A DNA stretch of 64,000 bases, taken from sequence record MZ681930.1; one strand, written 5' to 3'. Below, one piece after another: positions 1 through 64,000 of the stretch (positions within the stretch are counted from its first letter, which is position 1; each line of letters starts with the position of its first letter). Both the position numbers and the translations under genes were made by a program. The stretch comes from Enterobacteria phage phiC600P9. The notes beneath the pieces are model-generated. The model saw only the letters and a list, made by a program, of their open reading frames with translations, made no database searches and was not told the origin of the DNA.

Positions 1-368
1 TGTTCAAATTCTGCTTGGAAATCTTTACTGCTGGCAGATTCATTAAGACGTGTACCGTTAACGGTGATTTCGAAAACGTTTGGTTTTTGTCCTCTTTTGA
101 TATAGTACTTTTTCTCATCATATTCCATCCACAGCTCAACTAAAAGTTCTTTCTTATTTGTGCTGTTTATTAATTGACCTTTCTTTACATCACGAAATGG
201 CTTGCCAAAAAGCCCAAATGTGATGGCTTCTAACATAGTAGACTTACCACCGCCATTTCGTCCAGTGATAAGAGTTTTTTGAACCTTATCTAGTTGAATG
301 TCAATAGGATTTCCGCCTACTGACATTATATTTTGATACCTAACTCGGTTTAGTTTAAAATTCTTCAC
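1..368 (-). CDS. 46: Recombination exonuclease subunit gp46 (SbcC/Rad50-like ATPase), N-terminal part; rest lies beyond window start
   Basis: Minus-strand frame open from window edge; Walker A GRNGGGKST near N-terminus; sits downstream of gp47 as in T4. Start is GTG 368 overlapping the upstream TGA, or ATG 326. Confidence 0.8.
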   Translation of the reverse strand, partial: MKNFKLNRVRYQNIMSVGGNPIDIQLDKVQKTLITGRNGGGKSTMLEAITFGLFGKPFRDVKKGQLINSTNKKELLVELWMEYDEKKYYIKRGQKPNVFEITVNGTRLNESASSKDFQAEFE

Positions 369-580
369 AAAAGATTCCTTTTAATGTATCTTTTAGACCA
401 TTCTATCATATCATCATAATCTAAAAAGTATTCATCAAATTCAGCCATGCAAACAACACCTTGCGCTGCTTTTGATGTGATATAAATTATTCCAACATAT
501 CTAGAATCTTCCTCGGTGTAATCAATATTTGCTATGAATTCATCATTAATGTCAAATGTCGAAAACTTCACAGTATGCAT
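365..580 (-). CDS. Hypothetical small acidic protein (46.x-like)
   Basis: Track ORF 365..628; start moved to internal ATG at 580 because the upstream part overlaps the neighbouring ORF and looks non-coding. Confidence 0.4.
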   Translation of the reverse strand: MHTVKFSTFDINDEFIANIDYTEEDSRYVGIIYITSKAAQGVVCMAEFDEYFLDYDDMIEWSKRYIKRNLL

Positions 581-815
581 CCTTAATACAAGATACAGCC
601 ATATCTTGTAATGATTTAGGTGTGTCATTATCTAAAATGTTGAAGTTAAAAGATACAGCCCAGTCAGTGCAGACCGTAACCTTTTTAATACAATTATCTT
701 CAACCTCTAACGGTTCAAACCAATATTCAATAATTTCTTTATGACCAATATCATCTTTTACTTCGCATTCAAAATGCTGACTCATCATAACATTTTTAAA
801 TTCATCAAAAGTCAT
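552..815 (-). CDS. Hypothetical protein
   Basis: Track ORF, 87 aa; its start overlaps the gp47 stop (ATGA-type coupling). Confidence 0.5.
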   Translation of the reverse strand: MTFDEFKNVMMSQHFECEVKDDIGHKEIIEYWFEPLEVEDNCIKKVTVCTDWAVSFNFNILDNDTPKSLQDMAVSCIKDAYCEVFDI

Positions 816-1831
816 TGTGTTGCCTCTACATATAACTGATTTGCATATTGAATAAGTGCTTCGCGGTCAGAATCAGTGATGTCTGGAATTGCATTAATGT
901 ATTCTTCCATCAACGTCTGAAGAGATTGAACTTCAACTTCTTCGCTATCATCTGACTCGACAGAGTTATCAATTTTTGACACAACTCGTAATGAATGCAC
1001 AACTTTTTCTAGTTCAGATTCGAACTTCGTTAGATTTTTGTCTACTTCAGTTACTATAACACGTACTGATAGATTTGTAAAATCTTTATAGTCAATTTTT
1101 CCCTTAAATGGATATTGAATTCGACGATGCCAGGTAGTGTTGTTTGGAATAAATTCCATTCGTTCTGTTTCTGTATCAAACATCCAGAACCCGCGAGGGT
1201 CATTCTCGTCACCTGCAGTTAATGTCCATGGTGTCCCAATATATCTAACGTTAGCAGCCTCAGAGATAGTATGGAAGTGACCAGACCACACTTCTTTGTA
1301 AGTCTTAAGGAAATCAGGTTCAAGACCGTGAGATTTCATTCCTTTATAAAAATAAAATCCATTCAGTTCCCAGTGACCAACACAAAAAGAAGCAGATGAA
1401 GTTTTGATGTGTTCAAGAATTTCACCAGTATTTTCTTCACACATCCAAGGAATTAAATCAATCAAACATCCGTCAAAATCTACTGTAGTAGGCTTATCAT
1501 ATACTTTAACATTAGGATATTTAGCCAAAAGCTCAGTAGAAGCATTTGGATGCATTACATTTTTATAGTGGAGATCGTGATTTCCTACAATAGTATGTAA
1601 TGTGATTCCAGCGTCATCAAGCATTTGAACTATTTCACGGGCAAACTCCATAGTTTTATGCGTGATCGCTTTTCGTACATCAAAAATATCACCGTATTGA
1701 ATCCATACAGTAATTCCATTTTTCTTAGAATATTCTATCGCTTGCTTAATTCCGTCAAGTTGAATACCGCGAATCCATTCATCATCAGCTTTAACGCCTA
1801 AATGCCAATCACCCAAGTTTAGTATTTTCAT
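812..1831 (-). CDS. 47: Recombination endonuclease subunit gp47 (Mre11/SbcD-like metallophosphoesterase)
   Basis: 339 aa, same length as T4 gp47; phosphoesterase motifs LGDWHLG and GNHDLH; ATG verified. Confidence 0.92.
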   Translation of the reverse strand: MKILNLGDWHLGVKADDEWIRGIQLDGIKQAIEYSKKNGITVWIQYGDIFDVRKAITHKTMEFAREIVQMLDDAGITLHTIVGNHDLHYKNVMHPNASTELLAKYPNVKVYDKPTTVDFDGCLIDLIPWMCEENTGEILEHIKTSSASFCVGHWELNGFYFYKGMKSHGLEPDFLKTYKEVWSGHFHTISEAANVRYIGTPWTLTAGDENDPRGFWMFDTETERMEFIPNNTTWHRRIQYPFKGKIDYKDFTNLSVRVIVTEVDKNLTKFESELEKVVHSLRVVSKIDNSVESDDSEEVEVQSLQTLMEEYINAIPDITDSDREALIQYANQLYVEATQ

Positions 1832-2432
1832 GGTGTCTTTTCCATCCTAATTTAGCTGCTTTTGAAACTAGTTCTTTAATTTTTCCTTTTGTCCATTCAG
1901 GACCAGGAGGTTCATGACATAACATTTGCTTAACTCCGTTATTATACCATTTTTTACCTTTATTATGCGATGAAGCTTTAAATTTATTTGACCTTCCTTT
2001 TACATAGCCTTCTGGAATATACGGTAAAAAGGCAGATTTTCCTGTTAATGGGTCATGTGAATGTATGTTTCCTTTACAATTATGAGAACCATATAATGGA
2101 TGATTTTGTCCTTTAATATCTCTTCCAAATGAACCTTTTGGAGCAGCATATGACATATTAAAGAATAATGGATTTTTAACCGCATCATGCAAACGTTGAT
2201 AATATAACTCACATTTAATAGCTTCTTCGCGCGTATCAAATTCATCTAAAATGCATGAATCAAATAAATGTGGGTTATCTGAAAGTTCTTCATTATAAAT
2301 TTTCTTATACTTTTTAGATAAAACTGATCCATGATATCCGGCTAAATGCCTATCTAAAGATGTAGATCCAATATAAAAAGGAGGAAGTTTATCTCCACTA
2401 TATATTGTTAAATAAGTTATATATTTTTTCAT
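1809..2432 (-). CDS. GIY-YIG family endonuclease-like protein (Seg-like homing endonuclease candidate)
   Basis: 207 aa; N-terminal PFYIGSTSLDRHLAGYHGS ... FDSCILDEF ... ELYYQ resembles the GIY-YIG catalytic domain; basic Gly/His/Lys-rich C-terminus suggests DNA binding; 3' end overlaps gene 47 start by 23 nt. Confidence 0.6.
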   Translation of the reverse strand: MKKYITYLTIYSGDKLPPFYIGSTSLDRHLAGYHGSVLSKKYKKIYNEELSDNPHLFDSCILDEFDTREEAIKCELYYQRLHDAVKNPLFFNMSYAAPKGSFGRDIKGQNHPLYGSHNCKGNIHSHDPLTGKSAFLPYIPEGYVKGRSNKFKASSHNKGKKWYNNGVKQMLCHEPPGPEWTKGKIKELVSKAAKLGWKRHHENTKLG

Positions 2433-2608
2433 ATATCAAGAACCGTCATTGAAATGCAAAATAAAATTATTGAAATAAATCCATCTGGAGTGCTAAAGAA
2501 CCCAATCCAGCACGCTCTAGTGAATAGATAAAATGCAAGAAAAAGTATCACATATCCAAGAAATATCATTATATCAAACTCCGTATAAAGCTAAAGGGCC
2601 GAAGCCCT

Positions 2609-3811
2609 TTATTTTGTAATAATGTCAAACTGTTCTTTAAAGCAGAAGCTTGAATCTTGATGTTGATACAAAAATTCATACGCTTTTTCTCGCTCACGGT
2701 CATAAAGAGCTCGGTCAGATGACAGTTCTTTAATACGTTCAAATGTTGATTCCATGTCATTTTCATCAAACCAAACGATACCGCTATCATGAGAAATTAA
2801 CGGAGTATTATCAACACGGAATTTTAAATTTTCGCCAGTAGATTTCCAAAATACTGGAATTGTTCCGCATGCACCAAGCTCGAGATGAGTATATTCTAAA
2901 GAACGCTGTAGATATTTTTTATCTAATTTACTCAGCTGATAACCAAATCCGGATTTACTCATGCGTTCAAGCATTTCGCTATTTACATAACGGTCGAGAA
3001 TTTGCGTTGGCAAATTAGGAGCAATTTTAATTTGGTCTACTTGATGAAGACGATAATACTCGTATGGAATTCCTTTTTCTTTAATAGGAATGAACGCTGG
3101 AGAACGTTCCAGACCTTCCATAATAGTACTTAGTCCTGCAGGTTTAAGATGTTTTTCATGAAAATCAAACATCTGATAAAAGCCTTTCCATGTAGTAGTA
3201 CGACCAATCCAACGGTTGATATTCATGTTAATTTCAGAAACATCTTTCCAGTAGGTTGATCGAACCTTCGCAATATCCATAGGAGGCTGAAAGTTATATA
3301 CGGTCGGTGCTTCTTCAATATCATCAAACAGAGAAACTGTTTCTGGATACCATTCTTTCATTAAAACTTTATTAAAATCGCCATTATCAGAATGGCTAAA
3401 AATAACATCAGCTCGACGAACAGTTTCTTCTAATCCCAAATTTCGACGCAAAGAAAGAGAAGAATGGTCATGCTGATAAACTACAACACGAACCGAAGGT
3501 TTAATGTTATCAATAATTTTTTTATAGTTATTAATTGTGTCTTCTTCGACTGAAGTAGCAGGAACTGAATTGATAACTAGAATATCACAATCATTTACCA
3601 GCTTAAGTGTTTTATCGTATTCTTTTGCCAATAAAACCGGAATTGAAAATGACTTATAATCATGTGCGCAATTACGAGTAAATGATTTATCTTTAGCATA
3701 AACCAAAGTTACTTCATGACCATTTTTAATAAACCAATCACGTTGCTCAAGAGAAAATTTAGTTACACCGCAACCTTCAAGACCTCGAGCCATAAAAATA
3801 CATACTTTCAT
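2609..3811 (-). CDS. a-gt: DNA alpha-glucosyltransferase
   Basis: 400 aa; N-terminus MKVCIFMARGLEGCGVTKFSLEQRDWFIKNGHEVTLVYAKDK matches T4 a-gt as I remember it; ATG verified. Confidence 0.88.
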   Translation of the reverse strand: MKVCIFMARGLEGCGVTKFSLEQRDWFIKNGHEVTLVYAKDKSFTRNCAHDYKSFSIPVLLAKEYDKTLKLVNDCDILVINSVPATSVEEDTINNYKKIIDNIKPSVRVVVYQHDHSSLSLRRNLGLEETVRRADVIFSHSDNGDFNKVLMKEWYPETVSLFDDIEEAPTVYNFQPPMDIAKVRSTYWKDVSEINMNINRWIGRTTTWKGFYQMFDFHEKHLKPAGLSTIMEGLERSPAFIPIKEKGIPYEYYRLHQVDQIKIAPNLPTQILDRYVNSEMLERMSKSGFGYQLSKLDKKYLQRSLEYTHLELGACGTIPVFWKSTGENLKFRVDNTPLISHDSGIVWFDENDMESTFERIKELSSDRALYDREREKAYEFLYQHQDSSFCFKEQFDIITK

Positions 3812-3835
3812 TTAATATCCTCATTGTTTTGGTTT

Positions 3836-3860
3836 ATTTTACCAAAAATTTATAAAGCAA
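3836..3860 (-). promoter_or_regulatory. Candidate MotA-dependent middle promoter for a-gt
   Basis: Minus-sense TTGCTTTA (MotA-box-like), 12-nt spacer, then TAAAAT -10, about 25 nt upstream of the a-gt ATG. Confidence 0.45.
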
Positions 3861-4226
3861 TATAGGAGCCGAAGCTCCTATCCGCATAATACGCCATACA
3901 GAGGCTCATTAGAGCTTCTAAATTTTATACGCTTATATGTTATAGTTCCTTCTGCTTTAGCTTTATCATGAGACTCTTTAAAGCGTCTCATCATTTCTAC
4001 TTTAGAGGAACGAATTTTATTATAATCTATTTCACAAGTCTGGGCGTTCATCTTTCACAGTTGCCACCATTTTTTGACTTGATAAGAATCAACCCACACT
4101 TTCATATTAGGGTCTGCTCTTACAATAGGAGGATTAACTTCTTTGATTGAACTATCATGGTATTCTTTTTCAGAAATTTTCACGCAAAGATGACCATTCA
4201 AAGATTCAGTAAATCCTGCATTAATT

Positions 4227-4544
4227 TTAAGACGCTTGAATTTTACGTGTGTAAGCATCAATCATATCCTCAATCTGCGATCTAGTAGTCTTCCAAAGAA
4301 TACTAATAAGTTCATCGTTATATGGCTGTTTTAGAATATCCCGACTTTTCTTGATAGCATATTCGTATTGAGCAAAATTATTGTTTTCAGCTGCAATCTG
4401 AGCGTGTTTATAAAGACGGTTCAGTTCGCGTTTGTTTTTAGACAATAACTTATTTGCTTTTCTTTCTGCTTCAAGACGGTTCTTTTCTTCAATAGAAGAA
4501 ATAAGCTTTTCCACTTCATCATTAATTTCGGGTTTATCAGTCAT
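4227..4544 (-). CDS. Hypothetical protein
   Basis: Track ORF, 105 aa, charged/helical, between a-gt and gene 55. Confidence 0.5.
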   Translation of the reverse strand: MTDKPEINDEVEKLISSIEEKNRLEAERKANKLLSKNKRELNRLYKHAQIAAENNNFAQYEYAIKKSRDILKQPYNDELISILWKTTRSQIEDMIDAYTRKIQAS

Positions 4545-4545
4545 A

Positions 4546-4764
4546 TTATTTCTCTAATATAAAATAAAAATCATCATCTGTTAAATGATACCGATAGTTT
4601 AATTCTACACCATTAGATTTAAAAGCGGTATCATACGGATTTTCTGGATCAATATCAATGTCAAGAGCTAAAACTTCCCTGAGATACATTTTAAGTAAAT
4701 AGGGAATAGCTTCAACTTCAGGTATTTCTTCCAAGAATCCGGAGAGGTTAATCGTTAGCCTCAT
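4546..4764 (-). CDS. Hypothetical protein
   Basis: Track ORF, 72 aa, immediately downstream of gene 55 with small overlap. Confidence 0.5.
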
Positions 4765-5305
4765 ATAAAAAATCCAAACTAGGAGAATCGTCTACAACAC
4801 TTTTCTTTTCAGCCCCCGGTGTTCTATAGGTTGATTCTTCGTAATGCGTCATTTTATCGTAGATGTCTTGAATAAAAGTTTCATCTACTAACGCAACCAT
4901 ATCGTCGTCACGACTGTCATAGACATTGTGAACGAAGTAACTATATTTCTTTGCAACTTCCTTACGTTCTTTTTTAATACGTTGGACGAATGCATTAAAA
5001 CAAGCTTGAGTTATATATGCATGTGGGTTTTTATATTTCGTTTCATCAAAATTATGAAGCCCCTTAATAGAAGCTTCTATACCATCTGCAATCATTTCTT
5101 GTTTCCAAGATTGGGTGTATCCTGAAAAGTTGAAACGTTTAGATAAGCCTTCTGCAATAAGCATAATGGCTAATCCGATAGTATCATTCTGACGAACTAC
5201 TTTATTTGGGTCTTTATTATTTGCTAATTCTGTTTTCCAATCAATAATAGCTTGTAAAAGCTCTTTATTGTTTACGTAATTATATTTAGGCTTAGTTTCT
5301 GACAT
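4748..5305 (-). CDS. 55: Late-transcription sigma factor gp55
   Basis: 185 aa from ATG 5305 (track start 5311 is GTG); [24 protein letters not shown] matches T4 gp55 from memory; SD AGGTG upstream. Confidence 0.9.
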
Positions 5306-5383
5306 TTTCACCTCTTAGCTCAATTCATAGATCTATTATATCATAATATTTGAAGATCTATCTTAAAGCATAGAGGATATCAG

Positions 5384-5653
5384 TTATCTAAGTAAACAGT
5401 ATGCTTGGAATACTTTCTCCATCATCTTTTTAAATTCATGAATATCTATATAATGACTAGTTAAATCAGCATGATATAAAAAGTCTAAAAACTTTTCATG
5501 TGTGCTAACATATTCGCTTTCATTTAATTCAGAAACATGGCTTTCCCAATATCCAACACCAGTCTTATTTGGGAAAAATGAAATTTTCATGTATTGGTCA
5601 ACATAGAAAATGCCATAATTTTCAATAGTAATAGAAATATTAATAAATTTCAT
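5384..5653 (-). CDS. Hypothetical protein
   Basis: Track ORF, 89 aa. Confidence 0.45.
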   Translation of the reverse strand: MKFINISITIENYGIFYVDQYMKISFFPNKTGVGYWESHVSELNESEYVSTHEKFLDFLYHADLTSHYIDIHEFKKMMEKVFQAYCLLR

Positions 5654-5865
5654 ACATTCATCAACTTAGCCGCTTCGAGAGCTGCATCTAGTGAATCAAA
5701 TTGGTCAACGTATTCAATCAATTCGCCGTAATTAGCGTATAACCACCATTGGCTAAATTCATACTCAAGGATGAATCCATTTCCTTCAATTTGAGTTAAA
5801 CCAATGCCGTTTGTATTTACTTCATATCCGGCAAGACGCAAATCGTTAATAAGAGCTTCATTCAT
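5650..5865 (-). CDS. Hypothetical protein
   Basis: Track ORF, 71 aa, overlap-coupled to neighbours. Confidence 0.45.
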   Translation of the reverse strand: MNEALINDLRLAGYEVNTNGIGLTQIEGNGFILEYEFSQWWLYANYGELIEYVDQFDSLDAALEAAKLMNV

Positions 5866-5867
5866 AA

Positions 5868-6194
5868 TTATGCCTTAGTAATTTTCAGATCAGCAAATTT
5901 TTTCTTGCGTTGATTTTTCATACGACGAATAGTTTTATCAGAAATTTCATGCTTTTGATAAGCTTTAGATTCTACACCAAAAGCTTTAACATCAAATTCT
6001 GACAAGATATATTGAACCAACAATTCACGGACAGTATTGCGTCCAATTTTCTGATCATTCTGTTTCATCGTCTGATGAAGCTCTTTTTCCCATTTATCCA
6101 AAATTTGAGGAGTTACAATATCGCCTTTTTCTAGCAGAGAAACTACTTTATCATATGCGTAAGAATTGATGGCGTTTTTAATTTGAATAGTCAT
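5868..6194 (-). CDS. Hypothetical protein
   Basis: Track ORF, 108 aa, basic C-terminus. Confidence 0.5.
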   Translation of the reverse strand: MTIQIKNAINSYAYDKVVSLLEKGDIVTPQILDKWEKELHQTMKQNDQKIGRNTVRELLVQYILSEFDVKAFGVESKAYQKHEISDKTIRRMKNQRKKKFADLKITKA

Positions 6195-6232
6195 ACATTA
6201 TCCTCAATTACGTTAAAATTTTATTATCCAAA

Positions 6233-6248
6233 AAGGGCCGAAGCCCTT
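6233..6248 (-). terminator. Stem-loop (GGGC-UUCG-GCCC) followed by U-run
   Basis: Hairpin aagggc-cgaa-gccctt overlapping the stop of ORF 6247..6447, followed by UUUU on the minus strand. Confidence 0.5.
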
Positions 6249-6447
6249 AGCTAAACTGTTTGGCACCCTTCCAGCCTTCATACATCATTGCGGCTGATAT
6301 TAATATTGCTCCTGCGCATTTTGAATATTTGTGATTCCAAAACCAGTTCAGAAAAACTTCGTCATCAATACCTTGGGCTATCATATTTTCAAAGAACTGA
6401 CGACGAGCTTCGGCAATTCGTTGCGATAATTTAGATTCAGGATTCAT
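6247..6447 (-). CDS. Hypothetical protein
   Basis: Track ORF, 66 aa. Confidence 0.45.
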   Translation of the reverse strand: MNPESKLSQRIAEARRQFFENMIAQGIDDEVFLNWFWNHKYSKCAGAILISAAMMYEGWKGAKQFS

Positions 6448-6579
6448 TTAAATTTTCCAATTGCCATTTTCATCAATGAATTTAATCCAGTCATTTACTG
6501 ACCACTTGGTCGTATCGCCTTTTGGAGCAACATTTAAAGTGTATAATCCTTGTTTAAAAAGCATGCGTTTGATATTCAT
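6448..6579 (-). CDS. Hypothetical small protein
   Basis: Track ORF 6448..6663 shortened to the internal ATG at 6579, which has SD GAGGAAAA and avoids a 77-nt overlap. Confidence 0.35.
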   Translation of the reverse strand: MNIKRMLFKQGLYTLNVAPKGDTTKWSVNDWIKFIDENGNWKI

Positions 6580-6586
6580 ATTTTCC

Positions 6587-6880
6587 TCAGCTGTAACGAT
6601 AGCACTCGTTTGATTTACGTTTAGCAACTCGTTGAGAAGTATTATAATCAAAATCGTCATCAATGTAAACTGATTTTTTCAACTTTCTTACTTCACTACG
6701 TAATTGACGATTTAACTCATCTTTAACTTCTGAATCAATGCCTTTCATTCTACGCCATTTATCAGAGCGAAAAATGTTTTCAACCATATCTTTATGACTT
6801 ACGCCATCAGGAGCTTTACGCTTTCCGAAATAGTCATAATCACGTACTTTTAAATCTTTACGACGATACGTTTTACCCAT
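6587..6880 (-). CDS. Hypothetical basic protein
   Basis: Track ORF 6587..6925; ATG at 6880 verified, SD AGGAAA upstream. Confidence 0.45.
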   Translation of the reverse strand: MGKTYRRKDLKVRDYDYFGKRKAPDGVSHKDMVENIFRSDKWRRMKGIDSEVKDELNRQLRSEVRKLKKSVYIDDDFDYNTSQRVAKRKSNECYRYS

Positions 6881-7055
6881 GGAGTTTAATTTCCTTAGCA
6901 ACTGAACTAAATACAGCACGATCACAAATCATCTGTTTATGTAACTTGAGTATAAGATAATAAACTTCAAAACCGTTTACATAAGTAACACGAACAACAT
7001 TACCATTAATAAAATAATATTGTCCCTTTTTAATTTCTTTATCAACCACAACCAT
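6873..7055 (-). CDS. Hypothetical protein
   Basis: 60 aa; ATG verified; SD GAGGA; early promoter just upstream. Confidence 0.5.
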   Translation of the reverse strand: MVVVDKEIKKGQYYFINGNVVRVTYVNGFEVYYLILKLHKQMICDRAVFSSVAKEIKLHG

Positions 7056-7085
7056 ATCAAATCCTCAAAGGCAATTCATATGTTA

Positions 7086-7115
7086 ATAATACCACAGTTT
7101 GAACTTCTTGTAAAC
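7086..7115 (-). promoter_or_regulatory. T4-type early promoter
   Basis: Minus-sense GTTTACA, 17 nt, TGTGGTATTAT; A-rich tract upstream. Confidence 0.6.
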
Positions 7116-7196
7116 AACTTTGTGAAAATTATTTTAGGGAACGATAAGAAGGGAACGATAGCTTAGAATGGTAATATACAGAATGCGAGAAAGAAA

Positions 7197-7209
7197 GGCC
7201 CAGAGGGCC
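7197..7209 (-). terminator. Stem-loop with downstream U-rich tract
   Basis: GGCCC-aga-GGGCC hairpin just after the stop of ORF 7214..7666, followed by CUUUCUUUCU on the minus strand. Confidence 0.4.
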
Positions 7210-7213
7210 CGTC

Positions 7214-7537
7214 TTAGTCTTCTATGATATCTCTATCATATCCAAGTGAAATGAGAGTTTCTTTGAAGTGTTTAATGTTCTTTTGTCTAGAATCATTGAT
7301 GAAAATGACTGGATAACGAATGTTAAGAGATGTGAATCCAGCTCGTTTAGCAAGAGATACAATCAGTGGGCGATCATACTCAATCTTACCATTATTTGTA
7401 AGAACTTTATAGAAAGTAAAAGGAGCATTGAGCTCCTTTAGAAGTTTTGTAACTGATTGACATCCAGGACAACGACCTACTTCATCTGGAATTCCATAGA
7501 CTTCAATCTTATTCTTTAAGTTCGAGTTTTGTTCCAC
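7214..7537 (-). CDS. Glutaredoxin-like protein (NrdH-like)
   Basis: CPGC redox motif in IEVYGIPDEVGRCPGCQ; start uncertain: GTG 7537 right after the upstream stop, or ATG 7585 overlapping the upstream gene. Confidence 0.5.
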   Translation of the reverse strand: MEQNSNLKNKIEVYGIPDEVGRCPGCQSVTKLLKELNAPFTFYKVLTNNGKIEYDRPLIVSLAKRAGFTSLNIRYPVIFINDSRQKNIKHFKETLISLGYDRDIIED

Positions 7538-7820
7538 GAGAAATAATTCCTTGATAAGCCCAGTATGGCGGGTTAACAGAATCATCGCCAGAATTTTCTT
7601 CAGGAAAATAAACCTGGATAACAAATCCAGATGCATCAAAGGTAAAATAAACCGTAGGCAGTTCACCTAACAATTCAGCACGAGCATTAATTTCTTCGAG
7701 ATCTCGTTCACGTCCAGCCCAAAAACTAGGATTTAGACTACATTCATAGAAATAATAGTCATTACCGAACATATCAAACCCCTTCCAACTCTCTACCACA
7801 TACTGCTCAAAACTAATCAT
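7509..7820 (-). CDS. Hypothetical protein
   Basis: Track ORF, 103 aa. Confidence 0.5.
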   Translation of the reverse strand: MISFEQYVVESWKGFDMFGNDYYFYECSLNPSFWAGRERDLEEINARAELLGELPTVYFTFDASGFVIQVYFPEENSGDDSVNPPYWAYQGIISRGTKLELKE

Positions 7821-7822
7821 AA

Positions 7823-8038
7823 TTAAGCCTTTTTATCAAGAACAGCATTCAGTTTGTTAGTAATTTTATCCAGACGCTCATTAAACTCGCTAGAAGATAA
7901 GCCTTTTTCTGGAGAAATTAAGCTAATCACGAAAAATATAGCAATAAAAGGAATAAGGAAAATAGCTCCAACTGCCATAAACAGAAAGAACGTTACAGTT
8001 GTAAGAAAATCAGCTAAACCTTTACGAAATTTATACAT
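7823..8038 (-). CDS. Small membrane protein
   Basis: 71 aa with a long hydrophobic segment (FFLFMAVGAIFLIPFIAIFFVISLI). Confidence 0.5.
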   Translation of the reverse strand: MYKFRKGLADFLTTVTFFLFMAVGAIFLIPFIAIFFVISLISPEKGLSSSEFNERLDKITNKLNAVLDKKA

Positions 8039-8153
8039 ATTTTACCCTTAATTGATTAACCAAGCATTGATAAGCACTAAACTATATTGCGAATAAAATT
8101 CTGGACCAAAATGAAAAATCATATCATTTATAGTGTCCATAATATAATTCAAT

Positions 8154-8624
8154 TTAATCATGTTTCCACACCCCATCGGTATTTGACCAAAGTCGCTGAT
8201 TATCTGATCCTCGCCACAGCTTTTTGGTCGGAAGATTTTTCTCATACTTCCCATCAATAATAACATCAACATATTTAAGCATTTCTAGTTGTTTAATATC
8301 CTCAAACTTATATCCGGTCCACAACCAAATGCTTTTATTGGGATAAAGATTTTTTACTGTTTGAACAATGCAATGAATCACGTCTCTGTTATCAGGATAA
8401 AGAGGGTCACCTCCGGTTATAGTTAATCCTTCTATATAATCATTATTCAAACATTCAATCAATTGTTCTAATGTTTCACCAGTGAATGGAATACCATTTC
8501 TAGCATTCCATGTTGATTTATTATAACACCCTTCGCATTTATGCAAACACCCTGTAACGAAAAGAACGACCCTGCATCCAGGGCCATTCACAAAATCACA
8601 GGGATAAAATCTATCGTAATTCAT
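8154..8624 (-). CDS. nrdG: Anaerobic ribonucleotide reductase activating protein
   Basis: 156 aa; radical-SAM CxxxCxxC motif (CLHKCEGC); immediately downstream of nrdD with ATGA overlap. Confidence 0.9.
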   Translation of the reverse strand: MNYDRFYPCDFVNGPGCRVVLFVTGCLHKCEGCYNKSTWNARNGIPFTGETLEQLIECLNNDYIEGLTITGGDPLYPDNRDVIHCIVQTVKNLYPNKSIWLWTGYKFEDIKQLEMLKYVDVIIDGKYEKNLPTKKLWRGSDNQRLWSNTDGVWKHD

Positions 8625-10438
8625 TGGTGTTTAACCCTATGCATGATTTCTTTATTTTTGCCGAGATTAAATCCGCGTTCGTTCGGATTTCCAAGATAAC
8701 CGCATGTTCTTCTTATTGTGTTCATCTTTTTAGGATCAGTTTCTCCACAAATAGAACAAACAAATCCGTTTTCAGTAGGAGTCATTTCATGGGTACTTCC
8801 ACATGTAAAACATTTATCTACTGGCATATTAACACCGAAATAATCTAAATGTTGTGCAGCATAATCCCATACAGCCTCAAGACCTTTTAGGTTATTTTTC
8901 ATATCAGGAAGTTCAACATAAGAAATGTGACCACCTGTCGCAATGAAATGATACGGAGCTTCGCGAGAAATCTTTTCAAACGGTGTAATATTTTCTTCTA
9001 CTGAAACGTGGAAACTGTTAGTATACCAGCCTTTATCGGTAACATCTTTTACACTTCCATATTTTTCGGTATCAAGTTTACAGAAGCGATAGCACAGGTT
9101 TTCAGCAGGAGTAGAATACAAACTAAAAGCAAAACCAGTTCTTTCAGTCCACTGCTTAAGACGAGCATTCATTTTAGTCAAAATTTCTTGCCCAATATCA
9201 CGACCGACAAGAATATTCAATTCGTGAATACCAATGTATCCTAAGGACACTGAACTTCTACCGTTTTTAAATAACTCAATTATATCGTCATCAGGTTTAA
9301 GACGAACCCCGAATGCACCTTCTTGATAAAGAATAGGAGCAACAGTCGCTTTAACTCCTTTTAAGGAACTGATTCTACACATCAAAGCTTCAAAACATAA
9401 ATCCATTCGTTCATTGAACAATTCGGCAAATTTCTGTTCATTGAACTGTGTTCCAATATAAGAATCTAACGCAATTCGAGGAAGATTCAGTGTTACAACA
9501 CCAAGATTATTACGTCCATCAAGAATTTCATTACCAGTCGAATCTTTCCATACGCCCAAGAAACTACGACAACCCATTGGAGAAACAGGAATAGATGAAC
9601 CAGTGATAGCTTTATTGTTCTTAGCCGAAATGATGTCAGGATACATTCTTTTGCTTGCACACTCTAGAGCAAGCTGCTTAATATCATAGTTCGGATCGTC
9701 TTTATAAAGATTAACACCTTCTTCAACGAACATAACAAGTTTAGGGAAAATAGGAGTTATCCCGTCACGACCGAGACCTTTAATACGATTTTTCAGAATT
9801 GCTTTCTGAATCATTCGTTCAGTCCAGTCAGTTCCCGTACCAAATGTAATTGTTACAAAAGGCGTTTGCCCGTTTGAACTAAAGAGAGTATTTACTTCAT
9901 ATTCATAAGCTTGAAATGCATCGTATACGTCTTTTTCTGTTTTAGATTGAGCATAATTCAACGCATCGGCGATTTGCCATTTTTCTGCATCTTCAATATG
10001 TTTTGCATAGGTGCGTTTAACATAAGGAGAAAGTACTTTATCTACATTAGCAAAAGTCGTTCCGCCATATTGATGGGAAGCAACTTGCGCAGTAATTTGT
10101 GCCATAATTGCAGTAGCAACGCCAATTGATTTAGGAGTTTCAATCTGTGCATTACCAAGCTTAAATCCGTTCTCAAGCATTCCTTTTAAATCTACTAAAC
10201 AACAATTAGTAAATGGAAGAGCAGGGGAATAATCAATATCATGGAAATGAATAATTCCGCTTTCATGCGCTTTCATAATAAAAGACGGGACCATATTTTT
10301 GGCAATGTGTTTAGACACAATACCAGCCATAAGGTCCCGTTGAGTTGGAAAAACACGAGAATCTTTATTAGCATTCTCGTTTAAAAGGTCTTTATTAGTT
10401 TTATGAATCAATCCTTCAATTTCTTTTTCAATTGTCAT
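8621..10438 (-). CDS. nrdD: Anaerobic ribonucleoside-triphosphate reductase
   Basis: 605 aa uninterrupted; C-terminal glycyl-radical motif RRTCGYLG and Cys-rich zinc ribbon; ATG verified. Confidence 0.95.
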   Translation of the reverse strand: MTIEKEIEGLIHKTNKDLLNENANKDSRVFPTQRDLMAGIVSKHIAKNMVPSFIMKAHESGIIHFHDIDYSPALPFTNCCLVDLKGMLENGFKLGNAQIETPKSIGVATAIMAQITAQVASHQYGGTTFANVDKVLSPYVKRTYAKHIEDAEKWQIADALNYAQSKTEKDVYDAFQAYEYEVNTLFSSNGQTPFVTITFGTGTDWTERMIQKAILKNRIKGLGRDGITPIFPKLVMFVEEGVNLYKDDPNYDIKQLALECASKRMYPDIISAKNNKAITGSSIPVSPMGCRSFLGVWKDSTGNEILDGRNNLGVVTLNLPRIALDSYIGTQFNEQKFAELFNERMDLCFEALMCRISSLKGVKATVAPILYQEGAFGVRLKPDDDIIELFKNGRSSVSLGYIGIHELNILVGRDIGQEILTKMNARLKQWTERTGFAFSLYSTPAENLCYRFCKLDTEKYGSVKDVTDKGWYTNSFHVSVEENITPFEKISREAPYHFIATGGHISYVELPDMKNNLKGLEAVWDYAAQHLDYFGVNMPVDKCFTCGSTHEMTPTENGFVCSICGETDPKKMNTIRRTCGYLGNPNERGFNLGKNKEIMHRVKHQ

Positions 10439-10908
10439 TTTAAACTCTTTCTAAGCTGCTTCTTAAATGAAGCTATTAATTGTGTTTTGGTGTCAGATTC
10501 ATTATATTCAAATCCTCTTTGAAGCATCTCAGCCATCATTTCCTCTTTTCCTAAACGAGAAAATTCCTTTGATTTATCTCCAACGAAGTTAGGGTGAATA
10601 TTATTTTGGGTGTAATCGGATTTTAAATAAGTAAGTAAATTTTCTAACCATTCAAGATAATCAACACCTTGTCCCTTTAAGCCAGAACGATTAAATTTAT
10701 GCTTCATTTGACCTTCTGCAGCATTACAGAGATTACACAGCAACCCACGTACCTTTCCTGCTTTCGGTCCATTTAATTCATGGTCATGGTCAAGATGATT
10801 AGCTTGAACATCAGGATTTAATTCTCGTTGGCAAATTAAGCATTTACCGTTTTGTGCATCATAAAATTTTTGTTTTTCTTCTTTGTACAATTTGCCAGTC
10901 AATAACAT
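10435..10908 (-). CDS. 49: Endonuclease VII (Holliday junction resolvase)
   Basis: 157 aa; N-terminal zinc-binding Cys cluster (CLICQ ... CNLCN); matches T4 gp49 by length and sequence memory. Confidence 0.9.
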   Translation of the reverse strand: MLLTGKLYKEEKQKFYDAQNGKCLICQRELNPDVQANHLDHDHELNGPKAGKVRGLLCNLCNAAEGQMKHKFNRSGLKGQGVDYLEWLENLLTYLKSDYTQNNIHPNFVGDKSKEFSRLGKEEMMAEMLQRGFEYNESDTKTQLIASFKKQLRKSLK

Positions 10909-10957
10909 AATAAAACCCTTACCTTGAATAGATAAGGGTATTTATTATTTTCAAGTA

Positions 10958-11404
10958 TTAAAACGCTCGGTCAGAAAAAGAAATTTGAGTTTCAAGCCAT
11001 TCAATATATTCTGCCGCAGCTTGCATTAAATTTCCTTCATAGCCATCGTTGTTTTCTTGCGCAGCTAATTTAGCTAATGCATATGAAATGCGTTCACCTT
11101 GAAAAGCGGCTTTAGGTTTATGAATAGCTTGATCAACTCGTTCTACAACTTCTTCAATCTCGCCATTTTCTACTGATTCATTATTCCACAAGCACCAATA
11201 CGTAATTGGCTTATCATAGATGTTAATAATCTTTCCATCAGAAAGTTCAATTTCAATAATTCCAGTATCAGGTTCTATATCATCTTCGCATTCTTTTGCG
11301 AGTTCACGAACTTTAAAGACAGTACCTGCACTAAGTTCTGGCCAATAATTACATAGCCCTTTATCAGCACGATTAATTCTAAACCACTTATCTACTGTAA
11401 TCAT
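10958..11404 (-). CDS. Hypothetical acidic protein
   Basis: Track start 11422 is TTG; first ATG at 11404 has SD GGAG; 148 aa. Confidence 0.5.
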   Translation of the reverse strand: MITVDKWFRINRADKGLCNYWPELSAGTVFKVRELAKECEDDIEPDTGIIEIELSDGKIINIYDKPITYWCLWNNESVENGEIEEVVERVDQAIHKPKAAFQGERISYALAKLAAQENNDGYEGNLMQAAAEYIEWLETQISFSDRAF

Positions 11405-11527
11405 GTCCCATCTCCATATCAATTAAGTCATTTATCGTAGGTTCATTATATACTGTTTCTTCATCAGTGTAAACCGGTTCTTCCGGCTCTGGCTCTACTG
11501 TTTCCCATCTAGCCGCCCACCAAGGTT

Positions 11528-11848
11528 TTATAGCGTAATCCATTCTCGTATTGTCTGAGTTACTACACGTTCACGGGGCTCGACTAGTTCAACAGTCGGA
11601 ACTGCATAATACCAGTCAGAATGGTAAGAACCTGAGCGAGATTCATTTACAGACACATGAACGTTATGTTTTGGACTAAAATAAACGCACTGCCGATATT
11701 GGCATTTGCCATCTTGTACCCAATCTTCTATTTCGACAGGTTTAAGATAATCCGAAAAATCGAAATCATAATTTTCTGAAAATGCATCATGGTCTTCGAT
11801 GATTTCACTCAGAACTGCATCAACATCTAATTTATTTTCAATAGTCAT
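11528..11848 (-). CDS. Hypothetical protein
   Basis: Track ORF, 106 aa; ATG verified. Confidence 0.5.
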   Translation of the reverse strand: MTIENKLDVDAVLSEIIEDHDAFSENYDFDFSDYLKPVEIEDWVQDGKCQYRQCVYFSPKHNVHVSVNESRSGSYHSDWYYAVPTVELVEPRERVVTQTIREWITL

Positions 11849-11858
11849 TTGTCACCAA

Positions 11859-12068
11859 TTAATTTCGCAATTTATTAAGTTCTTCATAATCAATCCAGGA
11901 TTCTAATCCTGATGGCAAATCAGATTCAATTTCCCAAAGAAGCTCTTCAATTTTCTGAAGACGATCTAATTCTTCGGCTGGAATAGTAACCATTGACGGA
12001 GTTCTTGATACACTAATATCGTAAATCATATTTACCCCAGTTTGACCATGCAATCGCCATATTTCCAT
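11859..12068 (-). CDS. Hypothetical protein
   Basis: Track ORF, 69 aa; overlaps the upstream ORF by 37 nt, alternative ATG at 12029. Confidence 0.4.
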   Translation of the reverse strand: MEIWRLHGQTGVNMIYDISVSRTPSMVTIPAEELDRLQKIEELLWEIESDLPSGLESWIDYEELNKLRN

Positions 12069-12247
12069 TTAGAAATAGACTTTTCACCGTTAGAATAATA
12101 AACTTCGAGTTTAGCACGATTATTTTTAATTTGAATAACCTTTGCTGTCATCAAAGTTCCATACCCGTAATAAACTGCAACCTCATCACCCACATATACC
12201 GCGCTTCCGCGGTAGTCATGGATATAATCAGTTCCTTCGAGCATCAT
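12032..12247 (-). CDS. Hypothetical protein
   Basis: Track ORF, 71 aa. Confidence 0.45.
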   Translation of the reverse strand: MMLEGTDYIHDYRGSAVYVGDEVAVYYGYGTLMTAKVIQIKNNRAKLEVYYSNGEKSISKWKYGDCMVKLG

Positions 12248-12507
12248 TTAAAGTATTCCCGCAATTGGTCAAATCCACCAATATGACTTCCATCAGGAGC
12301 AAATACTTGTGGCATCGTCAGTCCAATTTGAGTATCACGACCCAGTTTAGTTAGAAGCTCAGCGATTTTCTCATCATCAAAAACACCTTTTTCCGGCATA
12401 ATGTTGATAAATTCAAACGGCTGTTTCTTCACAGTCAAGAGACGTTTTGCATTATCGCAATACACGCATTTATGGATGCTGCTATCATAACCATATACTT
12501 TAAACAT
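12244..12507 (-). CDS. nrdC: Thioredoxin/glutaredoxin
   Basis: 87 aa; CVYC active site; matches T4 NrdC in length and sequence memory. Confidence 0.88.
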   Translation of the reverse strand: MFKVYGYDSSIHKCVYCDNAKRLLTVKKQPFEFINIMPEKGVFDDEKIAELLTKLGRDTQIGLTMPQVFAPDGSHIGGFDQLREYFK

Positions 12508-12508
12508 A

Positions 12509-12751
12509 TTATTCCTTAATTCCTAGTACTTGTTTAAAAGTCTCGTCATAATCAAGACTTTGGCCAGTTTGTTCTTTATGTTTGTATATAATATCACTTA
12601 CTTCTGATAGCATATTTTTATATGAACGAGTTAAAGCAGATTTAAGCACGCTGTATCTATCAGGAAATTTACCATGTTCATTATAATAAGCTATTGCTAA
12701 TTCACGGACTGCCTTTTCAGCAGTCTCCATATATTCTTTACGCTTGGTCAT
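12509..12751 (-). CDS. Hypothetical protein
   Basis: Track ORF 12509..12799; start moved to an internal ATG to reduce overlap; start uncertain. Confidence 0.4.
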
Positions 12752-13055
12752 TTTCTTCTCGGTTAAATCGGTGTTTGCAATGACGACATTTATATTCAAG
12801 CTCTGGTTTACGCCAGTTAATCAATTGGACCTGTTCAGTACCACATTTTGGGCAGTTCGGAACATTCTTAGAAGCCCTTTCGCGGCGTTCAACCATAACC
12901 ATAATGGCATCCCAAGCAGGAGGTTTAAAGTCTAGATCGTCACAGCCATGAATCTTTCCACGCATTTCCAGATCGTCTTCTTCACCAGCCATAATGATTT
13001 TAATTAGACTGGAATTACTTGAAGCTGCAATATCTTCTAATAGACGCTTTTTCAT
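12738..13055 (-). CDS. Zinc-ribbon protein
   Basis: 105 aa; CPKC ... CRHC four-Cys ribbon near C-terminus. Confidence 0.5.
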
Positions 13056-13978
13056 TTCAATACCTCAATAGCATTACGTAAACCATTTGCTTTTGCATTA
13101 AGAGCTTTTAACAATTTGGTATGTTCGGCAATCTGGACTTCAACTTCAATCAAACGAGCATTGAGATATTCACGTTCTTCGCTCAAGTTATCAATCTTTT
13201 CTACTTTAGGTTCTTTTACAACTGGCTTATATGTATTAGGGTTCTTCAGTTTAATTAGAATGCGTGAACTGTATAACATTGAACCATTATCTTCGGTTTC
13301 GTCATACATTTCCACTACGTCCATCATCTCCACCATCGTGCAGAGTTTATAAGACAACGAACGAATAGTTTTGTTGTGCTTATTAATTTCTCTAGCTGTC
13401 ATGGTGCCGAGATTACGTGAGTAATAATAAGGAACCTGGATATTAATTAATACTGATGAACCACCCGGCTTGTGTGTTACTTCATCGGCAATAACCCAGT
13501 CCTTAACATGAACTGTATTTGTACGGTCATCGCCCGCGGTAAATAGTTTACGAGCATGCTTAAAAAGCATATTCACTTGGTCATTGAATTGACAAGCGAA
13601 TTTATCAGCAAATTTAGTTTCAGGAATGGTAGATAACCAATCAGCCAAATGAGTCTTTTTAACATCGTTAACAATAGTAAATTCAACCAAATCGGTTATA
13701 GATGTCGCAGATTTAATGAAGCTCGGCTTCATAAAGTTTTTAATGTTATCACTAGCTACAGTAGAAGATAACAGACGAGAACGTTTAAACCATTCAAGCA
13801 AATTGCCTAACGAATGAGAATAAGCGTTTTGAGTATCTTTACAGATATGATTTTCCTGGCCAACATATTGAAGGAAATCGCGAAGAATATTATTGATTAC
13901 TGCTCTGTGCCCGATCTGATAATTACGATGTTTAGTAATAAGACTGTCAAAATAATCAATATAATGTTTACGAGTCAT
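13052..13978 (-). CDS. Hypothetical protein with C-terminal coiled coil
   Basis: Start moved to ATG 13978 (SD GAGGAG), which lies downstream of the adjacent early promoter start site; 308 aa. Confidence 0.5.
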   Translation of the reverse strand: MTRKHYIDYFDSLITKHRNYQIGHRAVINNILRDFLQYVGQENHICKDTQNAYSHSLGNLLEWFKRSRLLSSTVASDNIKNFMKPSFIKSATSITDLVEFTIVNDVKKTHLADWLSTIPETKFADKFACQFNDQVNMLFKHARKLFTAGDDRTNTVHVKDWVIADEVTHKPGGSSVLINIQVPYYYSRNLGTMTAREINKHNKTIRSLSYKLCTMVEMMDVVEMYDETEDNGSMLYSSRILIKLKNPNTYKPVVKEPKVEKIDNLSEEREYLNARLIEVEVQIAEHTKLLKALNAKANGLRNAIEVLK

Positions 13979-14006
13979 ATTAATCTCCTCAGTAGAAAGT
14001 AAGAAC

Positions 14007-14036
14007 ATTATACCACATCCTTGTGGTAAAGTAAAC
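14007..14036 (-). promoter_or_regulatory. T4-type early promoter
   Basis: Minus-sense GTTTACT, 17 nt, TGTGGTATAAT. Confidence 0.65.
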
Positions 14037-14494
14037 TAGTTCAGTGCATTTAGTGCATTGTTCAGTTTAGAACGTTGTTTCATAAGATTTTTGACTTTTT
14101 CTTGAGCTTTTTCTAGCATCTTTTCAGCTTCTAACACTTCATTAGTTGCTTTAACCAGTTCATCATCTACTGCTTTAAGAGAATTCTCAATCGCATCTGC
14201 ATGCCATTTTTCAACAGGTTTAAGACTCGGATTTTCAACAGGAAGAAAATTCACTTTATTGAATTTCCATGCATCCTTATTACCTGAACTATACATCCAA
14301 AATTTAGGATCGTTTGATGAGTAATTGGATAAATTTAAATTTAAGTTATCTTGCACTTCTTGCTTTTTCTCTTGCGCGACTTCATCCTTTCTCAAAAAAT
14401 CGTATTTAAATGAAACGATCATATCAAGTTCATATGTTGTTGTGTCTAATAAACGAGGTAAAATCTTAGACTGAACAGCGGCAACAACAGTCAA
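14036..14494 (-). CDS. Hypothetical protein with C-terminal coiled coil
   Basis: Track ORF, 152 aa; track start is TTG without a clear SD; first ATG at 14422. Confidence 0.4.
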   Translation of the reverse strand: MTVVAAVQSKILPRLLDTTTYELDMIVSFKYDFLRKDEVAQEKKQEVQDNLNLNLSNYSSNDPKFWMYSSGNKDAWKFNKVNFLPVENPSLKPVEKWHADAIENSLKAVDDELVKATNEVLEAEKMLEKAQEKVKNLMKQRSKLNNALNALN

Positions 14495-14501
14495 CTGCGA
14501 T

Positions 14502-15032
14502 TTAAGGCATTCGCAAATTGAAAGAGAATTTTTTTGTATTAGGTTTAAAGCTAATTCGTGCAGTTCTGTTATTTTCTTTTAATGGTCTTACTTCCATCTG
14601 AAGAGTATAACCATCAAATTTCAAGTTCTTTAAGTTAATATCAGAACCTTTTAATCGACTCGCAGTTGATAAAATTTGCTTTAATTGTCTACGGAACAGA
14701 GCAATAAATCTCCATTCAATACGATAATGATTTGGATTGAAAAATCCAGATGATAAATCGACCTTACTTTGACCAACGCCTTGAACAAATAAAGGATTTT
14801 TATAATCAATAGTTTTACAGAAATCGGTGAGCTGCTCACGAGCCGTCATTTGTGTAATATACCCTGCTTTACTAAAATTACGCACCCATTCACTGCTATT
14901 CGTATACTTAAAGTGATGAATAACACGATTAACTTTATCAGGGTCTAAATTATTTTCACACAAAAATGTCATAACATCACGAGTATAACTGGCATTACGA
15001 ACCATATCTTCAATTTGAGAACGAGTTTTCAT
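14502..15032 (-). CDS. Hypothetical protein
   Basis: Track ORF, 176 aa; ATG verified. Confidence 0.5.
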   Translation of the reverse strand: MKTRSQIEDMVRNASYTRDVMTFLCENNLDPDKVNRVIHHFKYTNSSEWVRNFSKAGYITQMTAREQLTDFCKTIDYKNPLFVQGVGQSKVDLSSGFFNPNHYRIEWRFIALFRRQLKQILSTASRLKGSDINLKNLKFDGYTLQMEVRPLKENNRTARISFKPNTKKFSFNLRMP

Positions 15033-15040
15033 GGTGTTCC

Positions 15041-15931
15041 TTAAGATTTAAGTAAATCAACAATTTTAATTAACTTTTCACGCTCAGATTTAGCTTTACT
15101 ATTCAGTCCAGATAGTCTGAAAATTTCATCATCATATTGTTGAATAGAAATATTCAGCTCTTCAATTTGCTTATTAAAATAATCAATTTGTTCAGAATGT
15201 TTTTCGTTACTACGAACTGGTACAGGTTTCGTAGGCAATGTAGTTGAACTGGATTCATCCGGGCGATAAATCAAAATGCAATTTGAACCAATCGGGCATT
15301 TAGCACCAGACGTATATTCTAATGTTCCAGCTTCTTTTAAAACTTCAAAAGCTAAACAGAGATGATGCCCCATATTAACATAATATGTAGAGTGAGCTCT
15401 GATGTAATAATCATCTCCACGAATACTAAATTTAAAGCATTTAAGGTCTTCTGTATTATTGGTCTTAAAAATCATTTGTTTATCTAGACCTTTAGCTAAT
15501 CGAGCGCCCAATGCTAATAATCGTCGTTGATTTTCCCACAAATCCGCTATCATTTGATCGAATGATAATTTTGGCATCAGTCGACCATAAAGGTCATATC
15601 CTTTATTATAATTACGAAGGATTTCACTCGCGTTAATACGAGACAATGCTCCAATTTTATTAAGGGCTTTCATAATGCGATTAGATAAACTCATTCCAGA
15701 CCCATTTGTTCGATGTAGATGTTTTTCTAATCCAAATCCAATATCAACTTTAAACTTATCTAAAATTTCGGCATGAACATCTCTGTCAATAACATTCAAA
15801 TTCAGAGTTGAGTTAAATCTATGAAAAAATTTATCTGGCTCTCCACGGCGAAATACAGTCCATTCATTCATCATTTTTTTATTAACTAAAGATTTAATTA
15901 CTGCATTGACATTATTAATTACTACTGACAT
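15041..15931 (-). CDS. Hypothetical protein with C-terminal coiled coil
   Basis: Track start 15967 is GTG; ATG 15931 has SD GAGGAAAA and avoids overlap with the upstream ORF; 296 aa. Confidence 0.5.
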   Translation of the reverse strand: MSVVINNVNAVIKSLVNKKMMNEWTVFRRGEPDKFFHRFNSTLNLNVIDRDVHAEILDKFKVDIGFGLEKHLHRTNGSGMSLSNRIMKALNKIGALSRINASEILRNYNKGYDLYGRLMPKLSFDQMIADLWENQRRLLALGARLAKGLDKQMIFKTNNTEDLKCFKFSIRGDDYYIRAHSTYYVNMGHHLCLAFEVLKEAGTLEYTSGAKCPIGSNCILIYRPDESSSTTLPTKPVPVRSNEKHSEQIDYFNKQIEELNISIQQYDDEIFRLSGLNSKAKSEREKLIKIVDLLKS

Positions 15932-15938
15932 ATTTTCC

Positions 15939-16346
15939 TCACTCAATTTCAATTTTACTAAATACACAGAATATGATTGAACAGACTACATAAGCGCCAC
16001 ACACGGATTGAACTAATACCATCCCAAAGAACCAAACAATATTATCAAACAGTGTCTGTTTTACGTCGAAAGGACGTAAACTTACAGTAATATTATCACC
16101 TTTTTCTATTGAAGAATACATCTCTGGGGAAATATATTCACTAAATCTATAACCGTCTTTAAGTTCATATACGGCAATAAACGATAAACTAGACCCTTTT
16201 CCTTGTGTTCCTGTAATGGTATTAACTACAGTAACATCATAATCTTTATAATGCATATAATCATTAATTGCGTAATAACCGTATGCAACTACTACACATA
16301 AACAACATATCAATAAATTCAATCTTTTAATTATCAACTGTTTCAT
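15939..16346 (-). CDS. Membrane protein
   Basis: 135 aa with N- and C-terminal hydrophobic segments. Confidence 0.5.
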   Translation of the reverse strand: MKQLIIKRLNLLICCLCVVVAYGYYAINDYMHYKDYDVTVVNTITGTQGKGSSLSFIAVYELKDGYRFSEYISPEMYSSIEKGDNITVSLRPFDVKQTLFDNIVWFFGMVLVQSVCGAYVVCSIIFCVFSKIEIE

Positions 16347-16401
16347 AATAATCTCAATTAAAAGGGCTTAGAACCATTATACCATCCTTGGTATAAAGCG
16401 G

Positions 16402-16929
16402 TTATGCGAGTACCGTCTTTAACCGTTCTTCAAACTTCCGAAGAGTATTTTGGCGTTCAGCTCTTTGCTTTTTGTAAGTTTCAATACGCTCTGAAATGAG
16501 AGTGTATCGTTCATTTACTGATTCTTTCATAAAATCAGGAATTTCACGAGAAGCTTTAATCTCGTCAAATTTATCAATAACAGCTTGCTCTTCAGCAATT
16601 AAGTTATCATACATTAAAATATCTTTCTTGATGAACTCAATATCTTCTCGAGTTACACGAGATAATTTAGATGCTTTATCCTTTTTGTACTGTTCGTTAG
16701 TATCACGAGACCAGTGTAATGTACGATTTTTATTCGTATTTTTGTAAATTTCGACAATACCAATCTCATCAATAATAACGATCCAATTCCAACGGGATTT
16801 GTAAATTTGTCCTCCATCAACTGTGATTTCACCTCCGATTGAGATGTCATTAAAGAACTTGCTTTGTGCTTCAGATTTAAATTTACCATCGTTGTAATTT
16901 ACCAAGTTGAAAATATCTTTAGCATTCAT
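16402..16929 (-). CDS. Hypothetical protein
   Basis: Track ORF, 175 aa; ATG verified; early promoter 30 nt upstream. Confidence 0.55.
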   Translation of the reverse strand: MNAKDIFNLVNYNDGKFKSEAQSKFFNDISIGGEITVDGGQIYKSRWNWIVIIDEIGIVEIYKNTNKNRTLHWSRDTNEQYKKDKASKLSRVTREDIEFIKKDILMYDNLIAEEQAVIDKFDEIKASREIPDFMKESVNERYTLISERIETYKKQRAERQNTLRKFEERLKTVLA

Positions 16930-16957
16930 TTTGTGTTCCTCCGTAGTTGATAGTTGT

Positions 16958-16987
16958 ATAGTACCACAGAGGAACAGTCTTGTAAAC
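16958..16987 (-). promoter_or_regulatory. T4-type early promoter
   Basis: Minus-sense GTTTACA, 17 nt, TGTGGTACTAT. Confidence 0.6.
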
Positions 16988-16989
16988 CA

Positions 16990-17304
16990 CTAAAAGAAAC
17001 TTCTTTCACAATTTTTTCCACTGAACCATGCGCTTACTGCTTTCTTAGTCTCAGGAGCAGTGTTATCCATAAACCATTCAAAGGCAGCCTTTTTATGATT
17101 CTGGAGGGCTTCTCGGGCTTTAATCTGCTCACGGTCTATTAACACTAACATATGAGCCTTTCTTGTCACCAGGGGCTTCTTATGATTTTTTGAATATTCC
17201 CAATCATTTGTCCATCGCATCGTTGTTGCGAACTGAAATACTGCTTCTTTAATTTTAGTTTCGTAAATTTCACGAGCCTTTGAGTATAACATCATTACCT
17301 CCAT
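16990..17304 (-). CDS. Hypothetical protein
   Basis: Track ORF, 104 aa. Confidence 0.5.
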   Translation of the reverse strand: MEVMMLYSKAREIYETKIKEAVFQFATTMRWTNDWEYSKNHKKPLVTRKAHMLVLIDREQIKAREALQNHKKAAFEWFMDNTAPETKKAVSAWFSGKNCERSFF

Positions 17305-17394
17305 TTACCAGTTTAATTCTAGTCATCTTTTTAACGGCAGTCCATATAATCTATTTCTGAACTGCCTTTTTGTCTTAGAAGGCCTCTTATGAAT

Positions 17395-18363
17395 TTATTT
17401 CAGAAGAGTAACCTCAGCGATTTCTTGCCAACCGTTTTTGTCGGTCATAATAAAGTCAGCAAGATACAGAGCAGTACGCAGTGAAACATTGCGTAAACGA
17501 TTAACATTGACTTTCATCCATGATAATGCTTTATAAGTTTCTTCATCAGAAAGACCGCGCTTTTGCATCATGTCGGTTGAAAGAATAACATCTTCAACCC
17601 TGACCATAATTTCTTCATTAGTGTGAACACCCAAATCCAAATAAACTGAGCGGGACACTAATGCTTGTAAATGTGGAGCAAGTTTAGTACCACGGTCTAA
17701 TTCGCGGTCAATGTCAACGTTTGTGATAAAAACAATCGTTCCTTTAAATTCAAACTCACGCTCAATGCCTTTTTCTTCTAAGTAAGAAGATGCGGTGCTC
17801 CAGCAGACTTTACGGGTCTCTCCAGTGTCCAGAGCAGCTTTCAGAAGATTAAGAATGTCCATATCAGAGAAAACATCCACATCATCAATCAAAAGGACAG
17901 AATTCTCTTCACGATTATTCCAAAGCTGTTCATAAAGACCGATACCAGAGATTTTACCATTAATGCTTTTATATTCAATGTATCCATTATCATTTGCTTT
18001 ATTCAAAGCTTTATCTAAAGAATACGTTTTACCAATACCCGCCGCACCAGAGATAATTAATGAACGAATATTTCCGTTAATAATACCATTCGTCATCATT
18101 CCCATAACATTAAATCTTTTATTAATGCGGGTTTTCATATCTTCATATGATTCTTTAACTTCTTCAACTTTTACACCATCATATGAAATGTCTGATTTGT
18201 AAACCCAAACACCGCGACGCTTACCGTCAATTTCAACAAAAACTTTACCATCTCCTTGTGCATCTACCGGAGCATTATCTGGGAACCATTCACCTAAGAG
18301 CTCAAAAGTTCCAGAGATTTCTTTACCGAAGTAGATACCCTTATTGATAGTTACAGTTTTCAT
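17395..18363 (-). CDS. P-loop ATPase (AAA-like)
   Basis: Walker A GAAGIGKT and Walker B VLLIDDVD; track start 18375 is TTG, ATG 18363 has SD GGAG; 322 aa. Confidence 0.6.
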   Translation of the reverse strand: MKTVTINKGIYFGKEISGTFELLGEWFPDNAPVDAQGDGKVFVEIDGKRRGVWVYKSDISYDGVKVEEVKESYEDMKTRINKRFNVMGMMTNGIINGNIRSLIISGAAGIGKTYSLDKALNKANDNGYIEYKSINGKISGIGLYEQLWNNREENSVLLIDDVDVFSDMDILNLLKAALDTGETRKVCWSTASSYLEEKGIEREFEFKGTIVFITNVDIDRELDRGTKLAPHLQALVSRSVYLDLGVHTNEEIMVRVEDVILSTDMMQKRGLSDEETYKALSWMKVNVNRLRNVSLRTALYLADFIMTDKNGWQEIAEVTLLK

Positions 18364-18399
18364 TTTATTCTCCAATTTTACATTTGTTTTGATAGGGTA

Positions 18400-18429
18400 A
18401 TAGTATCACACTACTACCCTGCTGTAAAC
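18400..18429 (-). promoter_or_regulatory. T4-type early promoter
   Basis: Minus-sense GTTTACA, 17 nt, TGTGATACTAT. Confidence 0.6.
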
Positions 18430-18432
18430 AAT

Positions 18433-18696
18433 TTATTTTAATGTTTGCCAAATTTTTACTGCTTCGCGACGAGATACTTCTACGGCGCCAAGTTCTATAG
18501 CTTTTTGGCGTCGCCGAGCGTGTAAGTCATAATGTTTAATGCGTTTATCTTGAAACCAAGAACGTTTCATTCCTATTGCTTCTGCCATTTCGTGAAGCTC
18601 TTCAATATCTCCATCAGTGAACATATGACAATTTTTAGTTGGATGACCGCGAAGTTTCCATCCATGATTCATTAAAACATCTACGTAAACTGTCAT
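18433..18696 (-). CDS. Hypothetical protein
   Basis: Track ORF, 87 aa; ATG verified. Confidence 0.5.
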   Translation of the reverse strand: MTVYVDVLMNHGWKLRGHPTKNCHMFTDGDIEELHEMAEAIGMKRSWFQDKRIKHYDLHARRRQKAIELGAVEVSRREAVKIWQTLK

Positions 18697-18842
18697 TGAT
18701 TCTTCTCCAAATAAGTTTCGATAATTTTCTGGGCGAGATAAACCGCGTTATCTTCAGTTGCGTCTTCTAAGAAACTTTCAAAACACTCTGAAATTTCTTC
18801 TGTATCAATCAACTTTTTTACTTCAATTGGTGTAATTTTCAT
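18693..18842 (-). CDS. Hypothetical small acidic protein (49 aa)
   Basis: Below the track length cut-off; ATG 18842, stop TGA overlapping the next ATG (ATGA); translation MKITPIEVKKLIDTEEISECFESF... Confidence 0.35.
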   Translation of the reverse strand: MKITPIEVKKLIDTEEISECFESFLEDATEDNAVYLAQKIIETYLEKNQ

Positions 18843-18890
18843 TTTGTTTTCCGTTTAAGTGTTTGTTTTGATAGTTGTATAGTACCATAA

Positions 18891-18908
18891 GGGAGCCCGA
18901 AGGCTCCC
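18891..18908 (-). terminator. Stem-loop (GGGAGCC-UUCG-GGCUCCC)
   Basis: Perfect 7-bp stem with tetraloop immediately after the stop of ORF 18911..19924; a -10-like TGGTACTAT element follows. Confidence 0.45.
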
Positions 18909-18910
18909 TA

Positions 18911-19924
18911 TCATTTATAATAACTTCGGTGGTTTTCAAGATAGACCTTCTCAAGGAAGTCATCCCAGAAACCCATGTCCACTTTTTGCTGCATACCGTT
19001 CTTAGAAGCTTCAGTAGATGCTGCTTCTACTTGATCGACCACATCTTCCAAAAACTCTTGAACCGTTTTAAATGGATGTTTACCAAGCTTCACGTCGAGA
19101 ATAAATGGAGCGTCTTGGAGTGGATAGACTAAGTCACCAGTTTTGTAAATTTCCAATAGTTGGAGTCCACCACGACAAGCATGACTCAGAGCTTTCCAGT
19201 CAATACCCTCATTCGCTTCAGCCTTACGAGCACGTTCGCCGTATTCAGCATCTAATTTGTTCAGTGACTGCTTAAGCTCAATAAGAGAAAGTGTTGTCTG
19301 ATATTTACGACCCAACACGGTATAAAACGTTTGTGGGCCTGTTTTCTCATGATTATGGAACACCCATTCACAGAATTCGTTTTCTGGAAGACGATGCTTA
19401 ATATCTTCAACTTTAGTACGACGCTGCTTAATGGAACCGTCTTCTTGGTAATCAACCCATTGCTCAGGGATTTGATTAACTACTTTCAATACATCACGTA
19501 ATGCAGCCAAACGAGAACCCTTGACACCGTATTTAGAAGCTTGCTTACGGACATATCCTAAATAGGATTTCATGTTAGTCGTATAAAAACGAGAACGGTT
19601 GTCTTGAACAAACTTCCACACATCAGGCAAATCAGATTTAACCACTAGTTCAGGTGGAGTGTGAAGCATATCCAATGCTACAGTTTCACCATCTGCTGCT
19701 AATTTAAAGAAATACTTAAGACTATACAATTCGTGGTCAATATCATCTTTAGTGTTTTTAGATGATGTGTTGTTAGTGTTTTTACTCATATGCTCTTTAA
19801 CATTTCCAATAAGAATATCACGAGCAGGAGGAACAAAGATTTCTTTAAAATCTACATCAGATTCTGGAGTAGAAGTTCCATAAAGATGACTACCAAAATA
19901 GCTTTTCATTACTGTTTTCATCAT
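18911..19924 (-). CDS. Nucleotidyltransferase-fold protein
   Basis: 337 aa; N-terminal GSHLYGTSTPESDVDF fits the pol-beta-type NTase signature (GS ... DxD); ATG verified. Confidence 0.6.
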   Translation of the reverse strand: MMKTVMKSYFGSHLYGTSTPESDVDFKEIFVPPARDILIGNVKEHMSKNTNNTSSKNTKDDIDHELYSLKYFFKLAADGETVALDMLHTPPELVVKSDLPDVWKFVQDNRSRFYTTNMKSYLGYVRKQASKYGVKGSRLAALRDVLKVVNQIPEQWVDYQEDGSIKQRRTKVEDIKHRLPENEFCEWVFHNHEKTGPQTFYTVLGRKYQTTLSLIELKQSLNKLDAEYGERARKAEANEGIDWKALSHACRGGLQLLEIYKTGDLVYPLQDAPFILDVKLGKHPFKTVQEFLEDVVDQVEAASTEASKNGMQQKVDMGFWDDFLEKVYLENHRSYYK

Positions 19925-20382
19925 TCAGCCTTATATTCAATAACAGGACATACTTTAGCTTTACGCGCTTTTAAAAATTCGACGATAATAGATTTCTTGG
20001 GTTGAATAGGAGGTAAACCTTTATACGCCCTATCAATATTTTCTGCGTGTAAAGCATAATCCTTTTTCCATTTATAATCTTTATATTTTTCACGCAGTTG
20101 TGCAGGAATAACAAATGAACCGATAATAAGTAAAACAAGCAAAATGGCAAGTATAAATGCTGATGGAATAAGAGTCCATAAACTACCAAAAATAAGCCAT
20201 TTCTGTATGATTTCTGCGCAGATGATAGTTAGACCTACGAGTATAGTACATCCGAAAAAAGAAACGAAAAATGTAGGGATAACAATAGACCAAAAGTATG
20301 CGCACAGCGTCTTAGGTCGTTGCCATTCATCGTTAAACAATTTGAATAATTTATAGTGCCAAGAGTTTTCATTAATAATCAT
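19921..20382 (-). CDS. Membrane protein
   Basis: 153 aa with several hydrophobic helices. Confidence 0.5.
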   Translation of the reverse strand: MIINENSWHYKLFKLFNDEWQRPKTLCAYFWSIVIPTFFVSFFGCTILVGLTIICAEIIQKWLIFGSLWTLIPSAFILAILLVLLIIGSFVIPAQLREKYKDYKWKKDYALHAENIDRAYKGLPPIQPKKSIIVEFLKARKAKVCPVIEYKAE

Positions 20383-20384
20383 AA

Positions 20385-20906
20385 TTATCCTTTCATTGAA
20401 GGCGTAACGGTTGTTAAATACTTAATCATAGCTTCAGCTTCTGATTTTGATAATGAAATTTCTCCATTGTTTTGACGAATAGAAATAAAATCCGGATGAC
20501 GGTCACCACCAGCTTTTAAAACACACATATAAGTATCAGATTCGTCTTCGATATTTGAAATGATTGAAGCAGTTCCACATGAATGCGGTTTTTGATAAAT
20601 CAATACAGCTTTTCTTCCACCGTTTGACTGTTCATAAACTTTTAACACATCAAACAAATCACTTCTTTTATCAATAGCTAAGATGTTGTTTTCATCTTCA
20701 ATATTAAATCCTTCGGATACTTCATAAAGTGTCACCCATAAATCACCTATATCGATAGTAGCATTTTCCTTTCCATGACTTTCAAGAGCATGACAAATTT
20801 TCTTAATTTCGTCATAACTCATTTTAATAATATCATCTCCTTGAATAAGGAAGATGTCATTTTTAAATTCAACACGAATTAAACCGCTTCCACTTGAAAT
20901 AAACAT
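20385..20906 (-). CDS. Hypothetical protein, tandem paralog A
   Basis: 173 aa; shares motifs (GFNIE..., IRQ..., YL..V.P.M C-terminus) with the adjacent ORF. Confidence 0.5.
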   Translation of the reverse strand: MFISSGSGLIRVEFKNDIFLIQGDDIIKMSYDEIKKICHALESHGKENATIDIGDLWVTLYEVSEGFNIEDENNILAIDKRSDLFDVLKVYEQSNGGRKAVLIYQKPHSCGTASIISNIEDESDTYMCVLKAGGDRHPDFISIRQNNGEISLSKSEAEAMIKYLTTVTPSMKG

Positions 20907-20912
20907 ATTTCC

Positions 20913-21446
20913 TCACTTTGAAGTCATAGTTGGAATAACAGAATCGAGATAAGTCTTTAACGCAATAGCTTCGTCTTTGGTAAATGTGACAATATGCGAT
21001 CGAAAATCATCAATTTGACGAATAGTTAAGACATCTCCATCTTCATAACATTTTGATACGTTTAAAACAGTTTCATCATTCTGATTGCAAGCGTTAGTAA
21101 TAATAGCATTGCAATTTTTAAACCATTTTAAACTATGTTTTCTTTCATTAGAATAATAAAAATATTTAATCTTATCTATAAAACTATCCCAATGGATAAC
21201 TGATAAGCATATTGACTCGCTTTCAATATTAAATCCTGGGCATGAAGAATAAAAATGAATTTTATGCTCATCATTGATGCTTACTATTTTATCAGTATAA
21301 GGATATTCAATTTGGGTTAAATGAATGATTTCACTAGGCGTAAAATACAGCATATCGTCTTCTTGCGTCAAACGATACATGTTATTTACTTTTTCTATAG
21401 CCAATTCACCAAAAAGCGGACTAACTTCTAATACTAATCGTTTCAT
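20913..21446 (-). CDS. Hypothetical protein, tandem paralog B
   Basis: Track start 21470 is GTG; first ATG 21446; similar to 20385..20906. Confidence 0.5.
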   Translation of the reverse strand: MKRLVLEVSPLFGELAIEKVNNMYRLTQEDDMLYFTPSEIIHLTQIEYPYTDKIVSINDEHKIHFYSSCPGFNIESESICLSVIHWDSFIDKIKYFYYSNERKHSLKWFKNCNAIITNACNQNDETVLNVSKCYEDGDVLTIRQIDDFRSHIVTFTKDEAIALKTYLDSVIPTMTSK

Positions 21447-21605
21447 ATTGATTCTCTTCGACTCACTCACAATTACATACTCCTTTGAATAATATCAATA
21501 ATGTTGTTCACCAGATTATAAGTAAACATTGGGTAATTATATTGAATCATCACATACACAACAAACAAAATTTTCATTCTCTTCTCCTTGACAGTTGACA
21601 AGATT

Positions 21606-21635
21606 ACTATACCATAACCTTGCCAACTTGTAAAC
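21606..21635 (-). promoter_or_regulatory. T4-type early promoter
   Basis: Minus-sense GTTTACA, 17 nt, TGGTATAGT. Confidence 0.5.
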
Positions 21636-21800
21636 CATTAAATGACGTTTTCAATAAAATTCTGAAGCTTTGTGTGAGCATCAACCATGATTTTCATTTC
21701 TTCCTTTGCGAAAGCTGTACCTCTTTCACGAGAAGAATACTCATAGTCAGAAACTGCATTAGCATATTCTTCAATTAGCTTCATTAAAATCATCTGCTTT

Positions 21801-21995
21801 TCAGTTTTCATTATTCCACCTAATCATTTCAAGATATTGAACTAACTTAGCTTTGGATTTATCCAAATCCTTTTTAGCTGCTTCTATACCATCGTACGAA
21901 TATCCTTCACAATGCTCAACTGCCAATTGGTATGAATCTATTTCAATATCACGTGCTAATTTAATGATTTTTTCAAACTGTTCACGTGTTAGCAT
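21801..21995 (-). CDS. Hypothetical protein
   Basis: Track ORF, 64 aa; ATG verified. Confidence 0.45.
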   Translation of the reverse strand: MLTREQFEKIIKLARDIEIDSYQLAVEHCEGYSYDGIEAAKKDLDKSKAKLVQYLEMIRWNNEN

Positions 21996-21997
21996 AC

Positions 21998-22237
21998 TTA
22001 AACTCTCGTATTGTGATCGATAATTTCATCAAGAAACATATCTAAAGCTTCTACAGCATTATCAACTTTAGCTTCAAGTTCTTCAGCGCCTTTATTTGCA
22101 ATGCCTGCCGAAAACCAAGCAAAGTCACTAAGTTCCTCATCTGCTTTACGAATTAAAGCTACCAATTCCTTAATTTTATCAGCTTGTTCGATACTAATCA
22201 TTATTCCACCACATATGAAAGAGAGAATATTGCACAC
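21998..22237 (-). CDS. Hypothetical protein
   Basis: Track ORF, 79 aa. Confidence 0.45.
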
Positions 22238-22389
22238 GCCATGTGAGTTGCAACTTCATCACACATATTATAACGTTTCTTAAGAAGTTCTACAAGTTCT
22301 TCACTAGTAACTTCATCCATGTCGACGAAAAAATCACCATTAATAATGACGTAGATATTTCCTTCTTGATTGAGTGCTTCAATTTTCAT
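22201..22389 (-). CDS. Hypothetical protein
   Basis: Track ORF 22201..22434 shortened to ATG 22389 (SD AGGAGAA), which lies downstream of the early promoter start site. Confidence 0.5.
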
Positions 22390-22417
22390 GATGTTCTCCT
22401 CTTTATCCGATAGTTGT

Positions 22418-22447
22418 ATAGTACCACAGCTCAAACGGAAAGTAAAC
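22418..22447 (-). promoter_or_regulatory. T4-type early promoter
   Basis: Minus-sense GTTTACT, 17 nt, TGTGGTACTAT. Confidence 0.6.
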
Positions 22448-22484
22448 CGGTAAAATGAAAAAAGTCTCCCGAAGGAGACTAATG

Positions 22485-22871
22485 TTATTCGAGGGAAAGA
22501 AGATACTTACTCTGGTAAAACATTCCAGTAATATCATCTATCGTGCTTTGGATGGCTGGAGGCATTTCTTTATAAATGCTGTTAGATTGGTCTAGTATGC
22601 GATCAATCATTTTAATTGTGTCGGTAGGAAGTTTACTAGCATCTGGAATTGAAGGTGTGTATTTTCTACCAGAATACCCCAAATATTGCTCACCAAATTT
22701 ATCAATCAAATCTGGCAACTCGGAGAAAATAAAATCGTATGCTTTGTGTCTAGCATAACTTTTAGTTTCAAAATGTGCAGAATGAAAATAAGCTTGTGCA
22801 GCCATTAATAAACCTAAGTATTCATCTGCCTTTGAAGGTTTTCCACTTTGTGAAAAGTCGCTGAATTTCAT
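22485..22871 (-). CDS. Hypothetical protein
   Basis: Track ORF, 128 aa. Confidence 0.5.
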
Positions 22872-23161
22872 TCAGTCTCCAATTTAATGTTCATAATTCT
22901 AGCGTATGATTGTGCCATCTCCGCGCCTCGTTCTATACATTCAAAATCAGAAGAGCACGGGTCATTTTTATAGGTCGTTCTCATAAAACTATAGAATTGT
23001 TCAGACGATTCTACGCTTTTATTTTCAAAAAGCATATAAACGTGTCTAATACCAGATTCCATAAATTTATCAAAATGAGGATCGACATTCGCTTCAATCG
23101 ATGGAGATAAAACAAATGACAATCCTAGCATGGCAAATAGTGCCGTTGCTTTTAAGGCCAT
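22868..23161 (-). CDS. rI: Lysis inhibition regulator rI (antiholin)
   Basis: 97 aa; N-terminal signal-anchor MALKATALFAMLGLSFVLSPSIEA; matches T4 RI from memory. Confidence 0.85.
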   Translation of the reverse strand: MALKATALFAMLGLSFVLSPSIEANVDPHFDKFMESGIRHVYMLFENKSVESSEQFYSFMRTTYKNDPCSSDFECIERGAEMAQSYARIMNIKLETE

Positions 23162-23173
23162 AAAGGCCTCCTA

Positions 23174-23386
23174 TCATTTTTGCCCTGTATTTACTTTATG
23201 CCGATGCACGGCCTTAACTTTATCAAGGTATTTTTCAAAATTTCGCAATCTAGTATAGTCTGCCGGAGATTGGTTGAGTGATACTTCTCGACGCAAAGCT
23301 GAAATGATATTTCCAACTTCCCTACGAATTTCATCTAATTGAAGAACGGTAAGATTGCGAAGTTGCTTTTCAGTTAATTGTAGCAT
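23174..23386 (-). CDS. Hypothetical protein
   Basis: Track ORF, 70 aa; TATAAATA late motif 26 nt upstream. Confidence 0.5.
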
Positions 23387-23411
23387 ATATACCCCTTTAG
23401 TTAGATAAACC

Positions 23412-23419
23412 TATTTATA
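23412..23419 (-). promoter_or_regulatory. Late promoter motif TATAAATA
   Basis: Exact TATAAATA on the minus strand between tk and ORF 23174..23386. Confidence 0.45.
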
Positions 23420-23428
23420 ACTTTTGCA

Positions 23429-24010
23429 CTAACCAAGCTTTTTAGTTAATTCATTCCAATGTTTTCTACACAAAGAAACATAAATTTCATCACCAATACA
23501 GATTTGATTACCTTCTTTAACTGGTGTTCCATCTTCCATTAATCGAGCTGTCATAACCGCTTTTTTACCGCAATGACAAACTGCCTTTAGTTCAATAAGT
23601 TTATCTGCAATCGCTAAAAGTTCTTTAGAACCTTCAAACAATTTTCCAGCGAAATCAGTCCTTAATCCATAAGCCATAACAGGAACATTATATGTATCAA
23701 CAATTCGGCTCAATTGATGCACCTGTTCAGTTTTTAAAAACTGAGCTTCATCTACAAATACGCAATGAATATCTTTTTGTGCTTCAGCCCATTTATAGAA
23801 CTCGAAAATATCCATATCATCTGTAATAATATTTGCTTCCTGCCTAATTCCAATGCGAGAAACGACTTCACAAACAGAATCGCGAGTATCAATAGCAGGT
23901 TTAAGAACTAATACACCCATTCCACGTTCTTTATAATTATGTGCAGCAGTCAAAAGAGAAGCAGATTTTCCAGCATTCATTGCTGCATAAGTAAAAATTA
24001 AACTCGCCAT
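23429..24010 (-). CDS. tk: Thymidine kinase
   Basis: 193 aa; P-loop NAGKSAS; C-terminal Cys/His zinc motif; matches T4 Tk. Confidence 0.92.
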   Translation of the reverse strand: MASLIFTYAAMNAGKSASLLTAAHNYKERGMGVLVLKPAIDTRDSVCEVVSRIGIRQEANIITDDMDIFEFYKWAEAQKDIHCVFVDEAQFLKTEQVHQLSRIVDTYNVPVMAYGLRTDFAGKLFEGSKELLAIADKLIELKAVCHCGKKAVMTARLMEDGTPVKEGNQICIGDEIYVSLCRKHWNELTKKLG

Positions 24011-24011
24011 T

Positions 24012-24200
24012 TTAATCCTTAGTTAAATTTTCTAAATATGTTTTTAAATCATTTTCAGCTTTATCGATAGATTTTACTAATTCGTAATATGTTTCGGCAT
24101 CTCCATATTCAGAAGATATTTCAAAAGACAAATCCTTTTCTAAACTAATAATTTCACCAACTAAAAATAATATTTCGTTCTTTTGTTCGCGAGTAATCAT
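24012..24200 (-). CDS. Hypothetical acidic protein
   Basis: Track ORF, 62 aa. Confidence 0.45.
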   Translation of the reverse strand: MITREQKNEILFLVGEIISLEKDLSFEISSEYGDAETYYELVKSIDKAENDLKTYLENLTKD

Positions 24201-24382
24201 AAGGAATTTATATAATCAATAAGTTCTTGCTCTTTATCGTCAAAATCTTTACACAGTTCTTCGTATTCGTCAGTATTAAAAGGACCGCATTCATTACAAA
24301 CTTTTTCCAATTCACTATTTTTATCCATAACTTCGTGGATAAGAGAAAAGAGTCTGTCTTTTTGTTCTTTGCTTAGGCTCAT
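24197..24382 (-). CDS. Hypothetical acidic protein
   Basis: Track ORF, 61 aa; similar composition to the adjacent 62-aa ORF. Confidence 0.45.
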   Translation of the reverse strand: MSLSKEQKDRLFSLIHEVMDKNSELEKVCNECGPFNTDEYEELCKDFDDKEQELIDYINSL

Positions 24383-24548
24383 ATATTAATTTCCAGAAGT
24401 TTTAAAATAATTCGCTTTTGCTTAAATATTTCCATAGTTAAATGATCAGTATCTTTTTGACCAATTCCAATGGCAAAACCTTTATTAACAGCGAGTTCAA
24501 TTAAATTATCAAGTTCACGTAACACTTCATATTGTAACTCAGAACTAT

Positions 24549-24761
24549 TCATTTCGGTTTACCTTCTTTAACGAAATCTGGATAAGGATAAAATCCCGAA
24601 TAAAATCCTTCACCTTTATGATTGATGCATCCTTTATTAGAACAATAGCACCAATAATCGAAATCACAAGCCATTTCATCGTTGCATAAAGCAAAAACAA
24701 CCGGCCATTTACACTTTTCACAGTGGGCATTTTTAAGAATACTAGTTTGGCTCATAACCAT
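24549..24761 (-). CDS. Cys-rich small protein (putative zinc-binding)
   Basis: 70 aa with 9 Cys (CEKCKW ... CNDEMACDFDYWCYCSNKGC). Confidence 0.5.
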   Translation of the reverse strand: MVMSQTSILKNAHCEKCKWPVVFALCNDEMACDFDYWCYCSNKGCINHKGEGFYSGFYPYPDFVKEGKPK

Positions 24762-24979
24762 GTCACCTTTAAGCAGTATTCTTCTACATGCTGTTTACGA
24801 CCTTTCTTATCAATAAAGGTATATTCAACGAATGTTCCAATGTAGTCTTTATCTACGTCATGTGGACTATTAATTGGGCATTTAGTACGGCAAATGCGTT
24901 CCCATTGACGAATAATTACTGCCTTATTCTTTGGGTCATATGGATGTGGATAATGTATATTCATAATAATGGTTCCCAA
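24752..24979 (-). CDS. Hypothetical protein
   Basis: Track ORF, 75 aa. Confidence 0.45.
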   Translation of the reverse strand: MGTIIMNIHYPHPYDPKNKAVIIRQWERICRTKCPINSPHDVDKDYIGTFVEYTFIDKKGRKQHVEEYCLKVTWL

Positions 24980-25428
24980 TCAACAATCACAATTTCTAAT
25001 TTAGAGGAATATGTATCTAAAATCCCCTCAATAATATCCCAGTTCCCTTTACCTATGCCTGCACCAATCCTAGGCATATAGATTGTAGGTTTAATCAGTT
25101 TATTTTCACCAAACTCATTTAATTCTAACATACAATTCATTAAAGCGGAATACTCAAAATTTGGCCCTGGTTGAAATTGAGTATAAAGGTTGAAGCAATA
25201 CGCTTTATGAGTCCTAAAGTATTTTTCATAGACTGAGTAAGAACCGAGTTTAGTTACATCACCCCATTCAGTCTGTAATTTATCAGCTTCCAAAATTTTA
25301 GGGAAAGCTTTGGTTAATTGACCCGCTACTCCTGAACCCATAGTATGAAAACAATTGCATCCATGCGCAATATTTTTACCTTCAGCGAAAAGGGCGACAA
25401 TATCGCCCTTGATATATTTTACAATCAT
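24961..25428 (-). CDS. Macro-domain protein (ADP-ribose binding/processing fold)
   Basis: 155 aa; KGDIV ... AHGCNCFHTMGSGVAGQL and PRIGAGIGKG resemble the macro-domain motifs (GDI ... NAAN ... GGGV.GAI; P.IS.G..G); ATG verified. Confidence 0.65.
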   Translation of the reverse strand: MIVKYIKGDIVALFAEGKNIAHGCNCFHTMGSGVAGQLTKAFPKILEADKLQTEWGDVTKLGSYSVYEKYFRTHKAYCFNLYTQFQPGPNFEYSALMNCMLELNEFGENKLIKPTIYMPRIGAGIGKGNWDIIEGILDTYSSKLEIVIVDWEPLL

Positions 25429-25772
25429 CTAGTACTCAATCCTCGATTATAAGAATCTACCAAACGGTCAACCATTGAATGACAAGCGGCTTTATCTTTC
25501 TCCTCCGCAACTGAACATTCTAAAGTATTCCACTTTTTAGCATATCGTTTTAATAATGTATCGTTTTTGTATCTGCTTGATTTATCTCTTTCTCCGTCTT
25601 TATATGCATATATTAATTTCTGCGCAAATTCAGCTTGGCATGCTTTATTTTTCCCACAATAATCTGCCGCAGTGCGATTTACATATTCTCTAATTTCAGT
25701 ATATGATGTATCTGCTGACGCAGAAGCAGAAAATGAAATTAATCCTATACATAAAACCAAAATTTTAGTCAT
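25425..25772 (-). CDS. Secreted/periplasmic protein
   Basis: 115 aa; signal peptide MTKILVLCIGLISFSASASA; four Cys. Confidence 0.5.
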   Translation of the reverse strand: MTKILVLCIGLISFSASASADTSYTEIREYVNRTAADYCGKNKACQAEFAQKLIYAYKDGERDKSSRYKNDTLLKRYAKKWNTLECSVAEEKDKAACHSMVDRLVDSYNRGLSTR

Positions 25773-26310
25773 TTACTATTTCCAAAAGTTTATTATTTTT
25801 AAGGTAATTAGCCTTTTCTAGGACTTCAGAAGCATATTTAGAACCAGCTTTAACATTCCATCCCGAATTATAAGAGGATATTGCTTTTCTTATATCGCCC
25901 TTATGTATATTTAACCAATAAGAAAGTTCAATGTACGCCCAGGAAGCTGAATTGGATCGTTTATTCAACATTCTTTTTATTTCAGCATCGGTCATATTAT
26001 AACCAAGTTCCTTAACTCTCGCTCGCATAGTAGGCAAATAATTTTGGAACATTCCGTAGGCGTGATGCTTTGGTTTAGATTTTAAATTAACTCCGGCAGA
26101 GCTTTCTTGCCATAAAATAGCAGCCATTATATGACCTAATCCGCTTTTGTGGATATTTTTATGTGTTTTATATTTTCCATCCTTAGAAAATTGTTCCCCG
26201 AATTGATACGCGTAACGCATGTTATCGAGTTGGACATTACTGAAAGTATGCTCGGAGCTATGTGCCATCATAGAAATGGCCAATAGACCAGCGAGTAGTG
26301 CTTTTCTCAT
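25765..26310 (-). CDS. Lytic transglycosylase-like protein (SLT domain), secreted
   Basis: 181 aa; signal peptide; ES ... AYGMFQ ... YNSG motifs typical of SLT/lysozyme-like folds. Confidence 0.6.
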   Translation of the reverse strand: MRKALLAGLLAISMMAHSSEHTFSNVQLDNMRYAYQFGEQFSKDGKYKTHKNIHKSGLGHIMAAILWQESSAGVNLKSKPKHHAYGMFQNYLPTMRARVKELGYNMTDAEIKRMLNKRSNSASWAYIELSYWLNIHKGDIRKAISSYNSGWNVKAGSKYASEVLEKANYLKNNKLLEIVND

Positions 26311-26317
26311 GCTTACC

Positions 26318-26779
26318 TCATTGAGTTTTAATTACTGCTTTAGAAGCCTTTCCAGGTAAACGACGACTGTTGATAATTGCCATCCTGCATTGAAGCGACG
26401 GGTCTTTGAACTTCGCATTAGGTTTACAAACTGTAAATCCAAGCCAAAGATTTCCATCTGTGATTTCTAAACGCCCAGGACGATATTCAACCCCATCAAT
26501 AAAATCCTCATCAATGTCAGGACGCGGAGGCATACTCAGGAATTCATTAACTTCTAAAACATGGTCTTTTATTTTATGGAATAATTCAAAAACATATGTC
26601 TCATCAATCTCCCGTTGAATTGCACGATCAAGAAGATGCTGAGAATATTTTAGATGAAACGATGAGACCCCTGCTGCTTTTGATGCCTCACGAATCTCAT
26701 TGTTAATTTGACGAAACTCCGACTCAAAGTGACGACGAAGCTTATTTCGTCGGATAAAAACTTCTGTGTTGATAGTCAT
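26318..26779 (-). CDS. regB: Endoribonuclease RegB
   Basis: 153 aa; MTINTEVFIRRNKLRRHF matches T4 RegB from memory; ATG verified; early promoter upstream. Confidence 0.88.
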   Translation of the reverse strand: MTINTEVFIRRNKLRRHFESEFRQINNEIREASKAAGVSSFHLKYSQHLLDRAIQREIDETYVFELFHKIKDHVLEVNEFLSMPPRPDIDEDFIDGVEYRPGRLEITDGNLWLGFTVCKPNAKFKDPSLQCRMAIINSRRLPGKASKAVIKTQ

Positions 26780-26806
26780 GTTATTCTCCTCTTAACTGAT
26801 AGAAAA

Positions 26807-26836
26807 ATTATACCACAGTCAAGAGGAAAAGTAAAC
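26807..26836 (-). promoter_or_regulatory. T4-type early promoter
   Basis: Minus-sense GTTTACT, 17 nt, TGTGGTATAAT, directly upstream of regB. Confidence 0.65.
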
Positions 26837-26838
26837 AA

Positions 26839-27159
26839 TTATTCTTTAAATCTAATCAATTTATTCATAGACTTTGAAACTTCTGCACGAACCTCATGTA
26901 GGTTTTTGAGCTGTTCAAGACGCTGCTCATAGTAAGCAATTTCATCTTCTTCGAGACAGTCCTGCGAATCTTCTTTAAGATAACGTGCATAGTCCTGGAA
27001 AGCTTTACGGACTACTTCCTGGAAGTCATCAAGACTTTGAATTTTCTTAGGAGCAACAGATACACGACGAGGGGCAGTATAATACTCATAACCAAACCCT
27101 GCGCTTAATTGAGCCATTAATATTTTTCCTCTGGTTGGAACACAGCACGACAAGCCCAC
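26839..27159 (-). CDS. Hypothetical protein
   Basis: Track ORF, 106 aa. Confidence 0.5.
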
Positions 27160-27419
27160 ATACTGGCTTCTTTGAGTTTCGTTTTAGCAATAGTTAACTG
27201 ATCGAGGCTTTCAGCATAATTCTTCGCGAATTCACAGTCTTCACAATTATCTAGTGCTTCCCAAAATTCATCGTATAAAGCATCAAAGATAAGTCCTAAA
27301 CGAACTTCAGCGTCTTTGATAGCATTCACTTTACCGATTTTCTCTTCAGTGTGCGGCTTATAACCCTTAATATCTTCAATCATATTTGACTTCCTCACCA
27401 GTACATAAATCATATTCAA
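27117..27419 (-). CDS. Hypothetical acidic protein
   Basis: Track ORF, 100 aa. Confidence 0.45.
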
Positions 27420-27597
27420 CTAAACGAATAGGTTCATGAATGCCATATCCCTGAACAGAAATTTCTGTCGTGGGATAAATTCCATCAATATCGCCCATAT
27501 TCCACGCTTCATTAAATTGCTGTTCGCCTGAATTACTAAACCATTCGGCGAAAGCATTTAGCACATCTTCAGAACCTTCAATAATTATCTTTGCCAT
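27376..27597 (-). CDS. Hypothetical protein
   Basis: Track ORF, 73 aa. Confidence 0.45.
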   Translation of the reverse strand: MAKIIIEGSEDVLNAFAEWFSNSGEQQFNEAWNMGDIDGIYPTTEISVQGYGIHEPIRLVEYDLCTGEEVKYD

Positions 27598-27959
27598 TAC
27601 AAACTCTCGGTAAAGGTACGAGCGATAACGTCGCGCTGCTGTTCCGGAGTCAGAGAGTTAAAGCGAACTGCATAACCGGATACACGGATGGTCAGCTGCG
27701 GATATTTTTCCGGATGCTTAACTGCATCTTCCAGAGTTTCGCGACGCAGAACGTTAACGTTCAGGTGTTGACCACCTTCAATTTTAACTGTAGGCTGTTG
27801 CTCAATTTCAATTTCACGGGCATGCAAACCATAGAAAATTTCTGGGTCTACAAAAGAGTCCTCTTTAAAGGTTTTAGATACAATAATTCGTGCTTGAATA
27901 CCATCTTCAAAATAAATAGTACCTTTATGTGTGCCTTCAAGAATTTGATATGCTTTCAT
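27597..27959 (-). CDS. Autonomous glycyl-radical cofactor (GrcA/YfiD-like, T4 Y06I-like)
   Basis: C-terminal [59 protein letters not shown] carries the glycyl-radical motif RVSGYA; track start 27971 is TTG, ATG 27959 has SD GAGG. Confidence 0.85.
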
Positions 27960-27967
27960 ATAACCTC

Positions 27968-28294
27968 TCAATTAGAAAATAAATTTATCCAAGATTGTTC
28001 TTTAATTAAAAATGGCTCAGAATCATATGCCATTAAACTCTGTGTGATTAGTCCTTTAAAAGGCCCATCAATAAATTCCATGGTAAAATATGGAATTTTA
28101 TTCATTAGCCGTGCATTAGGAGCAGTGCACAAAACTCTGCATCCTTTGAATACGCCTTTTTGTAATTTGTATTGCTTAGGATAAAATTCGCTTAAAATGT
28201 TATTTTTTGCCAAAATTTCAAAATGATTCACCAATTTATTTTTAATAGTTTTTGGTGAAAAATAAAGATATTCGAAAAGCTGAGTGTCTGTCAT
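27968..28294 (-). CDS. Hypothetical protein
   Basis: Track ORF 27968..28348 shortened to an internal ATG next to the upstream stop. Confidence 0.45.
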
Positions 28295-28833
28295 CATTGC
28301 ATTCCGATTACGAAAAACTGTGGACGAGTAATACCACCAATACAACATTTAATATTACAGCAGCAGTGTACAGTGTCAATATGGACACTATAAATCTTAT
28401 CCATATCAGGAGATTTGACAGGCTCATCAATTATATACAAAATTCGCGAAAGCTTTAAACCTCTGAACTTGCTTCCTTTATTACCGATAAAACTGCGCAC
28501 AGAATCAGTAAATAAACGAAAACGTATATCATCATTAGAATAACGCGAAAATTCCTTTTTGATGCTATTTGCAGAAATTTTAGCGTAAGCTGAAGTATTA
28601 GAAAGAACAATAACTGTTCCACCGTCATACAACCAATTAGCGGCAAAATTAGTTACTGCAGTTGATTTACCGGATTGACGTCCACCATCTAGTCGAAGTG
28701 TGCAATACTGCTTAAGTAAGTCTTCAAATGGTGGGATATAATCGTTTTTACAAATTTCTTCTACTCTAGCATCAGAATAGTGTGTAAAAGCATTCATCAG
28801 GGATAGATAAGGACCAGTTAAAAATGTTCTCAT
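28294..28833 (-). CDS. P-loop NTPase-like protein
   Basis: 179 aa; Walker A GGRQSGKST and Walker-B-like LYIIDEP; Cys-rich C-terminus; ATG verified. Confidence 0.5.
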   Translation of the reverse strand: MRTFLTGPYLSLMNAFTHYSDARVEEICKNDYIPPFEDLLKQYCTLRLDGGRQSGKSTAVTNFAANWLYDGGTVIVLSNTSAYAKISANSIKKEFSRYSNDDIRFRLFTDSVRSFIGNKGSKFRGLKLSRILYIIDEPVKSPDMDKIYSVHIDTVHCCCNIKCCIGGITRPQFFVIGMQ

Positions 28834-28972
28834 TTCTTCTCTCTAAGTTTGGGCCATTCCGTGGCGCATGAATTGTCCATTTCTGTATTTACCCATTACC
28901 GCACTTGGGCTCGACCTTATTACAGTTGGCGGGAATCCCTCACAGAATCATGAGGTCCAGGTTGTTCCCATA

Positions 28973-29446
28973 TTATTTGAACGATTTAACGTACTGAATA
29001 GAACCTTTACTATTCACGAAAGCGATTTTACCATTTTTATTATACATGGTAGCAGTACGCTGATAGCCATAAGTTTGCTTACCAGATTGATAACCAACTA
29101 ATGCAAAATTATCTTCACCCATTTTATTCTGTTTAGCGCGAATGCGTTCATGACCATGTGCCATAAGAACCTTAGCATCACCAGTTGCAATGGATCGACG
29201 AGTTTTTTCATCTTCAACTGTATTAACAAAGTCGTCAAATGAATCAAATTTAGCATGAGATTTATTATACAGTTTTCCATCTACTGCATAATTATATCCC
29301 TGTACATCCATCTCAACTTCTGTACCATCATCCAATACAGCAGTGATTTTCTGTCCTTTTTTAAATTTCAAAAGATCAGTAAAAGATTCAGCAATAATTT
29401 GAGAATTAATAGCTGCTTCAGTAATAAATTCTTGATATGTTTTCAT
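28973..29446 (-). CDS. Internal head protein (CTS-bearing; ipIII-locus)
   Basis: 157 aa; N-terminal MKTYQEFITEA capsid-targeting sequence with LxE/IxE protease-site pattern; upstream of e as in T4. Confidence 0.7.
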   Translation of the reverse strand: MKTYQEFITEAAINSQIIAESFTDLLKFKKGQKITAVLDDGTEVEMDVQGYNYAVDGKLYNKSHAKFDSFDDFVNTVEDEKTRRSIATGDAKVLMAHGHERIRAKQNKMGEDNFALVGYQSGKQTYGYQRTATMYNKNGKIAFVNSKGSIQYVKSFK

Positions 29447-29462
29447 GTGTATCCTTTAATTT

Positions 29463-29780
29463 TTATTCTTTAGGGAAGTTTTTAGAATATGCATCATAAA
29501 GCTTATTTCCAATACGGCGGAAAACTCTAGCCGCAAAACGATTTTCTGGGTTTTTAATCATGATTTGCATCATATAAGTACCCGCGTCAGAAAGAGCTTC
29601 TTCATAGTACCCGTTAATTTCTTTAAGAGTCCTACGTTTACCACCAGGACCATCAACAGTGATTTTCCATTTACCTGTAGAAGTGCGACTTGGCGGCTCA
29701 ACTTGTTCAATCCAGATATAACCGCCTTCTACACGTTGTCCTGCAGCAGATTCTGCAATAAATTCTTTATAGGTTTTCAT
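29463..29780 (-). CDS. Internal head protein (CTS-bearing; ipII-locus)
   Basis: 105 aa; N-terminal MKTYKEFIAES; early promoter 38 nt upstream. Confidence 0.7.
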   Translation of the reverse strand: MKTYKEFIAESAAGQRVEGGYIWIEQVEPPSRTSTGKWKITVDGPGGKRRTLKEINGYYEEALSDAGTYMMQIMIKNPENRFAARVFRRIGNKLYDAYSKNFPKE

Positions 29781-29817
29781 GTGTTTCCTTTAAATATTTT
29801 AATTAGTAATTGTGAAT

Positions 29818-29847
29818 ATACTATCACAGTTTTAGGAGAAAGTAAAC
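29818..29847 (-). promoter_or_regulatory. T4-type early promoter
   Basis: Minus-sense GTTTACT, 17 nt, TGTGATAGTAT. Confidence 0.55.
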
Positions 29848-29851
29848 AACT

Positions 29852-30382
<531 letters not shown>

Positions 30383-30838
30383 TTAAAAGAGGTTGTTCAT
30401 TATTCGGTAAAGTGAAGGACCCATCACATATTGCCACTGAGTACGAGGAATAAGAGCAAAAGCGTCCATCTCTGGAATCATAACACCATCTTTATTTTCA
30501 AAATAAGACTCACAATGGCAATTTCTAAACATCTCATGCTCTACTGGAATCGTATAATAAAATAACTGTAAGTCTTTATTACTAGAATATTTAAATACAC
30601 CTAGGTCTTCTAGAAGGTCTGGATTATAATTGCTAAAACCGGTCTCTTCTAAACATTCTCTTCGTGCTGCATCTAGTGCGCTTAAATCAGAATTTTCTAC
30701 ACGCCCCTTTGGAATATCCCAGCGATGTGCCATCATTCCATGCTTACGAGAACCAGTAACCCGACCCATAAATAAATCTTTATCTTCTGTCATGAAGATA
30801 ATACCAGCTGATAATGTTTTCATTTTAATTTCCTGCAT
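30383..30838 (-). CDS. e.1: Nudix hydrolase
   Basis: 151 aa; Nudix box GRVENSDLSALDAARRECLEETG. Confidence 0.85.
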   Translation of the reverse strand: MQEIKMKTLSAGIIFMTEDKDLFMGRVTGSRKHGMMAHRWDIPKGRVENSDLSALDAARRECLEETGFSNYNPDLLEDLGVFKYSSNKDLQLFYYTIPVEHEMFRNCHCESYFENKDGVMIPEMDAFALIPRTQWQYVMGPSLYRIMNNLF

Positions 30839-31308
30839 TCAGTGATAAAGTTATTTAAATTTTGAGTATATTTCTTTTCATCATAAATCTTTTGCTGTCT
30901 GCGTAAACGCCATGGCATTTCAATGAACATGCGCCATATTCCTGATAATACTGCTGCTGTAAAAATATTAACAAGTATAGTTAAAAGAACCCAATCTCCT
31001 ATTCTGTCCATTGGATTTTTTATAAAAAAGTAAAATACTAACGATGATATAGGAAGACTAATGATATACCACAGAAGAACCTTCTTATCTGTGAACCAAT
31101 CAGCATTCGTTAACTTAGCGCGACCATTTTGAATACACACGAATTTATCATCTGTTACAGTAAATGGCTTAGCTGCTTGATATCCCATTCTAAACTCCCT
31201 AATCAACAAATTTTTCATATCTTCGGAACAACCATTCCAGTCAACTCTATCAACTGGAATGCCATCATCCCCATCGTCTAAGTCATACCAGCGAGTTTTT
31301 AAAATCAT
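30820..31308 (-). CDS. Membrane protein
   Basis: 162 aa with two central hydrophobic helices. Confidence 0.5.
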   Translation of the reverse strand: MILKTRWYDLDDGDDGIPVDRVDWNGCSEDMKNLLIREFRMGYQAAKPFTVTDDKFVCIQNGRAKLTNADWFTDKKVLLWYIISLPISSLVFYFFIKNPMDRIGDWVLLTILVNIFTAAVLSGIWRMFIEMPWRLRRQQKIYDEKKYTQNLNNFITECRKLK

Positions 31309-31667
31309 TTAATTTTCCTACAATCACTCACAAACTCTTTCACTGATTCATTTTCAATATAAGACATGTAGTTGTTATATTCTTTTAATTGTATTTTGTA
31401 ATCATTTTTTCTTTGCCAATTTATTTTAAAATTATCATAATGAAAATATAAAATGATACCAAAGAATGAAAATAATGAAATAATTTTAGTATAACAAAGC
31501 TCACTCCAAACTTCTGTTATATTTACTGTGCCGTTGATGTTTAAAATAAGACAGTCAATTAACAATCCAAAAAGACTACCCGCAAGAGCTGCAGCCAACG
31601 CCACAGCAAAAATTAAAAATGACTCAGAAAACGAATATTTGACTTTATTTAGTTTTGGCTTTTGCAT
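31305..31667 (-). CDS. Membrane protein
   Basis: 120 aa with two hydrophobic helices. Confidence 0.5.
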   Translation of the reverse strand: MQKPKLNKVKYSFSESFLIFAVALAAALAGSLFGLLIDCLILNINGTVNITEVWSELCYTKIISLFSFFGIILYFHYDNFKINWQRKNDYKIQLKEYNNYMSYIENESVKEFVSDCRKIK

Positions 31668-32062
31668 CGTGATTCCTTAACAAATTTCATAATTTCATCA
31701 AATTCATACGCGGCAAGTTTAAGCTGATGTTCCTTTTTAATCTTTTTACACTGTGCTTTCCAATCACGTACGCGTTTACGATAATGCCTTCCTTGATACC
31801 AGTATCCTACCCAATTTACAGGTACTAATAAAAATGGAACTATTAATGGAAGAATTAGCATTAACACAAGTATTTCGCCAGAATCAATATCAGTCATAAC
31901 ATCTAAAACACCTCCAATAATCAATAGAATTACAAATGATATGAGTATAACAGGACCTATTAACACATCAGTAGGAATTATCTGGCGCTTTAATTCATAC
32001 TTTAAGGGTTTACTTGGAAGATACATTGATGGCTTTGACATATTCTCTACATTCCTTAACAA
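31649..32062 (-). CDS. Membrane protein
   Basis: 137 aa with two hydrophobic helices; basic C-terminus. Confidence 0.5.
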   Translation of the reverse strand: MLRNVENMSKPSMYLPSKPLKYELKRQIIPTDVLIGPVILISFVILLIIGGVLDVMTDIDSGEILVLMLILPLIVPFLLVPVNWVGYWYQGRHYRKRVRDWKAQCKKIKKEHQLKLAAYEFDEIMKFVKESRCKSQN

Positions 32063-32618
32063 ATTTTTCTAGTAATAAATCGCTTTCAAAACTAGGATTT
32101 TCCACGAATTTATCAAAAAGATCATCAACAATAGTTAAGATATTCTTTTTACTAAGAATACGTTTATTTTCATGCTTCGTTTCAGAATCAACTATAAGAG
32201 TAAAGAAATATTTCTTTCCCTGAAATTTTACTGTAGTATCAATATAGAATAAATTTGACTTTTGTAAGTTACGTTTAAACCATGCGTCACTTAAACTATA
32301 AACACCGAGATAATCAAAATCGTCGTTTAAATAACATACTGTCCATTCAGGAGAAATGAAATCAGTAAATTCAACATCAAAATCACACGTCAATGAATGA
32401 ATTGATTCAATACTGTTAATAAGTATTCCAGGACGTATTAAAGACTTTTTACCTCTGGAAAATCTTCCAGAAAGACTTTCATTAGTTTCATATGAAGAAC
32501 CCCAATAATAATTACGCCCTTCTGCCATACGTTTAAGAGCATTTAATAATTGGTCTGGAACATCAACTTGTCTTTGGAATTCTTCAAACATTGAATTGAA
32601 ATCAATTTGCATTCTCAT
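32010..32618 (-). CDS. Hypothetical protein
   Basis: Track ORF, 202 aa. Confidence 0.5.
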   Translation of the reverse strand: MRMQIDFNSMFEEFQRQVDVPDQLLNALKRMAEGRNYYWGSSYETNESLSGRFSRGKKSLIRPGILINSIESIHSLTCDFDVEFTDFISPEWTVCYLNDDFDYLGVYSLSDAWFKRNLQKSNLFYIDTTVKFQGKKYFFTLIVDSETKHENKRILSKKNILTIVDDLFDKFVENPSFESDLLLEKFVKECREYVKAINVSSK

Positions 32619-32638
32619 TCTTATTTACTCCAAGTAAT

Positions 32639-32654
32639 AGGGGCCGAAGCCCCT
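32639..32654 (-). terminator. Stem-loop (GGGGC-UUCG-GCCCC)
   Basis: Hairpin aggggc-cgaa-gcccct just after the stop of ORF 32660..33253. Confidence 0.45.
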
Positions 32655-32659
32655 TATCA

Positions 32660-33253
32660 TTATTTCAGAGAATTAATGTATTCCTGAACATCGGCAGAGG
32701 TAGTTTCAACCCCAGAAATATTACCATTAAAGGTTTCAACTCGAGCAAGAGTATCTTCAATATCAACCTTAGTCAGTGCTGCAATTTCAACTACATCATC
32801 GGCAGTACTAATTCCAAGTGCATTCGCTGCACGAGTTTCACGGATATATTCCAATTTAACTGCAAGTTCTTGGCGAGCATCATCCAATTCAACTACTTTC
32901 TTGGCGATTTCAATTCGCATTTCAGCATACCCATCAGCTTTAGTAGTTAACTGTTCAGCTGTTCGACGATATAGCAAGCCGAGTTTAGCATGCATTGTTA
33001 CATCTTGACCTTCGGAAAGAAGCTTGCGAATTTCACGCTCTTTTGATTCAGCCTGTTTATTCTTTTCAATAACAAGTTCACGAATACGTTTTTCTTCATT
33101 AATAGATTTAACAGAAGCAGTTTTTAGATCTTTAATTTTATCAAGTAGTTTTGCTGCTGCAGCAGTATACTGTTCTTCAACAGATAGATTTTTAGCCATA
33201 GCAGAACCAAGTTTAGTGCGAATAAACTCAACAATTTTCTTCAGTGTGTTCAT
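32660..33253 (-). CDS. Coiled-coil protein (possible PspA/IM30-like fold)
   Basis: 197 aa, predicted almost entirely helical with heptad-like charge pattern; family assignment tentative. Confidence 0.45.
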
Positions 33254-33309
33254 AGTATTTCCTTAGGTTGGTATAATTAGATAATATCACGTTTTAATAG
33301 ATGGTAAAC

Positions 33310-33645
33310 TTATTCTTCGTCTAGCTCGTCGATAAAGACGTTGATGGCCTCGATAACGGCATCATTGATAGCTAATAAAATAAAATCATCGTCAGTACCT
33401 TTAGAAGATTCTAAAGCATTGATATATGCTTGGTTGGCGAGTTCCCAAGCCTTTTTAAAATAAGGAGCTTCATCATCAGGACAAATATCCCGCACGCCTT
33501 CAAAGATACGTTTGGCATAATCTAACACCCATTGTACAGGCATGTTTTGAGAACGTTCGTTAAACTCTTTAAAGTCCTTAGATTCAAAAAGCTCTTCAGG
33601 ATAATTATTTCTATTACAAAAAGCTTTACTAAAGTTACGTTTCAT
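33310..33645 (-). CDS. Hypothetical acidic protein
   Basis: Track ORF, 111 aa. Confidence 0.5.
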   Translation of the reverse strand: MKRNFSKAFCNRNNYPEELFESKDFKEFNERSQNMPVQWVLDYAKRIFEGVRDICPDDEAPYFKKAWELANQAYINALESSKGTDDDFILLAINDAVIEAINVFIDELDEE

Positions 33646-33701
33646 AATGTTTTCCTCATTTGTATAGGCTCATAATATCTCAATCATGAGCCTATGTAAA
33701 C

Positions 33702-33965
33702 TTATTTCATATTATTGAAATATTCTTCTGCGATTTCGTCGTTATCATGGTAAACTTTAGAAGACAGTTTAACATAACTTTCAGCAGTGAACATGTTAAT
33801 CACAACCTTTACAGTATACCACTGACCATCTTCATTACCCATTACTGCGTAAGTTTCAAACATCGGATGATCAGGACCGATAACTTTAATATCATTCACT
33901 GTACGACCAAAATCTTCTGAAACACATTTCATAAAGAAGTTGAACAGTTCACCGTAATTATCCAT
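33702..33965 (-). CDS. Hypothetical protein
   Basis: Track start 33977 is TTG; ATG 33965 has SD GGAG; 87 aa. Confidence 0.5.
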   Translation of the reverse strand: MDNYGELFNFFMKCVSEDFGRTVNDIKVIGPDHPMFETYAVMGNEDGQWYTVKVVINMFTAESYVKLSSKVYHDNDEIAEEYFNNMK

Positions 33966-34135
33966 TTCATTCTCCAAGTTGTTTTCTGTATCAGTAGTTG
34001 ATAGTTGTATAGTACCATGGAAGAACAGGGAAGTTTTAGGGAATTCTAGGGCAGGGAGGGGAAATCAAAGGATAGGATAATATATTATAAAGGGTAGAAA
34101 CTAAATGATGTCTAGAGAGGCCTGGAAAGGCCTAG

Positions 34136-34171
34136 ATACCAAAAAGCCCCAACCTTTCGGCTAGGGCTAAG
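34136..34171. repeat. 36-bp direct repeat, copy 1 (contains terminator hairpin)
   Basis: ataccaaaaagccccaacctttcggctagggctaag; matches 34691..34726 at 35 of 36 positions. Confidence 0.9.
34141..34170 (-). terminator. Rho-independent terminator (10-bp stem, GAAA loop, U5)
   Basis: Minus-sense AGCCCUAGCC-GAAA-GGUUGGGGCU followed by UUUUU, 6 nt after the stop of ORF 34176..34649. Confidence 0.7.
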
Positions 34172-34175
34172 AATG

Positions 34176-34649
34176 TTATTTGATTTGTTTAGCAGACCAA
34201 ATGCGGTCTTTAATAATTTTTTGGATGTCTTCAACATATTCAAGAGAGTGAACATGTGGGTTATCTTTGAAACTATAAGCACGAGCTAGCTTTTGGCCTT
34301 CAGTTTTGATTACTAAAAGCTCTTTAAGGATAGCTTCATATCTGGAGATAATTCCTTTAACGATATTTTTCTCTTGTGTGACTTTAGGATCTGCTTTAGG
34401 AGCAGGTTTACCCGAAGCCTTTGCAAAAGCAGCGCCAGTAGCAACTAAACTTTTCCAGGCCATACTAACTGCATTCCCTGTAAATCCTTCGGCTTTCATA
34501 TCACGAGCAAATTGGAATCGTGATTCATCGGAAGCATCTTTATAGGAATATTTACCCGCGGCAATGGCTGCTTTTGCGACAGCTTGAATTTCGGTGCTAG
34601 ATGCTTCATTTAACACCGCTTCATTTAAAAATTGAGCATATGATTTCAT
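34176..34649 (-). CDS. Internal-protein-like protein with capsid-targeting sequence
   Basis: 157 aa; N-terminal MKSYAQFLNEAVLNEA (CTS-like, LxE sites); Ala/Lys-rich; ATG verified; flanked by the 36-bp direct repeats. Confidence 0.6.
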   Translation of the reverse strand: MKSYAQFLNEAVLNEASSTEIQAVAKAAIAAGKYSYKDASDESRFQFARDMKAEGFTGNAVSMAWKSLVATGAAFAKASGKPAPKADPKVTQEKNIVKGIISRYEAILKELLVIKTEGQKLARAYSFKDNPHVHSLEYVEDIQKIIKDRIWSAKQIK

Positions 34650-34690
34650 CTTATTTCCTGTTTTAATTCGTGGTTTTAATATACTTATTT

Positions 34691-34726
34691 ATACCAAAAA
34701 GCCCCAACCTTTCGGCTGGGGCTAAG
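34691..34726. repeat. 36-bp direct repeat, copy 2 (contains terminator hairpin)
   Basis: ataccaaaaagccccaacctttcggctggggctaag; pairs with 34136..34171. Confidence 0.9.
34696..34725 (-). terminator. Rho-independent terminator
   Basis: Minus-sense AGCCCCAGCC-GAAA-GGUUGGGGCU plus UUUUU, downstream of the stable-RNA region. Confidence 0.7.
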
Positions 34727-34775
34727 CCTTGCGGCAACCTTGTCGGGGTTCCACCTGCTAAGGCAAGTGTTTGTA

Positions 34776-34866
34776 CGAAACGCCGGGACTTGAACCCGGT
34801 TATTAAGTAGTTGACGCTACTCAATATTTTTAAAAGGCCATATCTCGACCATATCCGAACGTTCCG
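34776..34866 (-). ncRNA. tRNA-like stable RNA (candidate analog of T4 species 1/2 RNAs)
   Basis: 7-bp acceptor-like stem (CGGAACG/CGUUUCG) and canonical T-arm CCGGG-UUCAAGU-CCCGG, but oversized non-canonical body (91 nt); no ORF; lies downstream of tRNA cluster. Confidence 0.4.
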
Positions 34867-34869
34867 TCA

Positions 34870-35034
34870 AAAACGCTACTCGGCTTACGGCAAAGATATT
34901 TCCTCGAATCGATAATTCGGTGCGCCGTTTCTGCTGTGATGTAAGGGGATATTAACAAATCGTAAAGATTTATTAAGACCAGTCCTTACTCAGGGAACAT
35001 CAGTCCGACGACTTACCGGTAGCGACCCGGTTTC
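34870..35034 (-). ncRNA. Second structured non-coding segment (possible stable RNA)
   Basis: 165-nt ORF-free region between ORF 35035..35385 and the tRNA-like element; boundaries not determined. Confidence 0.25.
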
Positions 35035-35385
35035 TTAATATTCTTTTAAAGCATCAATCTGTTCACGGCGTTTACGCCATAAATCAATTGCTTCATACGC
35101 GGATTCAGCATTTCGAATTGGTCGGCATTTATGTAAAGACTTGTGATTTTGATATTTTGTAGATAATGGAATTTTATCTAAAAGGTCTTTACGTTCAAAG
35201 TATTCGTAACCATCTAAACCAAATGAACGATTTTTGAGAAATTGCCAATGACCGTATTCGTTTTGGATGTAAATATAATCCGCGTGTTGATAAAGCAAAT
35301 TAGTTTCACGAGATGAGATATGGTTTTCATATTCATTGAAGTAAAATGTTAAATCATGAACTACTAAATAAACATTACCTTTCAT
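35035..35385 (-). CDS. Hypothetical protein
   Basis: 116 aa; Tyr/His-rich; ATG verified; sits between tRNA-Arg and the stable-RNA region. Confidence 0.5.
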   Translation of the reverse strand: MKGNVYLVVHDLTFYFNEYENHISSRETNLLYQHADYIYIQNEYGHWQFLKNRSFGLDGYEYFERKDLLDKIPLSTKYQNHKSLHKCRPIRNAESAYEAIDLWRKRREQIDALKEY

Positions 35386-35403
35386 ATTTTCCTCACTTAT
35401 AAT

Positions 35404-35479
35404 TGGTCGAGGCAGTAGGGATCGAACCTACGACCCAGGACTTAGAAGGTCCTTGCTCTTCCTTCTGAGCTATGCCTCG
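35404..35479 (-). tRNA. tRNA-Arg (anticodon TCT)
   Basis: Hand-folded cloverleaf: acceptor CGAGGCA/TGCCTCG, anticodon loop CTTCTAA, T-loop GGTTCGATCC, encoded CCA. Confidence 0.85.
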
Positions 35480-35483
35480 TATT

Positions 35484-35558
35484 TGGCGGACGTGATAGGA
35501 TTCGAACCTATAACCAATCGCTTAACAGGCGATCGCTCTGCCATTGAGCTACACATCC
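35484..35558 (-). tRNA. tRNA-Asn (anticodon GTT)
   Basis: Acceptor GGATGTG/CACGTCC, anticodon stem ATCGC/GCGAT with loop CTGTTAA, T-loop TTCGAAT, CCA encoded. Confidence 0.8.
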
Positions 35559-35562
35559 AAAT

Positions 35563-35649
35563 TGGTGGGGAGTGATGGAGTCGAACCACCCGAGTCGCAA
35601 TGACAATGGATTTACAGTCCACACCGCTACCTCTACGGGATAACTCCCC
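35563..35649 (-). tRNA. tRNA-Tyr (anticodon GTA), long variable arm
   Basis: 87 nt; acceptor GGGGAGT/ACTCCCC, anticodon loop CTGTAAA, long variable arm, CCA encoded. Confidence 0.8.
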
Positions 35650-35658
35650 AAATTAATT

Positions 35659-35733
35659 TGGTGGCCCTGGGTGGAATTGAACCACCATCTGGCGATTATG
35701 AGTCGCTTGCTTGAACCTTCCAGCTACAGGGCC
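35659..35733 (-). tRNA. tRNA with anticodon CAT (Met or lysidine-modified Ile)
   Basis: Acceptor GGCCCTG/CAGGGCC, anticodon loop CTCATAA, T-loop TTCAATT, CCA encoded. Confidence 0.75.
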
Positions 35734-35734
35734 T

Positions 35735-35810
35735 TGGTGCTGATTGACGGAATCGAACCGCCGACCTTCTCATTACAAGTGAGTTGCTCTACCTACTGAG
35801 CTAAATCAGC
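35735..35810 (-). tRNA. tRNA-Thr (anticodon TGT)
   Basis: Acceptor GCTGATT/AATCAGC, anticodon loop CTTGTAA, T-loop TTCGATT, CCA encoded. Confidence 0.85.
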
Positions 35811-35815
35811 AAAAC

Positions 35816-35905
35816 TGGCGGAGGCGATAGGATTTGAACCTATGAGTCGCCGGAGCGACTGCCGGTTTTCAAGACCGGTGCATTAAACCACTCTGCCACG
35901 CCTCC
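35816..35905 (-). tRNA. tRNA-Ser (anticodon TGA), long variable arm
   Basis: 90 nt; acceptor GGAGGCG/CGCCTCC, anticodon stem CCGGT/ACCGG with loop CTTGAAA, CCA encoded. Confidence 0.85.
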
Positions 35906-35908
35906 AAA

Positions 35909-35916
35909 TATTTATA
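35909..35916 (-). promoter_or_regulatory. Late promoter motif TATAAATA upstream of tRNA-Ser
   Basis: Exact TATAAATA on the minus strand, 4 nt upstream of the tRNA-Ser 5' end and overlapping the segB-like stop. Confidence 0.35.
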
Positions 35917-36562
35917 TATTGCTAATTTGATTTAGAATTCTTTTTGCTTGAGTATGACTTACGCCAATATGCTTAGCATATTTAGATAATTCACCACGCT
36001 TAGAAAAATCATATAATTTAGAAATTTCTATTCTTCTTTTTCTTTCATCCGCAGAAACTTTTGCTTCGTTTGCTTTTGCTATTTTACGTTTAGCTTCTTG
36101 AGAATGATTTTTACCAGCAAAGCCATTCTTCATTAATCCATTTGAAGACCATCCTTTTAATTTTCCGTTAGAATGTGCCTTTTTAACACCCAATGAAATT
36201 AATTCGCGTTGCTGATCTGTCATAGGATAATTATTTATATGGTCCCATCCACCTTCTCCGCCAAGTTTTAAATTATACACATCTGGTCTATTTAAAAACT
36301 CTTCTGTGACAATATTTTTCTCGGCTTCAAGCATAGATTCTTTATCATCAAAATACTCTAATATTTCTTTAGAGAAATTTTCTATACCATACTTGTCTTG
36401 GGCTCTTTTTAATAATTTACCAGAACCCATATATCCATCATCTAAATTTTCGGTAGAATGCACACCAATATAAATTTTATTATTAATTTTATTTGTTATT
36501 TTATAAAGATAAAAATGCATATCAGTCCCTAATAAAGAACTGAGCGTCTCACGACGAGTCAT
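35912..36562 (-). CDS. segB: GIY-YIG homing endonuclease (SegB-like)
   Basis: 216 aa; GIY-YIG motif YLYKITNKINNKIYIGVHS ... GYMGSG; basic C-terminal DNA-binding region; located between the two tRNA subclusters as T4 segB. Confidence 0.85.
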   Translation of the reverse strand: MTRRETLSSLLGTDMHFYLYKITNKINNKIYIGVHSTENLDDGYMGSGKLLKRAQDKYGIENFSKEILEYFDDKESMLEAEKNIVTEEFLNRPDVYNLKLGGEGGWDHINNYPMTDQQRELISLGVKKAHSNGKLKGWSSNGLMKNGFAGKNHSQEAKRKIAKANEAKVSADERKRRIEISKLYDFSKRGELSKYAKHIGVSHTQAKRILNQISNI

Positions 36563-36566
36563 AAAT

Positions 36567-36640
<74 letters not shown>

Positions 36641-36645
36641 AAATT

Positions 36646-36732
36646 TGGTGCGAGAAGTGGGACTCGAACCCACAAGGAAATCATTCCGCAGCATTTTAAG
36701 TGCTGTGCCTTTACCAATTTGACCATTCTCGC
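36646..36732 (-). tRNA. tRNA-Leu (anticodon TAA), long variable arm
   Basis: 87 nt; acceptor GCGAGAA/TTCTCGC, anticodon stem CAGCA/TGCTG with loop CTTAAAA, CCA encoded. Confidence 0.85.
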
Positions 36733-36733
36733 G

Positions 36734-36806
36734 CTGGGAATAAAGGACTCGAACCTTTGCATCCTGGAATCAAAATCCAGTGCCTTACCAACTTGGCTAA
36801 TTCCCA
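36734..36806 (-). tRNA. tRNA-Gln (anticodon TTG)
   Basis: Acceptor TGGGAAT/ATTCCCA, anticodon stem CTGGA/TCCAG with loop TTTTGAT; 3' CCA not encoded. Confidence 0.8.
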
Positions 36807-36903
36807 ATTATTAACAAAGGCTCTCAAGCAAGAACCCTTGATGATAGAGGGTATTAATCAGTGCGATATGAGTTAATAATAACAAATAATTCTTAAAGCA
36901 TAT

Positions 36904-37191
36904 TTACCATTTATGATAATACATATTTACGATGCATTCAAGACCCAAAGGATTCTTGAAAATATCATATTCAAGAGGACCTTTTTCTGTTTCAATAAAG
37001 AAATCAAAATTTACTGTATTAAATTTACGGTCTTCCTTTACTAATTTAACCTGCGAAGATGAACGATCAATGTAAACCTTTTCAACTTCAAAACATGTTA
37101 AAATGCCATAATCATCAATCAAGGCTTTAGCCGCATCTTGATCATATTTATATCCATTTTCAACGGACGATACTTTCGCATAAAGAATCAT
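36904..37191 (-). CDS. Hypothetical protein
   Basis: Track ORF, 95 aa. Confidence 0.5.
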   Translation of the reverse strand: MILYAKVSSVENGYKYDQDAAKALIDDYGILTCFEVEKVYIDRSSSQVKLVKEDRKFNTVNFDFFIETEKGPLEYDIFKNPLGLECIVNMYYHKW

Positions 37192-37193
37192 TA

Positions 37194-37583
37194 TCAGCCT
37201 TCATCAACAATAGTATGCGTATTGGCATTTACGATTTGCCACCAATCAAAGCGATTAGAACCATAATCTGGTTTGTTTTCATTTTCTTTGATAATGTCAC
37301 GAAGTTCATCTTCAGTAGCGGCTTTCGCGATTAAATCAGCATATCCACCACGAGGATAATAATTATCACCTGCAAAAAGTAAAAAGTTTGGTTTAATGTT
37401 ATTGAACTCTTCAAGAGTAATAACTTTTCCTGACGGTTGAACAATCTCTACATATTTATACCCCAATTTTTGAGCAGCATCTACTGCTCCAAGCAAAGTA
37501 TCATGAGCCCATCCAATTTGACAACCTGGCTTTTCAGATGGATTAGCCTGATAATCCGCATACACTTTGTACATTCTATTCAC
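37194..37583 (-). CDS. Hypothetical protein
   Basis: Track ORF, 129 aa. Confidence 0.5.
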   Translation of the reverse strand: MNRMYKVYADYQANPSEKPGCQIGWAHDTLLGAVDAAQKLGYKYVEIVQPSGKVITLEEFNNIKPNFLLFAGDNYYPRGGYADLIAKAATEDELRDIIKENENKPDYGSNRFDWWQIVNANTHTIVDEG

Positions 37584-37761
37584 CTTTAGAAATTTTATCC
37601 ATAACGATAGCGATTAAACCAATTAAAAATGCTACTACAAGTGAAAACACATTTTCTGCTGTAGTTAATAATCCGCATATAAATCCAACAAACATTGAAA
37701 AACTAAAAGCGGAAGCAGAAATTGCAATAGCAACATTTCGAATTAATTCACAACGTTTCAT
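37576..37761 (-). CDS. Small membrane protein
   Basis: Track start 37821 is TTG inside the promoter; ATG 37761 has SD GAGGAGAA; hydrophobic core. Confidence 0.5.
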   Translation of the reverse strand: MKRCELIRNVAIAISASAFSFSMFVGFICGLLTTAENVFSLVVAFLIGLIAIVMDKISKGE

Positions 37762-37789
37762 TTTATTCTCCTCTGTAGTTGATAGGGTA

Positions 37790-37819
37790 ATAGTATCACT
37801 ACTAAAACCCCGTGTAAAC
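37790..37819 (-). promoter_or_regulatory. T4-type early promoter
   Basis: Minus-sense GTTTACA, 17 nt, GTGATACTAT; near-identical to the promoter at 38120..38149 including the upstream A/T tract. Confidence 0.6.
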
Positions 37820-37831
37820 AACTTTGTGAAA

Positions 37832-38089
37832 TTATTTTAAATCTTCTAATCGTTTCTTCATCTTAGAACCGTTCTTAGCGATTTCGCCTGCATCAGAGCA
37901 TAATGCTAAAAGCGCTTTAACTTTAGTTTGGTCTCCTTTAAAAGATGAAGGATCGACTGCAGCAGCAAGTTCTTTAATACGAGAGAAAAGACGCTCAGCT
38001 TCAGCTAAAGCCATTCCAAGCTTTACTTCCATACCATGAGAAGATTCAGTAATAGTAGTTTTTGTAGCAAACTCTTTGAAAGTTTTCAT
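37832..38089 (-). CDS. Internal-protein-like protein with capsid-targeting sequence (ipI locus)
   Basis: 85 aa; N-terminal MKTFKEFATKTTITESSHGME; occupies the position between 57B and the tRNA region where T4 has ipI; ATG verified. Confidence 0.6.
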   Translation of the reverse strand: MKTFKEFATKTTITESSHGMEVKLGMALAEAERLFSRIKELAAAVDPSSFKGDQTKVKALLALCSDAGEIAKNGSKMKKRLEDLK

Positions 38090-38119
38090 TTTATTTTCCT
38101 AATTAATTTTGATGAGGTA

Positions 38120-38149
38120 ATAGTATCACTACCTCATCAGTATGTAAAC
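38120..38149 (-). promoter_or_regulatory. T4-type early promoter
   Basis: Minus-sense GTTTACA, 17 nt, GTGATACTAT, 31 nt upstream of the ipI-locus gene. Confidence 0.6.
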
Positions 38150-38161
38150 AACTTTATGAAA

Positions 38162-38858
<697 letters not shown>

Positions 38859-38859
<1 letters not shown>

Positions 38860-39584
38860 TATAGTACCTTTAGTGTATTTTTAATTTTAGAAAAAAGTTC
38901 TTCAAGAGAACCATCGTTTGTAATTACTAAATCGCCATCACGAATTGGCAATCCAGCTTCTGTAATATGAGTATCATTGGATTTTTGACCAGGACGAACT
39001 ACATGAATTACTGTAGCACCCATCGCCCTAGCCGCATCCATTTCATGATCTTGACGAGTATCAGGAACGATATAATAATCATAACCTGAGTTAAATTTAT
39101 CAAGATAATCTAAAGCAAATAATTTTACCCAATACATGCGGTCGAAGTTATTAACAATCAAATCCGTACCTAGGGCTTGCATCAGACGACGGACTGACCA
39201 TTGATCTTCAATATTATTTATAACGTCAATAATCTTATTAAATGCTACGGAATTAACTGATTCTTGTCCTTCGTCATCAAAAACACACACACCTTTAATT
39301 GGGCTTTTACCGTTAAGATAGCAAAATGCTTGTTCCATAATCGTGATTACTTCTGATTTAGTCAGATTTAAATCAGTCTCACGATCATAGTCAATTCCTT
39401 CAAACTCCTTACGAGTTAAGCAAGGATAGTCAGTGTTTGCTGCGAATACGCCCCATGCATAAGCCAATGCATCTTTAATAGGACCAGCAAGTTGATATTT
39501 AACTGCAGAATAATTATTCATGATAAAATCTGCAGTAGTATCTTTTCCACTACGCTTTACACCACTTAAAAAGATTAGTTTCAT
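38859..39584 (-). CDS. 1: Deoxynucleoside monophosphate kinase
   Basis: 241 aa; P-loop GVKRSGKDT; length and sequence match T4 gp1. Confidence 0.92.
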
Positions 39585-39633
39585 ATGTTTCTCCTCAAAT
39601 TTAGTTAAGATTATAACACATGAAACTGAAGCA

Positions 39634-40164
39634 TTAAACTTCTGCTATAATTTTACCATCTTTTTCTACTTGAAAATACGTATAAGGAATCGTTGCTGTA
39701 CATACTAAAGCTGGGTCTGAATCTTCCGTGTAGCTAAATTCTACTTCAGACAGGTCAGAAACCCAAGGCTTATAAAAATTTATTGACATCACGATTTCAG
39801 TTTTACTGTTGTCTAAAATGTAAAGCGTAATGTATTCAGGACCTGTTTTTTGGGCAGTATTTTCGCCTGTAAGATAGTTACTAGTTCCTAGCATCCATTC
39901 ATACATTCCTATCCACGACTTAAGCTCTTCATCAACTATAAATCTCACGATGAGTGGATCGTACTCAAATGTAACTCCTGGACGCTGTGCTCGGCCTAGT
40001 CCAAACGGCCCAGTCACGGTATCAGTAACAGGTATCCTAATTCCCGGAATAGGAACTGACTGAGCATTTAAAGTAAAAGCAGATGTAGTATTACTATGCG
40101 GTATTGATACTACAAAGTTAGTTGTATTTGCTTGGTTAAAAATTTGTTGTAGTGCTTGCGACAT
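39634..40164 (-). CDS. 3: Tail completion and sheath stabilizer protein gp3
   Basis: Track start 40245 is TTG; ATG 40164 gives 176 aa, the T4 gp3 length. Confidence 0.8.
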   Translation of the reverse strand: MSQALQQIFNQANTTNFVVSIPHSNTTSAFTLNAQSVPIPGIRIPVTDTVTGPFGLGRAQRPGVTFEYDPLIVRFIVDEELKSWIGMYEWMLGTSNYLTGENTAQKTGPEYITLYILDNSKTEIVMSINFYKPWVSDLSEVEFSYTEDSDPALVCTATIPYTYFQVEKDGKIIAEV

Positions 40165-40270
40165 ATATTCCTCATAATGCTTTATAAATGTTGGTGGTAT
40201 AATGGGTCTAAGTCCCTTCCATTCAATTCCAATTAGAACAAACAATAGAAAAGAATGGAAGATAATAGAA

Positions 40271-41095
40271 TTAGATATTTGACCAGACTTTGTTTGCAGA
40301 GAAACGTTTTCCTTTTGAAACGAACTGCTGAAGTGGCATTAACACAACGTTCGCCCAGTCTTTCGGGGCGATTTCAACAAGGCTACCCATAATATTACCA
40401 GGTATATATGCCTTAATCATTTGATCTGCACCCCTAAATCCTTTCACTTGACTCCAATCAATTTTTAATTTCGTTTTATTAGTAATAGTAGGTGTATTTG
40501 AATATTGCTTTAAAAGCTCTTCTAGGAATTGCTGACGAGCTTTAGGTGGAATATAGTGCAAGTTTAATCCGTACATTAAATTATGCTTACCTAAACCAAG
40601 GTAAATTATCAAAGGAAATTTATCCCAGTAAGGAAGAGTTTCCTTGTGTTTAGCATCATAAGCAAAAGCATATATTCGTCCCGGCTGCGGGCGAACAACT
40701 TTATGTCCTTTTACTTGCTTAATAGTTTCAGCAAACCATTTTCTAGTTTTATTATTAATTGCTGCGCCTTCATTACGAATTTTATCACGCAATGTTTGTC
40801 TGAATGAATTTATCATAAGCAGTTGTCTTTCTTGCTTATTGAGTTTATTCATTGGTTTTGATTCAAGCTTTTGAATCTTTTCAGCTGTTTTAATTCCTGA
40901 AGCATATTTTGACATTGCTGAAGTAAACGTAGAGTATTTAATTCCTCTTTCTTCAGCAAATTGCTTTCCTGTCATTCCTTTTGCTTTGGCCTTTTTATAT
41001 TCAAGACCTATCTGAATCCATTTCTTTTCGTTTAATGATTGCTTAACCTTTGGAACTTGGGGAGTGCTTTCATTAATTATTTGAAAAATAGCCAT
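40271..41095 (-). CDS. 2: DNA end protector protein gp2
   Basis: 274 aa, the T4 gp2 length; start overlaps the gp4 stop. Confidence 0.85.
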
Positions 41096-41547
41096 TATGC
41101 CCCCTTAAAGCCAAGAGCTCGTAATCCATCTTCTGTTAGAATTCTAAATTTTATTCCACGCTTTTCAGCTAAAGATTGTGCTGCTTTCCATTTATCAGTG
41201 TTCACAGACCAGGTATAAATTTCATTCATAAATCTTTTCTTCGCTGCGGTCGTTAGATGTGCTGGTTTAACTGGTGGTTGTGTTTCTTTTTTAGGTTTTA
41301 TTTCAATAAAAAATTCTTGTCCAGAAGAATCTTTCATCCAAATATCCATGAAGTATCTACGTTTTTTCCCTTCTGCATTACAAAAATAAGGAATTACTGC
41401 TGTTTCACTACCCCATGCAATAATTTCTGGATTTTTATCTAACCATTCAAAAAAGAATTTTTCCCAATTTGATCTATACGTAATTTTTTTAGGGTCACCT
41501 CTATACTTTGATATATTTTTAGGAACCCATTTTCCAGAATATGCCAT
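41095..41547 (-). CDS. 4: Head completion protein gp4
   Basis: 150 aa, the T4 gp4 length; late promoter directly upstream. Confidence 0.85.
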
Positions 41548-41558
41548 TGGATTCTCCT

Positions 41559-41566
41559 TATAAATA
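41559..41566 (+). promoter_or_regulatory. Late promoter TATAAATA for gene 53
   Basis: Exact TATAAATA on the plus strand 29 nt upstream of the gene 53 ATG; divergent with the gene 4 promoter. Confidence 0.65.
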
Positions 41567-41573
41567 GATAATA

Positions 41574-41581
41574 TATTTATA
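41574..41581 (-). promoter_or_regulatory. Late promoter TATAAATA for gene 4
   Basis: Exact TATAAATA on the minus strand 27 nt upstream of the gene 4 ATG. Confidence 0.65.
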
Positions 41582-41594
41582 AACAGGAGGGCCC

Positions 41595-42185
41595 ATGCTC
41601 TTTACATTTTTTGATCCGATTGAATATGCGGCCAAAACGGTGAATAAAAACGCGCCGACTATTCCTATGACAGATATTTTTAGAAACTATAAAGACTATT
41701 TTAAACGCGCTCTTGTGGGATACCGCTTACGTACTTATTATATTAAAGGTTCACCACGCCCGGAAGAATTAGCAAATGCTATATATGGAAATCCACAGCT
41801 GTATTGGGTTTTATTGATGTGTAATGATAATTATGACCCGTATTATGGATGGATTACTTCGCAAGAAGCTGCTTATCAAGCATCTATACAAAAATACAAA
41901 AACGTAGGTGGAGACCAAATAGTATATCATGTGAATGAGAACGGTGAAAAATTTTATAATTTAATATCATACGATGATAATCCATATGTTTGGTATGACA
42001 AAGGCGATAAAGCCAGAAAATATCCTCAATATGAAGGAGCACTTGCTGCGGTCGATACGTATGAAGCTGCTGTTCTTGAAAATGAAAAACTTCGTCAAAT
42101 AAAAATAATAGCAAAATCAGACATTAATTCATTTATGAACGACCTTATACGTATAATGGAGAAATCTTATGGAAATGATAAGTAA
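41595..42185 (+). CDS. 53: Baseplate wedge protein gp53
   Basis: 196 aa, the T4 gp53 length; SD AGGAGG. Confidence 0.88.
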   Translation: MLFTFFDPIEYAAKTVNKNAPTIPMTDIFRNYKDYFKRALVGYRLRTYYIKGSPRPEELANAIYGNPQLYWVLLMCNDNYDPYYGWITSQEAAYQASIQKYKNVGGDQIVYHVNENGEKFYNLISYDDNPYVWYDKGDKARKYPQYEGALAAVDTYEAAVLENEKLRQIKIIAKSDINSFMNDLIRIMEKSYGNDK

Positions 42186-43896
42186 TAACCTTAATTGGTT
42201 TGTTGGTGTTGTTGAAGATAGAATGGACCCATTAAAATTAGGTCGTGTTCGTGTTCGTGTGGTTGGTCTGCATCCACCTCAAAGAGCACAAGGCGACGTA
42301 ATAGGTATTCCAACTGATAAATTACCATGGATGTCAGTTATTCAACCTATAACTTCTGCAGCAATGTCTGGAATTGGAGGCTCCGTTACTGGTCCGGTAG
42401 AAGGAACTAGAGTTTATGGTCATTTTTTAGACAAATGGAAAACTAACGGAATTGTCCTTGGCACGTATGGTGGGATAGTTCGCGAAAAACCTAATAGACT
42501 TGAAGGATTTTCTGACCCAACTGGACAGTATCCTAGACGTCTAGGAAATGATACTAACGTATTAAACCAAGGCGGAGAAGTAGGATATGATTCGTCTTCT
42601 AACATTATCCAAGACAGTAATTTAGATACTGCAATAAATCCAGATGATAGACCGCTATCAGAAATTCCAACTGATGATAATCCAAATATGTCAATGGCTG
42701 AAATGCTTCGCCGTGATGAAGGATTAAGACTAAAAGTTTATTGGGATACTGAAGGATATCCGACAATTGGTATTGGTCATCTTATCATGAAGCAGCCAGT
42801 TCGTGATATGGCCCAAATTAATAAAGTTTTATCAAAACAAGTTGGTCGTGAAATTACCGGAAATCCAGGTTCTATTACAATGGAAGAAGCGGTAACTTTA
42901 TTTGAACGTGATTTGGCTGATATGCAACGTGACATTAAATCACATTCTAAAGTTGGCCCAGTTTGGCAGGCAGTTAATCGTTCTCGTCAAATGGCATTAG
43001 AAAATATGGCATTTCAGATGGGCGTTGGCGGTGTAGCTAAATTTAACACAATGTTAACTGCTATGTTAGCCGGAGATTGGGAAAAAGCATATAAAGCCGG
43101 TCGTGATTCATTGTGGTATCAACAAACAAAAGGCCGTGCATCCCGTGTTACCATGATTATTCTTACGGGGAATTTGGAATCATATGGTGTTGAAGTGAAA
43201 ACTCCGGCTAGGTCTTTATCGGCAATGGCTGCGACTGTAGCTAAATCTTCTGACCCTGCTGACCCTCCTATTCCAAATGACTCGAGAATTTTATTCAAAG
43301 AACCAGTTTCTTCATATAAAGGTGAATATCCTTATGTGCATACAATGGAAACTGAAAGCGGACATATTCAGGAATTTGATGATACCCCTGGGCAAGAACG
43401 ATACAGATTAGTTCATCCAACTGGAACTTATGAAGAAGTATCACCGTCAGGGAGAAGAACAAGAAAAACTGTTGATAATTTGTATGATATAACCAACGCT
43501 GATGGTAATTTTTTGGTAGCCGGTGATAAAAAGACTAACGTCGGTGGATCAGAAATTTATTACAACATGGATAATCGTCTTCACCAAATAGATGGAAGCA
43601 ATACAATATTTGTACGTGGCGATGAAACTAAGACGGTTGAAGGTAATGGAACTATCCTAGTCAAAGGTAATGTTACTATTGTAGTTGAAGGTAATGCTGA
43701 CATTACAGTTAAAGGAGATGCTACCACTTTAGTTGAAGGAAATCAAACTAACACAGTAAATGGAAATCTTTCTTGGAAAGTTGCTGGGACAGTTGATTGG
43801 GACGTTGGTGGTGATTGGACAGAAAAAATGGCATCTATGAGTTCTATTTCATCTGGTCAATACACAATTGATGGATCGAGGATTGACATTGGCTAA
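42169..43896 (+). CDS. 5: Baseplate hub and tail lysozyme gp5
   Basis: 575 aa; central lysozyme domain homologous to e (MLRRDEGLRLKVYWDTEGYPTIGIGHL); C-terminal beta-helix repeats (VEGN..., VKGD...). Confidence 0.95.
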   Translation: MEMISNNLNWFVGVVEDRMDPLKLGRVRVRVVGLHPPQRAQGDVIGIPTDKLPWMSVIQPITSAAMSGIGGSVTGPVEGTRVYGHFLDKWKTNGIVLGTYGGIVREKPNRLEGFSDPTGQYPRRLGNDTNVLNQGGEVGYDSSSNIIQDSNLDTAINPDDRPLSEIPTDDNPNMSMAEMLRRDEGLRLKVYWDTEGYPTIGIGHLIMKQPVRDMAQINKVLSKQVGREITGNPGSITMEEAVTLFERDLADMQRDIKSHSKVGPVWQAVNRSRQMALENMAFQMGVGGVAKFNTMLTAMLAGDWEKAYKAGRDSLWYQQTKGRASRVTMIILTGNLESYGVEVKTPARSLSAMAATVAKSSDPADPPIPNDSRILFKEPVSSYKGEYPYVHTMETESGHIQEFDDTPGQERYRLVHPTGTYEEVSPSGRRTRKTVDNLYDITNADGNFLVAGDKKTNVGGSEIYYNMDNRLHQIDGSNTIFVRGDETKTVEGNGTILVKGNVTIVVEGNADITVKGDATTLVEGNQTNTVNGNLSWKVAGTVDWDVGGDWTEKMASMSSISSGQYTIDGSRIDIG

Positions 43897-43930
43897 TATA
43901 CTTCCAATGAGCGCTGATTTAGGAGAATCC

Positions 43931-44425
43931 ATGGAAGGTTCTTCTATCGACGTCACCTTTACCGCTCAATTAGAAACAGGTGAAACGTTAGTATCTATAA
44001 ATATAACTAGTTACGAAGAAACTCCTGGGGTTTTAGTAGAAGAAAATCGTTTATATGGAACGTATGAATCTGTATTTGGATTTGGAAATGATGCGTTGAA
44101 ATATCGTTTAGATAATGAATTTAAAACCGCTGCTTCATGGGAAGACCTTCCAACTGATTCTAATACTCAGTTATATCTATGGAAAGCTCCTCAAAACCTC
44201 CAGAAGACATTCACTTACGAAGTAACATTAATATATGACTACCAAGAACAAAGCGAATCTGGAGGTTCTGGCAGTAATTCTAGGTCATCTTCTGATACTA
44301 CTGAACCGACGAATCCTCCAGCTCCAATAAGAAAAACTCTTGTTAAAAATTACACAAAAACTATAGTTGGAAATTGGAGTCGTTGGGCTAATAAATTGAG
44401 AAGCTATGTGTATGAGAGGCCATAA
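43931..44425 (+). CDS. 5.1: gp5.1-like protein
   Basis: Track start 43868 is TTG inside gp5; ATG 43931 has strong SD AGGAG; alternative ATGs at 43871 and 43907. Confidence 0.55.
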
Positions 44426-44719
44426 ATGTCAGGATTAAGCTATGATAAGTGTGTTACTGCTGGCCATGAAGCGTGGCCTCCAACAGTTGTGAATGCCACA
44501 CAAAGTAAAGTATTCACCGGAGGAATTGCTGTTCTCGTAGCAGGTGATCCAATTACAGAACATACAGAAATTAAAAAGCCATATGAAACACATGGCGGAG
44601 TGACACAACCTAGAACTTCTAAGGTATATGTCACTGGAAAGAAAGCTGTTCAAATGGCTGATCCAATATCATGCGGTGATACTGTGGCTCAGGCATCATC
44701 TAAAGTATTCATTAAATAG
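44426..44719 (+). CDS. 5.4: Baseplate spike tip protein gp5.4 (PAAR-like)
   Basis: 97 aa; position between 5.1 and 6; T4 gp5.4-like. Confidence 0.8.
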
Positions 44720-44727
44720 GATTTAAA

Positions 44728-46710
44728 ATGGCAAATACCCCTGTAAATTATCAATTAACAAGAACAGCAAATGCTATTCCCGAGATATTCGTCGGGGGTA
44801 CGTTTGCTGAAATAAAACAAAACCTCATTGAATGGCTTAATGGCCAAAATGAATTTTTGGATTATGATTTTGAAGGCTCAAGATTAAACGTTCTGTGTGA
44901 CCTTTTGGCTTATAATACGTTGTACATTCAGCAGTTTGGTAATGCTGCTGTGTATGAAAGCTTTATGCGTACTGCTAATTTGCGTAGTTCAGTAGTTCAA
45001 GCTGCACAAGATAATGGATATTTACCTACTTCAAAATCAGCTGCTCAAACTGAAATTATGCTAACTTGTACAGACGCATTGAATAGAAATTACATTACTA
45101 TTCCTCGCGGTACTCGCTTTTTAGCATATGCAAAGGATACTTCCGTTAATCCTTACAACTTTGTATCTACCGAAGATGTTATTGCTATTCGCGATAAAAA
45201 TAACCAATATTTTCCGCGTTTAAAATTAGCCCAGGGACGTATAGTAAGAACTGAAATCATTTATGATAAATTAACACCTATTATCATTTATGACAAAAAT
45301 ATAGATAGAAACCAAGTTAAACTATACGTTGATGGAGCAGAATGGATTAACTGGACAAGAAAGTCAATGGTTCATGCTGGTTCTACATCAACAATTTACT
45401 ACATGCGTGAAACTATTGATGGAAATACCGAGTTTTATTTTGGTGAAGGCGAGATTTCTGTTAATGCGGCAGAAGGAGCATTGACTGCTAATTATATTGG
45501 AGGTCTTAAACCTACCCAGAACTCTACGATTGTTATTGAGTACATCAGTACTAACGGTGCAGATGCGAATGGTGCAGTCGGATTTTCATATGCAGATACA
45601 TTAACAAATATAACTGTCATCAATATTAATGAAAACCCAAACGATGACCCAGATTTTGTTGGGGCAGATGGCGGCGGTGATCCAGAAGATATTGAACGTA
45701 TTCGCGAATTGGGTACTATTAAACGCGAAACCCAGCAACGCTGCGTAACTGCGACTGACTACGATACATTTGTTTCAGAGAGATTTGGTTCTATTATTCA
45801 AGCTGTTCAGACTTTCACTGATTCTACTAAACCTGGGTATGCATTTATTGCTGCTAAACCTAAATCAGGATTGTATTTAACTACTGTGCAACGTGAAGAT
45901 ATTAAAAATTATCTCAAAGACTATAATTTAGCTCCTATTACGCCATCAATTATTTCTCCTAATTATCTTTTTATTAAGACTAATTTAAAAGTCACATATG
46001 CTTTAAATAAACTGCAAGAATCCGAGCAGTGGCTCGAAGGTCAAATAATTGATAAAATTGATCGTTATTATACCGAAGATGTAGAAATTTTTAACTCGTC
46101 TTTTGCTAAGTCTAAGATGTTGACATATGTAGATGATGCAGATCATTCTATCATTGGTTCATCAGCGACAATTCAAATTGTTCGTGAAGTACAAAACTTC
46201 TATAAAACGCCTGAAGCGGGTATTAAATACAATAATCAAATAAAAGATCGTTCTATGGAATCTAATACGTTTTCATTTAATTCTGGACGAAAGGTTGTAA
46301 ATCCTGATACTGGTTTAGAAGAAGATGTATTATATGACGTTCGCATAGTATCAACAGACCGAGATTCTAAAGGAATTGGTAAAGTTATTATTGGTCCATT
46401 TGCTTCTGGCGATGTTACAGAAAATGAAAACATTCAGCCGTATACAGGCAATGATTTTAACAAATTAGCAAATTCTGATGGACGCGACAAATACTATGTT
46501 ATCGGTGAAATAAATTATCCAGCTGATGTGATTTATTGGAATATCGCTAAAATTAATTTAACATCTGAAAAATTTGAAGTTCAGACTATTGAATTATATT
46601 CTGACCCAACCGATGATGTTATCTTTACTCGCGATGGTTCACTGATTGTATTTGAAAATGACTTACGTCCACAATACTTAACTATCGATTTGGAGCCTAT
46701 ATCACAATGA
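44728..46710 (+). CDS. 6: Baseplate wedge protein gp6
   Basis: 660 aa, the T4 gp6 length. Confidence 0.92.
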   Translation: MANTPVNYQLTRTANAIPEIFVGGTFAEIKQNLIEWLNGQNEFLDYDFEGSRLNVLCDLLAYNTLYIQQFGNAAVYESFMRTANLRSSVVQAAQDNGYLPTSKSAAQTEIMLTCTDALNRNYITIPRGTRFLAYAKDTSVNPYNFVSTEDVIAIRDKNNQYFPRLKLAQGRIVRTEIIYDKLTPIIIYDKNIDRNQVKLYVDGAEWINWTRKSMVHAGSTSTIYYMRETIDGNTEFYFGEGEISVNAAEGALTANYIGGLKPTQNSTIVIEYISTNGADANGAVGFSYADTLTNITVININENPNDDPDFVGADGGGDPEDIERIRELGTIKRETQQRCVTATDYDTFVSERFGSIIQAVQTFTDSTKPGYAFIAAKPKSGLYLTTVQREDIKNYLKDYNLAPITPSIISPNYLFIKTNLKVTYALNKLQESEQWLEGQIIDKIDRYYTEDVEIFNSSFAKSKMLTYVDDADHSIIGSSATIQIVREVQNFYKTPEAGIKYNNQIKDRSMESNTFSFNSGRKVVNPDTGLEEDVLYDVRIVSTDRDSKGIGKVIIGPFASGDVTENENIQPYTGNDFNKLANSDGRDKYYVIGEINYPADVIYWNIAKINLTSEKFEVQTIELYSDPTDDVIFTRDGSLIVFENDLRPQYLTIDLEPISQ

Positions 46711-49700
46711 CAGTAAAAGCACCTTCAGTCACTAGTCTCAGAATTTCCAAGTTATCCGCAAATCAGGTGCAAGTACGCTGGGATGACGTTGGTGCTAATT
46801 TCTACTATTTTGTAGAAATCGCTGAGACAAAAACAGACTCGGGGGAAAATCTCCCGAGCGATCAATATCGTTGGATTAATTTAGGATATACAGCAAATAA
46901 TAGTTTCTTTTTTGATGATGCTGATCCACTAACATCATACATCATTAGAGTAGCTACAGCTGTACAAGATTTTGAGCAATCTGATTGGGTTTATACAGAA
47001 GAGTTTGAAACTTTTGCTACAAATGCTTATACATTTCAAAACATGATTGAAATGCAATTAGCTAATAAATTCATTCAGGAAAAATTTACTCTTAATAATT
47101 CTGATTATGTTAATTTTAATAATGACACTATAATGGCTGCATTGATGAATGAATCATTTCAATTCAGCCCATCGTATGTTGATGTTTCATCAATAAGTAA
47201 TTTTATTATTGGTGAAAATGAGTATCATGAAATACAAGGTTCTATTCAGCAAGTATGTAAGGATATTAACCGAGTTTATTTGATGGAATCAGAAGGGATT
47301 CTATATCTTTTTGAGCGCTATCAACCCGTAGTTAAAGTATCTAATGATAAAGGACAAACCTGGAAAGCCGTAAAGCTCTTCAATGACCGCGTAGGATATC
47401 CTTTATCTAAGACTGTATATTACCAATCTGCGAACACAACATACGTTCTAGGATACGACAAGGTCTTCTATGGCCGTAAATCGACTGACGTTAGATGGTC
47501 AGCAGATGATGTCAGATTCAGTTCACAGGATATAACATTTGCTAAACTTGGCGACCAGTTACATTTAGGATTTGATGTAGAAATTTTTGCCACTTACGCG
47601 ACTTTGCCAGCGAATGTATACCGCATTGCAGAAGCTATTACTTGCACCGATGATTACATTTACGTTGTAGCCAGAGACAAAGTTAGATACATAAAAACGA
47701 GTAATGCACCTATAGATTCTGACCCATTATCTCCAACATATTCGGAAAGACTTTTTGAACCTGACACAATGACTATAACCGGAAATCCTAAAGCAGTATG
47801 CTATAAAATGGATTCTGTTGGTGATAAAGTTTTTGCTCTTATTATTGGTGAAGTTGAAACATTAAATGCTAATCCTAGAACATCAAAAATAATTGATTCC
47901 GCTGATAAAGGAATATATGTTTTAAATCATGACGAAAAAACATGGAAAAGAGTTTTTGGTAATACCGAAGAAGAAAGAAGACGTATTCAACCCGGATATG
48001 CGAATATGTCAACTGACGGTAAATTAGTTTCTCTGTCTTCGAGTAATTTTAAATTTTTAAGTGATAATGTTGTTAATGACCCTGAAACTGCAGCAAAATA
48101 CCAGTTAATTGGCGCTGTTAAATATGAATTTCCTCGTGAATGGTTAGCTGATAAGCATTATCATATGATGGCATTTATAGCGGATGAAAAATCTGATTGG
48201 GAGACTTTTACTCCTCAACCAATGAAATACTACGCAGAACCGTTCTTTAACTGGTCTAAAAAATCTAACACACGTTGTTGGATAAACAACTCCGATAGGG
48301 TTGTAGTAGTTTATGCTGATTTAAAATACACTAAAGTTATAGAAAATATTCCGGAAACATCACCAGATAGATTAGTTCATGAATACTGGGATGATGGTGA
48401 TTGTACTATAGTAATGCCAAATGTTAAATTCACTGGATTTAAAAAATATGCATCTGGGATGCTTTTCTATAAAGCCTCCGGTGAAATAATTTCTTACTAT
48501 GATTTTAACTATCGTGTGAGAGATACAGTAGAAATTATTTGGAAGCCAACTGAAGTATTTTTAAAAGCATTTTTACAAAACCAAGAGCATGAAACCCCTT
48601 GGTCGCCTGAAGAAGAGCGTGGATTAGCTGACCCTGATTTAAGACCATTGATTGGCACAATGATGCCTGATTCTTATTTGTTACAGGATTCGAATTTTGA
48701 GGCATTTTGCGAAGCATATATTCAATATCTTTCTGATGGATATGGAACTCAGTATAATAATTTACGAAATTTAATTCGTAACAAATATCCACGAGAAGAG
48801 CATGCGTGGGAATATTTGTGGTCAGAGATATATAAAAGAAACATTTATTTAAATGCTGACAAACGTGATGCTGTTGCAAGATTTTTCGAATCACGTAGCT
48901 ATGATTTTTATTCTACTAAAGGAATTGAAGCATCATACAAATTTCTTTTTAAAGTTCTTTATAATGAAGAGGTTGAAATTGAAATTGAATCTGGGGCTGG
49001 TACTGAATATGATATAATCGTTCAATCTGATTCTTTGACTGAAGACTTAGTAGGACAAACGATTTATACAGCTACAGGAAGATGTAATGTTACTTATATA
49101 GAAAGAAGCTATTCTAATGGTAAATTGCAATGGACCGTAACTATTCATAATCTTTTGGGACGATTAATTGCTGGTCAAGAAGTTAAAGCAGAAAGACTCC
49201 CTGGTTTTGAAGGCGAAATTATTCGTGGCGTTAAAGGAAAGGATTTGCTTCAAAACAATATAGACTATATTAATAGAAGTAGATCATACTATGTAATGAA
49301 AATTAAATCCAATTTACCTTCTTCCCGCTGGAAATCTGACGTTATTCGTTTTGTTCATCCAGTAGGATTTGGATTTATAGCAATTACCCTTTTAACAATG
49401 TTTATTAATGTCGGTTTAACTCTTAAACATACAGAGACTATAATTAATAAATACAAAAACTATAAATGGGATTCTGGATTGCCTACTGAATACGCTGATA
49501 GAGTAGCTAAATTGACTCCAACTGGCGAAATTGAGCATGATTCAGTAACAGGCGAAGCAATTTATGAGCCTGGCCCAATGGCTGGCGTAAAATATCCTCT
49601 TCCTGATGACTATAATGCTGAAAATAATAATTCAATATTTCAAGGTCAATTGCCGTCTGAACGACGTAAATTAATGAGTCCTTTATTTGATGCATCTGGA

Positions 49701-49805
49701 ACAACATTTGCGCAATTTAGAGATTTAGTTAATAAACGTCTAAAAGATAATATAGGAAATCCAAGAGACCCTGAAAATCCAACACAGGTTAAAATAGATG
49801 AATGA
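46707..49805 (+). CDS. 7: Baseplate wedge protein gp7
   Basis: 1032 aa, the T4 gp7 length; overlaps gp6 stop and gp8 start. Confidence 0.92.
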   Translation: MTVKAPSVTSLRISKLSANQVQVRWDDVGANFYYFVEIAETKTDSGENLPSDQYRWINLGYTANNSFFFDDADPLTSYIIRVATAVQDFEQSDWVYTEEFETFATNAYTFQNMIEMQLANKFIQEKFTLNNSDYVNFNNDTIMAALMNESFQFSPSYVDVSSISNFIIGENEYHEIQGSIQQVCKDINRVYLMESEGILYLFERYQPVVKVSNDKGQTWKAVKLFNDRVGYPLSKTVYYQSANTTYVLGYDKVFYGRKSTDVRWSADDVRFSSQDITFAKLGDQLHLGFDVEIFATYATLPANVYRIAEAITCTDDYIYVVARDKVRYIKTSNAPIDSDPLSPTYSERLFEPDTMTITGNPKAVCYKMDSVGDKVFALIIGEVETLNANPRTSKIIDSADKGIYVLNHDEKTWKRVFGNTEEERRRIQPGYANMSTDGKLVSLSSSNFKFLSDNVVNDPETAAKYQLIGAVKYEFPREWLADKHYHMMAFIADEKSDWETFTPQPMKYYAEPFFNWSKKSNTRCWINNSDRVVVVYADLKYTKVIENIPETSPDRLVHEYWDDGDCTIVMPNVKFTGFKKYASGMLFYKASGEIISYYDFNYRVRDTVEIIWKPTEVFLKAFLQNQEHETPWSPEEERGLADPDLRPLIGTMMPDSYLLQDSNFEAFCEAYIQYLSDGYGTQYNNLRNLIRNKYPREEHAWEYLWSEIYKRNIYLNADKRDAVARFFESRSYDFYSTKGIEASYKFLFKVLYNEEVEIEIESGAGTEYDIIVQSDSLTEDLVGQTIYTATGRCNVTYIERSYSNGKLQWTVTIHNLLGRLIAGQEVKAERLPGFEGEIIRGVKGKDLLQNNIDYINRSRSYYVMKIKSNLPSSRWKSDVIRFVHPVGFGFIAITLLTMFINVGLTLKHTETIINKYKNYKWDSGLPTEYADRVAKLTPTGEIEHDSVTGEAIYEPGPMAGVKYPLPDDYNAENNNSIFQGQLPSERRKLMSPLFDASGTTFAQFRDLVNKRLKDNIGNPRDPENPTQVKIDE

Positions 49806-50802
49806 TTCAAGTGTTATCTATCGTGCGATAGTTACTTCAAAATTTAGAACAGAAAAAATGTTGAATTTTTATAATTCAATTGGAAGTGGTCCGGATAAAA
49901 ACACTATCTTTATCACATTTGGAAGATCAGAACCGTGGTCATCAAATGAAAATGAGGCGGGCTTTGCCCCGCCTTATCCCACTGATTCTGTATTAGGTGT
50001 AACTGACATGTGGACGCATATGATGGGAACAGTAAAAGTTCTTCCATCAATGCTTGATGCAGTTATTCCTCGTAGAGATTGGGGAGATACTCGATATCCT
50101 GATCCATACACATTTAGAATTAATGACATTGTAGTGTGTAACTCAGCTCCTTACAACGCTACTGAATCAGGCGCAGGCTGGTTAGTATATCGTTGTTTAG
50201 ATGTTCCTGATACCGGAATGTGTTCAATCGCATCTTTAACTGATAAAGATGAATGCCTTAAGTTAGGTGGAAAATGGACTCCTTCTGCTAGGTCAATGAC
50301 TCCGCCTGAAGGCCGAGGAGATGCTGAAGGAACAATTGAACCAGGAGACGGGTATGTGTGGGAATATCTATTTGAGATTCCGCCTGATGTATCTATAAAT
50401 AGATGCACAAATGAATATATCGTGGTTCCTTGGCCTGAGGAATTAAAAGAAGACCCGACTAGATGGGGGTATGAAGATAATCTCACTTGGCAACAAGATG
50501 ATTTTGGATTAATTTACCGTGTTAAGGCAAATACTATCCGTTTTAAAGCATATTTAGATTCAGTTTATTTTCCTGAAGCTGCATTGCCAGGAAATAAAGG
50601 ATTTAGACAAATATCAATAATCACGAATCCTCTTGAAGCTAAAGCTCATCCAAATGACCCAAACGTTAAAGCTGAAAAGGATTATTATGATCCGGAAGAT
50701 TTAATGAGGCATTCGGGCGAAATGATTTATATGGAAAATAGGCCACCTATTATCATGGCAATGGATCAAACAGAAGAAATCAATATTCTGTTTACATTTT
50801 AA
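49798..50802 (+). CDS. 8: Baseplate wedge protein gp8
   Basis: 334 aa, the T4 gp8 length. Confidence 0.92.
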   Translation: MNDSSVIYRAIVTSKFRTEKMLNFYNSIGSGPDKNTIFITFGRSEPWSSNENEAGFAPPYPTDSVLGVTDMWTHMMGTVKVLPSMLDAVIPRRDWGDTRYPDPYTFRINDIVVCNSAPYNATESGAGWLVYRCLDVPDTGMCSIASLTDKDECLKLGGKWTPSARSMTPPEGRGDAEGTIEPGDGYVWEYLFEIPPDVSINRCTNEYIVVPWPEELKEDPTRWGYEDNLTWQQDDFGLIYRVKANTIRFKAYLDSVYFPEAALPGNKGFRQISIITNPLEAKAHPNDPNVKAEKDYYDPEDLMRHSGEMIYMENRPPIIMAMDQTEEINILFTF

Positions 50803-50807
50803 ATTAA

Positions 50808-50834
50808 GGGAGCCCATGGGCTCCCTTTTTCTTT
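50808..50834 (+). terminator. Rho-independent terminator after gene 8
   Basis: GGGAGCC-CATG-GGCTCCC hairpin followed by TTTTTCTTT. Confidence 0.7.
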
Positions 50835-50841
50835 ATAAATA
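50834..50841 (+). promoter_or_regulatory. Late promoter TATAAATA for gene 9
   Basis: Exact TATAAATA 25 nt upstream of the gene 9 ATG. Confidence 0.65.
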
Positions 50842-50865
50842 CTATAAACTCATAAGGAAACCGCT

Positions 50866-51732
50866 ATGTTCATTCAAGAACCAAAGAAATTGATTGATAC
50901 CGGCGAAATTGGTAACGCTTCTACTGGTGATATCTTATTCGACGGTGGTAATAAAATTAATAGTGATTTTAACGCAATTTATAATGCGTTTGGCGATCAG
51001 CGTAAAATGGCAGTAGCAAATGGCACTGGAGCAGATGGTCAAATTATCCATGCTACTGGATATTATCAAAAACACACTATCGCAGAGTATGCAACTCCAG
51101 TAAAAGTTGGCACTAGGCATGATATTGATACCTCTACTGTAGGTGTTAAAGTTATCATTGAAAGAGGCGAACTTGGCGACTGTGTTGAATTCATTAACTC
51201 TAATGGATCAATATCAGTTACTAATCCTTTGACAATTCAAGCTATTGATTCAATTAAAGGCGTTTCAGGTAATTTGGTAGTAACTAGCCCATATAGTAAA
51301 GTAACTTTACGCTGTATTTCATCTGATAATTCTACATCGGTTTGGAATTATTCTATTGAAAGTATGTTTGGACAAAAGGAATCACCAGCTGAAGGTACAT
51401 GGAATATTTCTACATCCGGATCAGTTGATATTCCACTATTTCATCGTACTGAATACAATATGGCTAAATTGCTAGTTACGTGCCAATCAGTAGATGGAAG
51501 AAAAATTAAAACGGCAGAAATAAATATTCTTGTGGATACTGTCAATTCAGAGGTCATTTCTTCTGAATATGCTGTCATGCGAGTTGGGAATGAAACCGAA
51601 GAAGACGAAATCGCTAATATTGCATTTAGTATTAAAGAAAACTATGTAACGGCGACTATAAGTTCTTCAACTGTCGGTATGAGAGCAGCAGTTAAAGTTA
51701 TCGCTACGCAGAAAATCGGGGTGGCTCAATAA
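50866..51732 (+). CDS. 9: Baseplate wedge protein gp9 (long tail fiber socket)
   Basis: 288 aa, the T4 gp9 length. Confidence 0.92.
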   Translation: MFIQEPKKLIDTGEIGNASTGDILFDGGNKINSDFNAIYNAFGDQRKMAVANGTGADGQIIHATGYYQKHTIAEYATPVKVGTRHDIDTSTVGVKVIIERGELGDCVEFINSNGSISVTNPLTIQAIDSIKGVSGNLVVTSPYSKVTLRCISSDNSTSVWNYSIESMFGQKESPAEGTWNISTSGSVDIPLFHRTEYNMAKLLVTCQSVDGRKIKTAEINILVDTVNSEVISSEYAVMRVGNETEEDEIANIAFSIKENYVTATISSSTVGMRAAVKVIATQKIGVAQ

Positions 51733-53540
51733 TGAAACAAAATATTAATATCGGTAATGTTGTAGATGATGGTACCGGTGACTACCTGCGTAAAGGTGGT
51801 ATAAAAATAAATGAAAACTTTGATGAGCTTTATTACGAGCTCGGTGATGGAGACGTTCCATATTCAGCTGGTGCCTGGAAAACTTATGATGCTTCATCTG
51901 GGCAAACACTAAAAGCTGAATGGGGAAAATCATACGCTATTAATACCTCTTCTGGAAGAGTGACTATAAATCTTCCAAAAGGAACAGTTAATGATTACAA
52001 CAAGGTAATTAGAGCTAGAGACGTATTTGCTACATGGAACGTCAACCCAGTTACTTTAGTAGCTGCTTCCGGTGATACGATTAAAGGGTCTGCAGTACCA
52101 GTTGAAATTAATGTTCAATTCAGCGATTTAGAACTAGTGTATTGCGCCCCAGGACGTTGGGAATATGTCAAAAATAAACAAATTGACAAAATTACCAGTT
52201 CAGACATTAGTAATGTAGCTCGTAAAGAATTTTTAGTCGAAGTCCAAGGACAAACAGACTTTTTAGATGTTTTTCGTGGAACCAGTTATAATGTAAATAA
52301 CATCAGAGTAAAACATCGTGGTAACGAATTGTATTACGGCGATGTGTTTAGCGAAAACAGTGATTTTGGCTCTCCGGGCGAAAATGAAGGAGAACTAGTT
52401 CCTCTTGATGGATTTAATATTCGATTAAGACAGCCTTGTAATATTGGTGACACTGTTCAAATTGAAACATTTATGGATGGTGTATCGCAGTGGAGAAGTT
52501 CATATACAAGACGTCAAATCAGATTGTTAGATTCAAAATTAACGTCAAAAACTTCTTTAGAAGGAAGCATTTACGTTACTGATTTATCAACAATGAAATC
52601 AATTCCATTTTCTGCTTTTGGATTAATTCCAGGAGAACCTATTAATCCTAACTCTCTTGAGGTTCGTTTTAATGGAATTTTGCAGGAATTAGCTGGCACA
52701 GTTGGAATGCCATTATTTCATTGTGTTGGTGCCGATTCAGACGATGAAGTAGAATGCTCTGTTTTAGGTGGAACTTGGGAACAATCTCATACCGATTATT
52801 CAATTGAAACTGATGAAAACGGCATACCGGAAATTTTACATTTCGATAGAGTATTTGAGCATGGTGACATTATCAATATCACCTGGTTTAATAATGATTT
52901 GGGTACATTATTGACAAAAGATGAGATTATTGATGAAACTGATAATCTCTATGTATCGCAAGGGCCGGGAGTAGATATTTCTGGTGATGTAAATTTAACA
53001 GACTTCGATAAAATTGGTTGGCCAAATGTAGAAGCAGTTCAATCCTATCAACGCGAATTTAATGCTGTTTCAAATATCTTTGATACGATTTATCCTATTG
53101 GAACTATATATGAAAACGCTGTTAATCCAAATAACCCTGTTACATATATGGGATTCGGCTCATGGAAATTATTTGGGCAAGGAAAAGTTTTAGTTGGATG
53201 GAATGAAGATATTTCGGACCCCAACTTTGCTCTAAATAATAACGATTTAGATTCGGGTGGAAATCCTTCACATACGGCGGGTGGAACAGGCGGTTCTACT
53301 TCTGTTACATTGGAAAATGCTAATCTTCCTGCAACTGAGACAGATGAAGAAGTTCTAATAGTTGATGAAAATGGATCAGTCATTGTTGGTGGATGTCAAT
53401 ACGACCCAGATGAATCCGGTCCAGTTTACACGAAATACCGTGAAGCTAAAGCATCTACTAACTCTACTCATACTCCGCCAACATCAATAACTAACATTCA
53501 ACCATATATTACAGTTTATCGTTGGATAAGGATTGCATAA
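51732..53540 (+). CDS. 10: Baseplate wedge protein gp10
   Basis: 602 aa, the T4 gp10 length. Confidence 0.92.
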
Positions 53541-54195
53541 TGAGTTTACTTAATAATAAAGCGGGAGTTATTTCCCGCTTAGCCGATTTTCTTGGTTTTA
53601 GACCTAAAACTGGCGACATCGATGTAATGAATCGTCAATCAGTTGGGTCAGTGACAATTTCTCAATTAGCGAAAGGATTTTATGAACCAAACGTAGAATC
53701 AGCTATTAATGATGTTCATAATTTTTCTATAAAAGACGTTGGTACAATTATTACTAATAAAACTGGTGTTTCTCCTGAGGGTGTTTCTCAAACTGATTAT
53801 TGGGCATTTTCGGGAACTGTAACAGATGATTCGCTTCCTCCTGGTTCTCCTGTTACTGTGTTAGTATTTGGTCTTCCAGTTTCAGCAACAACTGGAATGA
53901 CAGCTATTGAGTTTGTCGCCAAAGTTCGTGTTGCTCTACAAGAAGCTATTGCGTCATTTACTGCTATCAATTCATATAAAGACCATCCAACAGATGGTAG
54001 TAAATTAGAAGTTACTTATTTAGATAATCAAAAACATGTATTAAGCACATATTCTACATATGGAATAACTATTTCCCAAGAAATTATTTCCGAATCTAAG
54101 CCTGGATATGGCACATGGAATTTGCTTGGTGCACAAACTGTAACTTTAGATAATCAGCAAACTCCAATAGTACTTTATCATTTTGAGAGAACAGC

Positions 54196-54199
<4 letters not shown>
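53540..54199 (+). CDS. 11: Baseplate wedge protein gp11 (short tail fiber attachment)
   Basis: Start set to ATG 53540 (TAATG overlap with the gp10 stop) giving 219 aa with N-terminus [20 protein letters not shown] as in T4; track start 53522 is an upstream in-frame ATG. Confidence 0.88.
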
Positions 54200-57239
<3,040 letters not shown>

Positions 57240-57242
57240 CAT

Positions 57243-57258
57243 GGGGCCGCAAGGCCCC
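57243..57258 (+). terminator. Stem-loop after wac (GGGGCC-GCAA-GGCCCC)
   Basis: Perfect 6-bp GC stem with GCAA loop 4 nt after the wac stop; no clean U-run, so could be an RNA stability element rather than a full terminator. Confidence 0.45.
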
Positions 57259-57270
57259 AAAGGATTTTAA

Positions 57271-58972
<1,702 letters not shown>

Positions 58973-59013
58973 TAAATATTATAAACTAATTAAAGCCCAG
59001 ATTAGGAGAAATC

Positions 59014-62154
<3,141 letters not shown>

Positions 62155-62182
62155 TATTAAAGCATATTAAAGAGGATTAAAA

Positions 62183-64000
62183 ATGACTTTATTATCTCCG
62201 GGCATTGAGCTCAAAGAAACTACGGTTCAAAGCACCGTGGTTAATAACTCTACTGGTACAGCAGCTTTGGCCGGTAAATTCCAGTGGGGTCCTGCTTTTC
62301 AGATTAAACAGGTTACAAATGAAGTAGATTTAGTTAATACTTTTGGTCAACCAACCGCTGAAACTGCTGACTATTTTATGTCTGCGATGAATTTCTTGCA
62401 GTACGGAAATGACTTACGAGTAGTTCGTGCTGTTGATAGAGATACCGCTAAAAACTCATCTCCGATTGCCGGTAATATTGAATACACAATTTCTACCCCA
62501 GGTAGTAACTACGCAATTGGAGATAAAATCACGGTCAAATATGTTTCAGATGCTATTGAAACTGAAGGTAAAATTACTGAAGTAGACACAGATGGAAAAA
62601 TTAAGAAAATTAATATTCCTACTGCAAAAATTATCGCTAAAGCTAAAGAAGTCGGTGAATATCCGGAATTAGGTCCTAGCTGGACTGCGGAAATTTCTTC
62701 ATCTTCCTCTGGTTTAGCTGCAGTAATAACTCTTGGAAAAATTATTACTGATTCTGGTATTTTATTAGCTGAAATTGAAAATGCCGAAGCTGCCATGACA
62801 GCTGTTGACTTTCAAGCAAATCTCGAAAAATACGGAATTCCAGGAGTAGTAGCTCTTTATCCAGGCGAATTAGGCGATAAAATTGAAGTTGAAATCGTAT
62901 CTAAAGCTGACTACGCAAAAGGGGCTTCTGCATTACTGCCAATTTATCCAGGCGGTGGTACTCGTGCATCTACTGCTAAAGCTGTGTTTGGATATGGACC
63001 ACAAACTGATTCACAGTACGCTATTATAGTTCGTCGCAATGATGCTATTGTTCAAAGTGTTGTTCTTTCAACTAAGCGTGGTGAAAAAGATATTTACGAT
63101 AGTAACATCTATATCGATGACTTTTTCGCAAAAGGTGGTTCAGAATATATTTTTGCAACTGCACAAAACTGGCCAGAAGGCTTCTCTGGAATTTTAACTC
63201 TGTCTGGTGGATTATCATCAAATGCTGAAGTAACAGCAGGAGATTTGATGGAAGCTTGGGACTTCTTTGCTGACCGTGAATCCGTTGATGTTCAACTGTT
63301 TATTGCGGGTTCTTGTGCCGGTGAATCTTTAGAAACAGCATCTACTGTCCAAAAACACGTCGTTTCAATTGGGGATGCTCGTCAGGATTGCTTAGTATTA
63401 TGCTCACCACCGCGTGAAACTGTAGTTGGAATTCCTGTAACTCGTGCTGTCGATAACTTAGTCAATTGGAGAACTGCAACTGGTTCATACACTGATAATA
63501 ACTTTAATATCAGTTCAACCTATGCAGCAATTGATGGTAACTACAAATATCAGTATGACAAATATAATGATGTAAATCGCTGGGTTCCATTAGCAGCTGA
63601 TATTGCTGGTTTATGCGCAAGAACTGATAACGTTTCTCAGACTTGGATGTCTCCAGCTGGTTATAATCGTGGCCAGATTCTTAACGTTATTAAACTTGCT
63701 ATTGAAACTCGTCAGGCTCAGCGCGACCGTTTATACCAAGAAGCTATCAACCCGGTAACCGGTACAGGTGGTGATGGTTACGTATTGTATGGTGATAAAA
63801 CAGCTACTTCTGTTCCTTCTCCATTTGATCGTATTAACGTTCGTCGTCTGTTTAATATGTTGAAAACTAATATCGGACGTAGTTCAAAATATCGTTTGTT
63901 CGAATTAAACAACGCGTTTACTCGTTCATCATTCCGCACAGAAACTGCCCAATACTTACAGGGAATTAAATCTCTCGGTGGAATTTATGAATATCGTGTA
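62183..64000 (+). CDS. 18: Tail sheath protein gp18, N-terminal part; continues past window end
   Basis: ATG 62183 with SD AGAGGA; translation MTLLSPGIELKETTVQSTVVNNSTG matches T4 gp18; frame open to window end; not in the track because it is incomplete. Confidence 0.92.
   Translation, partial: MTLLSPGIELKETTVQSTVVNNSTGTAALAGKFQWGPAFQIKQVTNEVDLVNTFGQPTAETADYFMSAMNFLQYGNDLRVVRAVDRDTAKNSSPIAGNIEYTISTPGSNYAIGDKITVKYVSDAIETEGKITEVDTDGKIKKINIPTAKIIAKAKEVGEYPELGPSWTAEISSSSSGLAAVITLGKIITDSGILLAEIENAEAAMTAVDFQANLEKYGIPGVVALYPGELGDKIEVEIVSKADYAKGASALLPIYPGGGTRASTAKAVFGYGPQTDSQYAIIVRRNDAIVQSVVLSTKRGEKDIYDSNIYIDDFFAKGGSEYIFATAQNWPEGFSGILTLSGGLSSNAEVTAGDLMEAWDFFADRESVDVQLFIAGSCAGESLETASTVQKHVVSIGDARQDCLVLCSPPRETVVGIPVTRAVDNLVNWRTATGSYTDNNFNISSTYAAIDGNYKYQYDKYNDVNRWVPLAADIAGLCARTDNVSQTWMSPAGYNRGQILNVIKLAIETRQAQRDRLYQEAINPVTGTGGDGYVLYGDKTATSVPSPFDRINVRRLFNMLKTNIGRSSKYRLFELNNAFTRSSFRTETAQYLQGIKSLGGIYEYRV

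Follow-up and report, generated by a model that had tools for sequence, protein, structure and literature searches.

A probable Seg-type homing endonuclease gene on a 601-nt cassette between genes 47.1 and 47 of Enterobacteria phage phiC600P9

Introduction

Phage phiC600P9 carries, between two conserved genes, a 207-aa reading frame whose 3' end runs into the start of gene 47. What does this frame encode, and is it a gene on the move, an old resident on its way out or a gene kept for some other purpose? The window analysed here is the whole 64,000-nt stretch of DNA taken from record MZ681930.1. A preliminary description based on the letters had read the frame as a divergent GIY-YIG endonuclease gene wedged between gene 47 and a-gt, with a basic C-terminal region like the DNA-binding modules of Seg and I-Tev enzymes. 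The general behaviour of Seg enzymes has been described (PMC2988022, PMC2330249), and reports that seg-like genes are unevenly spread over the relatives of T4 go back to 2010 or earlier (PMC2993671). In the literature searched (phiC600P9, seg-like genes of Tequatrovirus and homing endonuclease genes at gene 47), no description of the phiC600P9 seg gene was found.

Results

The seg-like ORF and its neighbouring genes

The ORF and the features around it are as follows.

1809–2432, minus strand: seg-like ORF with an ATG start, 207 aa; candidate Seg-type GIY-YIG homing endonuclease gene
812–1831, minus strand: gene 47, SbcD/Mre11-like recombination nuclease subunit
2429–2569, minus strand: gene 47.1, 46-aa predicted membrane protein (PHROG 6693, E 1.5e-31)
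2609–3811, minus strand: a-gt, DNA alpha-glucosyltransferase (Pfam AGT, E 5e-236)
1809–1831, minus strand: overlap of the seg 3' end with the gene 47 start, 23 nt in a different frame
2429–2432, minus strand: ATGA overlap of the 47.1 stop codon and the seg start codon, read from the sequence

The 207-aa ORF is present exactly as first described, with PFYIGSTSLDRHLAGYHGS at residues 18–36, FDSCILDEF at 57–65 and ELYYQ at 75–79, and the same holds for its overlap with the gene 47 start in another frame. Due to this overlap, the sequence preceding the gene 47 ATG is seg coding sequence. The ORF had also been placed between gene 47 and a-gt; the gene 47 side of this placement stands, but on the other side gene 47.1 separates the ORF from a-gt. 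There, the ATGA shared by the 47.1 stop and the seg start implies translational coupling, and ATGA also links 47.1 to 47 in T4. The phiC600P9 gp47 is 98.5% identical to T4 gp47, and the Pfam Metallophos family matches it over residues 1–187.

The reading frame is not there by chance, since it has 169 protein matches in the database at E ≤ 1e-3 and a dN/dS of 0.04–0.08 between the two intact Tequatrovirus cassette variants compared. Between genera, dN/dS ranges from 0.08 to 0.30. As judged by codon comparison, purifying selection on the seg gene is strong.

A divergent GIY-YIG domain followed by a basic C-terminal region

Two regions can be distinguished in the protein.

2133–2432, minus strand: N-terminal GIY-YIG nuclease domain, approximately residues 1–100, delimited by pLDDT, an alignment of 46 homologues and fold matches
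1812–2120, minus strand: C-terminal basic region, presumed DNA-binding module, approximately residues 105–207

The nuclease-domain residues are Y7/Y11, Y20-I21-G22, Y33-x-G35, R68, E75 and N92. The preliminary description had treated the core as catalytic, and on the alignment of 46 homologues E75 and N92 are indeed invariant, while Y7, Y11 (YLTIY), Y20, I21, G22 and R68 reach 90% conservation or more. In SegA–G, the conserved Glu and Asn fall opposite E75 and N92, which also lie within one column of E75/N90 of I-TevI. The column of R28 holds K, R or N across the homologues, and the I-TevI helix bearing the catalytic R27 is opposite a gap in all Seg-type proteins.

The AlphaFold model has a pLDDT of 94–98 across residues 1–90 and contains a three-stranded sheet with the GIY and YIG strands packed on helices, as in the I-TevI/UvrC-type fold. 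Its best structural match is the I-TevI catalytic domain (PDB 1LN0/1MK0) and all its strong structural neighbours are GIY-YIG nucleases, in agreement with the core proposed from the letters. The Pfam GIY-YIG profile (PF01541) matches at 20.1 bits (E 8e-4), spanning profile positions 2–74 of 78 and falling 2.5 bits short of the gathering score of 22.6, which serves as an operational limit and does not define structure; the same family matches 15 of the 46 homologues at E ≤ 0.01. No match was obtained in an NCBIfam search of the 207-aa protein. Searches of the PDB by sequence, with either the single protein or the 46-sequence profile, found nothing relevant, so that only fold comparison tied the protein to I-TevI; hhalign of the family against I-TevI returned only a weak NUMOD3-like stretch (probability 19%). 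Taken by sequence and model, the 207-aa protein is a divergent GIY-YIG nuclease with predicted activity.

The C-terminal region contains a GxNHPLYG motif, two predicted beta-hairpins (pLDDT 87–93) and a KWYNNG...PEWTKGK motif, and the SegE C-terminus (FWVNNG...PDGFIKGR) aligns with it. The suggested likeness to Seg and I-Tev modules is thus borne out by SegE. It does not extend to a NUMOD domain in this protein, in which NUMOD3 (PF07460) was absent at E ≤ 1; NUMOD3 is present in 22 of the 46 homologues, and of the 207-aa protein only GxNHPLYG can be aligned to where their NUMOD3 repeats begin.

A 601-nt cassette inserted at the ATGA junction

Alignment of phiC600P9 with T4 (NC_000866) delimits an insert flanked by a short direct repeat.

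1832–2432, minus strand: inserted cassette relative to T4-type genomes, 601 nt, from pairwise alignment with T4
2426–2432, minus strand: ATGAAAA, left copy of a 7-nt direct repeat, at the seg ORF start (sequence and T4 alignment)
1825–1831, minus strand: ATGAAAA, right copy of the repeat, at the gene 47 start (sequence and T4 alignment)

In T4, genes 47 and 47.1 are contiguous with no gene between them and the flanks are collinear with those of phiC600P9; in T2, RB14 and RB51, 47.1 and 47 are likewise joined by ATGA with nothing inserted. The insertion point of the cassette is exactly this ATGA junction, and the left ATGAAAA copy is, by sequence comparison, in the position of the original translation start context of gene 47. 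At 15 junctions, the insert is 601 nt in intact copies, 602 nt in ZCEC15, 477 nt in KNP5 and 0 nt in nine empty genomes; the ZCEC15 copy is frameshifted and the KNP1/KNP5 copy is internally deleted. The T4 alignment and these junctions bear out the proposal of a free-standing gene that lies between conserved genes and is missing from T4.

Substitutions linked to the cassette

Two features lie at the 5' end of gene 47.

1814–1823, minus strand: four synonymous substitutions at gene 47 nt 9, 10, 15 and 18, linked to the cassette
1796–1813, minus strand: gene 47 codons 7–12 (G-D-W-H-L-G), motif I (DxH) of the Mre11/SbcD-type phosphoesterase

At nt 9, 10, 15 and 18, gene 47 has A, C, C and G in phiC600P9 versus T, T, T and A in T4. 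Among the junctions read, ACCG was found in all six carriers and TTTA or TCTA in eight of the nine empty genomes. T2, like T4, has TTTA and RB14 has TCTA, whereas SHFML-26 and EPIMAM01 are empty with ACCG. No other carrier-specific difference was found from 48 nt upstream to 36 nt downstream at the 15 junctions. In the database, the occupied junctions comprise 67 with ACCG and one with TTTA, and the empty ones (~433) comprise nine with ACCG and ~424 of the T4 type, the nine spanning at least two different flanking haplotypes. The one occupied genome with a T4-type gene 47 5' end is ERS-1, so that carriage of the insert does not strictly demand the four substitutions; its seg copy is full of frameshifts and its record is flagged UNVERIFIED_ORG. 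The GDWHLG codon stretch is conserved across genera, as seen in the gene 47 5' ends of five genera, and we propose that these codons form part of a candidate recognition region.

Distribution among T4 relatives and orthologues at the same site

Population counts were taken from the GenBank phage collection, which was used instead of IMG/VR, where a scan with gp47 yielded 30 loci and few Tequatrovirus. The seg gene occurs in 68 related phage records, and 509–558 records contain the junction. Comparison of the junction in relatives, as the preliminary description had called for, shows that the gene is far from universal: carriers make up ~13% (about one in eight) of close T4 relatives and ~87% are without it. 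Intact, frameshifted and deleted copies were found in addition to empty sites. The cassette copies share 95–100% nucleotide identity and sit on mosaic flanking haplotypes of a-gt and gene 47.

Outside Tequatrovirus, orthologues directly preceding gene 47 were found at least in Gelderlandvirus, Dhakavirus and Marfavirus and in one unclassified Klebsiella phage. Those of Salmonella SEA1, Klebsiella SmallBear and EI, and Escherichia QL01 occupy the same site and overlap the gene 47 start (by 23 nt in SEA1, 17 nt in SmallBear and EI, and 14 nt in QL01), and with 202–206 aa, a like architecture and 59–80% amino acid identity they resemble the phiC600P9 protein. In contrast, their upstream neighbours differ, with neither a-gt nor 47.1 there in QL01, EI and SEA1, and the first 18 nt of gene 47 differ in each orthologue genus. 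The EI copy is annotated as 'SegE homing endonuclease'. When compared for recent inter-genus transfer, Seg and gp47 identities between genera were of similar size (80/73, 71/70, 61/72 and 59/67%, respectively). Seg divergence thus roughly tracks that of gp47, a pattern that, as far as sequence identity goes, fits long vertical residence with losses equally as well as active spread. In a Mosigvirus, a paralogue with a different (NUMOD3) C-terminus lies upstream of a topoisomerase gene.

Expression context

One feature bears on transcription of the locus.

2592–2611, no strand assigned: GC-rich hairpin between a-gt and 47.1, with terminator annotations in fPS-90 and Kha5h

The position of this hairpin indicates that the seg gene shares the 47.1–47 transcription unit. 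Sigma-70-like sites occur at chance level (8 found versus 7.1 expected), and the late-promoter motif TATAAATA was found nowhere near the seg ORF. RNA folds around the seg and gene 47 start codons were no better than those of shuffled sequence, and neither start codon was found to be flanked by an operator-like repeat or an RNA structure. With the sites at chance level and the folds like those of shuffled sequence, neither a promoter dedicated to the seg gene nor a hairpin that sequesters the RBS was retained as a candidate.

Discussion

The ORF is most likely a free-standing T4 Seg-type homing endonuclease gene, with a SegE-like basic C-terminus, carried on a 601-nt cassette at the ATGA junction, and as a selfish gene it is genuine but unremarkable. 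When a carrier and a cassette-less relative infect together, the enzyme would cut the uninterrupted 47.1/47 junction of the latter beside the GDWHLG codons, and recombinational repair would then copy the cassette, along with very little flanking sequence, into the broken genome. The linked site polymorphism is the one piece of indirect evidence for such cleavage, and the mosaic flanks around an identical cassette agree with non-reciprocal transfer in mixed infection, though they are no proof of it. The site of a carrier would be protected by the insertion, which splits it, and probably also by the four synonymous changes that fall within the first 18 nt of gene 47. Apparently without a promoter of its own, the cassette seems to be transcribed within the 47.1–47–46 unit. 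It takes over the original start context of gene 47 with its ATGA coupling to 47.1, and its 3' coding end becomes the new upstream region of gene 47.

The same presence/absence pattern could arise if the gene were an old resident being lost, with repeated deletion, for example between the ATGAAAA repeats, in place of ongoing homing and with a protein that may have ceased to mobilize anything. Orthologues that share the site in four or more other lineages, with divergence roughly tracking gp47, suit this reading, as do the frameshifted and internally deleted copies and the nine empty ACCG genomes of at least two haplotypes, which are as expected after precise deletion between 7-nt repeats. However, a cassette 95–100% identical on mosaic flanks, with linkage extending only 18 nt, argues against it, as does the invariance of the catalytic Glu and Asn, and a dN/dS of 0.04–0.08 is hard to reconcile with a gene that has lost all activity. 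We consider loss in place of homing unlikely. The usual homing cycle includes both loss and gain, so this reading is not exclusive of homing by a Seg-type enzyme.

It is less probable still, indeed very unlikely, that the gene is kept for a function other than homing, either as a DNA-binding regulator of the 47–46 operon or as a nuclease acting against the DNA of competing phages or the host without gene copying. The dual role of I-TevI as endonuclease and autorepressor (PMC2988022) offers a precedent, and the ORF is under strong purifying selection and embedded, through the ATGA coupling and the 23-nt overlap, in the translation signals of an essential recombination gene. Nevertheless, the gene is dispensable, because ~87% of close relatives are without it, and it bears the marks of a selfish element, in that it occurs sporadically, some copies are degenerate and the polymorphism at its site is tightly linked to it; nor was an operator-like repeat or RNA structure found near either start codon. 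As to the type of nuclease, PHROG 10820 is described as 'HNH endonuclease' and RefSeq products read likewise (ECO4, teqhad, fPS-90, QL01 and others), but a Pfam search at E ≤ 1 yields GIY-YIG as its sole match and no HNH family, and other depositors label the family GIY-YIG or SegE. The GIY-YIG structural neighbours and the SegE profile alignment refute the HNH label, which is almost certainly wrong and needs correcting both in PHROG 10820 and in the many RefSeq phage entries that bear it.

For general phage biology, a Seg-type homing endonuclease gene at this site is an expected finding. It would add a new Seg-type member with a defined candidate target to the classic T-even system, and the locus offers three natural allele classes, namely empty T4-type, empty with the four synonymous changes, and occupied. 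The very short linked tract (≤18–36 nt) would inform on co-conversion lengths. We regard as doubtful the further idea that the element is more than a passenger in targeting the gp47 motif I codons, capturing the start context of gene 47 and being coupled to the repair machinery that it exploits; a review of T4 mobile DNA lists the gp47 nuclease among those with a possible part in homing. Should expression of gp47/gp46 be modulated by the endonuclease or by its translation, or should the entanglement hinder loss, this would be a homing endonuclease functionally coupled to repair machinery, with the coupling then kept in four genera or more.

Comparison with known systems

SegF and SegG carry out intronless homing and cause marker exclusion. 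The lifestyle model of the phiC600P9 seg gene is common to theirs, that of a free-standing GIY-YIG gene between conserved genes that overlaps the end of a neighbour, and T4 segF overlaps gene 56. SegG and the 207-aa protein both have a PP(Y/F)YIGS motif, whereas SegF is barely detectable by sequence with the family profile (5 bits by hmmsearch, versus 43 for SegE, 22 for SegG, 20 for SegC, 19 for SegD and 14 for SegA). Cleavage sites and co-conversion tracts of SegF and SegG have been measured experimentally (PMC2988022, PMC2993671), whereas the phiC600P9 protein is known from sequence; no cleavage, homing or marker-exclusion experiment on it was found in the literature searched. Since characterized Seg enzymes are able to cut away from their insertion sites (PMC2988022), the real cut site may not be at the 47.1/47 junction. 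I-TevI is the product of an intron-borne gene and contains a zinc-finger linker as well as an HTH domain; in contrast, the seg ORF of phiC600P9 is free-standing and lies in neither an intron nor an intein.

By profile comparison, the closest T4 protein is SegE, with an hhalign probability of 96.7% (E 3.8e-10) over 181 columns including the C-terminus, despite a pairwise identity of ~28%. The activity of SegE was demonstrated by Kadyrov et al. (1997), as cited in PMC2988022. SegE and the phiC600P9 protein are similar in size (205 and 207 aa, respectively) and have in common a YIG...GYxGS segment, an F..IL..F..T.EEA..E helix bearing the catalytic Glu, an Asn in the motif YxNM and, at the C-terminus, WxNNG...PxGxxKGR. 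In place of the Seg hallmark DGY(M/L)GSG, the phiC600P9 protein has AGYHGSV, followed by an extra stretch (SKKYKKIYNEEL). Both genes are free-standing and lie just upstream of a conserved DNA-metabolism gene, and they differ in site and presumed target, which is the 47.1/47 junction for the phiC600P9 gene and the hoc–uvsW region for SegE.

Position of the seg gene in phiC600P9

The preliminary description had placed a 207-aa ORF (the seg ORF), overlapping the start of gene 47 in another frame, between gene 47 and a-gt, the DNA alpha-glucosyltransferase gene. Indeed, the ORF was recovered from the ORF list with the motifs quoted for it. Over its first 6 kb, the window matches phiC600P9, a Tequatrovirus, at 100% identity (MT630408.1, 32001-38000).

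Genes at the gene 47 locus of phiC600P9
812..1831, minus strand: gene 47, SbcD/Mre11-like recombination nuclease subunit (ORF list)
1809..2432, minus strand: seg ORF, 207 aa (ORF list of the window)
2429..2569, minus strand: gene 47.1, 46 aa, predicted membrane protein (PHROG 6693, E 1.5e-31; T4 annotation)
2609..3811, minus strand: a-gt (Pfam AGT, E 5e-236)

The coordinates agree with the claimed overlap, which is 23 nt long (1809-1831), and the ATG of the seg ORF shares ATGA with the stop codon of 47.1. The proposed position held on the gene 47 side but not on the a-gt side, because the 46-aa 47.1 ORF intervenes, so that the seg ORF sits between 47.1 and 47 and does not adjoin a-gt. All junctions that we read conserve gene 47.1 at the nucleotide level, yet many records leave it without annotation, T2 MH751506, Killian, Phaginator, sb1, EPIMAM01 and SHFML-26 among them.

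In T4 (NC_000866), 47.1 and 47 are contiguous and share the same ATGA overlap with nothing in between. Alignment of the window with T4 revealed identity through ...GATATATGAAAA, then a 601-nt block found only in the window, and then gene 47 again. Since ATGAAAA is present at both ends of this block, the start context that originally belonged to gene 47 now serves the seg ORF, and the new upstream region of gene 47, GGATGGAAAAGACACC, is formed by the 3' codons of the seg ORF.

Distribution of the cassette and junction alleles

Comparison of the junction among relatives demonstrated that the cassette is polymorphic. Megablast detected the seg ORF, at 95-100% identity throughout, in 68 phage records, and the surrounding junction in 558 records (509 at full length), a carriage of ~13%. 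When junction matches were sampled across their spread, every carrier had an extra 601 nt (602 nt in ZCEC15) and the sample contained no insert of another size; the 477-nt deletion variant of KNP1/KNP5 was found through searches outside it. Distant seg homologues were found by tblastn in 174 records, with several copies at various loci in some genomes and a maximum of 7 in a Rhizobium phage.

Of the 15 junctions that we read, 6 contain the cassette and 9 are empty. The insert is 601 nt in the window, Killian, fPS-90 and G4507, carries a frameshift in ZCEC15 that truncates the annotated CDS, and has an internal deletion in KNP5. Nucleotides 9, 10, 15 and 18 of gene 47 are A, C, C and G (ACCG) in all six carriers, T, T, T and A (T4-type) in T4, T2, Kha5h, OE5505, Phaginator, RB51 and sb1, and T, C, T and A in RB14. 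All four changes are synonymous, MKILNLGDW being encoded either way. In the 15 junctions, no further site separates carriers from empty genomes across 48 nt on the upstream side and 36 nt on the downstream side. The flanks beyond are mosaic; fPS-90, for example, has the T4-like a-gt 3' haplotype and the other carriers read have the other haplotype.

Junction alleles by record; GenBank/RefSeq duplicates and related isolates are included, and records do not equal independent events
Occupied, ACCG: 67 records
Occupied, T4-type: 1 record (ERS-1)
Empty, ACCG: 9 records
Empty, T4-type: about 424 records

The ACCG start occurs in 76 records, matching the sum of the 67 occupied and 9 empty ones, the latter being SHFML-26 (two records), EPIMAM01, UGKSEcP1, UGKSEcP2, PBM-1, Ec_YwIITB1, BCPEco_001 and BCPSen_003. 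These empty genomes lie on at least two flanking haplotypes (SHFML-26 T4-like, EPIMAM01 RB51-like). The simplest reading is that the cassette was precisely lost between the ATGAAAA repeats after its introduction; it is also possible that ACCG at empty sites represents a pre-existing resistant allele. ERS-1 (PP337211.1 28657-31716) is the sole record pairing the cassette with a T4-type gene 47 5' end. Several frameshifts in its seg copy compensate one another, leaving a net length of 601 nt; the record is flagged UNVERIFIED_ORG, and the copy could be decayed, recombinant or a sequencing-error artefact.

Likely target of the seg enzyme

The insertion point precedes the GDWHLG codons of gp47 by 6 codons. 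These encode motif I (DxH) of calcineurin-like/Mre11-SbcD phosphoesterases, and Pfam Metallophos spans gp47 residues 1-187. The sequence GG(T/A)GATTGGCA(T/C)TTAGG is conserved in four of the five lineages compared, QL01 being more diverged, and the 18 nt preceding it are variable among the five. Functionally constrained sequences are typical recognition sites of homing endonucleases, and free-standing enzymes may cleave some distance from the insertion site (PMC2988022). We infer that the seg enzyme would recognise the 47.1/47 junction region of T4-type genomes in its uninterrupted form, and that carriers would owe their protection to the split site and probably also to the four gene 47 substitutions.

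Selection, orthologues and expression

The dN/dS ratio was 0.04-0.08 between the two Tequatrovirus cassette variants (dS 0.12-0.17); comparison with orthologues from other genera, for which dS is saturated, gave 0.08-0.30. These data indicate that the seg protein is under purifying selection. In four other phages, a seg orthologue lies directly upstream of gene 47 and overlaps its start; that of EI is annotated as "SegE homing endonuclease".

Seg orthologues upstream of gene 47 (Seg aa identity; gp47 identity; overlap)
Salmonella SEA1, Gelderlandvirus: 80%; 73%; 23 nt
Klebsiella SmallBear, unclassified: 71%; 70%; 17 nt
Escherichia QL01, Dhakavirus: 61%; 72%; 14 nt
Klebsiella EI, Marfavirus: 59%; 67%; 17 nt

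Because Seg and gp47 have diverged to a similar extent, these identities would fit long residence and transfer alike and do not tell them apart. A paralogue in Mosigvirus G2285, upstream of the topoisomerase gene, has ~65% identity in the nuclease domain and a NUMOD3-type C-terminus, an example of how DNA-binding ends are commonly exchanged as modules.

No late-promoter motif was found near the seg ORF, sigma-70-like matches around it were at chance level, and neither at the seg start codon nor at that of gene 47 did the surrounding RNA fold more stably than shuffled sequence. A GC-rich hairpin between a-gt and 47.1 is annotated as a terminator in relatives. Based on these signals, the seg gene appears to be transcribed as part of the 47.1-47-46 unit and to be translationally coupled to 47.1.

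Other homing genes and variable spots

In T4, mobB, an HNH homing endonuclease gene, lies between a-gt and a-gt.2; it is missing from the window, where a-gt.2 directly follows a-gt (3812-3877). Searches of the 64-kb window by tblastn gave no match to T4 MobB, MobC, MobD, MobE, I-TevI, I-TevII or SegG, and SegA and SegC-F matched only a segB-like gene at about 36 kb. Thus, apart from the segB-like gene and the gene 47 cassette, T4 homing endonuclease genes are missing from this phage in this region.

The second Seg-type gene (216 aa; 35912-36562, minus strand) is inside the tRNA cluster, flanked by tRNA-Ser (35816-35905) and tRNA-Gly (36567-36640), unlike T4 segB, which is located between tRNA-Arg and tRNA-Ile. 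Over SegB residues 19-117, its product shares 83% identity with T4 SegB, but the C-terminal half differs. One TATAAATA motif (35909-35916) overlaps its 3' end and a further one lies within it (36232-36239). A further spot that is variable or associated with homing endonucleases may lie in the 5' region of gene 46: in SHFML-26 (record 98111-98965; locus L054, 2989-3060), a CDS annotated 'homing endonuclease' begins immediately downstream of 46.1, at the point of the gene 46 start in T4, and T2 MH751506 (locus L036, 1-386) has a 615-nt 'hypothetical protein T2_56' at the corresponding place.

Relationship to known Seg proteins

Relatives of T4 are well documented to differ in the seg-like genes that they carry (PMC2993671 Table 5; PMC2988022), and several depositors already name the seg ORF a putative homing endonuclease. 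Our literature search found no paper describing this ORF or its 47.1/47 site; it is an uncharacterised addition to the known Seg-type kind.

Of the two domains suggested for HMM searching in the preliminary description, only GIY-YIG was matched, as the sole Pfam family and just below threshold (20.1 bits vs 22.6; E 8e-4; 73/78 profile positions); NUMOD was not. NCBIfam and PDB sequence searches returned no match. In PHROGs, the protein belongs to phrog_10820 ("HNH endonuclease", E 7.6e-94), with a weaker match to phrog_314 ("homing endonuclease"). Among 169 homologues from a database search, conservation covers the N-terminal ~110 residues, and the C-termini are variable, with NUMOD3 in many. 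In an alignment of 46 homologues (NUMOD3 matched by 22, GIY-YIG by 15), Y33, G35, S39, L56, F57, A71, E75 and N92 are invariant, and Y7, T9, Y11, Y20, I21, G22 and R68 are at least 90% conserved.

From the T4 record we extracted SegA-G, I-TevI, I-TevII and EndoII for comparison with the family. Its profile scored SegE at 43 bits, SegG 22, SegC 20, SegD 19, SegA 14 and I-TevI 3, and hhalign aligned it with SegE over 181 columns, from the GIY strand through the C-terminal motif (96.7% probability, E 3.8e-10). The GIY-YIG identity proposed from sequence alone is upheld: the protein is GIY-YIG by fold and a SegE-like Seg protein by sequence. The label "HNH endonuclease", which PHROG 10820 shares with numerous RefSeq entries (ECO4, teqhad, G4507, fPS-90, QL01, SmallBear and others), is wrong on the fold and profile evidence. 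In multiple alignment, the protein has the Seg hallmark GYxGS (DGYMGSG in SegA-E) and shares with T4 Seg proteins both the catalytic Glu and the Asn of the YxN motif. The Arg27-bearing segment of I-TevI has no counterpart in any Seg-type protein aligned, and the alignment therefore assigns no catalytic Arg to the seg protein; its position 28 is R, and relatives carry K, R or N there. The C-terminal motif FWVNNG...PDGFIKGR of SegE aligns with KWYNNG...PEWTKGK of the seg protein.

Follow-up and report, generated by a model that had tools for sequence, protein, structure and literature searches.

The region between the thymidine kinase and vs genes of Enterobacteria phage phiC600P9 contains an open reading frame whose product carries the signatures of a macro domain, which raises the question of what a free-standing ADP-ribose-binding protein does in this part of a T-even genome, and whether the gene is new. 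We addressed this within a 64,000-nt stretch of sequence record MZ681930.1, hereafter the window. The frame is single, opens with ATG and encodes 155 residues, beginning MIVKYIKGDIVALFAEGKNIAHGCNCFHTMGSGVAGQL and including PRIGAGIGKGNWD. The three macro motifs quoted for this product in an earlier note on the DNA, GDIV and two longer segments that form loops 1 and 2 of the putative ligand pocket, were all located at the positions given in the table below; the note had left out that the gene lies on the minus strand.

The gene is T4 tk.4, since renamed adfM (anti-DarT factor, macrodomain), and is already known. Its product is identical to T4 Tk.4 (AAD42667.1) at 155 of 155 residues and lies, as in T4, between tk.3 and vs, so that it is AdfM in the T4 sense by both 100% amino-acid identity and conserved synteny; the two loci differ in the flank, where an insertion of ~370 bp separates tk.2 from tk.3 in the present phage, a close relative of T4. 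The earlier note knew of no macro-domain gene here in T4; its argument for novelty is wrong because the identical Tk.4 occupies that place. Nor does its description of the gene as a candidate for an uncharacterised function hold: an A1pp/macro match had been described for orthologues of tk.4 by 2006 (PMC1524935), genetics under the name adfM followed in 2025, and many GenBank records label the product as a macro domain, Poa1p-like or ADP-ribose-binding protein, among them record MT630408.1 of phiC600P9 (Tequatrovirus), to which the window is 100% identical over 6 kb and where the product is entered as "macro domain protein ... Poa1p_like family". Since the tk.4 nucleotide sequence is present in 647 phage records and T4 itself has the gene, we rejected both chance and a phage-specific insertion as accounts of the frame.

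Features at and around tk.4, with positions in the window
Feature	Position	Strand	Remarks
Thymidine kinase gene	23429..24010		
tk.1	24012..24200	minus	PF24219 (DUF7438)
tk.2	24197..24382	minus	PF24219 (DUF7438)
Insertion relative to T4	24383-24750		~370 bp, between tk.2 and tk.3
Insertion ORF	24379..24552	minus	
Insertion ORF	24549..24761	minus	
tk.3	24752..24964	minus	PF23832 (DUF7202)
tk.4 / adfM CDS	24961..25428	minus	155 aa, one macro domain, no second domain
ATGA overlap, tk.4 stop / tk.3 start	24961..24964	minus	direct sequence reading
W130	25039-25041	minus	next to loop 2
Loop 2, ADP-ribose pocket	25045..25074	minus	P119-R-I-G122-A-G124-I-G-K-G128
N80-L-Y82-T83-Q84	25177..25191	minus	counterpart of DarG/TARG1 TK catalytic motif; Gln replaces catalytic Lys
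D49	25282..25284	minus	invariant Asp, subfamily-specific
Loop 1, ADP-ribose pocket	25324..25365	minus	H22-G-C-N25-C-F-H-T-M-G31-S-G33-V-A35 (HGCNCFHTMGSGVA); conserved Asn + GxG phosphate-binding turn
Hairpin within tk.4	25390-25410		codons 7-13
GDIV motif of tk.4	25396-25407	minus	
ATGA overlap, vs stop / tk.4 start	25425..25428	minus	direct sequence reading
vs	25425..25772	minus	signal-peptide-like N-terminal segment; without Pfam match
Promoter and regB ribosome-binding site	26780-26850	minus	
T4 early-promoter-like site, upstream of regB	26807..26835	minus	GTTTACT, 17-nt spacer, TG-extended TATAAT

Four independent lines of evidence make the product a macro domain, as the earlier note had claimed from its motifs. 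It matches the Pfam Macro family PF01661 with 27.7 bits (gathering cut-off 22, E 2.9e-6) over profile positions 2-113 of 118, and PHROG 335 with 1.3e-65; its sole match in PADLOC is DarG (1.3e-9). A profile built from 60 homologues and compared with solved macrodomains recovered BT1257 (1.5e-17), human TARG1 (1.4e-14), M. tuberculosis DarG (3.1e-14), yeast Poa1p (4.6e-14) and SCO6735 (1.3e-13). Structural comparison shows a three-layer alpha/beta/alpha macro fold whose closest neighbours lie in the TARG1/DarG (ALC1-like) branch; the best Foldseek match is human TARG1, also known as OARD1 (E 1.6e-9). The motifs of the two ADP-ribose-binding loops are intact: loop 1 has the Asn and the GxG, and loop 2 is rich in glycine.

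The function of tk.4 in T4 comes from genetics on hosts carrying the DarTG2 defence. Johannesman and colleagues found that T4 lacking both adfA and adfN (gp30.3, a NADAR) stays fully resistant to DarTG2, and a further factor was therefore predicted (PMC11825919). In November 2025 the HIDEN-SEQ preprint (bioRxiv 10.1101/2025.11.20.689424) reported tk.4 as the single significant hit when a T4 transposon library was grown on a DarTG2 host; a clean tk.4 knockout sensitised T4 to DarTG2, whereupon tk.4 received the name adfM. Its product was found to resemble M. tuberculosis DarG in structure, and the preprint says of an enzymatic release of ADP-ribose from DNA that it "seems likely"; the genetic evidence is that of one preprint, with plaque assays on DarTG2 done at 30 C. 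The literature we searched treats Tk.4 in this preprint, in comparative genomics of 2006 and in a paper on T4 stock variation only, and we found no biochemical assay of T4 Tk.4 there. The earlier note had proposed a probable ADP-ribose eraser with a plausible anti-defence role, naming DarT, in agreement with these genetics.

A second phage protein provides a precedent. Gp104 of PhiKZ, an orphan macrodomain countering DarTG2 that was independently named AdfM in Cell Reports in 2026, removes DarT2's ADP-ribose from DNA in vitro, and its N23A variant shows reduced removal (PMC13309987). N23 of gp104 aligns with N25 of Tk.4. Biochemical proof thus exists for gp104, whereas for Tk.4 we infer hydrolysis. 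The two are distant relatives (a BLASTP match over 23 residues with E 0.005; hhalign probability 96% at 17% identity), while gp104 is a close relative of DarG (E 9e-25 to M. tuberculosis DarG) and retains its FPTK motif. The distance between the two phage proteins and the closeness of one to DarG suggest that phages separately recruited two macro subfamilies against DarT2.

We postulate that AdfM is probably an orphan antitoxin-like hydrolase, that is, a free-standing early macrodomain that removes DarT2 ADP-ribose from thymidine in phage DNA. Made early from the regB-vs.1-vs-tk.4-tk.3 gene chain, it would bind the ADP-ribose placed by the host's DarT2 toxin on thymidines of single-stranded phage DNA and would hydrolyse the base-ribose bond; replicable DNA would be restored and the DarTG2 defence neutralised. 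The protein may be likened to an orphan DarG antitoxin that keeps the enzymatic half and dispenses with the toxin-binding domain. Identity with Tk.4, the DarTG2 genetics, the Pfam and PADLOC matches, a pocket with (near-)invariant residues, the gp104 precedent and the domain fusions described below speak for this proposal. Against it stand the invariant replacement of the TK-motif Lys by Gln, the low score against the NCBIfam DarG model, and a sequence that is no closer to DarG than to BT1257 and the phosphatase Poa1p. We consider these points in turn.

Comparison with DarG was made with the DarG2 macrodomains of T. aquaticus (5M31/5M3E), M. tuberculosis (5M3I) and T. africanus (7OMU). The NCBIfam equivalog NF048014 gives 30.3 bits against a cut-off of 250 and is matched at model positions 2-146 of 338 only. 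On this sub-threshold score we did not class the protein as DarG, and the Tk.4 product, with 155 residues against the 338 positions of the DarG model, is without the C-terminal DarT-binding domain. Human TARG1 (4J5R, 4J5S) has the size and topology of the Tk.4 product and hydrolyses thymidine-ADP-ribose, and TARG1-branch enzymes are those active on this linkage. The TARG1 catalytic pair is nevertheless absent from Tk.4, where K84 is replaced by Q84 and D125 by G126.

We read the roles of pocket residues from profile and MAFFT alignments. Across 259 homologues, loop 1 keeps G23, N25, C26, G33 and A35 without exception and H22, C24, M30 and G31 almost without exception; in loop 2, whose counterpart is PRIGCGL in TARG1 and BT1257 and PPLGxGNGG in DarG, P119, I121, G122 and G124 are invariant and G128 and W130 nearly so. 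The (near-)invariance of N25, G31-x-G33 and P119-x-I-G-x-G in these homologues argues for a working ligand site. The catalytic motif tells a different story from that of DarG and TARG1. Q84 stands opposite K84 of TARG1 in the profile alignment. The MAFFT alignment pairs it with the FPTK Lys of the M. tuberculosis and T. aquaticus DarG proteins and of PhiKZ gp104, and the position holds Gln in all 259 homologues that cover the NxYTQ site. The DarG motif is described as "TK-G-G (K80)" in a review, according to which mutation of K80 inactivates DarG, and DarG too is without the TARG1-type Asp (PMC8120803). An invariant Gln in place of the catalytic Lys means that the chemistry may differ from that of DarG and TARG1; we found no discussion of the replacement in the literature on the gene. 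Besides Q84, the (near-)invariant residues specific to the subfamily are H22, C26, D49 and Y82; position 49 is Asp in 259 of 260 aligned sequences, and BT1257, TARG1, DarG and PhiKZ AdfM have no Asp at the equivalent position.

The replacement of a Lys needed for catalysis by DarG and TARG1, together with the existence of non-enzymatic macro domains such as macroH2A, could point to a non-catalytic reader or shield, which would bind ADP-ribosylated DNA, free ADP-ribose or DarT2 products and so mask lesions, recruit T4 repair or recombination, or titrate the ligand. We regard such a role as quite unlikely. Replicating DNA would carry many lesions, which stoichiometric masking is unlikely to clear; H22, N25, D49 and Q84, all polar and (near-)invariant, look like an active site; and the hydrolase fusions (NADAR, NUDIX) suggest an enzyme. 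SCO6735 of Streptomyces coelicolor (5E3B), a TARG1-branch protein without the Lys/Asp pair, is active on ADP-ribose linked to Glu in protein, to thymidine in DNA and to uracil in RNA, and so offers a precedent for Lys-independent catalysis, although it is distant from Tk.4 in the profile comparison and is the product of a bacterial DNA-damage-inducible gene rather than of a phage. The missing Lys weakens the claim that the protein is DarG, while the same reaction could still be catalysed.

Two other relatives raise the matter of substrate. BT1257 of Bacteroides thetaiotaomicron (2AFC, 2FG1) is uncharacterised, whereas yeast Poa1p (6LFQ-6LFU) is an ADP-ribose-1''-phosphate phosphatase; the identity of each to Tk.4 falls within 23-29%. 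Of the Poa1p residues mutated in solved structures (H23, S30 and F152, from PDB titles), H23 aligns with H22 and S30 with T29 of Tk.4.

Contexts of Tk.4 homologues bear on the same matter. Macro domains of the Tk.4 type, recognised by HGCNC and NxYTQ, occur in fusions of the form macro+NADAR+DUF4326 (P0192), DUF4326+macro (P0255) and macro+NUDIX (P0240). AdfN and DarG1 have the NADAR fold, that of a DNA hydrolase for guanine-ADP-ribose, which reverses guanine ADP-ribosylation. The fusions tie the Tk.4 subfamily to ADP-ribose and NAD chemistry, and since DUF4326 is found both beside and fused to such macro domains (P0255, P0192), it may be another ADP-ribose-related phage module. The macro+NUDIX gene lies on a viral-looking contig (L007:2468-7922), where a CTP_transf_like (NadM-like) gene and an adjoining NAPRTase gene follow 2.4 kb downstream, a gene set that resembles a phage NAD-salvage cluster. 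In two T4-like contigs binned in Cetobacterium and Bacilli MAGs (L003:69-2430 and L004:41-2397), the order is DUF4326, RNA ligase 1, a small ORF, the Tk.4 homologue and a Dda-like helicase, with PNK ~2.5 kb downstream. No DarT gene or other sign of a toxin-antitoxin pair was seen beside Tk.4 homologues in the five contigs examined, which presented phage or virus contexts instead, and in the present phage no darT adjoins tk.4, whose neighbours are vs and tk.3.

From these relatives and neighbours one could argue for a small-molecule enzyme, either a Poa1p-like ADP-ribose-1''-phosphate phosphatase or an O-acetyl-ADP-ribose deacetylase, that cleans up by-products of RNA repair or serves NAD salvage, the DarTG2 phenotype being secondary. 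In its favour are the PHROG label, the H-x-C-N-C loop shared with Poa1p and, in other T4-like contigs, the proximity of RNA ligase and PNK genes. We nevertheless hold it to be unlikely, as a housekeeping phosphatase would not predict a specific, single-hit DarTG2 phenotype. Furthermore, tk.4 does not adjoin rnlA or pseT, either in T4 or within the window, and Poa1p has Ser rather than Gln at position 84 and is without NxYTQ.

A last alternative turns on the phage's own enzymes: AdfM might erase or tune ADP-ribosylation by Alt, ModA and ModB, including RNAylation by ModB, or RNA ADP-ribosylation by defences such as CmdTAC. T4 has three ADP-ribosyltransferases (PMC8120803), TARG1-branch enzymes act also on protein-Glu and on uracil in RNA, and early co-expression is plausible. 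The reported phenotype is, however, specific to DarTG2, and we found no data that connect tk.4 with the targets of Alt or the Mod enzymes. The residue modified by Alt, ModA and ModB is arginine, and macro domains are not known to cleave the arginine-ADP-ribose linkage. As for CmdTAC, T-even phages are sensitive to it although they have tk.4 (PMC11618068). We therefore deem this alternative very improbable, and hydrolysis of thymidine-linked ADP-ribose continues to be our preferred reading.

The layout of the locus fits the early timing that we ascribe to AdfM. Upstream of vs lie vs.1 (SLT domain) and then regB, preceded by a promoter-like site that scores 10/12 in a consensus scan, with the extended -10 TG. 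Downstream of this site the regB, vs.1, vs and tk.4 ORFs follow without a further intergenic gap; the site is likely to be the start of a transcript covering all four, which would give early expression of tk.4. The ATGA in which the vs stop and the tk.4 start overlap suggests translational coupling from vs to tk.4, and a like overlap joins tk.4 to tk.3.

Several other observations were made in the region. The segment upstream of regB reads as the early promoter GTTTACT ... TGGTATAAT followed by the regB ribosome-binding site AAGAGGAG, which includes GGAG, the motif cut by RegB itself according to a T4 GenBank note. A perfect hairpin with an 8-bp stem, AAGGGCGAC AAT ATCGCCCTT, lies inside tk.4. 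On the plus strand a T-rich run comes after it, a terminator-like arrangement (-12.8 kcal/mol, z -3.8), and in the sense direction UUUU comes next; a terminator under tk.4 is annotated in some GenBank records. Antisense or late transcription could terminate at the hairpin, or read-through out of vs could be attenuated there. A search with Rfam at gathering thresholds gave no match in positions 23000-28000, which ruled out an RNA element as an explanation of the locus. On the far side of tk.4, tk.1 and tk.2 are paralogues that each match the same Pfam family, and tk.1, tk.2 and tk.3 are linked through overlapping start and stop codons. The insertion between tk.2 and tk.3 brings two additional small genes, one of 57 aa without a Pfam match and the other of 70 aa, Cys-rich and matching PF23895 'Phage zinc binding domain' (E 2.6e-29); the flanks of the insertion are 96.5-98.6% identical to T4. 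The N-terminal segment of Vs that resembles a signal peptide is MTKILVLCIGLISFSASASA; vs was the T4 gene most strongly depleted in minimal medium in the HIDEN-SEQ preprint (bioRxiv 10.1101/2025.11.20.689424).

ADP-ribosylation of DNA by DarT toxins is widespread as a defence against phages, and the countermeasures of T-even phages are layered: AdfA, AdfN (a NADAR) against modification of guanine, and the AdfM macrodomain against modification of thymidine. Our finding re-identifies an already described gene rather than a new one, and what it still offers is the chemistry of a TARG1-branch macrodomain of the Gln type. As Tk.4 is without the Lys thought essential in DarG, it is a natural and convenient case for testing how base-linked ADP-ribose is cleaved by macrodomains. 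The subfamily around Tk.4 is large, with 1,224 clusters at 50% identity that score E <= 1e-30, and 8,848 that score E <= 1e-10. We put forward, as a tentative and rather doubtful extension, that the T4-type AdfM proteins are a macrodomain subfamily of their own, defined by H-G-C-N-C, the invariant Asp49 and N-x-Y-T-Q with the Lys always Gln. Its members might hydrolyse thymidine-ADP-ribose independently of Lys, having entered phages separately from the DarG-like PhiKZ AdfM, or might have wider or different substrates, such as ADP-ribose-1''-phosphate and RNA- or protein-linked ADP-ribose. If this were true, the recurrent fusions with NADAR, DUF4326 and NUDIX would point to multi-substrate ADP-ribose clean-up modules in phages.

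Follow-up and report, generated by a model that had tools for sequence, protein, structure and literature searches.

Host-identical 3′ half in the vs.6 gene of phage phiC600P9 suggests repeated gene conversion from the host grcA gene

How does a small gene of a lytic T4-type phage come to end in a sequence that matches a protein of its host residue for residue? This question is raised by an open reading frame of Enterobacteria phage phiC600P9 (record MZ681930.1), which lies in the stretch of 64,000 nucleotides analysed here and called the window below. A preliminary description, made from the sequence alone, had proposed a GrcA/YfiD-type glycyl-radical protein orthologous to T4 Y06I, and had ascribed the near-identity to E. 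coli GrcA over the last 60 residues or so to recent capture or strong constraint. The reading that we favour, with a probability of about 0.8, is that the gene, vs.6, encodes the known spare part of pyruvate formate-lyase (PFL), and that gene conversion from the host chromosome has repeatedly replaced its host-interacting half. Coordinates are collected in Table 1.

Table 1. Position of vs.6, of its parts and of other features of the window
Feature	Position	Strand	Evidence or remark
vs.6 / Y06I-type CDS, autonomous glycyl radical cofactor (GrcA-like PFL spare part)	27597..27959	-	ORF, Pfam, T4 identity, PDB match
GAGAGG Shine-Dalgarno-like motif	27964..27969	-	4 nt 5′ of ATG at 27959; read from sequence
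Phage-type 5′ half (codons 1-59 and first base of codon 60)	27782..27959	-	AT-rich; anciently diverged GrcA N-terminal homolog
Host-identical tract, 172 bases, equal to E. coli K-12 grcA nt 200-371	27610..27781	-	alignment, longest common run
Tract position 39	27743		synonymous site
Gly95 codon (GrcA Gly102, PflB Gly734)	27675..27677	-	RVSGYA position; alignment to GrcA and PflB 697-759
Phage-specific 3′ end: last base of Thr codon, then GAG AGT TTG TAA	27597..27609	-	4 synonymous differences vs E. coli ACT GAA AGC CTG
ATG of vs.5	27595-27597		overlaps the vs.6 stop as TAATG
nrdG	8154-8624		
nrdD	8621-10438		
vs.8	28294-28833		
ORF of 157 aa	28973-29446		Pfam DUF7412
ORF of 105 aa	29463-29780		
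Lysozyme e	29852-30346		
Cluster of nine tRNA genes	35404-36806	-	Arg, Asn, Tyr, Met, Thr, Ser, Gly, Leu, Gln
tRNA-Tyr region	35560-35652		megablast match to E. coli plasmids, 90.5%

The ORF list and the sequence give a frame of 363 nt and 120 aa on the minus strand, with a TAA stop at 27597-27599. The ATG at 27959 was favoured over a TTG at 27971 because of the GAGAGG motif placed 4 nt upstream, and the same start is also annotated in phiC600P9, T4 and RB69. The phiC600P9 record, identical to the gene at 100% of its nucleotides, annotates the CDS as “autonomous glycyl radical cofactor”, and a close match to the gene was present in 756 phage records. Gly_radical (PF01228; E 2.5e-18, 67 bits vs a cutoff of 22.2) makes up the whole domain content of this stand-alone protein of about 14 kDa, which is devoid of the PFL catalytic core. 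The top PDB match was E. coli GrcA (6owr, E 9e-42), followed by residues 697-759 of PflB (E 5e-26), and BLASTP against E. coli K-12 GrcA (WP_000627807) gave 73 identities over 100 positions. Residues 61-120 align with GrcA 68-127 with zero mismatches; the peptide singled out in the preliminary description corresponds exactly to residues 62-120. The radical glycine, G95, is intact in the motif RVSGYAV, also as described.

Orthology with T4 Y06I was equally borne out, by 98% amino acid identity, by a full-length match to phrog_1209 (PHROG 1209, which holds the T4 vs.6 / Y06I orthologs; E 5.7e-63), and by the gene order vs.7-vs.6-vs.5, common to T4, RB69 and phiC600P9. The NCBIfam equivalog TIGR04365 (spare_glycyl) aligned with residues 20-120 and scored 154.9 bits (E 1.2e-45), below the cutoff of 170 bits set for the whole protein, for which E. 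coli GrcA scores 234; the score is low because the N-terminal half is diverged. A scan for promoters and terminators around vs.6 returned signals no stronger than in shuffled sequence. Neither the gene nor its annotation or biochemical role is new, and for T4 the gene and this role are textbook knowledge.

Some features of the neighbouring region can be recorded here. T4 has denV, ipII and ipIII between vs.8 and the lysozyme gene e, and in phiC600P9 this interval (28834-29851) contains two ORFs only. Both begin with MKTY(Q/K)EFI, resembling the capsid-targeting leader of internal proteins. In the interval examined, denV is absent from its T4 position.

At the nucleotide level, the identity with the host gene is confined to one part of vs.6. 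The tract identical to K-12 grcA covers nt 179-350 of the phage gene; residues 61-116, and with them the whole glycyl-radical motif, fall within it, together with parts of the adjoining codons. Its GC content is 0.50-0.52, vs 0.30-0.36 on either side, and its GC3 is 0.47, close to the 0.45 of the E. coli tract; GC3 is 0.18 in the phage 5′ half vs 0.39 in the E. coli 5′ half. Codon-aligned identity of the 5′ half with E. coli grcA amounts to 40 of 90 nucleotides (~44%). By blastn against E. coli genomes the 5′ half had no match, and gene nt 179-363 alone were found. An alignment of profiles by hhalign, made of 44 phage and 68 bacterial N-terminal halves, nevertheless detected a relationship (probability 98.3%, E 2.3e-14, 26% identity, 61 aligned columns). 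The N-terminal halves are therefore homologous, which makes vs.6 an old, full-length phage homolog of grcA and not a fusion. We concluded that the gene is homologous to grcA over its whole length and that its 3′ half was overwritten from host grcA. Two other origins were ruled out: capture of the whole gene, by the restricted blastn coverage and the low nucleotide identity of the 5′ half, and fusion of an unrelated phage N-terminus to a host fragment, by the hhalign homology.

When the whole 64-kb window was compared by megablast with 5426 E. coli genomes, no second chromosomal match was found besides the tract. The sole other match in this collection fell in the tRNA-Tyr region of the nine-tRNA cluster; it was located on plasmids and annotated as tRNA-Tyr. 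The 172-nt tract being the only host-chromosome-like DNA of the window, screening of phages for therapy should not take it for transduced DNA.

The downstream junction coincides with the start of the next gene. The vs.5 ATG overlaps the vs.6 stop, and a GAGAG motif is found within the vs.6 3′ end, 6 nt upstream of this ATG. The end codons vary with the phage genus (GAG AGT TTG in Tequatrovirus, GAG AGT CTA in Mosigvirus, ACA GAG GCA CTA in Jiaodavirus), and some isolates mix host-like with phage-like states within their last four codons. In phage Miro, a ribosome binding site for the downstream gene is annotated inside the corresponding last codons. The last four codons probably stay phage-specific through the translation signals of vs.5 and the end of homology past the stop. 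The downstream edge of the tract would then be fixed by the loss of homology beyond the stop codon combined with selection on vs.5 translation.

The transfer was recent, and it went from host to phage. Divergence from E. coli K-12 grcA was scored over a core made of the first 57 codons of the tract (171 nt). In this core, phiC600P9 has 1 difference, in the final Thr codon (dS 0.02), RB69 has 1, nonsynonymous (dS 0), and DCP548 has 0 (dS 0); a sister Escherichia species has 3 (dS 0.07), Citrobacter 14 (dS 0.42) and Salmonella 25 (dS 1.24). The dS values separating E. coli grcA from its relatives are concordant between the 5′ and 3′ parts of the gene, which means that the host copy descends vertically and was the donor. 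A phage-to-host transfer was ruled out by this concordance and by the host-like composition of the tract, and pflB or tdcE as donor by an identity to the tract of ~80% or less. Nucleotide alignment with host grcA, which the preliminary description had put forward as a check, thus decides for recent transfer by the dS values of the core. Recent capture stands as far as its date is concerned and fails for the gene as a whole, only the 3′ half being host-identical.

Comparison of phage genera suggests that such a transfer happened more than once. Between Tequatrovirus and Mosigvirus, the 5′ half differs at 18-21 of 180 positions (dS 0.47-0.58), vs no fixed difference and a dS of 0.02 in the core (Fisher P 2.5e-5). 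Most of the Klebsiella-associated Jiaodaviruses sampled have a K. pneumoniae-type tract: JD18, PSE-D1, Nispero, L115 and L188 are 4-8 of 171 positions away from K. pneumoniae grcA, share long identical stretches with it, and have the Klebsiella-type residues L77 and E81; the remaining sampled bacterial alleles are 16-50 sites away from K. pneumoniae grcA. The K. pneumoniae gene was taken from a PLSDB entry of 5.37 Mb named “plasmid unnamed2” (CP125156.1, L182), evidently a chromosome. In another entry, “plasmid 2” of K. aerogenes NCTC10006 (LR134122.1, L183), the frame of grcA is broken by an extra A in an A-run, probably an assembly error. A third tract type is carried by Jiaodavirus ATCCa and by the metagenomic locus L187. 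ATCCa and JD18 differ at 3 of 180 sites in the 5′ half vs 12 of 171 in the tract (P 0.016). No donor of the ATCCa/L187 tract was found among the sampled alleles, the nearest being a Raoultella MAG with 11-12 differences.

Polymorphisms are also shared between phages and host. The core has 8 variant states among 29 E. coli-type alleles, 6 of which recur among 17 Tequatrovirus/Mosigvirus alleles, vs 1.35 expected (hypergeometric P 3e-4 under a uniform-rate model). Two transversions and two-SNP haplotypes are among them (24A+39T in PEC04, 39T+102A in L093). Part of this sharing could reflect parallel mutation at hot sites; the hypergeometric model takes rates to be uniform.

One of the polymorphic positions deserves a separate mention. 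At tract position 39, phiC600P9, which was isolated on the K-12 strain C600, has the minority, K-12-type C, and T4 has T, as do BL21 and most E. coli. T4 was long propagated on E. coli B. The match of C39 to K-12 concerns one SNP and may be a coincidence; it fits conversion on a laboratory time scale.

The alternative that survives best is a single recent capture in one lineage, followed by spread to Tequatrovirus, Mosigvirus and relatives through recombination between phages only. Recombination is free among T4-like phages that share a host, and no fixed tract difference separates Tequatrovirus from Mosigvirus, as seen above; moreover, some sublineages diverge gradually from the E. coli sequence, which rare input from the host would predict. 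A single capture does not, however, provide for the K. pneumoniae-type tract of Jiaodavirus, which in JD18 is ~19 differences away from E. coli, nor for the third tract type inside the same genus, nor for the fact that different phages match different E. coli haplotypes, transversions included. Within Mosigvirus itself, DCP548 has 0 differences from E. coli vs 7 in the related KAW3E185 (binomial P 0.016). We regard this alternative as unlikely. Exchange between phages may explain part of the similarity of Tequatrovirus and Mosigvirus. The capture invoked in the preliminary description is in this respect better replaced by a transfer that appears recurrent and specific to the host of each phage genus than by a single event.

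Some observations count against repeated conversion from the host, at least as a continuous process. In a Mosigvirus sublineage comprising p000y, APCEc01 and KAW3E185, the core has 5-7 differences from K-12, 4-6 of them absent from the sampled E. coli alleles. Searched against 5426 E. coli genomes, the KAW3E185 tract reaches 96.5% identity at best, six of its differences being found in none; this result rules out that the tract is a rarer E. coli allele. Its differences are either changes of the phage lineage or the mark of an unsampled donor. At least 4 of them are G/C-to-A/T, which is consistent with decay in an AT-rich genome. Conversion is thus episodic rather than continuous, and several E. 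coli phage lineages are fully diverged, without a recent host tract (Krischvirus Phi1, the L096-L100 group, T5-like phages, jumbo phages).

GrcA-like genes are also widespread outside the T4 group, in the T5-like Tequintavirus (L008, L132-L157), in jumbo phages of 345-357 kb (L114, L116, L117) and in L108-L113 (large contigs among these). Their products share an invariant core of ten residues, and their tracts are strongly diverged and mostly AT-rich; for the tracts tested, the closest bacterial allele is at least 33 core sites away. Given this divergence, no recent host conversion is shown in these phages.

The correspondence with hosts also has its level of resolution. Where phages are labelled as, or were isolated on, Yersinia, Citrobacter, Serratia or Salmonella, their tract is the one usual in the phage genus and not that of the labelled host; hence tracking of the host operates at the level of the main host of the genus. 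A record of another kind is PV654520.1 (H128), Pseudomonas phage vB_PSGBLB0006, of 142 kb and with P. aeruginosa ATCC 9027 as host, which has a Tequatrovirus-type vs.6 and a tract 99.4% identical to E. coli grcA. Its host label, or the record itself, looks doubtful.

T4 Y06I is activated by the PFL-activating enzyme PFL-AE and restores oxygen-cleaved PFL (Wagner et al. 2001, as reported in PMC8683613), and the same source names T4 Y06I and E. coli YfiD, and no others, as biochemically validated spare-part proteins. Given its 98% identity with Y06I, the phiC600P9 protein would be expected to work in the same way. Upon cleavage of host PflB by oxygen at its radical glycine, the host activase PflA would install a radical on Gly95 of the Y06I-type protein; the activated protein would then dock on truncated PflB, where it takes over from the missing C-terminal domain, and fermentative cleavage of pyruvate could go on during infection in low-oxygen habitats.

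It has to be weighed whether the enzyme for which the protein is a spare part is instead NrdD, the anaerobic ribonucleotide reductase of the phage itself. This enzyme is likewise cleaved by oxygen at its glycyl radical, and nrdD and nrdG are both present in the window, as the preliminary description had stated. A role in nucleotide metabolism was speculated by Nolan et al. 2006 (PMC1524935), and Andorfer et al. (PMC8683613) consider spare parts for further glycyl radical enzymes conceivable. Against this, BLASTP of the protein with the NrdD of the window gave E 2.6, a non-significant value, with the radical loop left unaligned, and it is the C-terminal domain of PflB that is matched significantly, the tract being moreover identical to host GrcA. 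Complementation of PFL together with PFL-AE is also what PMC8683613 reports for T4 Y06I. We therefore consider a role towards NrdD very improbable.

Less probable still is an ancient capture of the whole grcA gene, with a 3′ half kept unchanged by selection on the protein, on codon usage or on an RNA element. Protein constraint is certainly very strong, the C-terminal 60 residues being near-invariant in Enterobacteriaceae and in many phages. It does not extend to the nucleotides, however: enterobacterial grcA genes have 14-35 tract differences from E. coli, nearly all synonymous, and 24-32 sites differ in phage lineages whose residues are the same. The phage loci L101-L105 illustrate this point, as their C-terminal residues are the same as in E. 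coli or nearly so, and their 171-nt core is at least 24 sites away from every sampled bacterial allele (30-32 from E. coli over a 183-nt tract). Since these loci keep the residues and yet differ at the nucleotide level, protein constraint is not the explanation. As for codon usage, that of the window predicts 22.8 identical core codons vs 56 observed, and gives a probability of ~1e-29 for the identity of all 57; the tract is also set apart by its GC3 from the rest of the gene. The dS data effectively refute ancient capture followed by selection.

An artefact (host contamination or chimeric assembly) might have produced a stretch of host composition with an exact host match, and its probability is practically nil, as identical junctions occur in ~640 independently sequenced phage genomes, T4, RB69 and IMG/VR contigs included, and as the junctions are in frame, the last codons phage-specific and the variants lineage-specific.

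A scheme of repeated conversion from the host can then be proposed as follows. The 3′ half, which encodes the part of the protein that must fit PflA and PflB, has been replaced by chromosomal grcA DNA of the host. The likely route is homologous gene conversion of the phage gene by host grcA in the course of infection, in which fragments of host DNA would invade the homologous phage tract by means of the T4 recombination system. This last step is assumed by analogy with recombination between T4 and plasmids, which is known. Conversion may be rare at first, become easy once a near-identical tract exists, and be followed by AT-ward decay between events. The direction from host to phage and the recency of the transfer follow from the data; the recombination mechanism, taken from general T4 biology, and any adaptive value of matching the host are inferred.

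On these grounds it appears fairly probable, if less so than the reading favoured above, that the host-contacting half of a strictly lytic T4-type phage protein is in concerted evolution with host grcA via repeated conversion of nt 179-350. If true, sister genera carry E. coli-, K. pneumoniae- or other host-type tracts on an old phage-specific gene, and the tract is a natural and measurable reporter of the flow of DNA from host to phage in lytic infections. If conversion is frequent enough, it would also offer the phage a built-in way to stay compatible with host PflA and PflB. That gene conversion from host chromosome to virulent phage is ongoing is suggested by the host-type tracts, which vary with phage genus, and by the polymorphisms in common with hosts. 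In the literature, which was covered in part and may hold an earlier notice, we found no report of base-for-base identity with the host, or of recurrent conversion, for this gene.

The closest known system is T4 vs.6 itself. Its product (Y06I, NP_049730) has the same length and is identical at 118 of 120 residues, the phiC600P9 protein having Q54 and R73 where T4 has P54 and H73, and the gene likewise lies downstream of vs.7 and is overlapped at its end by vs.5. It is also a mosaic with an E. coli-type 3′ tract. The two tracts differ in their allele, K-12-type with C39 in phiC600P9, of the commoner T39 type with one nonsynonymous change in T4, and the host-like sequence of T4 extends two codons further 3′.

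E. coli GrcA (YfiD, P68066, PDB 6OWR) is, like the phage product, a small autonomous protein with the same radical motif, and its C-terminal 60 residues are identical. It differs by the N-terminal half, to which that of the phage is ~26% identical, being 7 residues shorter and written in AT-rich codons, and by gene context, an operon of the phage in one case and a position between ung and eamB in the other. The C-terminal glycyl-radical domain of PflB (PDB 1H16, 697-759) is the same fold module with the same RVSGYAV loop, and is the piece that the spare part is thought to replace. PflB, in contrast, is an enzyme of 759 aa with catalytic cysteines, and pflB DNA is ~80% identical to the tract.

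With respect to exchange of DNA, the nearest parallel is psbA of cyanophages, in which intragenic recombination between host and phage has reportedly produced mosaic genes. Both cases would concern an auxiliary metabolic gene of a lytic myovirus, with segments exchanged with the host ortholog. Unlike in psbA, the exchange in vs.6 stays within one half of a very small gene, has sharp boundaries and is exact to the base; the tract is host-specific by genus in three sister genera, and the phage that carries it degrades the DNA of its host.

Follow-up and report, generated by a model that had tools for sequence, protein, structure and literature searches.

The question raised by this locus is why one small gene in a T4-like phage should be bracketed by two nearly identical terminator-like sequences, and what its product might do. 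The gene, here called ORF157, lies in the minus strand of a stretch that comprises of 64,000 nucleotides (the window; record MZ681930.1) from Enterobacteria phage phiC600P9, a Tequatrovirus, and is 100% identical to the phiC600P9 record MT630408. A sequence-only reading of the window had proposed that ORF157 begins with a capsid-targeting leader, that direct repeats around it could serve in the swapping of cassettes between phages, and that its product is probably packaged in the virion and injected. The comparisons described below support that interpretation at the level of sequence. They make it probable that ORF157 forms a self-contained late unit at a third T-even internal protein (IP) locus, with a terminator plus late promoter as its recombination linker and with a packaged, injected product. 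The features of the locus are listed here in the order in which the minus strand would be transcribed.

35404-36806, minus strand: nine tRNAs, the stable-RNA/tRNA cluster upstream of the cassette.
34727..35037, minus strand: 3′ trailer with rnaC and rnaD homologs (small stable RNAs), limits approximate and taken from the T4 alignment.
34691..34726, minus strand: upstream 36-nt copy, a predicted intrinsic terminator, AGCCCCAGCC-GAAA-GGTTGGGGCT followed by TTTTGGTAT.
34686..34693, minus strand: T4-type late promoter consensus TATAAATA, predicted transcription start at about 34680 (motif taken as -13 to -6).
34656..34659, minus strand: putative Shine-Dalgarno sequence AGGA, 6 nt before the ATG, read from ...ACAGGAAATAAGATG.
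34176..34649, minus strand: ORF157, 157 aa, start MKSYAQFLNEAVLNEA, a candidate internal (head-packaged, injected) protein.
34605..34649, minus strand: predicted CTS-type propeptide, codons 1-15, MKSYAQFLNE/AVLNE/A.
34136..34171, minus strand: downstream 36-nt copy, the predicted intrinsic terminator of the ORF157 transcript.
33702 to 33965 or 33977, minus strand: e.8 homolog (start MDNYGEL...), downstream of the cassette, from its ORF and comparison with T4.

The unit itself therefore runs from late promoter through Shine-Dalgarno sequence (AGGA) and ORF157 to terminator, and the repeat ends in a shared GTAT. Direct sequence comparison confirmed the repeat pair at 34136-34171 and 34691-34726, with 35/36 positions identical as had been claimed. 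At up to 3 mismatches these two were the only matches to the 36-mer in the 64-kb window, and shuffles gave none (0/100; 0 expected by chance). The sequence-only reading had also placed a terminator with a 10-bp stem in each copy. The stem held up, and the folding energies add the strand on which it would act. Read on the minus strand, each copy forms a 10-pair stem (6-7 G-C pairs) with a 4-nt GAAA loop and a T-run or U-tract, and the RNAs fold with -18.3 and -20.6 kcal/mol (z about -3). Plus-strand folding of the two copies is weaker (-9.7 and -15.9 kcal/mol), because two stem positions are then G-U wobbles. We therefore assigned the hairpins to the strand that encodes ORF157 and the tRNAs. 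The downstream copy, which begins 4 nt past the ORF157 stop codon, has one additional G-U wobble in its stem and is followed by GGTATCTAGG, as in T4. Both copies are thus predicted to be rho-independent terminators, with a G+C-rich hairpin, a U-tract and a position at the end of a transcription unit, and terminators are annotated at the equivalent places in JB75 and other records. Among 26 distinct copies of the 36-mer from related phages, 90% of cells are paired, compared with at most 69% in slid registers. Covariation across these copies is modest (one compensatory pair, C-G to G-C, in 3 sequences), so that support for the structure comes mainly from conservation and thermodynamics.

Comparison with T4 revealed how the locus is built. 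In T4, e.8 and rnaC have no ORF between them, and the 36-mer is present once, just downstream of rnaC. By blastn, window positions 33600-34170 align to T4 (locus L002) 6259-6860 and positions 34691-35035 to T4 6826-7169, the latter alignment, over the 3′ trailer, rnaC and rnaD, at 93.6% identity; both the left and the right flank of the cassette are collinear with T4. Since a single 35-bp segment of T4 corresponds to both window copies, phiC600P9 has one extra unit of 555 bp, composed of the late promoter TATAAATA, ORF157 and a second terminator copy. The upstream copy (34691..34726) is orthologous to the single T4 copy (T4 6826-6860) and closes the tRNA/rnaD/rnaC transcription unit. Because the ORF157 terminator is a copy of this operon terminator, the unit has a 36-bp direct repeat at each end. 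The idea that the repeats are a substrate for cassette swapping is borne out in so far as alternative cargos join inside the terminator (see below), and it is refined in that the upstream copy serves primarily as the tRNA/rnaD/rnaC operon's own terminator. Homologous recombination between the two repeats would yield exactly the empty configuration of T4 and PST, and the unit would be gained by the same event in reverse.

The late promoter at 34686-34693 had been overlooked in the sequence-only reading; with it, the cassette carries its own promoter. TATAAATA shares its first four bases with the end of the upstream repeat, and on the minus strand this copy continues straight into the promoter (...GGGGCTTTTTGGTATAAATAAG...). 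The motif, one of only 10 minus-strand occurrences in 64 kb, is placed 36 nt upstream of the ORF157 ATG and directly behind a strong predicted terminator. The T4 late-promoter consensus spans -13 to -6, with A or T commonly found at -13 among T4-like phages (PMC1524935). Indeed, (T/A)ATAAATA is kept at the same position before the ORF157 orthologs in every locus examined (AR1, ECML-134, JB75, JK45, KAW3E185 and L017-L024), and it lies 30-45 nt upstream of every examined ORF157-family gene and also of ORF187, an unrelated gene found at the same site. Conservation of TATAAATA in the orthologs therefore points, at the level of the motif, to the late synthesis expected of an IP gene.

T-even contigs were too few in IMG/VR (3 exact matches to a 22-mer and 9 protein loci), and we therefore surveyed the INPHARED phage collection with a 778-nt query for the empty site, consisting of e.8, its flank, one 36-mer, rnaC and rnaD. 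The 36-mer was found at 1302 places in 814 phage records, or 1 or 2 copies per genome, and always at rnaC/e.8 in the loci inspected. A generic terminator scattered through related genomes, which had been named as the finding that would speak against the cassette, is not what these counts describe. Instead, the 36-mer brackets different cargo genes (ORF157, ORF187, both, or others) or marks an empty site. By copy number, one 36-mer corresponds to an empty or ORF187-only site and two correspond to the presence of ORF157; the 488 surplus copies approximately match the ~467-511 records with ORF157. ORF157 turned up in 511 records out of roughly 800 from related phages, and ORF187 in 165 records at 95-100% identity. 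The span covered by the query was ~808 bp for the empty state (T4, RB10, F2, ACG-C40, G2540-3 and SHFML-26), ~1335-1367 bp in records with the ORF157 cassette and ~1490 bp in records with a larger insert, while some further records matched it over one flank only.

Dissection of individual loci revealed several arrangements. The rnaC/e.8 junction is empty in T4 and PST. It contains ORF157 alone in phiC600P9, AR1, L017 and L020, and ORF187 alone in Killian, ESh27 and, apparently as a frameshifted copy, RB69. The two genes are found in tandem in JB75, ECML-134, L018, L019 and phiE142. The ESh27 record has three copies of the 36-mer, and the locus examined, around one of them, showed only ORF187. 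In JK45, KAW3E185 and L023 an ortholog of ORF157 with ~75% identity, ORF154, lies between two terminator copies, and L021 and L024 each combine an ORF157-family gene with a membrane-protein ORF within one repeat-bounded unit. HX01 has a different leader-bearing gene, ORF208, behind the same terminator and TATAAATA. The order in VR20 is ORF127, the rnaC trailer with its terminator, and then TATAAATA and ORF184. Two adjacent leader-bearing ORFs were also seen in Yersinia phage fHe-Yen9-01. In all cargo states dissected, the junctions lie inside the terminator. For example, ORF187 joins the upstream flank at GGGGCTTTTT/AGTTTG and is joined downstream through a different hairpin ending ...GGGCTTTTT/GGTATCTAGG. 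With junctions inside the 3′ arm and U-tract of the hairpin (GGGCTTTTT), crossovers can interconvert the empty, ORF157, ORF187 and double states, and all four occur in nature.

A simpler history would make the repeat a passive footprint, the scar of an ancient gene arrival or terminator duplication, followed by vertical descent and deletion with no role in exchange. The ORF157 family does occupy the same position, behind the tRNA/rnaC region, in each of the three genera with a locus examined (Tequatrovirus, Mosigvirus and Jiaodavirus), a constancy expected equally from vertical inheritance with occasional loss and from mobility. At 36 bp the repeat is also short, and deletion between its copies accounts by itself for the empty state. 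T4 recombination has been described as needing patches of <50 bp (Arbiol 2010, PMC2839356, citing Singer 1982), and we count this requirement in favor of the footprint as well. However, a scar does not explain unrelated cargos at one site with their junctions inside the terminator, nor the coexistence of tandem and single states. Neighbor-joining (NJ) trees of the left and right flanks intersperse the states, separate T4 from PST although both are empty, and disagree with each other; since these trees draw on short alignments (309-471 aligned columns) without bootstrap support, they are only suggestive. In RB69, a Mosigvirus, the e.8-ORF187-rnaC block has ~96% nucleotide identity to Tequatrovirus sequence, which likewise argues against a footprint. 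So do rare variants common to both copies of one genome (a TTAC loop in KAW3E185 and GGCCC/GGGCC in L021) and the chimeric copies of other genomes, patterns that would fit conversion between copies as well as exchange between phages. We therefore consider a purely passive origin of the repeat unlikely. If cassettes are exchanged through the linker, as we prefer to think, such exchange must be rare or aided by flanking homology, because the repeat measures only 36 bp and the ORF187 junctions have only ~9 bp in common.

A hairpin terminator linked to a promoter, with variable ORFs flanked in a plastic region, recalls the PeSL (promoter-early stem-loop) elements of Arbiol, Comeau and Krisch. The likeness to PeSL and PmSL elements (Arbiol et al. 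2010, PMC2839356; Comeau et al. 2014, PMC4122927) extends beyond the terminator and promoter linker to modules that are kept transcriptionally isolated and to short homology for insertion, deletion and replacement. The rnaC/e.8 element likewise has a predicted terminating stem-loop and marks the edges of segments that have been inserted, deleted or replaced among closely related phages, and the unit enclosed by its repeats could be excised as a mini-circle. For PeSLs such excision has been demonstrated (Arbiol et al. 2010, PMC2839356); the mini-circles were observed, whereas the ORF157 unit is known from its sequence. The promoters also differ, being sigma-70 early or MotA middle promoters in PeSL and PmSL elements but a late (gp55) promoter, TATAAATA, in the ORF157 unit. 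No sigma-70-type site was found in 34650-34690, and no sigma-70-like early promoter separates the hairpin from the ATG. Moreover, PeSL and PmSL elements number dozens and are dispersed, whereas the 36-mer is one locus-specific family with 1-2 copies per genome. With the early promoter missing and the element not dispersed, membership of the PeSL class was rejected, and we regard it as highly improbable.

We turn to the protein. ORF157 belongs to the RB32ORF133c/AR1_137 family (phrog_2280, a PHROGs family of unknown function) and is named 'hypothetical protein' in every source examined. Its dN/dS of 0.06-0.09 against orthologs, with dS saturated for distant pairs, indicates a real gene under strong purifying selection. 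A Pfam search with ORF157 gave no match. The AlphaFold model is all-helical with two domains (mean pLDDT 73; residues 7-14 at pLDDT <50). With this model, Foldseek found no significant neighbor of defined function in the PDB (best E = 1.4), and a BFVD structure search returned its own family and one uncharacterised Serratia T4-like phage protein only. A single sequence-profile match in the PDB, to a designer PPR protein, was evidently spurious and was set aside. An HMM scan of 1.84 billion representatives recovered 14 proteins, all small and phage-like, and the family is accordingly tiny and limited to T4-like phages. Within this family the N-terminal domain (AGKYSYKD.SDESRF...GF) is conserved and is joined by a Pro/Lys/Ala linker to a C-terminal half that varies.

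The N terminus is more informative. IP propeptides have 10-19 residues and are targeted to the core chiefly via positions 4 and 7 (Tyr/Phe and Phe), and gp21 cleaves after L/I-X-E (PMC9026906). The ORF157 leader has Y4, F7 and L8-N9-E10, with a second triplet at L13-N14-E15, giving two candidate gp21-type sites (after residues 10 and 15); residues 11-15 resemble a 5-residue duplication and are missing from the 154-aa orthologs. The same L/I-X-E scan puts the T4 IPI site at residue 19 and the IPII and IPIII sites at 10, within the cited range of 10-19. Across the ORF157-family alignment, down to 34% identity, F7 and the cleavage-site Glu never change, and position 4 alternates only between Y and F. 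Among the ORFs of the window, the strict pattern M-K-[ST]-Y-x-x-F-[IL]-x-E selects only ORF157, 28973-29446 and 29463-29780. The sequence-only reading had attributed the same leader to these two genes and to 37832-38089. It was right for the first two, whereas the third (MKTFKEFATKTTITE) has a longer leader of the T4 IPI type. Two of these products are 100% identical to PST proteins, to IpIV for 28973-29446 and to IpV for 37832-38089, and 29463-29780 encodes a 105-aa IP.

The other cargos at rnaC/e.8 strengthen the case for a capsid-targeting leader. ORF157, ORF187, ORF208 and ORF127 have in common only this leader of ~11 residues (Y/F4, F7, L/I-x-E), except for a weak C-terminal similarity between ORF157 and ORF208. 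Their predicted mature products are small and basic (11-21 kDa, pI 9.5-10.3; T4 IPI-III, 8-20 kDa, pI 9.0-9.7), that of ORF157 being a lysine-rich protein of 142 aa with a mass of 15.6 kDa and a pI of 9.61. By sequence, ORF157 thus has the attributes of an IP gene, namely leader positions 4 and 7, L/I-X-E, a small basic product and variable presence. It might still be argued that ORF157 is a late but unpackaged protein, its leader a relic of recombination with an IP gene that has no role in targeting. The case for packaging is indeed made from sequence, we found no virion proteomics or N-terminal sequence for the protein in the literature, and the leader is short and modeled with low confidence (pLDDT <50 for residues 7-14). 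A relic, however, is hard to reconcile with F7 and Glu that stay invariant, and a position 4 that stays Y or F, to 34% identity, with four unrelated proteins at one site that all retain the leader, or with a strict pattern that only 3 ORFs in 64 kb fit, the other two being IP genes. In addition, packaging of IPIII needs no more than residues 1-10, in which positions 4 and 7 are critical (PMC9026906), and the dedicated late promoter of ORF157 agrees with the time of prohead assembly. We therefore judge an unpackaged product to be quite unlikely. ORF157 very probably encodes a protein that travels in the phage head and enters the host by injection.

In T-even phages, IP loci with a common leader and homologous flanking blocks are reportedly shuffled by recombination, an account that goes back to Repoila, Tetart, Bouet & Krisch 1994 (EMBO J 13:4181; cited in PMC4122927 and PMC12373910). 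In that account, the IP loci are reportedly like the rnaC/e.8 site in having non-homologous small genes with an N-terminal leader of ~10-11 residues in common, and homologous blocks that flank ORFs whose number, order and identity vary between phages. A host-range role, proposed there, is proposed here as well. Recombinational shuffling of IP genes is thus an established principle (Repoila 1994; PeSL elements), to which the ORF157 site adds a probable, previously unlabelled third IP site. The classical loci lie at trna.4-57B (ipI) and denV-e (ipII/ipIII), whereas the ORF157 site lies between rnaC and e.8. Within the window the classical loci hold IpV (37832-38089), IpIV (28973-29446) and the 105-aa IP (29463-29780), and these genes have early-promoter-type blocks upstream (TTTCATAAAGTTGTTTAC...GATACTAT) in place of the terminator and late promoter of ORF157. 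Recent literature still counts 'two Ip loci' (PMC12373910), and the Krisch-lab annotation of PST has IpIII-VI only at the two classical ones. Similarly, no record examined gives an Ip name to ORF157, ORF187, ORF208 or ORF127. What differs here, as read from the sequences, is the rnaC/e.8 position, the linker of terminator plus late promoter, and the restriction of this linker to one locus.

Taken through one infection cycle, the unit might work as follows. The upstream terminator would stop read-through, so that ORF157 would be made only late, during prohead assembly, from a transcript that a gp55-type late promoter would drive and the copied terminator would end. The N-terminal propeptide (Y4, F7, L-x-E) may then bind the scaffolding core, gp21 would trim 10 or 15 residues, and the basic mature protein of ~15.6 kDa would enter the head along with the DNA, to be injected when the phage next infects a cell. 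In the most speculative step, the mature protein would neutralise one of the host's first-response defences, for which a type IV (GmrSD-like) restriction variant is the most plausible candidate. In T4, Ip1, Ip2 and Ip3 block one distinct GmrSD each (PMC12373910), and the site of IPIII action is the cytoplasm (PMC9391042). ORF157 has the same type of leader as the injected GmrSD type IV inhibitors IPI*, IPII and IPIII of T4 (Bair & Black 2007; Silas et al. 2025, PMC12373910), a similarly small and basic mature product (15.6 kDa and pI 9.6 versus 8-20 kDa and pI 9.0-9.7), and the same non-essential, variably present nature. Outside the leader, however, ORF157 and the T4 IPs have no sequence similarity, and the two domains of ORF157, predicted as all-helical and joined by a Pro/Lys/Ala linker, differ from the compact alpha/beta fold of IPI* (PMC3012670). 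As ORF157 has no detectable homolog of known function, its proposed anti-defence role is argued by analogy alone.

That role has a competitor in a packaged but generic basic protein, one that associates with DNA or assists assembly and inhibits no host defence. Mature ORF157 is lysine-rich with a pI of 9.6, IP lysines contact packaged DNA (PMC3012670), and head assembly is slower in IPIII mutants (PMC9026906), all of which would suit such a protein. Yet ORF157 is dispensable in nature, being missing from T4, T2 and PST, and this presence/absence polymorphism is typical of host-range accessory genes. All three T4 IPs, moreover, have specific GmrSD targets (PMC12373910). A merely structural function is accordingly possible but not what we expect. 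A bolder proposal, which we consider less likely than not as a whole, is that rnaC/e.8 is an unrecognised third IP locus of the Tevenvirinae whose cassettes would code for novel injected proteins that inhibit distinct host defences, such as further GmrSD subtypes, and would be exchanged via a dedicated linker of terminator plus late promoter as a late-gene counterpart of the PeSL.

The cassettes in question (ORF157/154, ORF187, HX01 ORF208 and VR20 ORF127) occur in >600 sequenced phages, where all are annotated as hypothetical. Between 2022 and 2025 each of the three T4 IPs was found to counteract specific type IV restriction enzymes, and the remaining Ip genes are expected to act alike (PMC12373910). 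The catalogue of Ip genes still centres on the two loci that were defined in 1994. The rnaC/e.8 site adds to it at least four unannotated leader-bearing families, carried by hundreds of therapeutic and model coliphages, and their products are candidate host-range determinants and candidate new anti-defence proteins. The empty, A, B and A+B sites found in nature also provide a simple system in which to measure recombination through a 36-bp regulatory linker. More broadly, the signature of leader, late promoter and terminator could be used to locate injected proteins in other T4-like genera.

ORF157 (34176-34649, minus strand), the candidate gene for an internal, head-packaged protein between rnaC and e.8, carries an apparent 5-residue tandem duplication, FLNEA VLNEA, in its CTS-type leader (codons 6-15, 34605-34634), which would place two cleavage sites of the type used by the head protease gp21 in succession. 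Its 154-aa orthologs (MKSYAEFLTEQSSS) do not have this duplication. In its C-terminal half, ORF157 shows weak similarity to the corresponding half of HX01 ORF208, another leader-bearing cargo of this junction (positions 1797-2423 of its own locus; 27.5% identity over 69 aa, E = 7e-4), and the two proteins may have a distant C-terminal domain in common. In Yersinia phage fHe-Yen9-01, two neighbouring leader-bearing ORFs follow one TATAAATA motif, with no terminator core separating them (positions 1922-3037 of that locus). One of these is a 189-aa ORF (MLQYNEFLKESLISEA) and the other a 178-aa relative of ORF157 (MLEYSEFLKE), an arrangement that looks like an operon-type layout of the same gene class.

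At both loci of classical internal protein genes in the window, near-identical blocks were found upstream:

29781-29890, early-promoter-type block upstream of classical internal protein genes
38090-38200, early-promoter-type block upstream of classical internal protein genes

This TTTCATAAAGTTGTTTAC...N...GATACTAT block is found also upstream of the genes next after the classical ones. The blocks are probably either the conserved flanks that Repoila 1994 described or PeSL-like elements.

On the e.8 side of ORF157, about 31 nt (TTTTAAAAATTTTTTCACAAAACTGTTTACAT in T4) are missing from the window as compared to T4, JB75 and Killian:

about 34031/34032, intergenic, 5' of e.8 on the minus strand, point where the ~31 nt are missing

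The missing segment includes the -35-like GTTTAC of an apparent e.8 early promoter, of which the -10 TACTAT is present; the promoter may be disabled in phiC600P9.

Beyond ORF157 on the other side lies a cluster of stable RNA and tRNA genes:

about 34774-35037, minus strand, rnaC and rnaD homologs of the T4 stable RNAs
35035-35385, minus strand, 116-aa ORF (phrog_3355, unknown function; starts MKGNVYLVVHDLTFYF...) between rnaD and tRNA-Arg
35404-36806, minus strand, tRNA set Arg, Asn, Tyr, Met, Thr, Ser, Gly, Leu, Gln
35912-36562, minus strand, 216-aa ORF flanked by tRNA-Ser and tRNA-Gly within the tRNA cluster

The T4 RNAs, species 1 and 2, have long been known, and a search of their homologs here against Rfam 15 at gathering thresholds returned no family matches; rnaC and rnaD appear to be without a covariance model. 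Whereas rnaD and tRNA-Arg are 1 nt apart in T4, here the 116-aa ORF separates them and therefore represents a further insertion/deletion difference within the cluster; it is found too in AR1, RB69, JK45 and HX01. T4 has a different tRNA set (Arg, Ile, Thr, Ser, Pro, Gly, Leu, Gln), and AR1 and others have an additional tRNA-His. The AR1 counterpart of the 216-aa ORF is annotated as a putative Seg-type endonuclease (segD), and SegB of T4 occupies another point of the tRNA cluster. Two TATAAATA motifs, at 35916 and 36239, fall in the region of this ORF.

Separately, about 100 Klebsiella T4-like phages each contain one 33-nt sequence that is 88% identical to the 36-mer, the terminator repeat flanking ORF157 (for example PQ657796, 65316-65348). 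It is positioned inside or adjoining baseplate wedge or tail lysozyme annotations, a locus other than rnaC/e.8.

In RB69, a Mosigvirus, ORF148c and ORF149c (positions 2004-2566 of that locus) resemble a frameshifted ORF187, a further leader-bearing cargo of the junction. The entire e.8-ORF187-rnaC block of this phage is ~96% identical at the nucleotide level to Tequatrovirus sequence, which suggests a recent transfer between genera.

Follow-up and report, generated by a model that had tools for sequence, protein, structure and literature searches.

The gene studied here lies at 37832..38089 on the minus strand of the window, by which we mean the whole 64,000-nucleotide stretch of DNA that was analysed. 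The list of open reading frames (ORFs) gives it an ATG start, 85 codons and a stop codon, in exact agreement with the 85-residue protein of the preliminary description, and the encoded protein starts MKTFKEFATKTTITESSHGME. The gene directly upstream, the left anchor of the locus, is 57B (38162..38617, minus strand), which occupies the T4 57B position and encodes a 151-residue protein that matches the Acb1 anti-CBASS phosphodiesterase family over its full length (Pfam PF23474, E 2.6e-60). As 57B is a member of the Acb1 family, the internal-protein (IP) cassette discussed below adjoins a known counter-defence gene. Past 57B on the map are 57A, gene 1 and gene 3. The right anchor, at the T4 and T2 trna.4 position, is a homologue of trna.4 (37576..37761, minus strand) that encodes a 61-residue predicted membrane protein (PHROG 1692, E 6e-35). 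On that side there follow homologues of trna.3 and trna.2 and then nine clustered tRNA genes (35404-36806), with a homing-endonuclease ORF interrupting the cluster. T4 ipI occupies exactly this slot between 57B and trna.4, and hence the flanking homologues bear out the earlier placement of the gene at the T4 ipI position, between 57B and the tRNA region.

The ORF that interrupts the tRNA cluster (216 residues, 35912-36562, minus strand) splits tRNA-Ser (35816-35905) from tRNA-Gly (36567-36640) and lies at the T4 segB position. The same stretch is labelled 'homing endonuclease' in phiC600P9, where a later start codon gives a gene of 609 nt versus 651 nt here. The tRNA set is unlike that of T4 in that it includes tRNAs for Asn, Tyr and Met, whereas none was detected for Ile or Pro.

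We identify the 85-codon ORF as ip5, which belongs to the interchangeable IP cassettes of the T-even phages. Alignment to known alleles of the ipI locus matched the window protein to Ip5 of phage RB15 with 100% amino acid identity; the RB15 record, of 1,448 bp, bears the title 'DNA for Ip5, Ip9, Ip7, Ip8'. The protein also matches PHROG 3499, 'internal head protein', from end to end (E 1.2e-49). The name ip5 is used for this gene in the T2 and RB14 records, and the naming of Ip5 as an internal head protein allele reportedly dates to a 1994 paper in EMBO J. The phiC600P9 record MT630408.1 is 100% identical over 2.8 kb and labels the ORF 'hypothetical protein'. The ORF is preceded by an AGGA ribosome-binding site and by an early promoter of the sigma-70 type. 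Together with the synonymous bias of the differences among alleles, these signals argue for a genuine gene rather than a chance ORF. DNA at least 90% identical to the ip5 ORF is present in 251 phage records, versus only 164 records for T4-type ipI DNA (57B at 95% identity or above is found in about 500 records). Thus, Ip5 is a commoner occupant of the slot than IPI and is no unusual variant: it is a known, previously described allele that is more widespread than T4 IPI. Scans of Ip5 with Pfam, NCBIfam and PADLOC gave no significant family. The record of phage Killian (OQ446694.1) labels the ORF 'MazF family toxin-antitoxin system protein', which has no support from Pfam, NCBIfam or PADLOC and looks like an annotation error.

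The ip5 genes of RB15 and T2 share with the window gene the slot right after 57B, the leader and the flanking promoter repeats. T2 Ip5 lacks one alanine in the loop between helices and otherwise differs in nothing of substance. The content of the slot varies, with ip5 standing alone here versus ip5-ip9-ip7-ip8 in RB15 and ip5-ip7 in T2.

Relative to T4, ip5 is a clean cassette replacement of ipI. The window and T4 DNAs are 98% identical from the end of 57B through the promoter, the stem-loop and the ribosome-binding site. Identity is 65%, with a 12-nt indel, in the leader-coding part, 35% in the part coding for the mature protein, which amounts to no real homology, and 93% from the stop codon onward. 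A repeat search found that ip5 is bracketed by the two copies of a 69-nt direct repeat, which are 83% identical and spaced 330 nt apart. The upstream copy (38109..38177) covers the 57B stop codon, the promoter and the stem-loop, and the downstream copy (37779..37847), where T4 homology resumes, covers the ip5 stop codon and the early promoter of the trna.4 homologue. A promoter scan found TTTACA-17-TACTAT with an extended -10 TG in each repeat copy, the match in the downstream copy being at 37818-37790. The early sigma-70-type promoter of ip5 (38120..38149, minus strand) consists of GTTTACA, 13 nt and GTGATACTAT (an extended -10 element), in a region that is ~99% identical to that upstream of T4 ipI. 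Overlapping the -10 box is a 13-bp stem-loop (38110..38139, minus strand) with a computed RNA folding energy of -20.5 kcal/mol (z = -4.1), and none of 200 shuffled sequences was as stable. The window contains the arrangement GTTTACA-N13-15-GATACTAT three times, versus zero times in shuffles. The third exact copy of the early-promoter motif, GTTTACA-N15-GATACTAT at 18400-18429 (minus strand), lies at a distance from both IP loci and may indicate the border of another cassette prone to shuffling.

The elements at the ip5 borders match the promoter-early stem-loop (PeSL) type. PeSL elements are proposed mediators of modular shuffling (Arbiol et al. 2010, PMC2839356), and the same authors tie them explicitly to the elements of Repoila et al. 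1994 at both IP loci (PMC2839356). No RNA family was detected in an Rfam scan of 36800-39000, and a scan of 37000-39000 for intrinsic terminators found none. The 57B-trna.4 slot has the marks of an IP locus in that it is polymorphic and carries conserved, promoter-containing flanking repeats; the other IP locus of these phages lies between e and denV. The modularity of the IP locus is illustrated by a metagenomic T4-like contig (ERZ27235411 k99_1591), which has an array of five consecutive leader-bearing ORFs between 57B/Acb1 and trna.4 (L008 3346-4833). Ip9-like, Ip5-like and Ip8-like proteins are among the members of this array, the Ip5-like protein being the third and starting MQTYQTFITE.

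The second IP locus of the window (28973-29780, minus strand) is downstream of the lysozyme gene e (29852..30346, minus strand) and contains two more leader-bearing ORFs. The ORF at 29463..29780 encodes 105 residues beginning MKTYKEFIAE|S and belongs to PHROG 3966 ('unknown function'), and that at 28973..29446 encodes 157 residues beginning MKTYQEFITE|A and belongs to PHROG 3155 ('internal virion protein'). Since these ORFs share only the leader with T4 IPII and IPIII, the phage has none of Ip1-3; T2 likewise lacks ip1-3. Just after the IP genes, at the T4 denV position, is a 179-residue ORF (28294-28833, minus strand; PHROG 1488, unknown function) with a P-loop-like GGRQSGKST motif and weak similarity to the ATPase region of the terminase large subunit (E 2e-6).

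The preliminary description had the protein keep a N-terminus resembling a capsid-targeting sequence (CTS) and bear no resemblance to T4 IPI past it, and both parts of this claim held. Ip5 has a capsid-targeting leader of the MKT(Y/F)(Q/K)EF type in the form MKTFKEF, which is common to Ip5 and T4 IPI (NP_049749; PDB 2JUB; PHROG 4363), and residues M1, K2, T3 and F7 are invariant across Ip5, IPI, Ip7, Ip8 and Ip9. The resemblance to T4 IPI also takes in the slot, the near-identical upstream promoter and stem-loop, the full leader type MKTFKEF...TITE| and the size and pI of the mature form. However, BLASTP aligns residues 1-22 only (14/26 identical) and nothing beyond the leader. High identity to IPI in the mature region was looked for by BLASTP and was absent, no homology to the mature 76-residue region of IPI was found, and the two proteins fall into different PHROGs (4363 versus 3499).

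The Ip5 leader (residues 1-15, 38045..38089, minus strand), MKTFKEFATKTTITE, comprises the capsid-targeting sequence plus a T-rich linker and ends at a putative prohead protease site, I-T-E|S. The recognition motif of the T4 gp21 prohead protease is (L/I)-x-E, and the end of the Ip5 leader has this motif as I13-T14-E15, which matches TITE19 of T4 IPI. T4 IPI reads MKTFKEFTSTTTPVSTITE|ATLTSEV..., and the solved IPI* chain (2jub) comprises residues 20-95. As the chain begins at residue 20, cleavage of T4 IPI is placed after T-I-T-E19. Three natural leaders are found upstream of Ip5-family mature sequences. The window protein has the join MKTFKEFATKTTITE|SSHGMEV, pEC-M719-6WT.2 and metagenomic relatives have a canonical 10-residue leader, MKTYQTFITE|SSHGMEV, and RB69 ORF127c has a third leader, MKTYMNFYQNLSLNE|ATDTF, that ends in L-N-E. 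Given that all three leaders end in (L/I)-x-E and that the first two join an identical Ser-Ser-His-Gly sequence, we infer that the prohead protease would cut Ip5 between Glu15 and Ser16 (ITE15|S16). A gene for a Peptidase_S77 prohead protease is present in the matching phiC600P9 genome, just outside the window.

Two more motifs of the (L/I)-x-E type, LAE30|A and IKE40, lie in the mature part of Ip5. The RB69 homologue has both in matching positions, whereas mature T4 IPI* has no internal motif of this kind. Given these two motifs, the final form in the virion could be shorter than 70 residues. They would also fit a scheme in which Ip5 enters the prohead and is then cut at L-A-E|A and I-K-E into short, scaffold-like peptides, with no folded protein being delivered. 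We consider such a fate extremely unlikely, as both motifs belong to a long helix predicted with confidence and fit a hydrophobic/acidic helical pattern, so that they may be inaccessible, and selection spans all 70 residues, the C-terminal EIAKNG...RLE block included.

The predicted mature protein, Ip5* (residues 16-85; 37835..38044, minus strand), has 70 residues, a mass of 7.5 kDa and a pI of 9.2, with 13 K+R versus 10 D+E. Structure prediction, which the preliminary description had proposed as a check, gave an all-helical AF2 model with a fold unlike that of IPI*. When no alignment was supplied, AF2 returned a helical hairpin with a pLDDT of 79. Given a 6-sequence alignment, AF2 placed helices at residues 20-44, 54-63, and 67-84, with a pLDDT of about 90 for residues 20-85, and left the leader disordered (pLDDT about 50). 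The IPI* structure has two beta-sheets flanked by helices (PMC3012670); hence the folds of Ip5 and IPI* are predicted to differ, the Ip5 model being a generic helical hairpin or bundle rather than the compact alpha/beta fold of the T4 IPI family. A fold search with the model gave no informative structural neighbour, with 2jub absent among the matches listed, and a sequence search of the PDB with Ip5 found nothing, 2jub included. The fold being generic and without an informative neighbour, the structure gives no hint of a target, and nothing in the Ip5 sequence names one.

An exhaustive HMMER search with the mature sequence against 1.84 billion cluster representatives returned two clusters only, both from T4-like phages, one being that of Ip5 and the other the RB69 type, at 48% identity and E 5.5e-4. 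A word-indexed homologue search returned near-identical Ip5 clusters only. As the HMMER search added just the RB69-type cluster, it offers no bacterial or distant relatives from which to draw conclusions. By tblastn a further 228 phage records carry the RB69 type, with an identity of about 54%. The internal head protein of the RB69 ORF127c type (NP_861817; Mosigvirus) belongs to the same PHROG 3499, is 48-54% identical to Ip5 in the mature part and shares with it the blocks KLGxALxEAExLxxRIxELA and EIAKNG...RLE, which are invariant across the Ip5 and RB69 clades; K23, E30, E32, R37 and E40 are among the invariant residues. The RB69 protein differs from Ip5 in being encoded at the second IP locus (e to denV), in its leader, MKTYMNFYQNLSLNE|, and in having a C-terminal extension. 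In the RB69 genome (NC_004928.1) the Ip5-family gene is at the e/denV locus (L005 2938-3219), and the 57B locus (L013 650-1310) contains ipI together with another gene annotated as encoding an internal head protein. This gene arrangement argues that the mature Ip5 module is mobile between the two IP loci and can be found alongside IPI, and as RB69 carries both ipI and an Ip5-family gene, Ip5 and IPI would not be redundant.

The window gene differs from RB15 ip5 by 6 synonymous and 0 non-synonymous changes. Comparison with a variant of 78% DNA identity gave 29 synonymous and 7 non-synonymous codon changes. Judged from these codon differences, ip5 is under strongly purifying selection. The changes and indels cluster in the loop between helices, at residues 43-49.

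Selection of this kind bears on the view that Ip5 has no specific target and serves as a basic filler or DNA counter-ion of the head core, its cassette turning over neutrally. The mature protein is indeed small and basic (pI 9.2), the IP genes are non-essential in T4 and a search for targets with ip4-10 came up empty (PMC12373910). A polycation of this sort would not be expected to show strong purifying selection on specific residues, as is seen for Ip5 in the variant with 78%-identical DNA and across two genera. The invariant charged residues and the EIAKNG motif exceed what a generic polycation needs, the net charge is modest (13 K+R versus 10 D+E, as given above), and every IP that has been characterised is a specific inhibitor (PMC12373910). 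Hence, we consider a filler role very unlikely.

The preliminary description presented T4 IPI* as an inhibitor of the GmrSD restriction system, and this is borne out by the literature: Ip1 blocks the GmrSD of E. coli CT596 (PMC12373910). Silas et al. (2025) found that Ip2 blocks GmrSD-ECOR21 (BrxU) and that Ip3 blocks the GmrS1/GmrSD2 pair of ECOR17 (PMC12373910). The three proteins are mutually unrelated in sequence, and each inhibits a distinct GmrSD without cross-protection (PMC12373910). Ip5 is like T4 Ip2 and Ip3 in that these belong to the class of leader-bearing, non-essential, injected head proteins encoded at hyperplastic loci, although their mature sequences are unrelated to that of Ip5. 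The same study assayed ip4-10 against GmrSD variants that are active on T-even phages, 8 active variants in all, and none of these was inhibited reproducibly (main text and Supplementary Fig. 9; PMC12373910). Moreover, T2 is restricted by GmrSD-ECOR21 and GmrSD-ECOR17 (PMC12373910). As the T2 slot encodes ip5 and ip7, natively delivered Ip5 would not block either of these enzymes. Our literature search found no report of Ip5 in virions or of its injection, the name 'Ip5' overlapping with work on inositol phosphates.

The proposal that the product is a candidate injected anti-defence effector thus stands in part. By analogy with Ip1-3 such a role is plausible and is the standard inference of the field, but the published assays of ip4-10 gave no reproducible GmrSD inhibition, and the target of Ip5 is presumably another than that of IPI. 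Taken as a whole, the observations are probably, though by no means certainly, best explained by an IP cassette whose product is packaged, cleaved and injected and acts as a specific inhibitor of a host defence protein. Extrapolating from T4 head assembly, the leader would direct Ip5 into the scaffolding core of the prohead, where the gp21 prohead protease (Peptidase_S77) would remove it after Glu15 (I-T-E|S). Mature Ip5* would then stay with the packaged DNA and be ejected into the cell alongside it, as in T4. During DNA entry Ip5* would most likely bind and neutralise a specific host defence protein, as Ip1-3 do. The target would be none of the three enzymes blocked by Ip1-3, and our leading guess is a type IV/GmrSD-family subtype outside those assayed.

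A non-GmrSD target is a serious alternative. Here Ip5 would be packaged and injected as above and would act on a defence class other than GmrSD/type IV or on a function in host takeover. The failure of ip4-10 to inhibit reproducibly any GmrSD variant assayed (PMC12373910) points in this direction, but the GmrSD family is very diverse and just 8 active variants were assayed. The all-helical predicted fold, so unlike that of IPI*, might be taken in the same sense, yet a difference in fold says nothing about target class, as Ip1-3 are themselves mutually unrelated. The occurrence of the family both in glucosyl-hmC phages (Tequatrovirus) and in the arabinosyl-hmC phage RB69 is consistent with a target of another kind, as is the adjacency of ip5 to Acb1, a non-restriction counter-defence gene. 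Against this, all three IPs with known targets inhibit enzymes of the GmrSD family, and we therefore rate a target outside that family as possible but rather unlikely.

The gene is an ordinary, previously described feature of T-even phages. The anti-defence reading of Ip5 is the textbook expectation for this locus, and published experiments on the hypothesised role have so far met with no success. Ip5, as the commonest occupant of the ipI slot, might tentatively be considered an injected protein that inhibits some defence system other than those of the GmrSD family and does so by way of the conserved helical surface KLGxALxEAExLxxRIxELA / EIAKNG, although we doubt that this is the case. If true, the internal-protein arsenal of the T-even phages would reach beyond type IV restriction.
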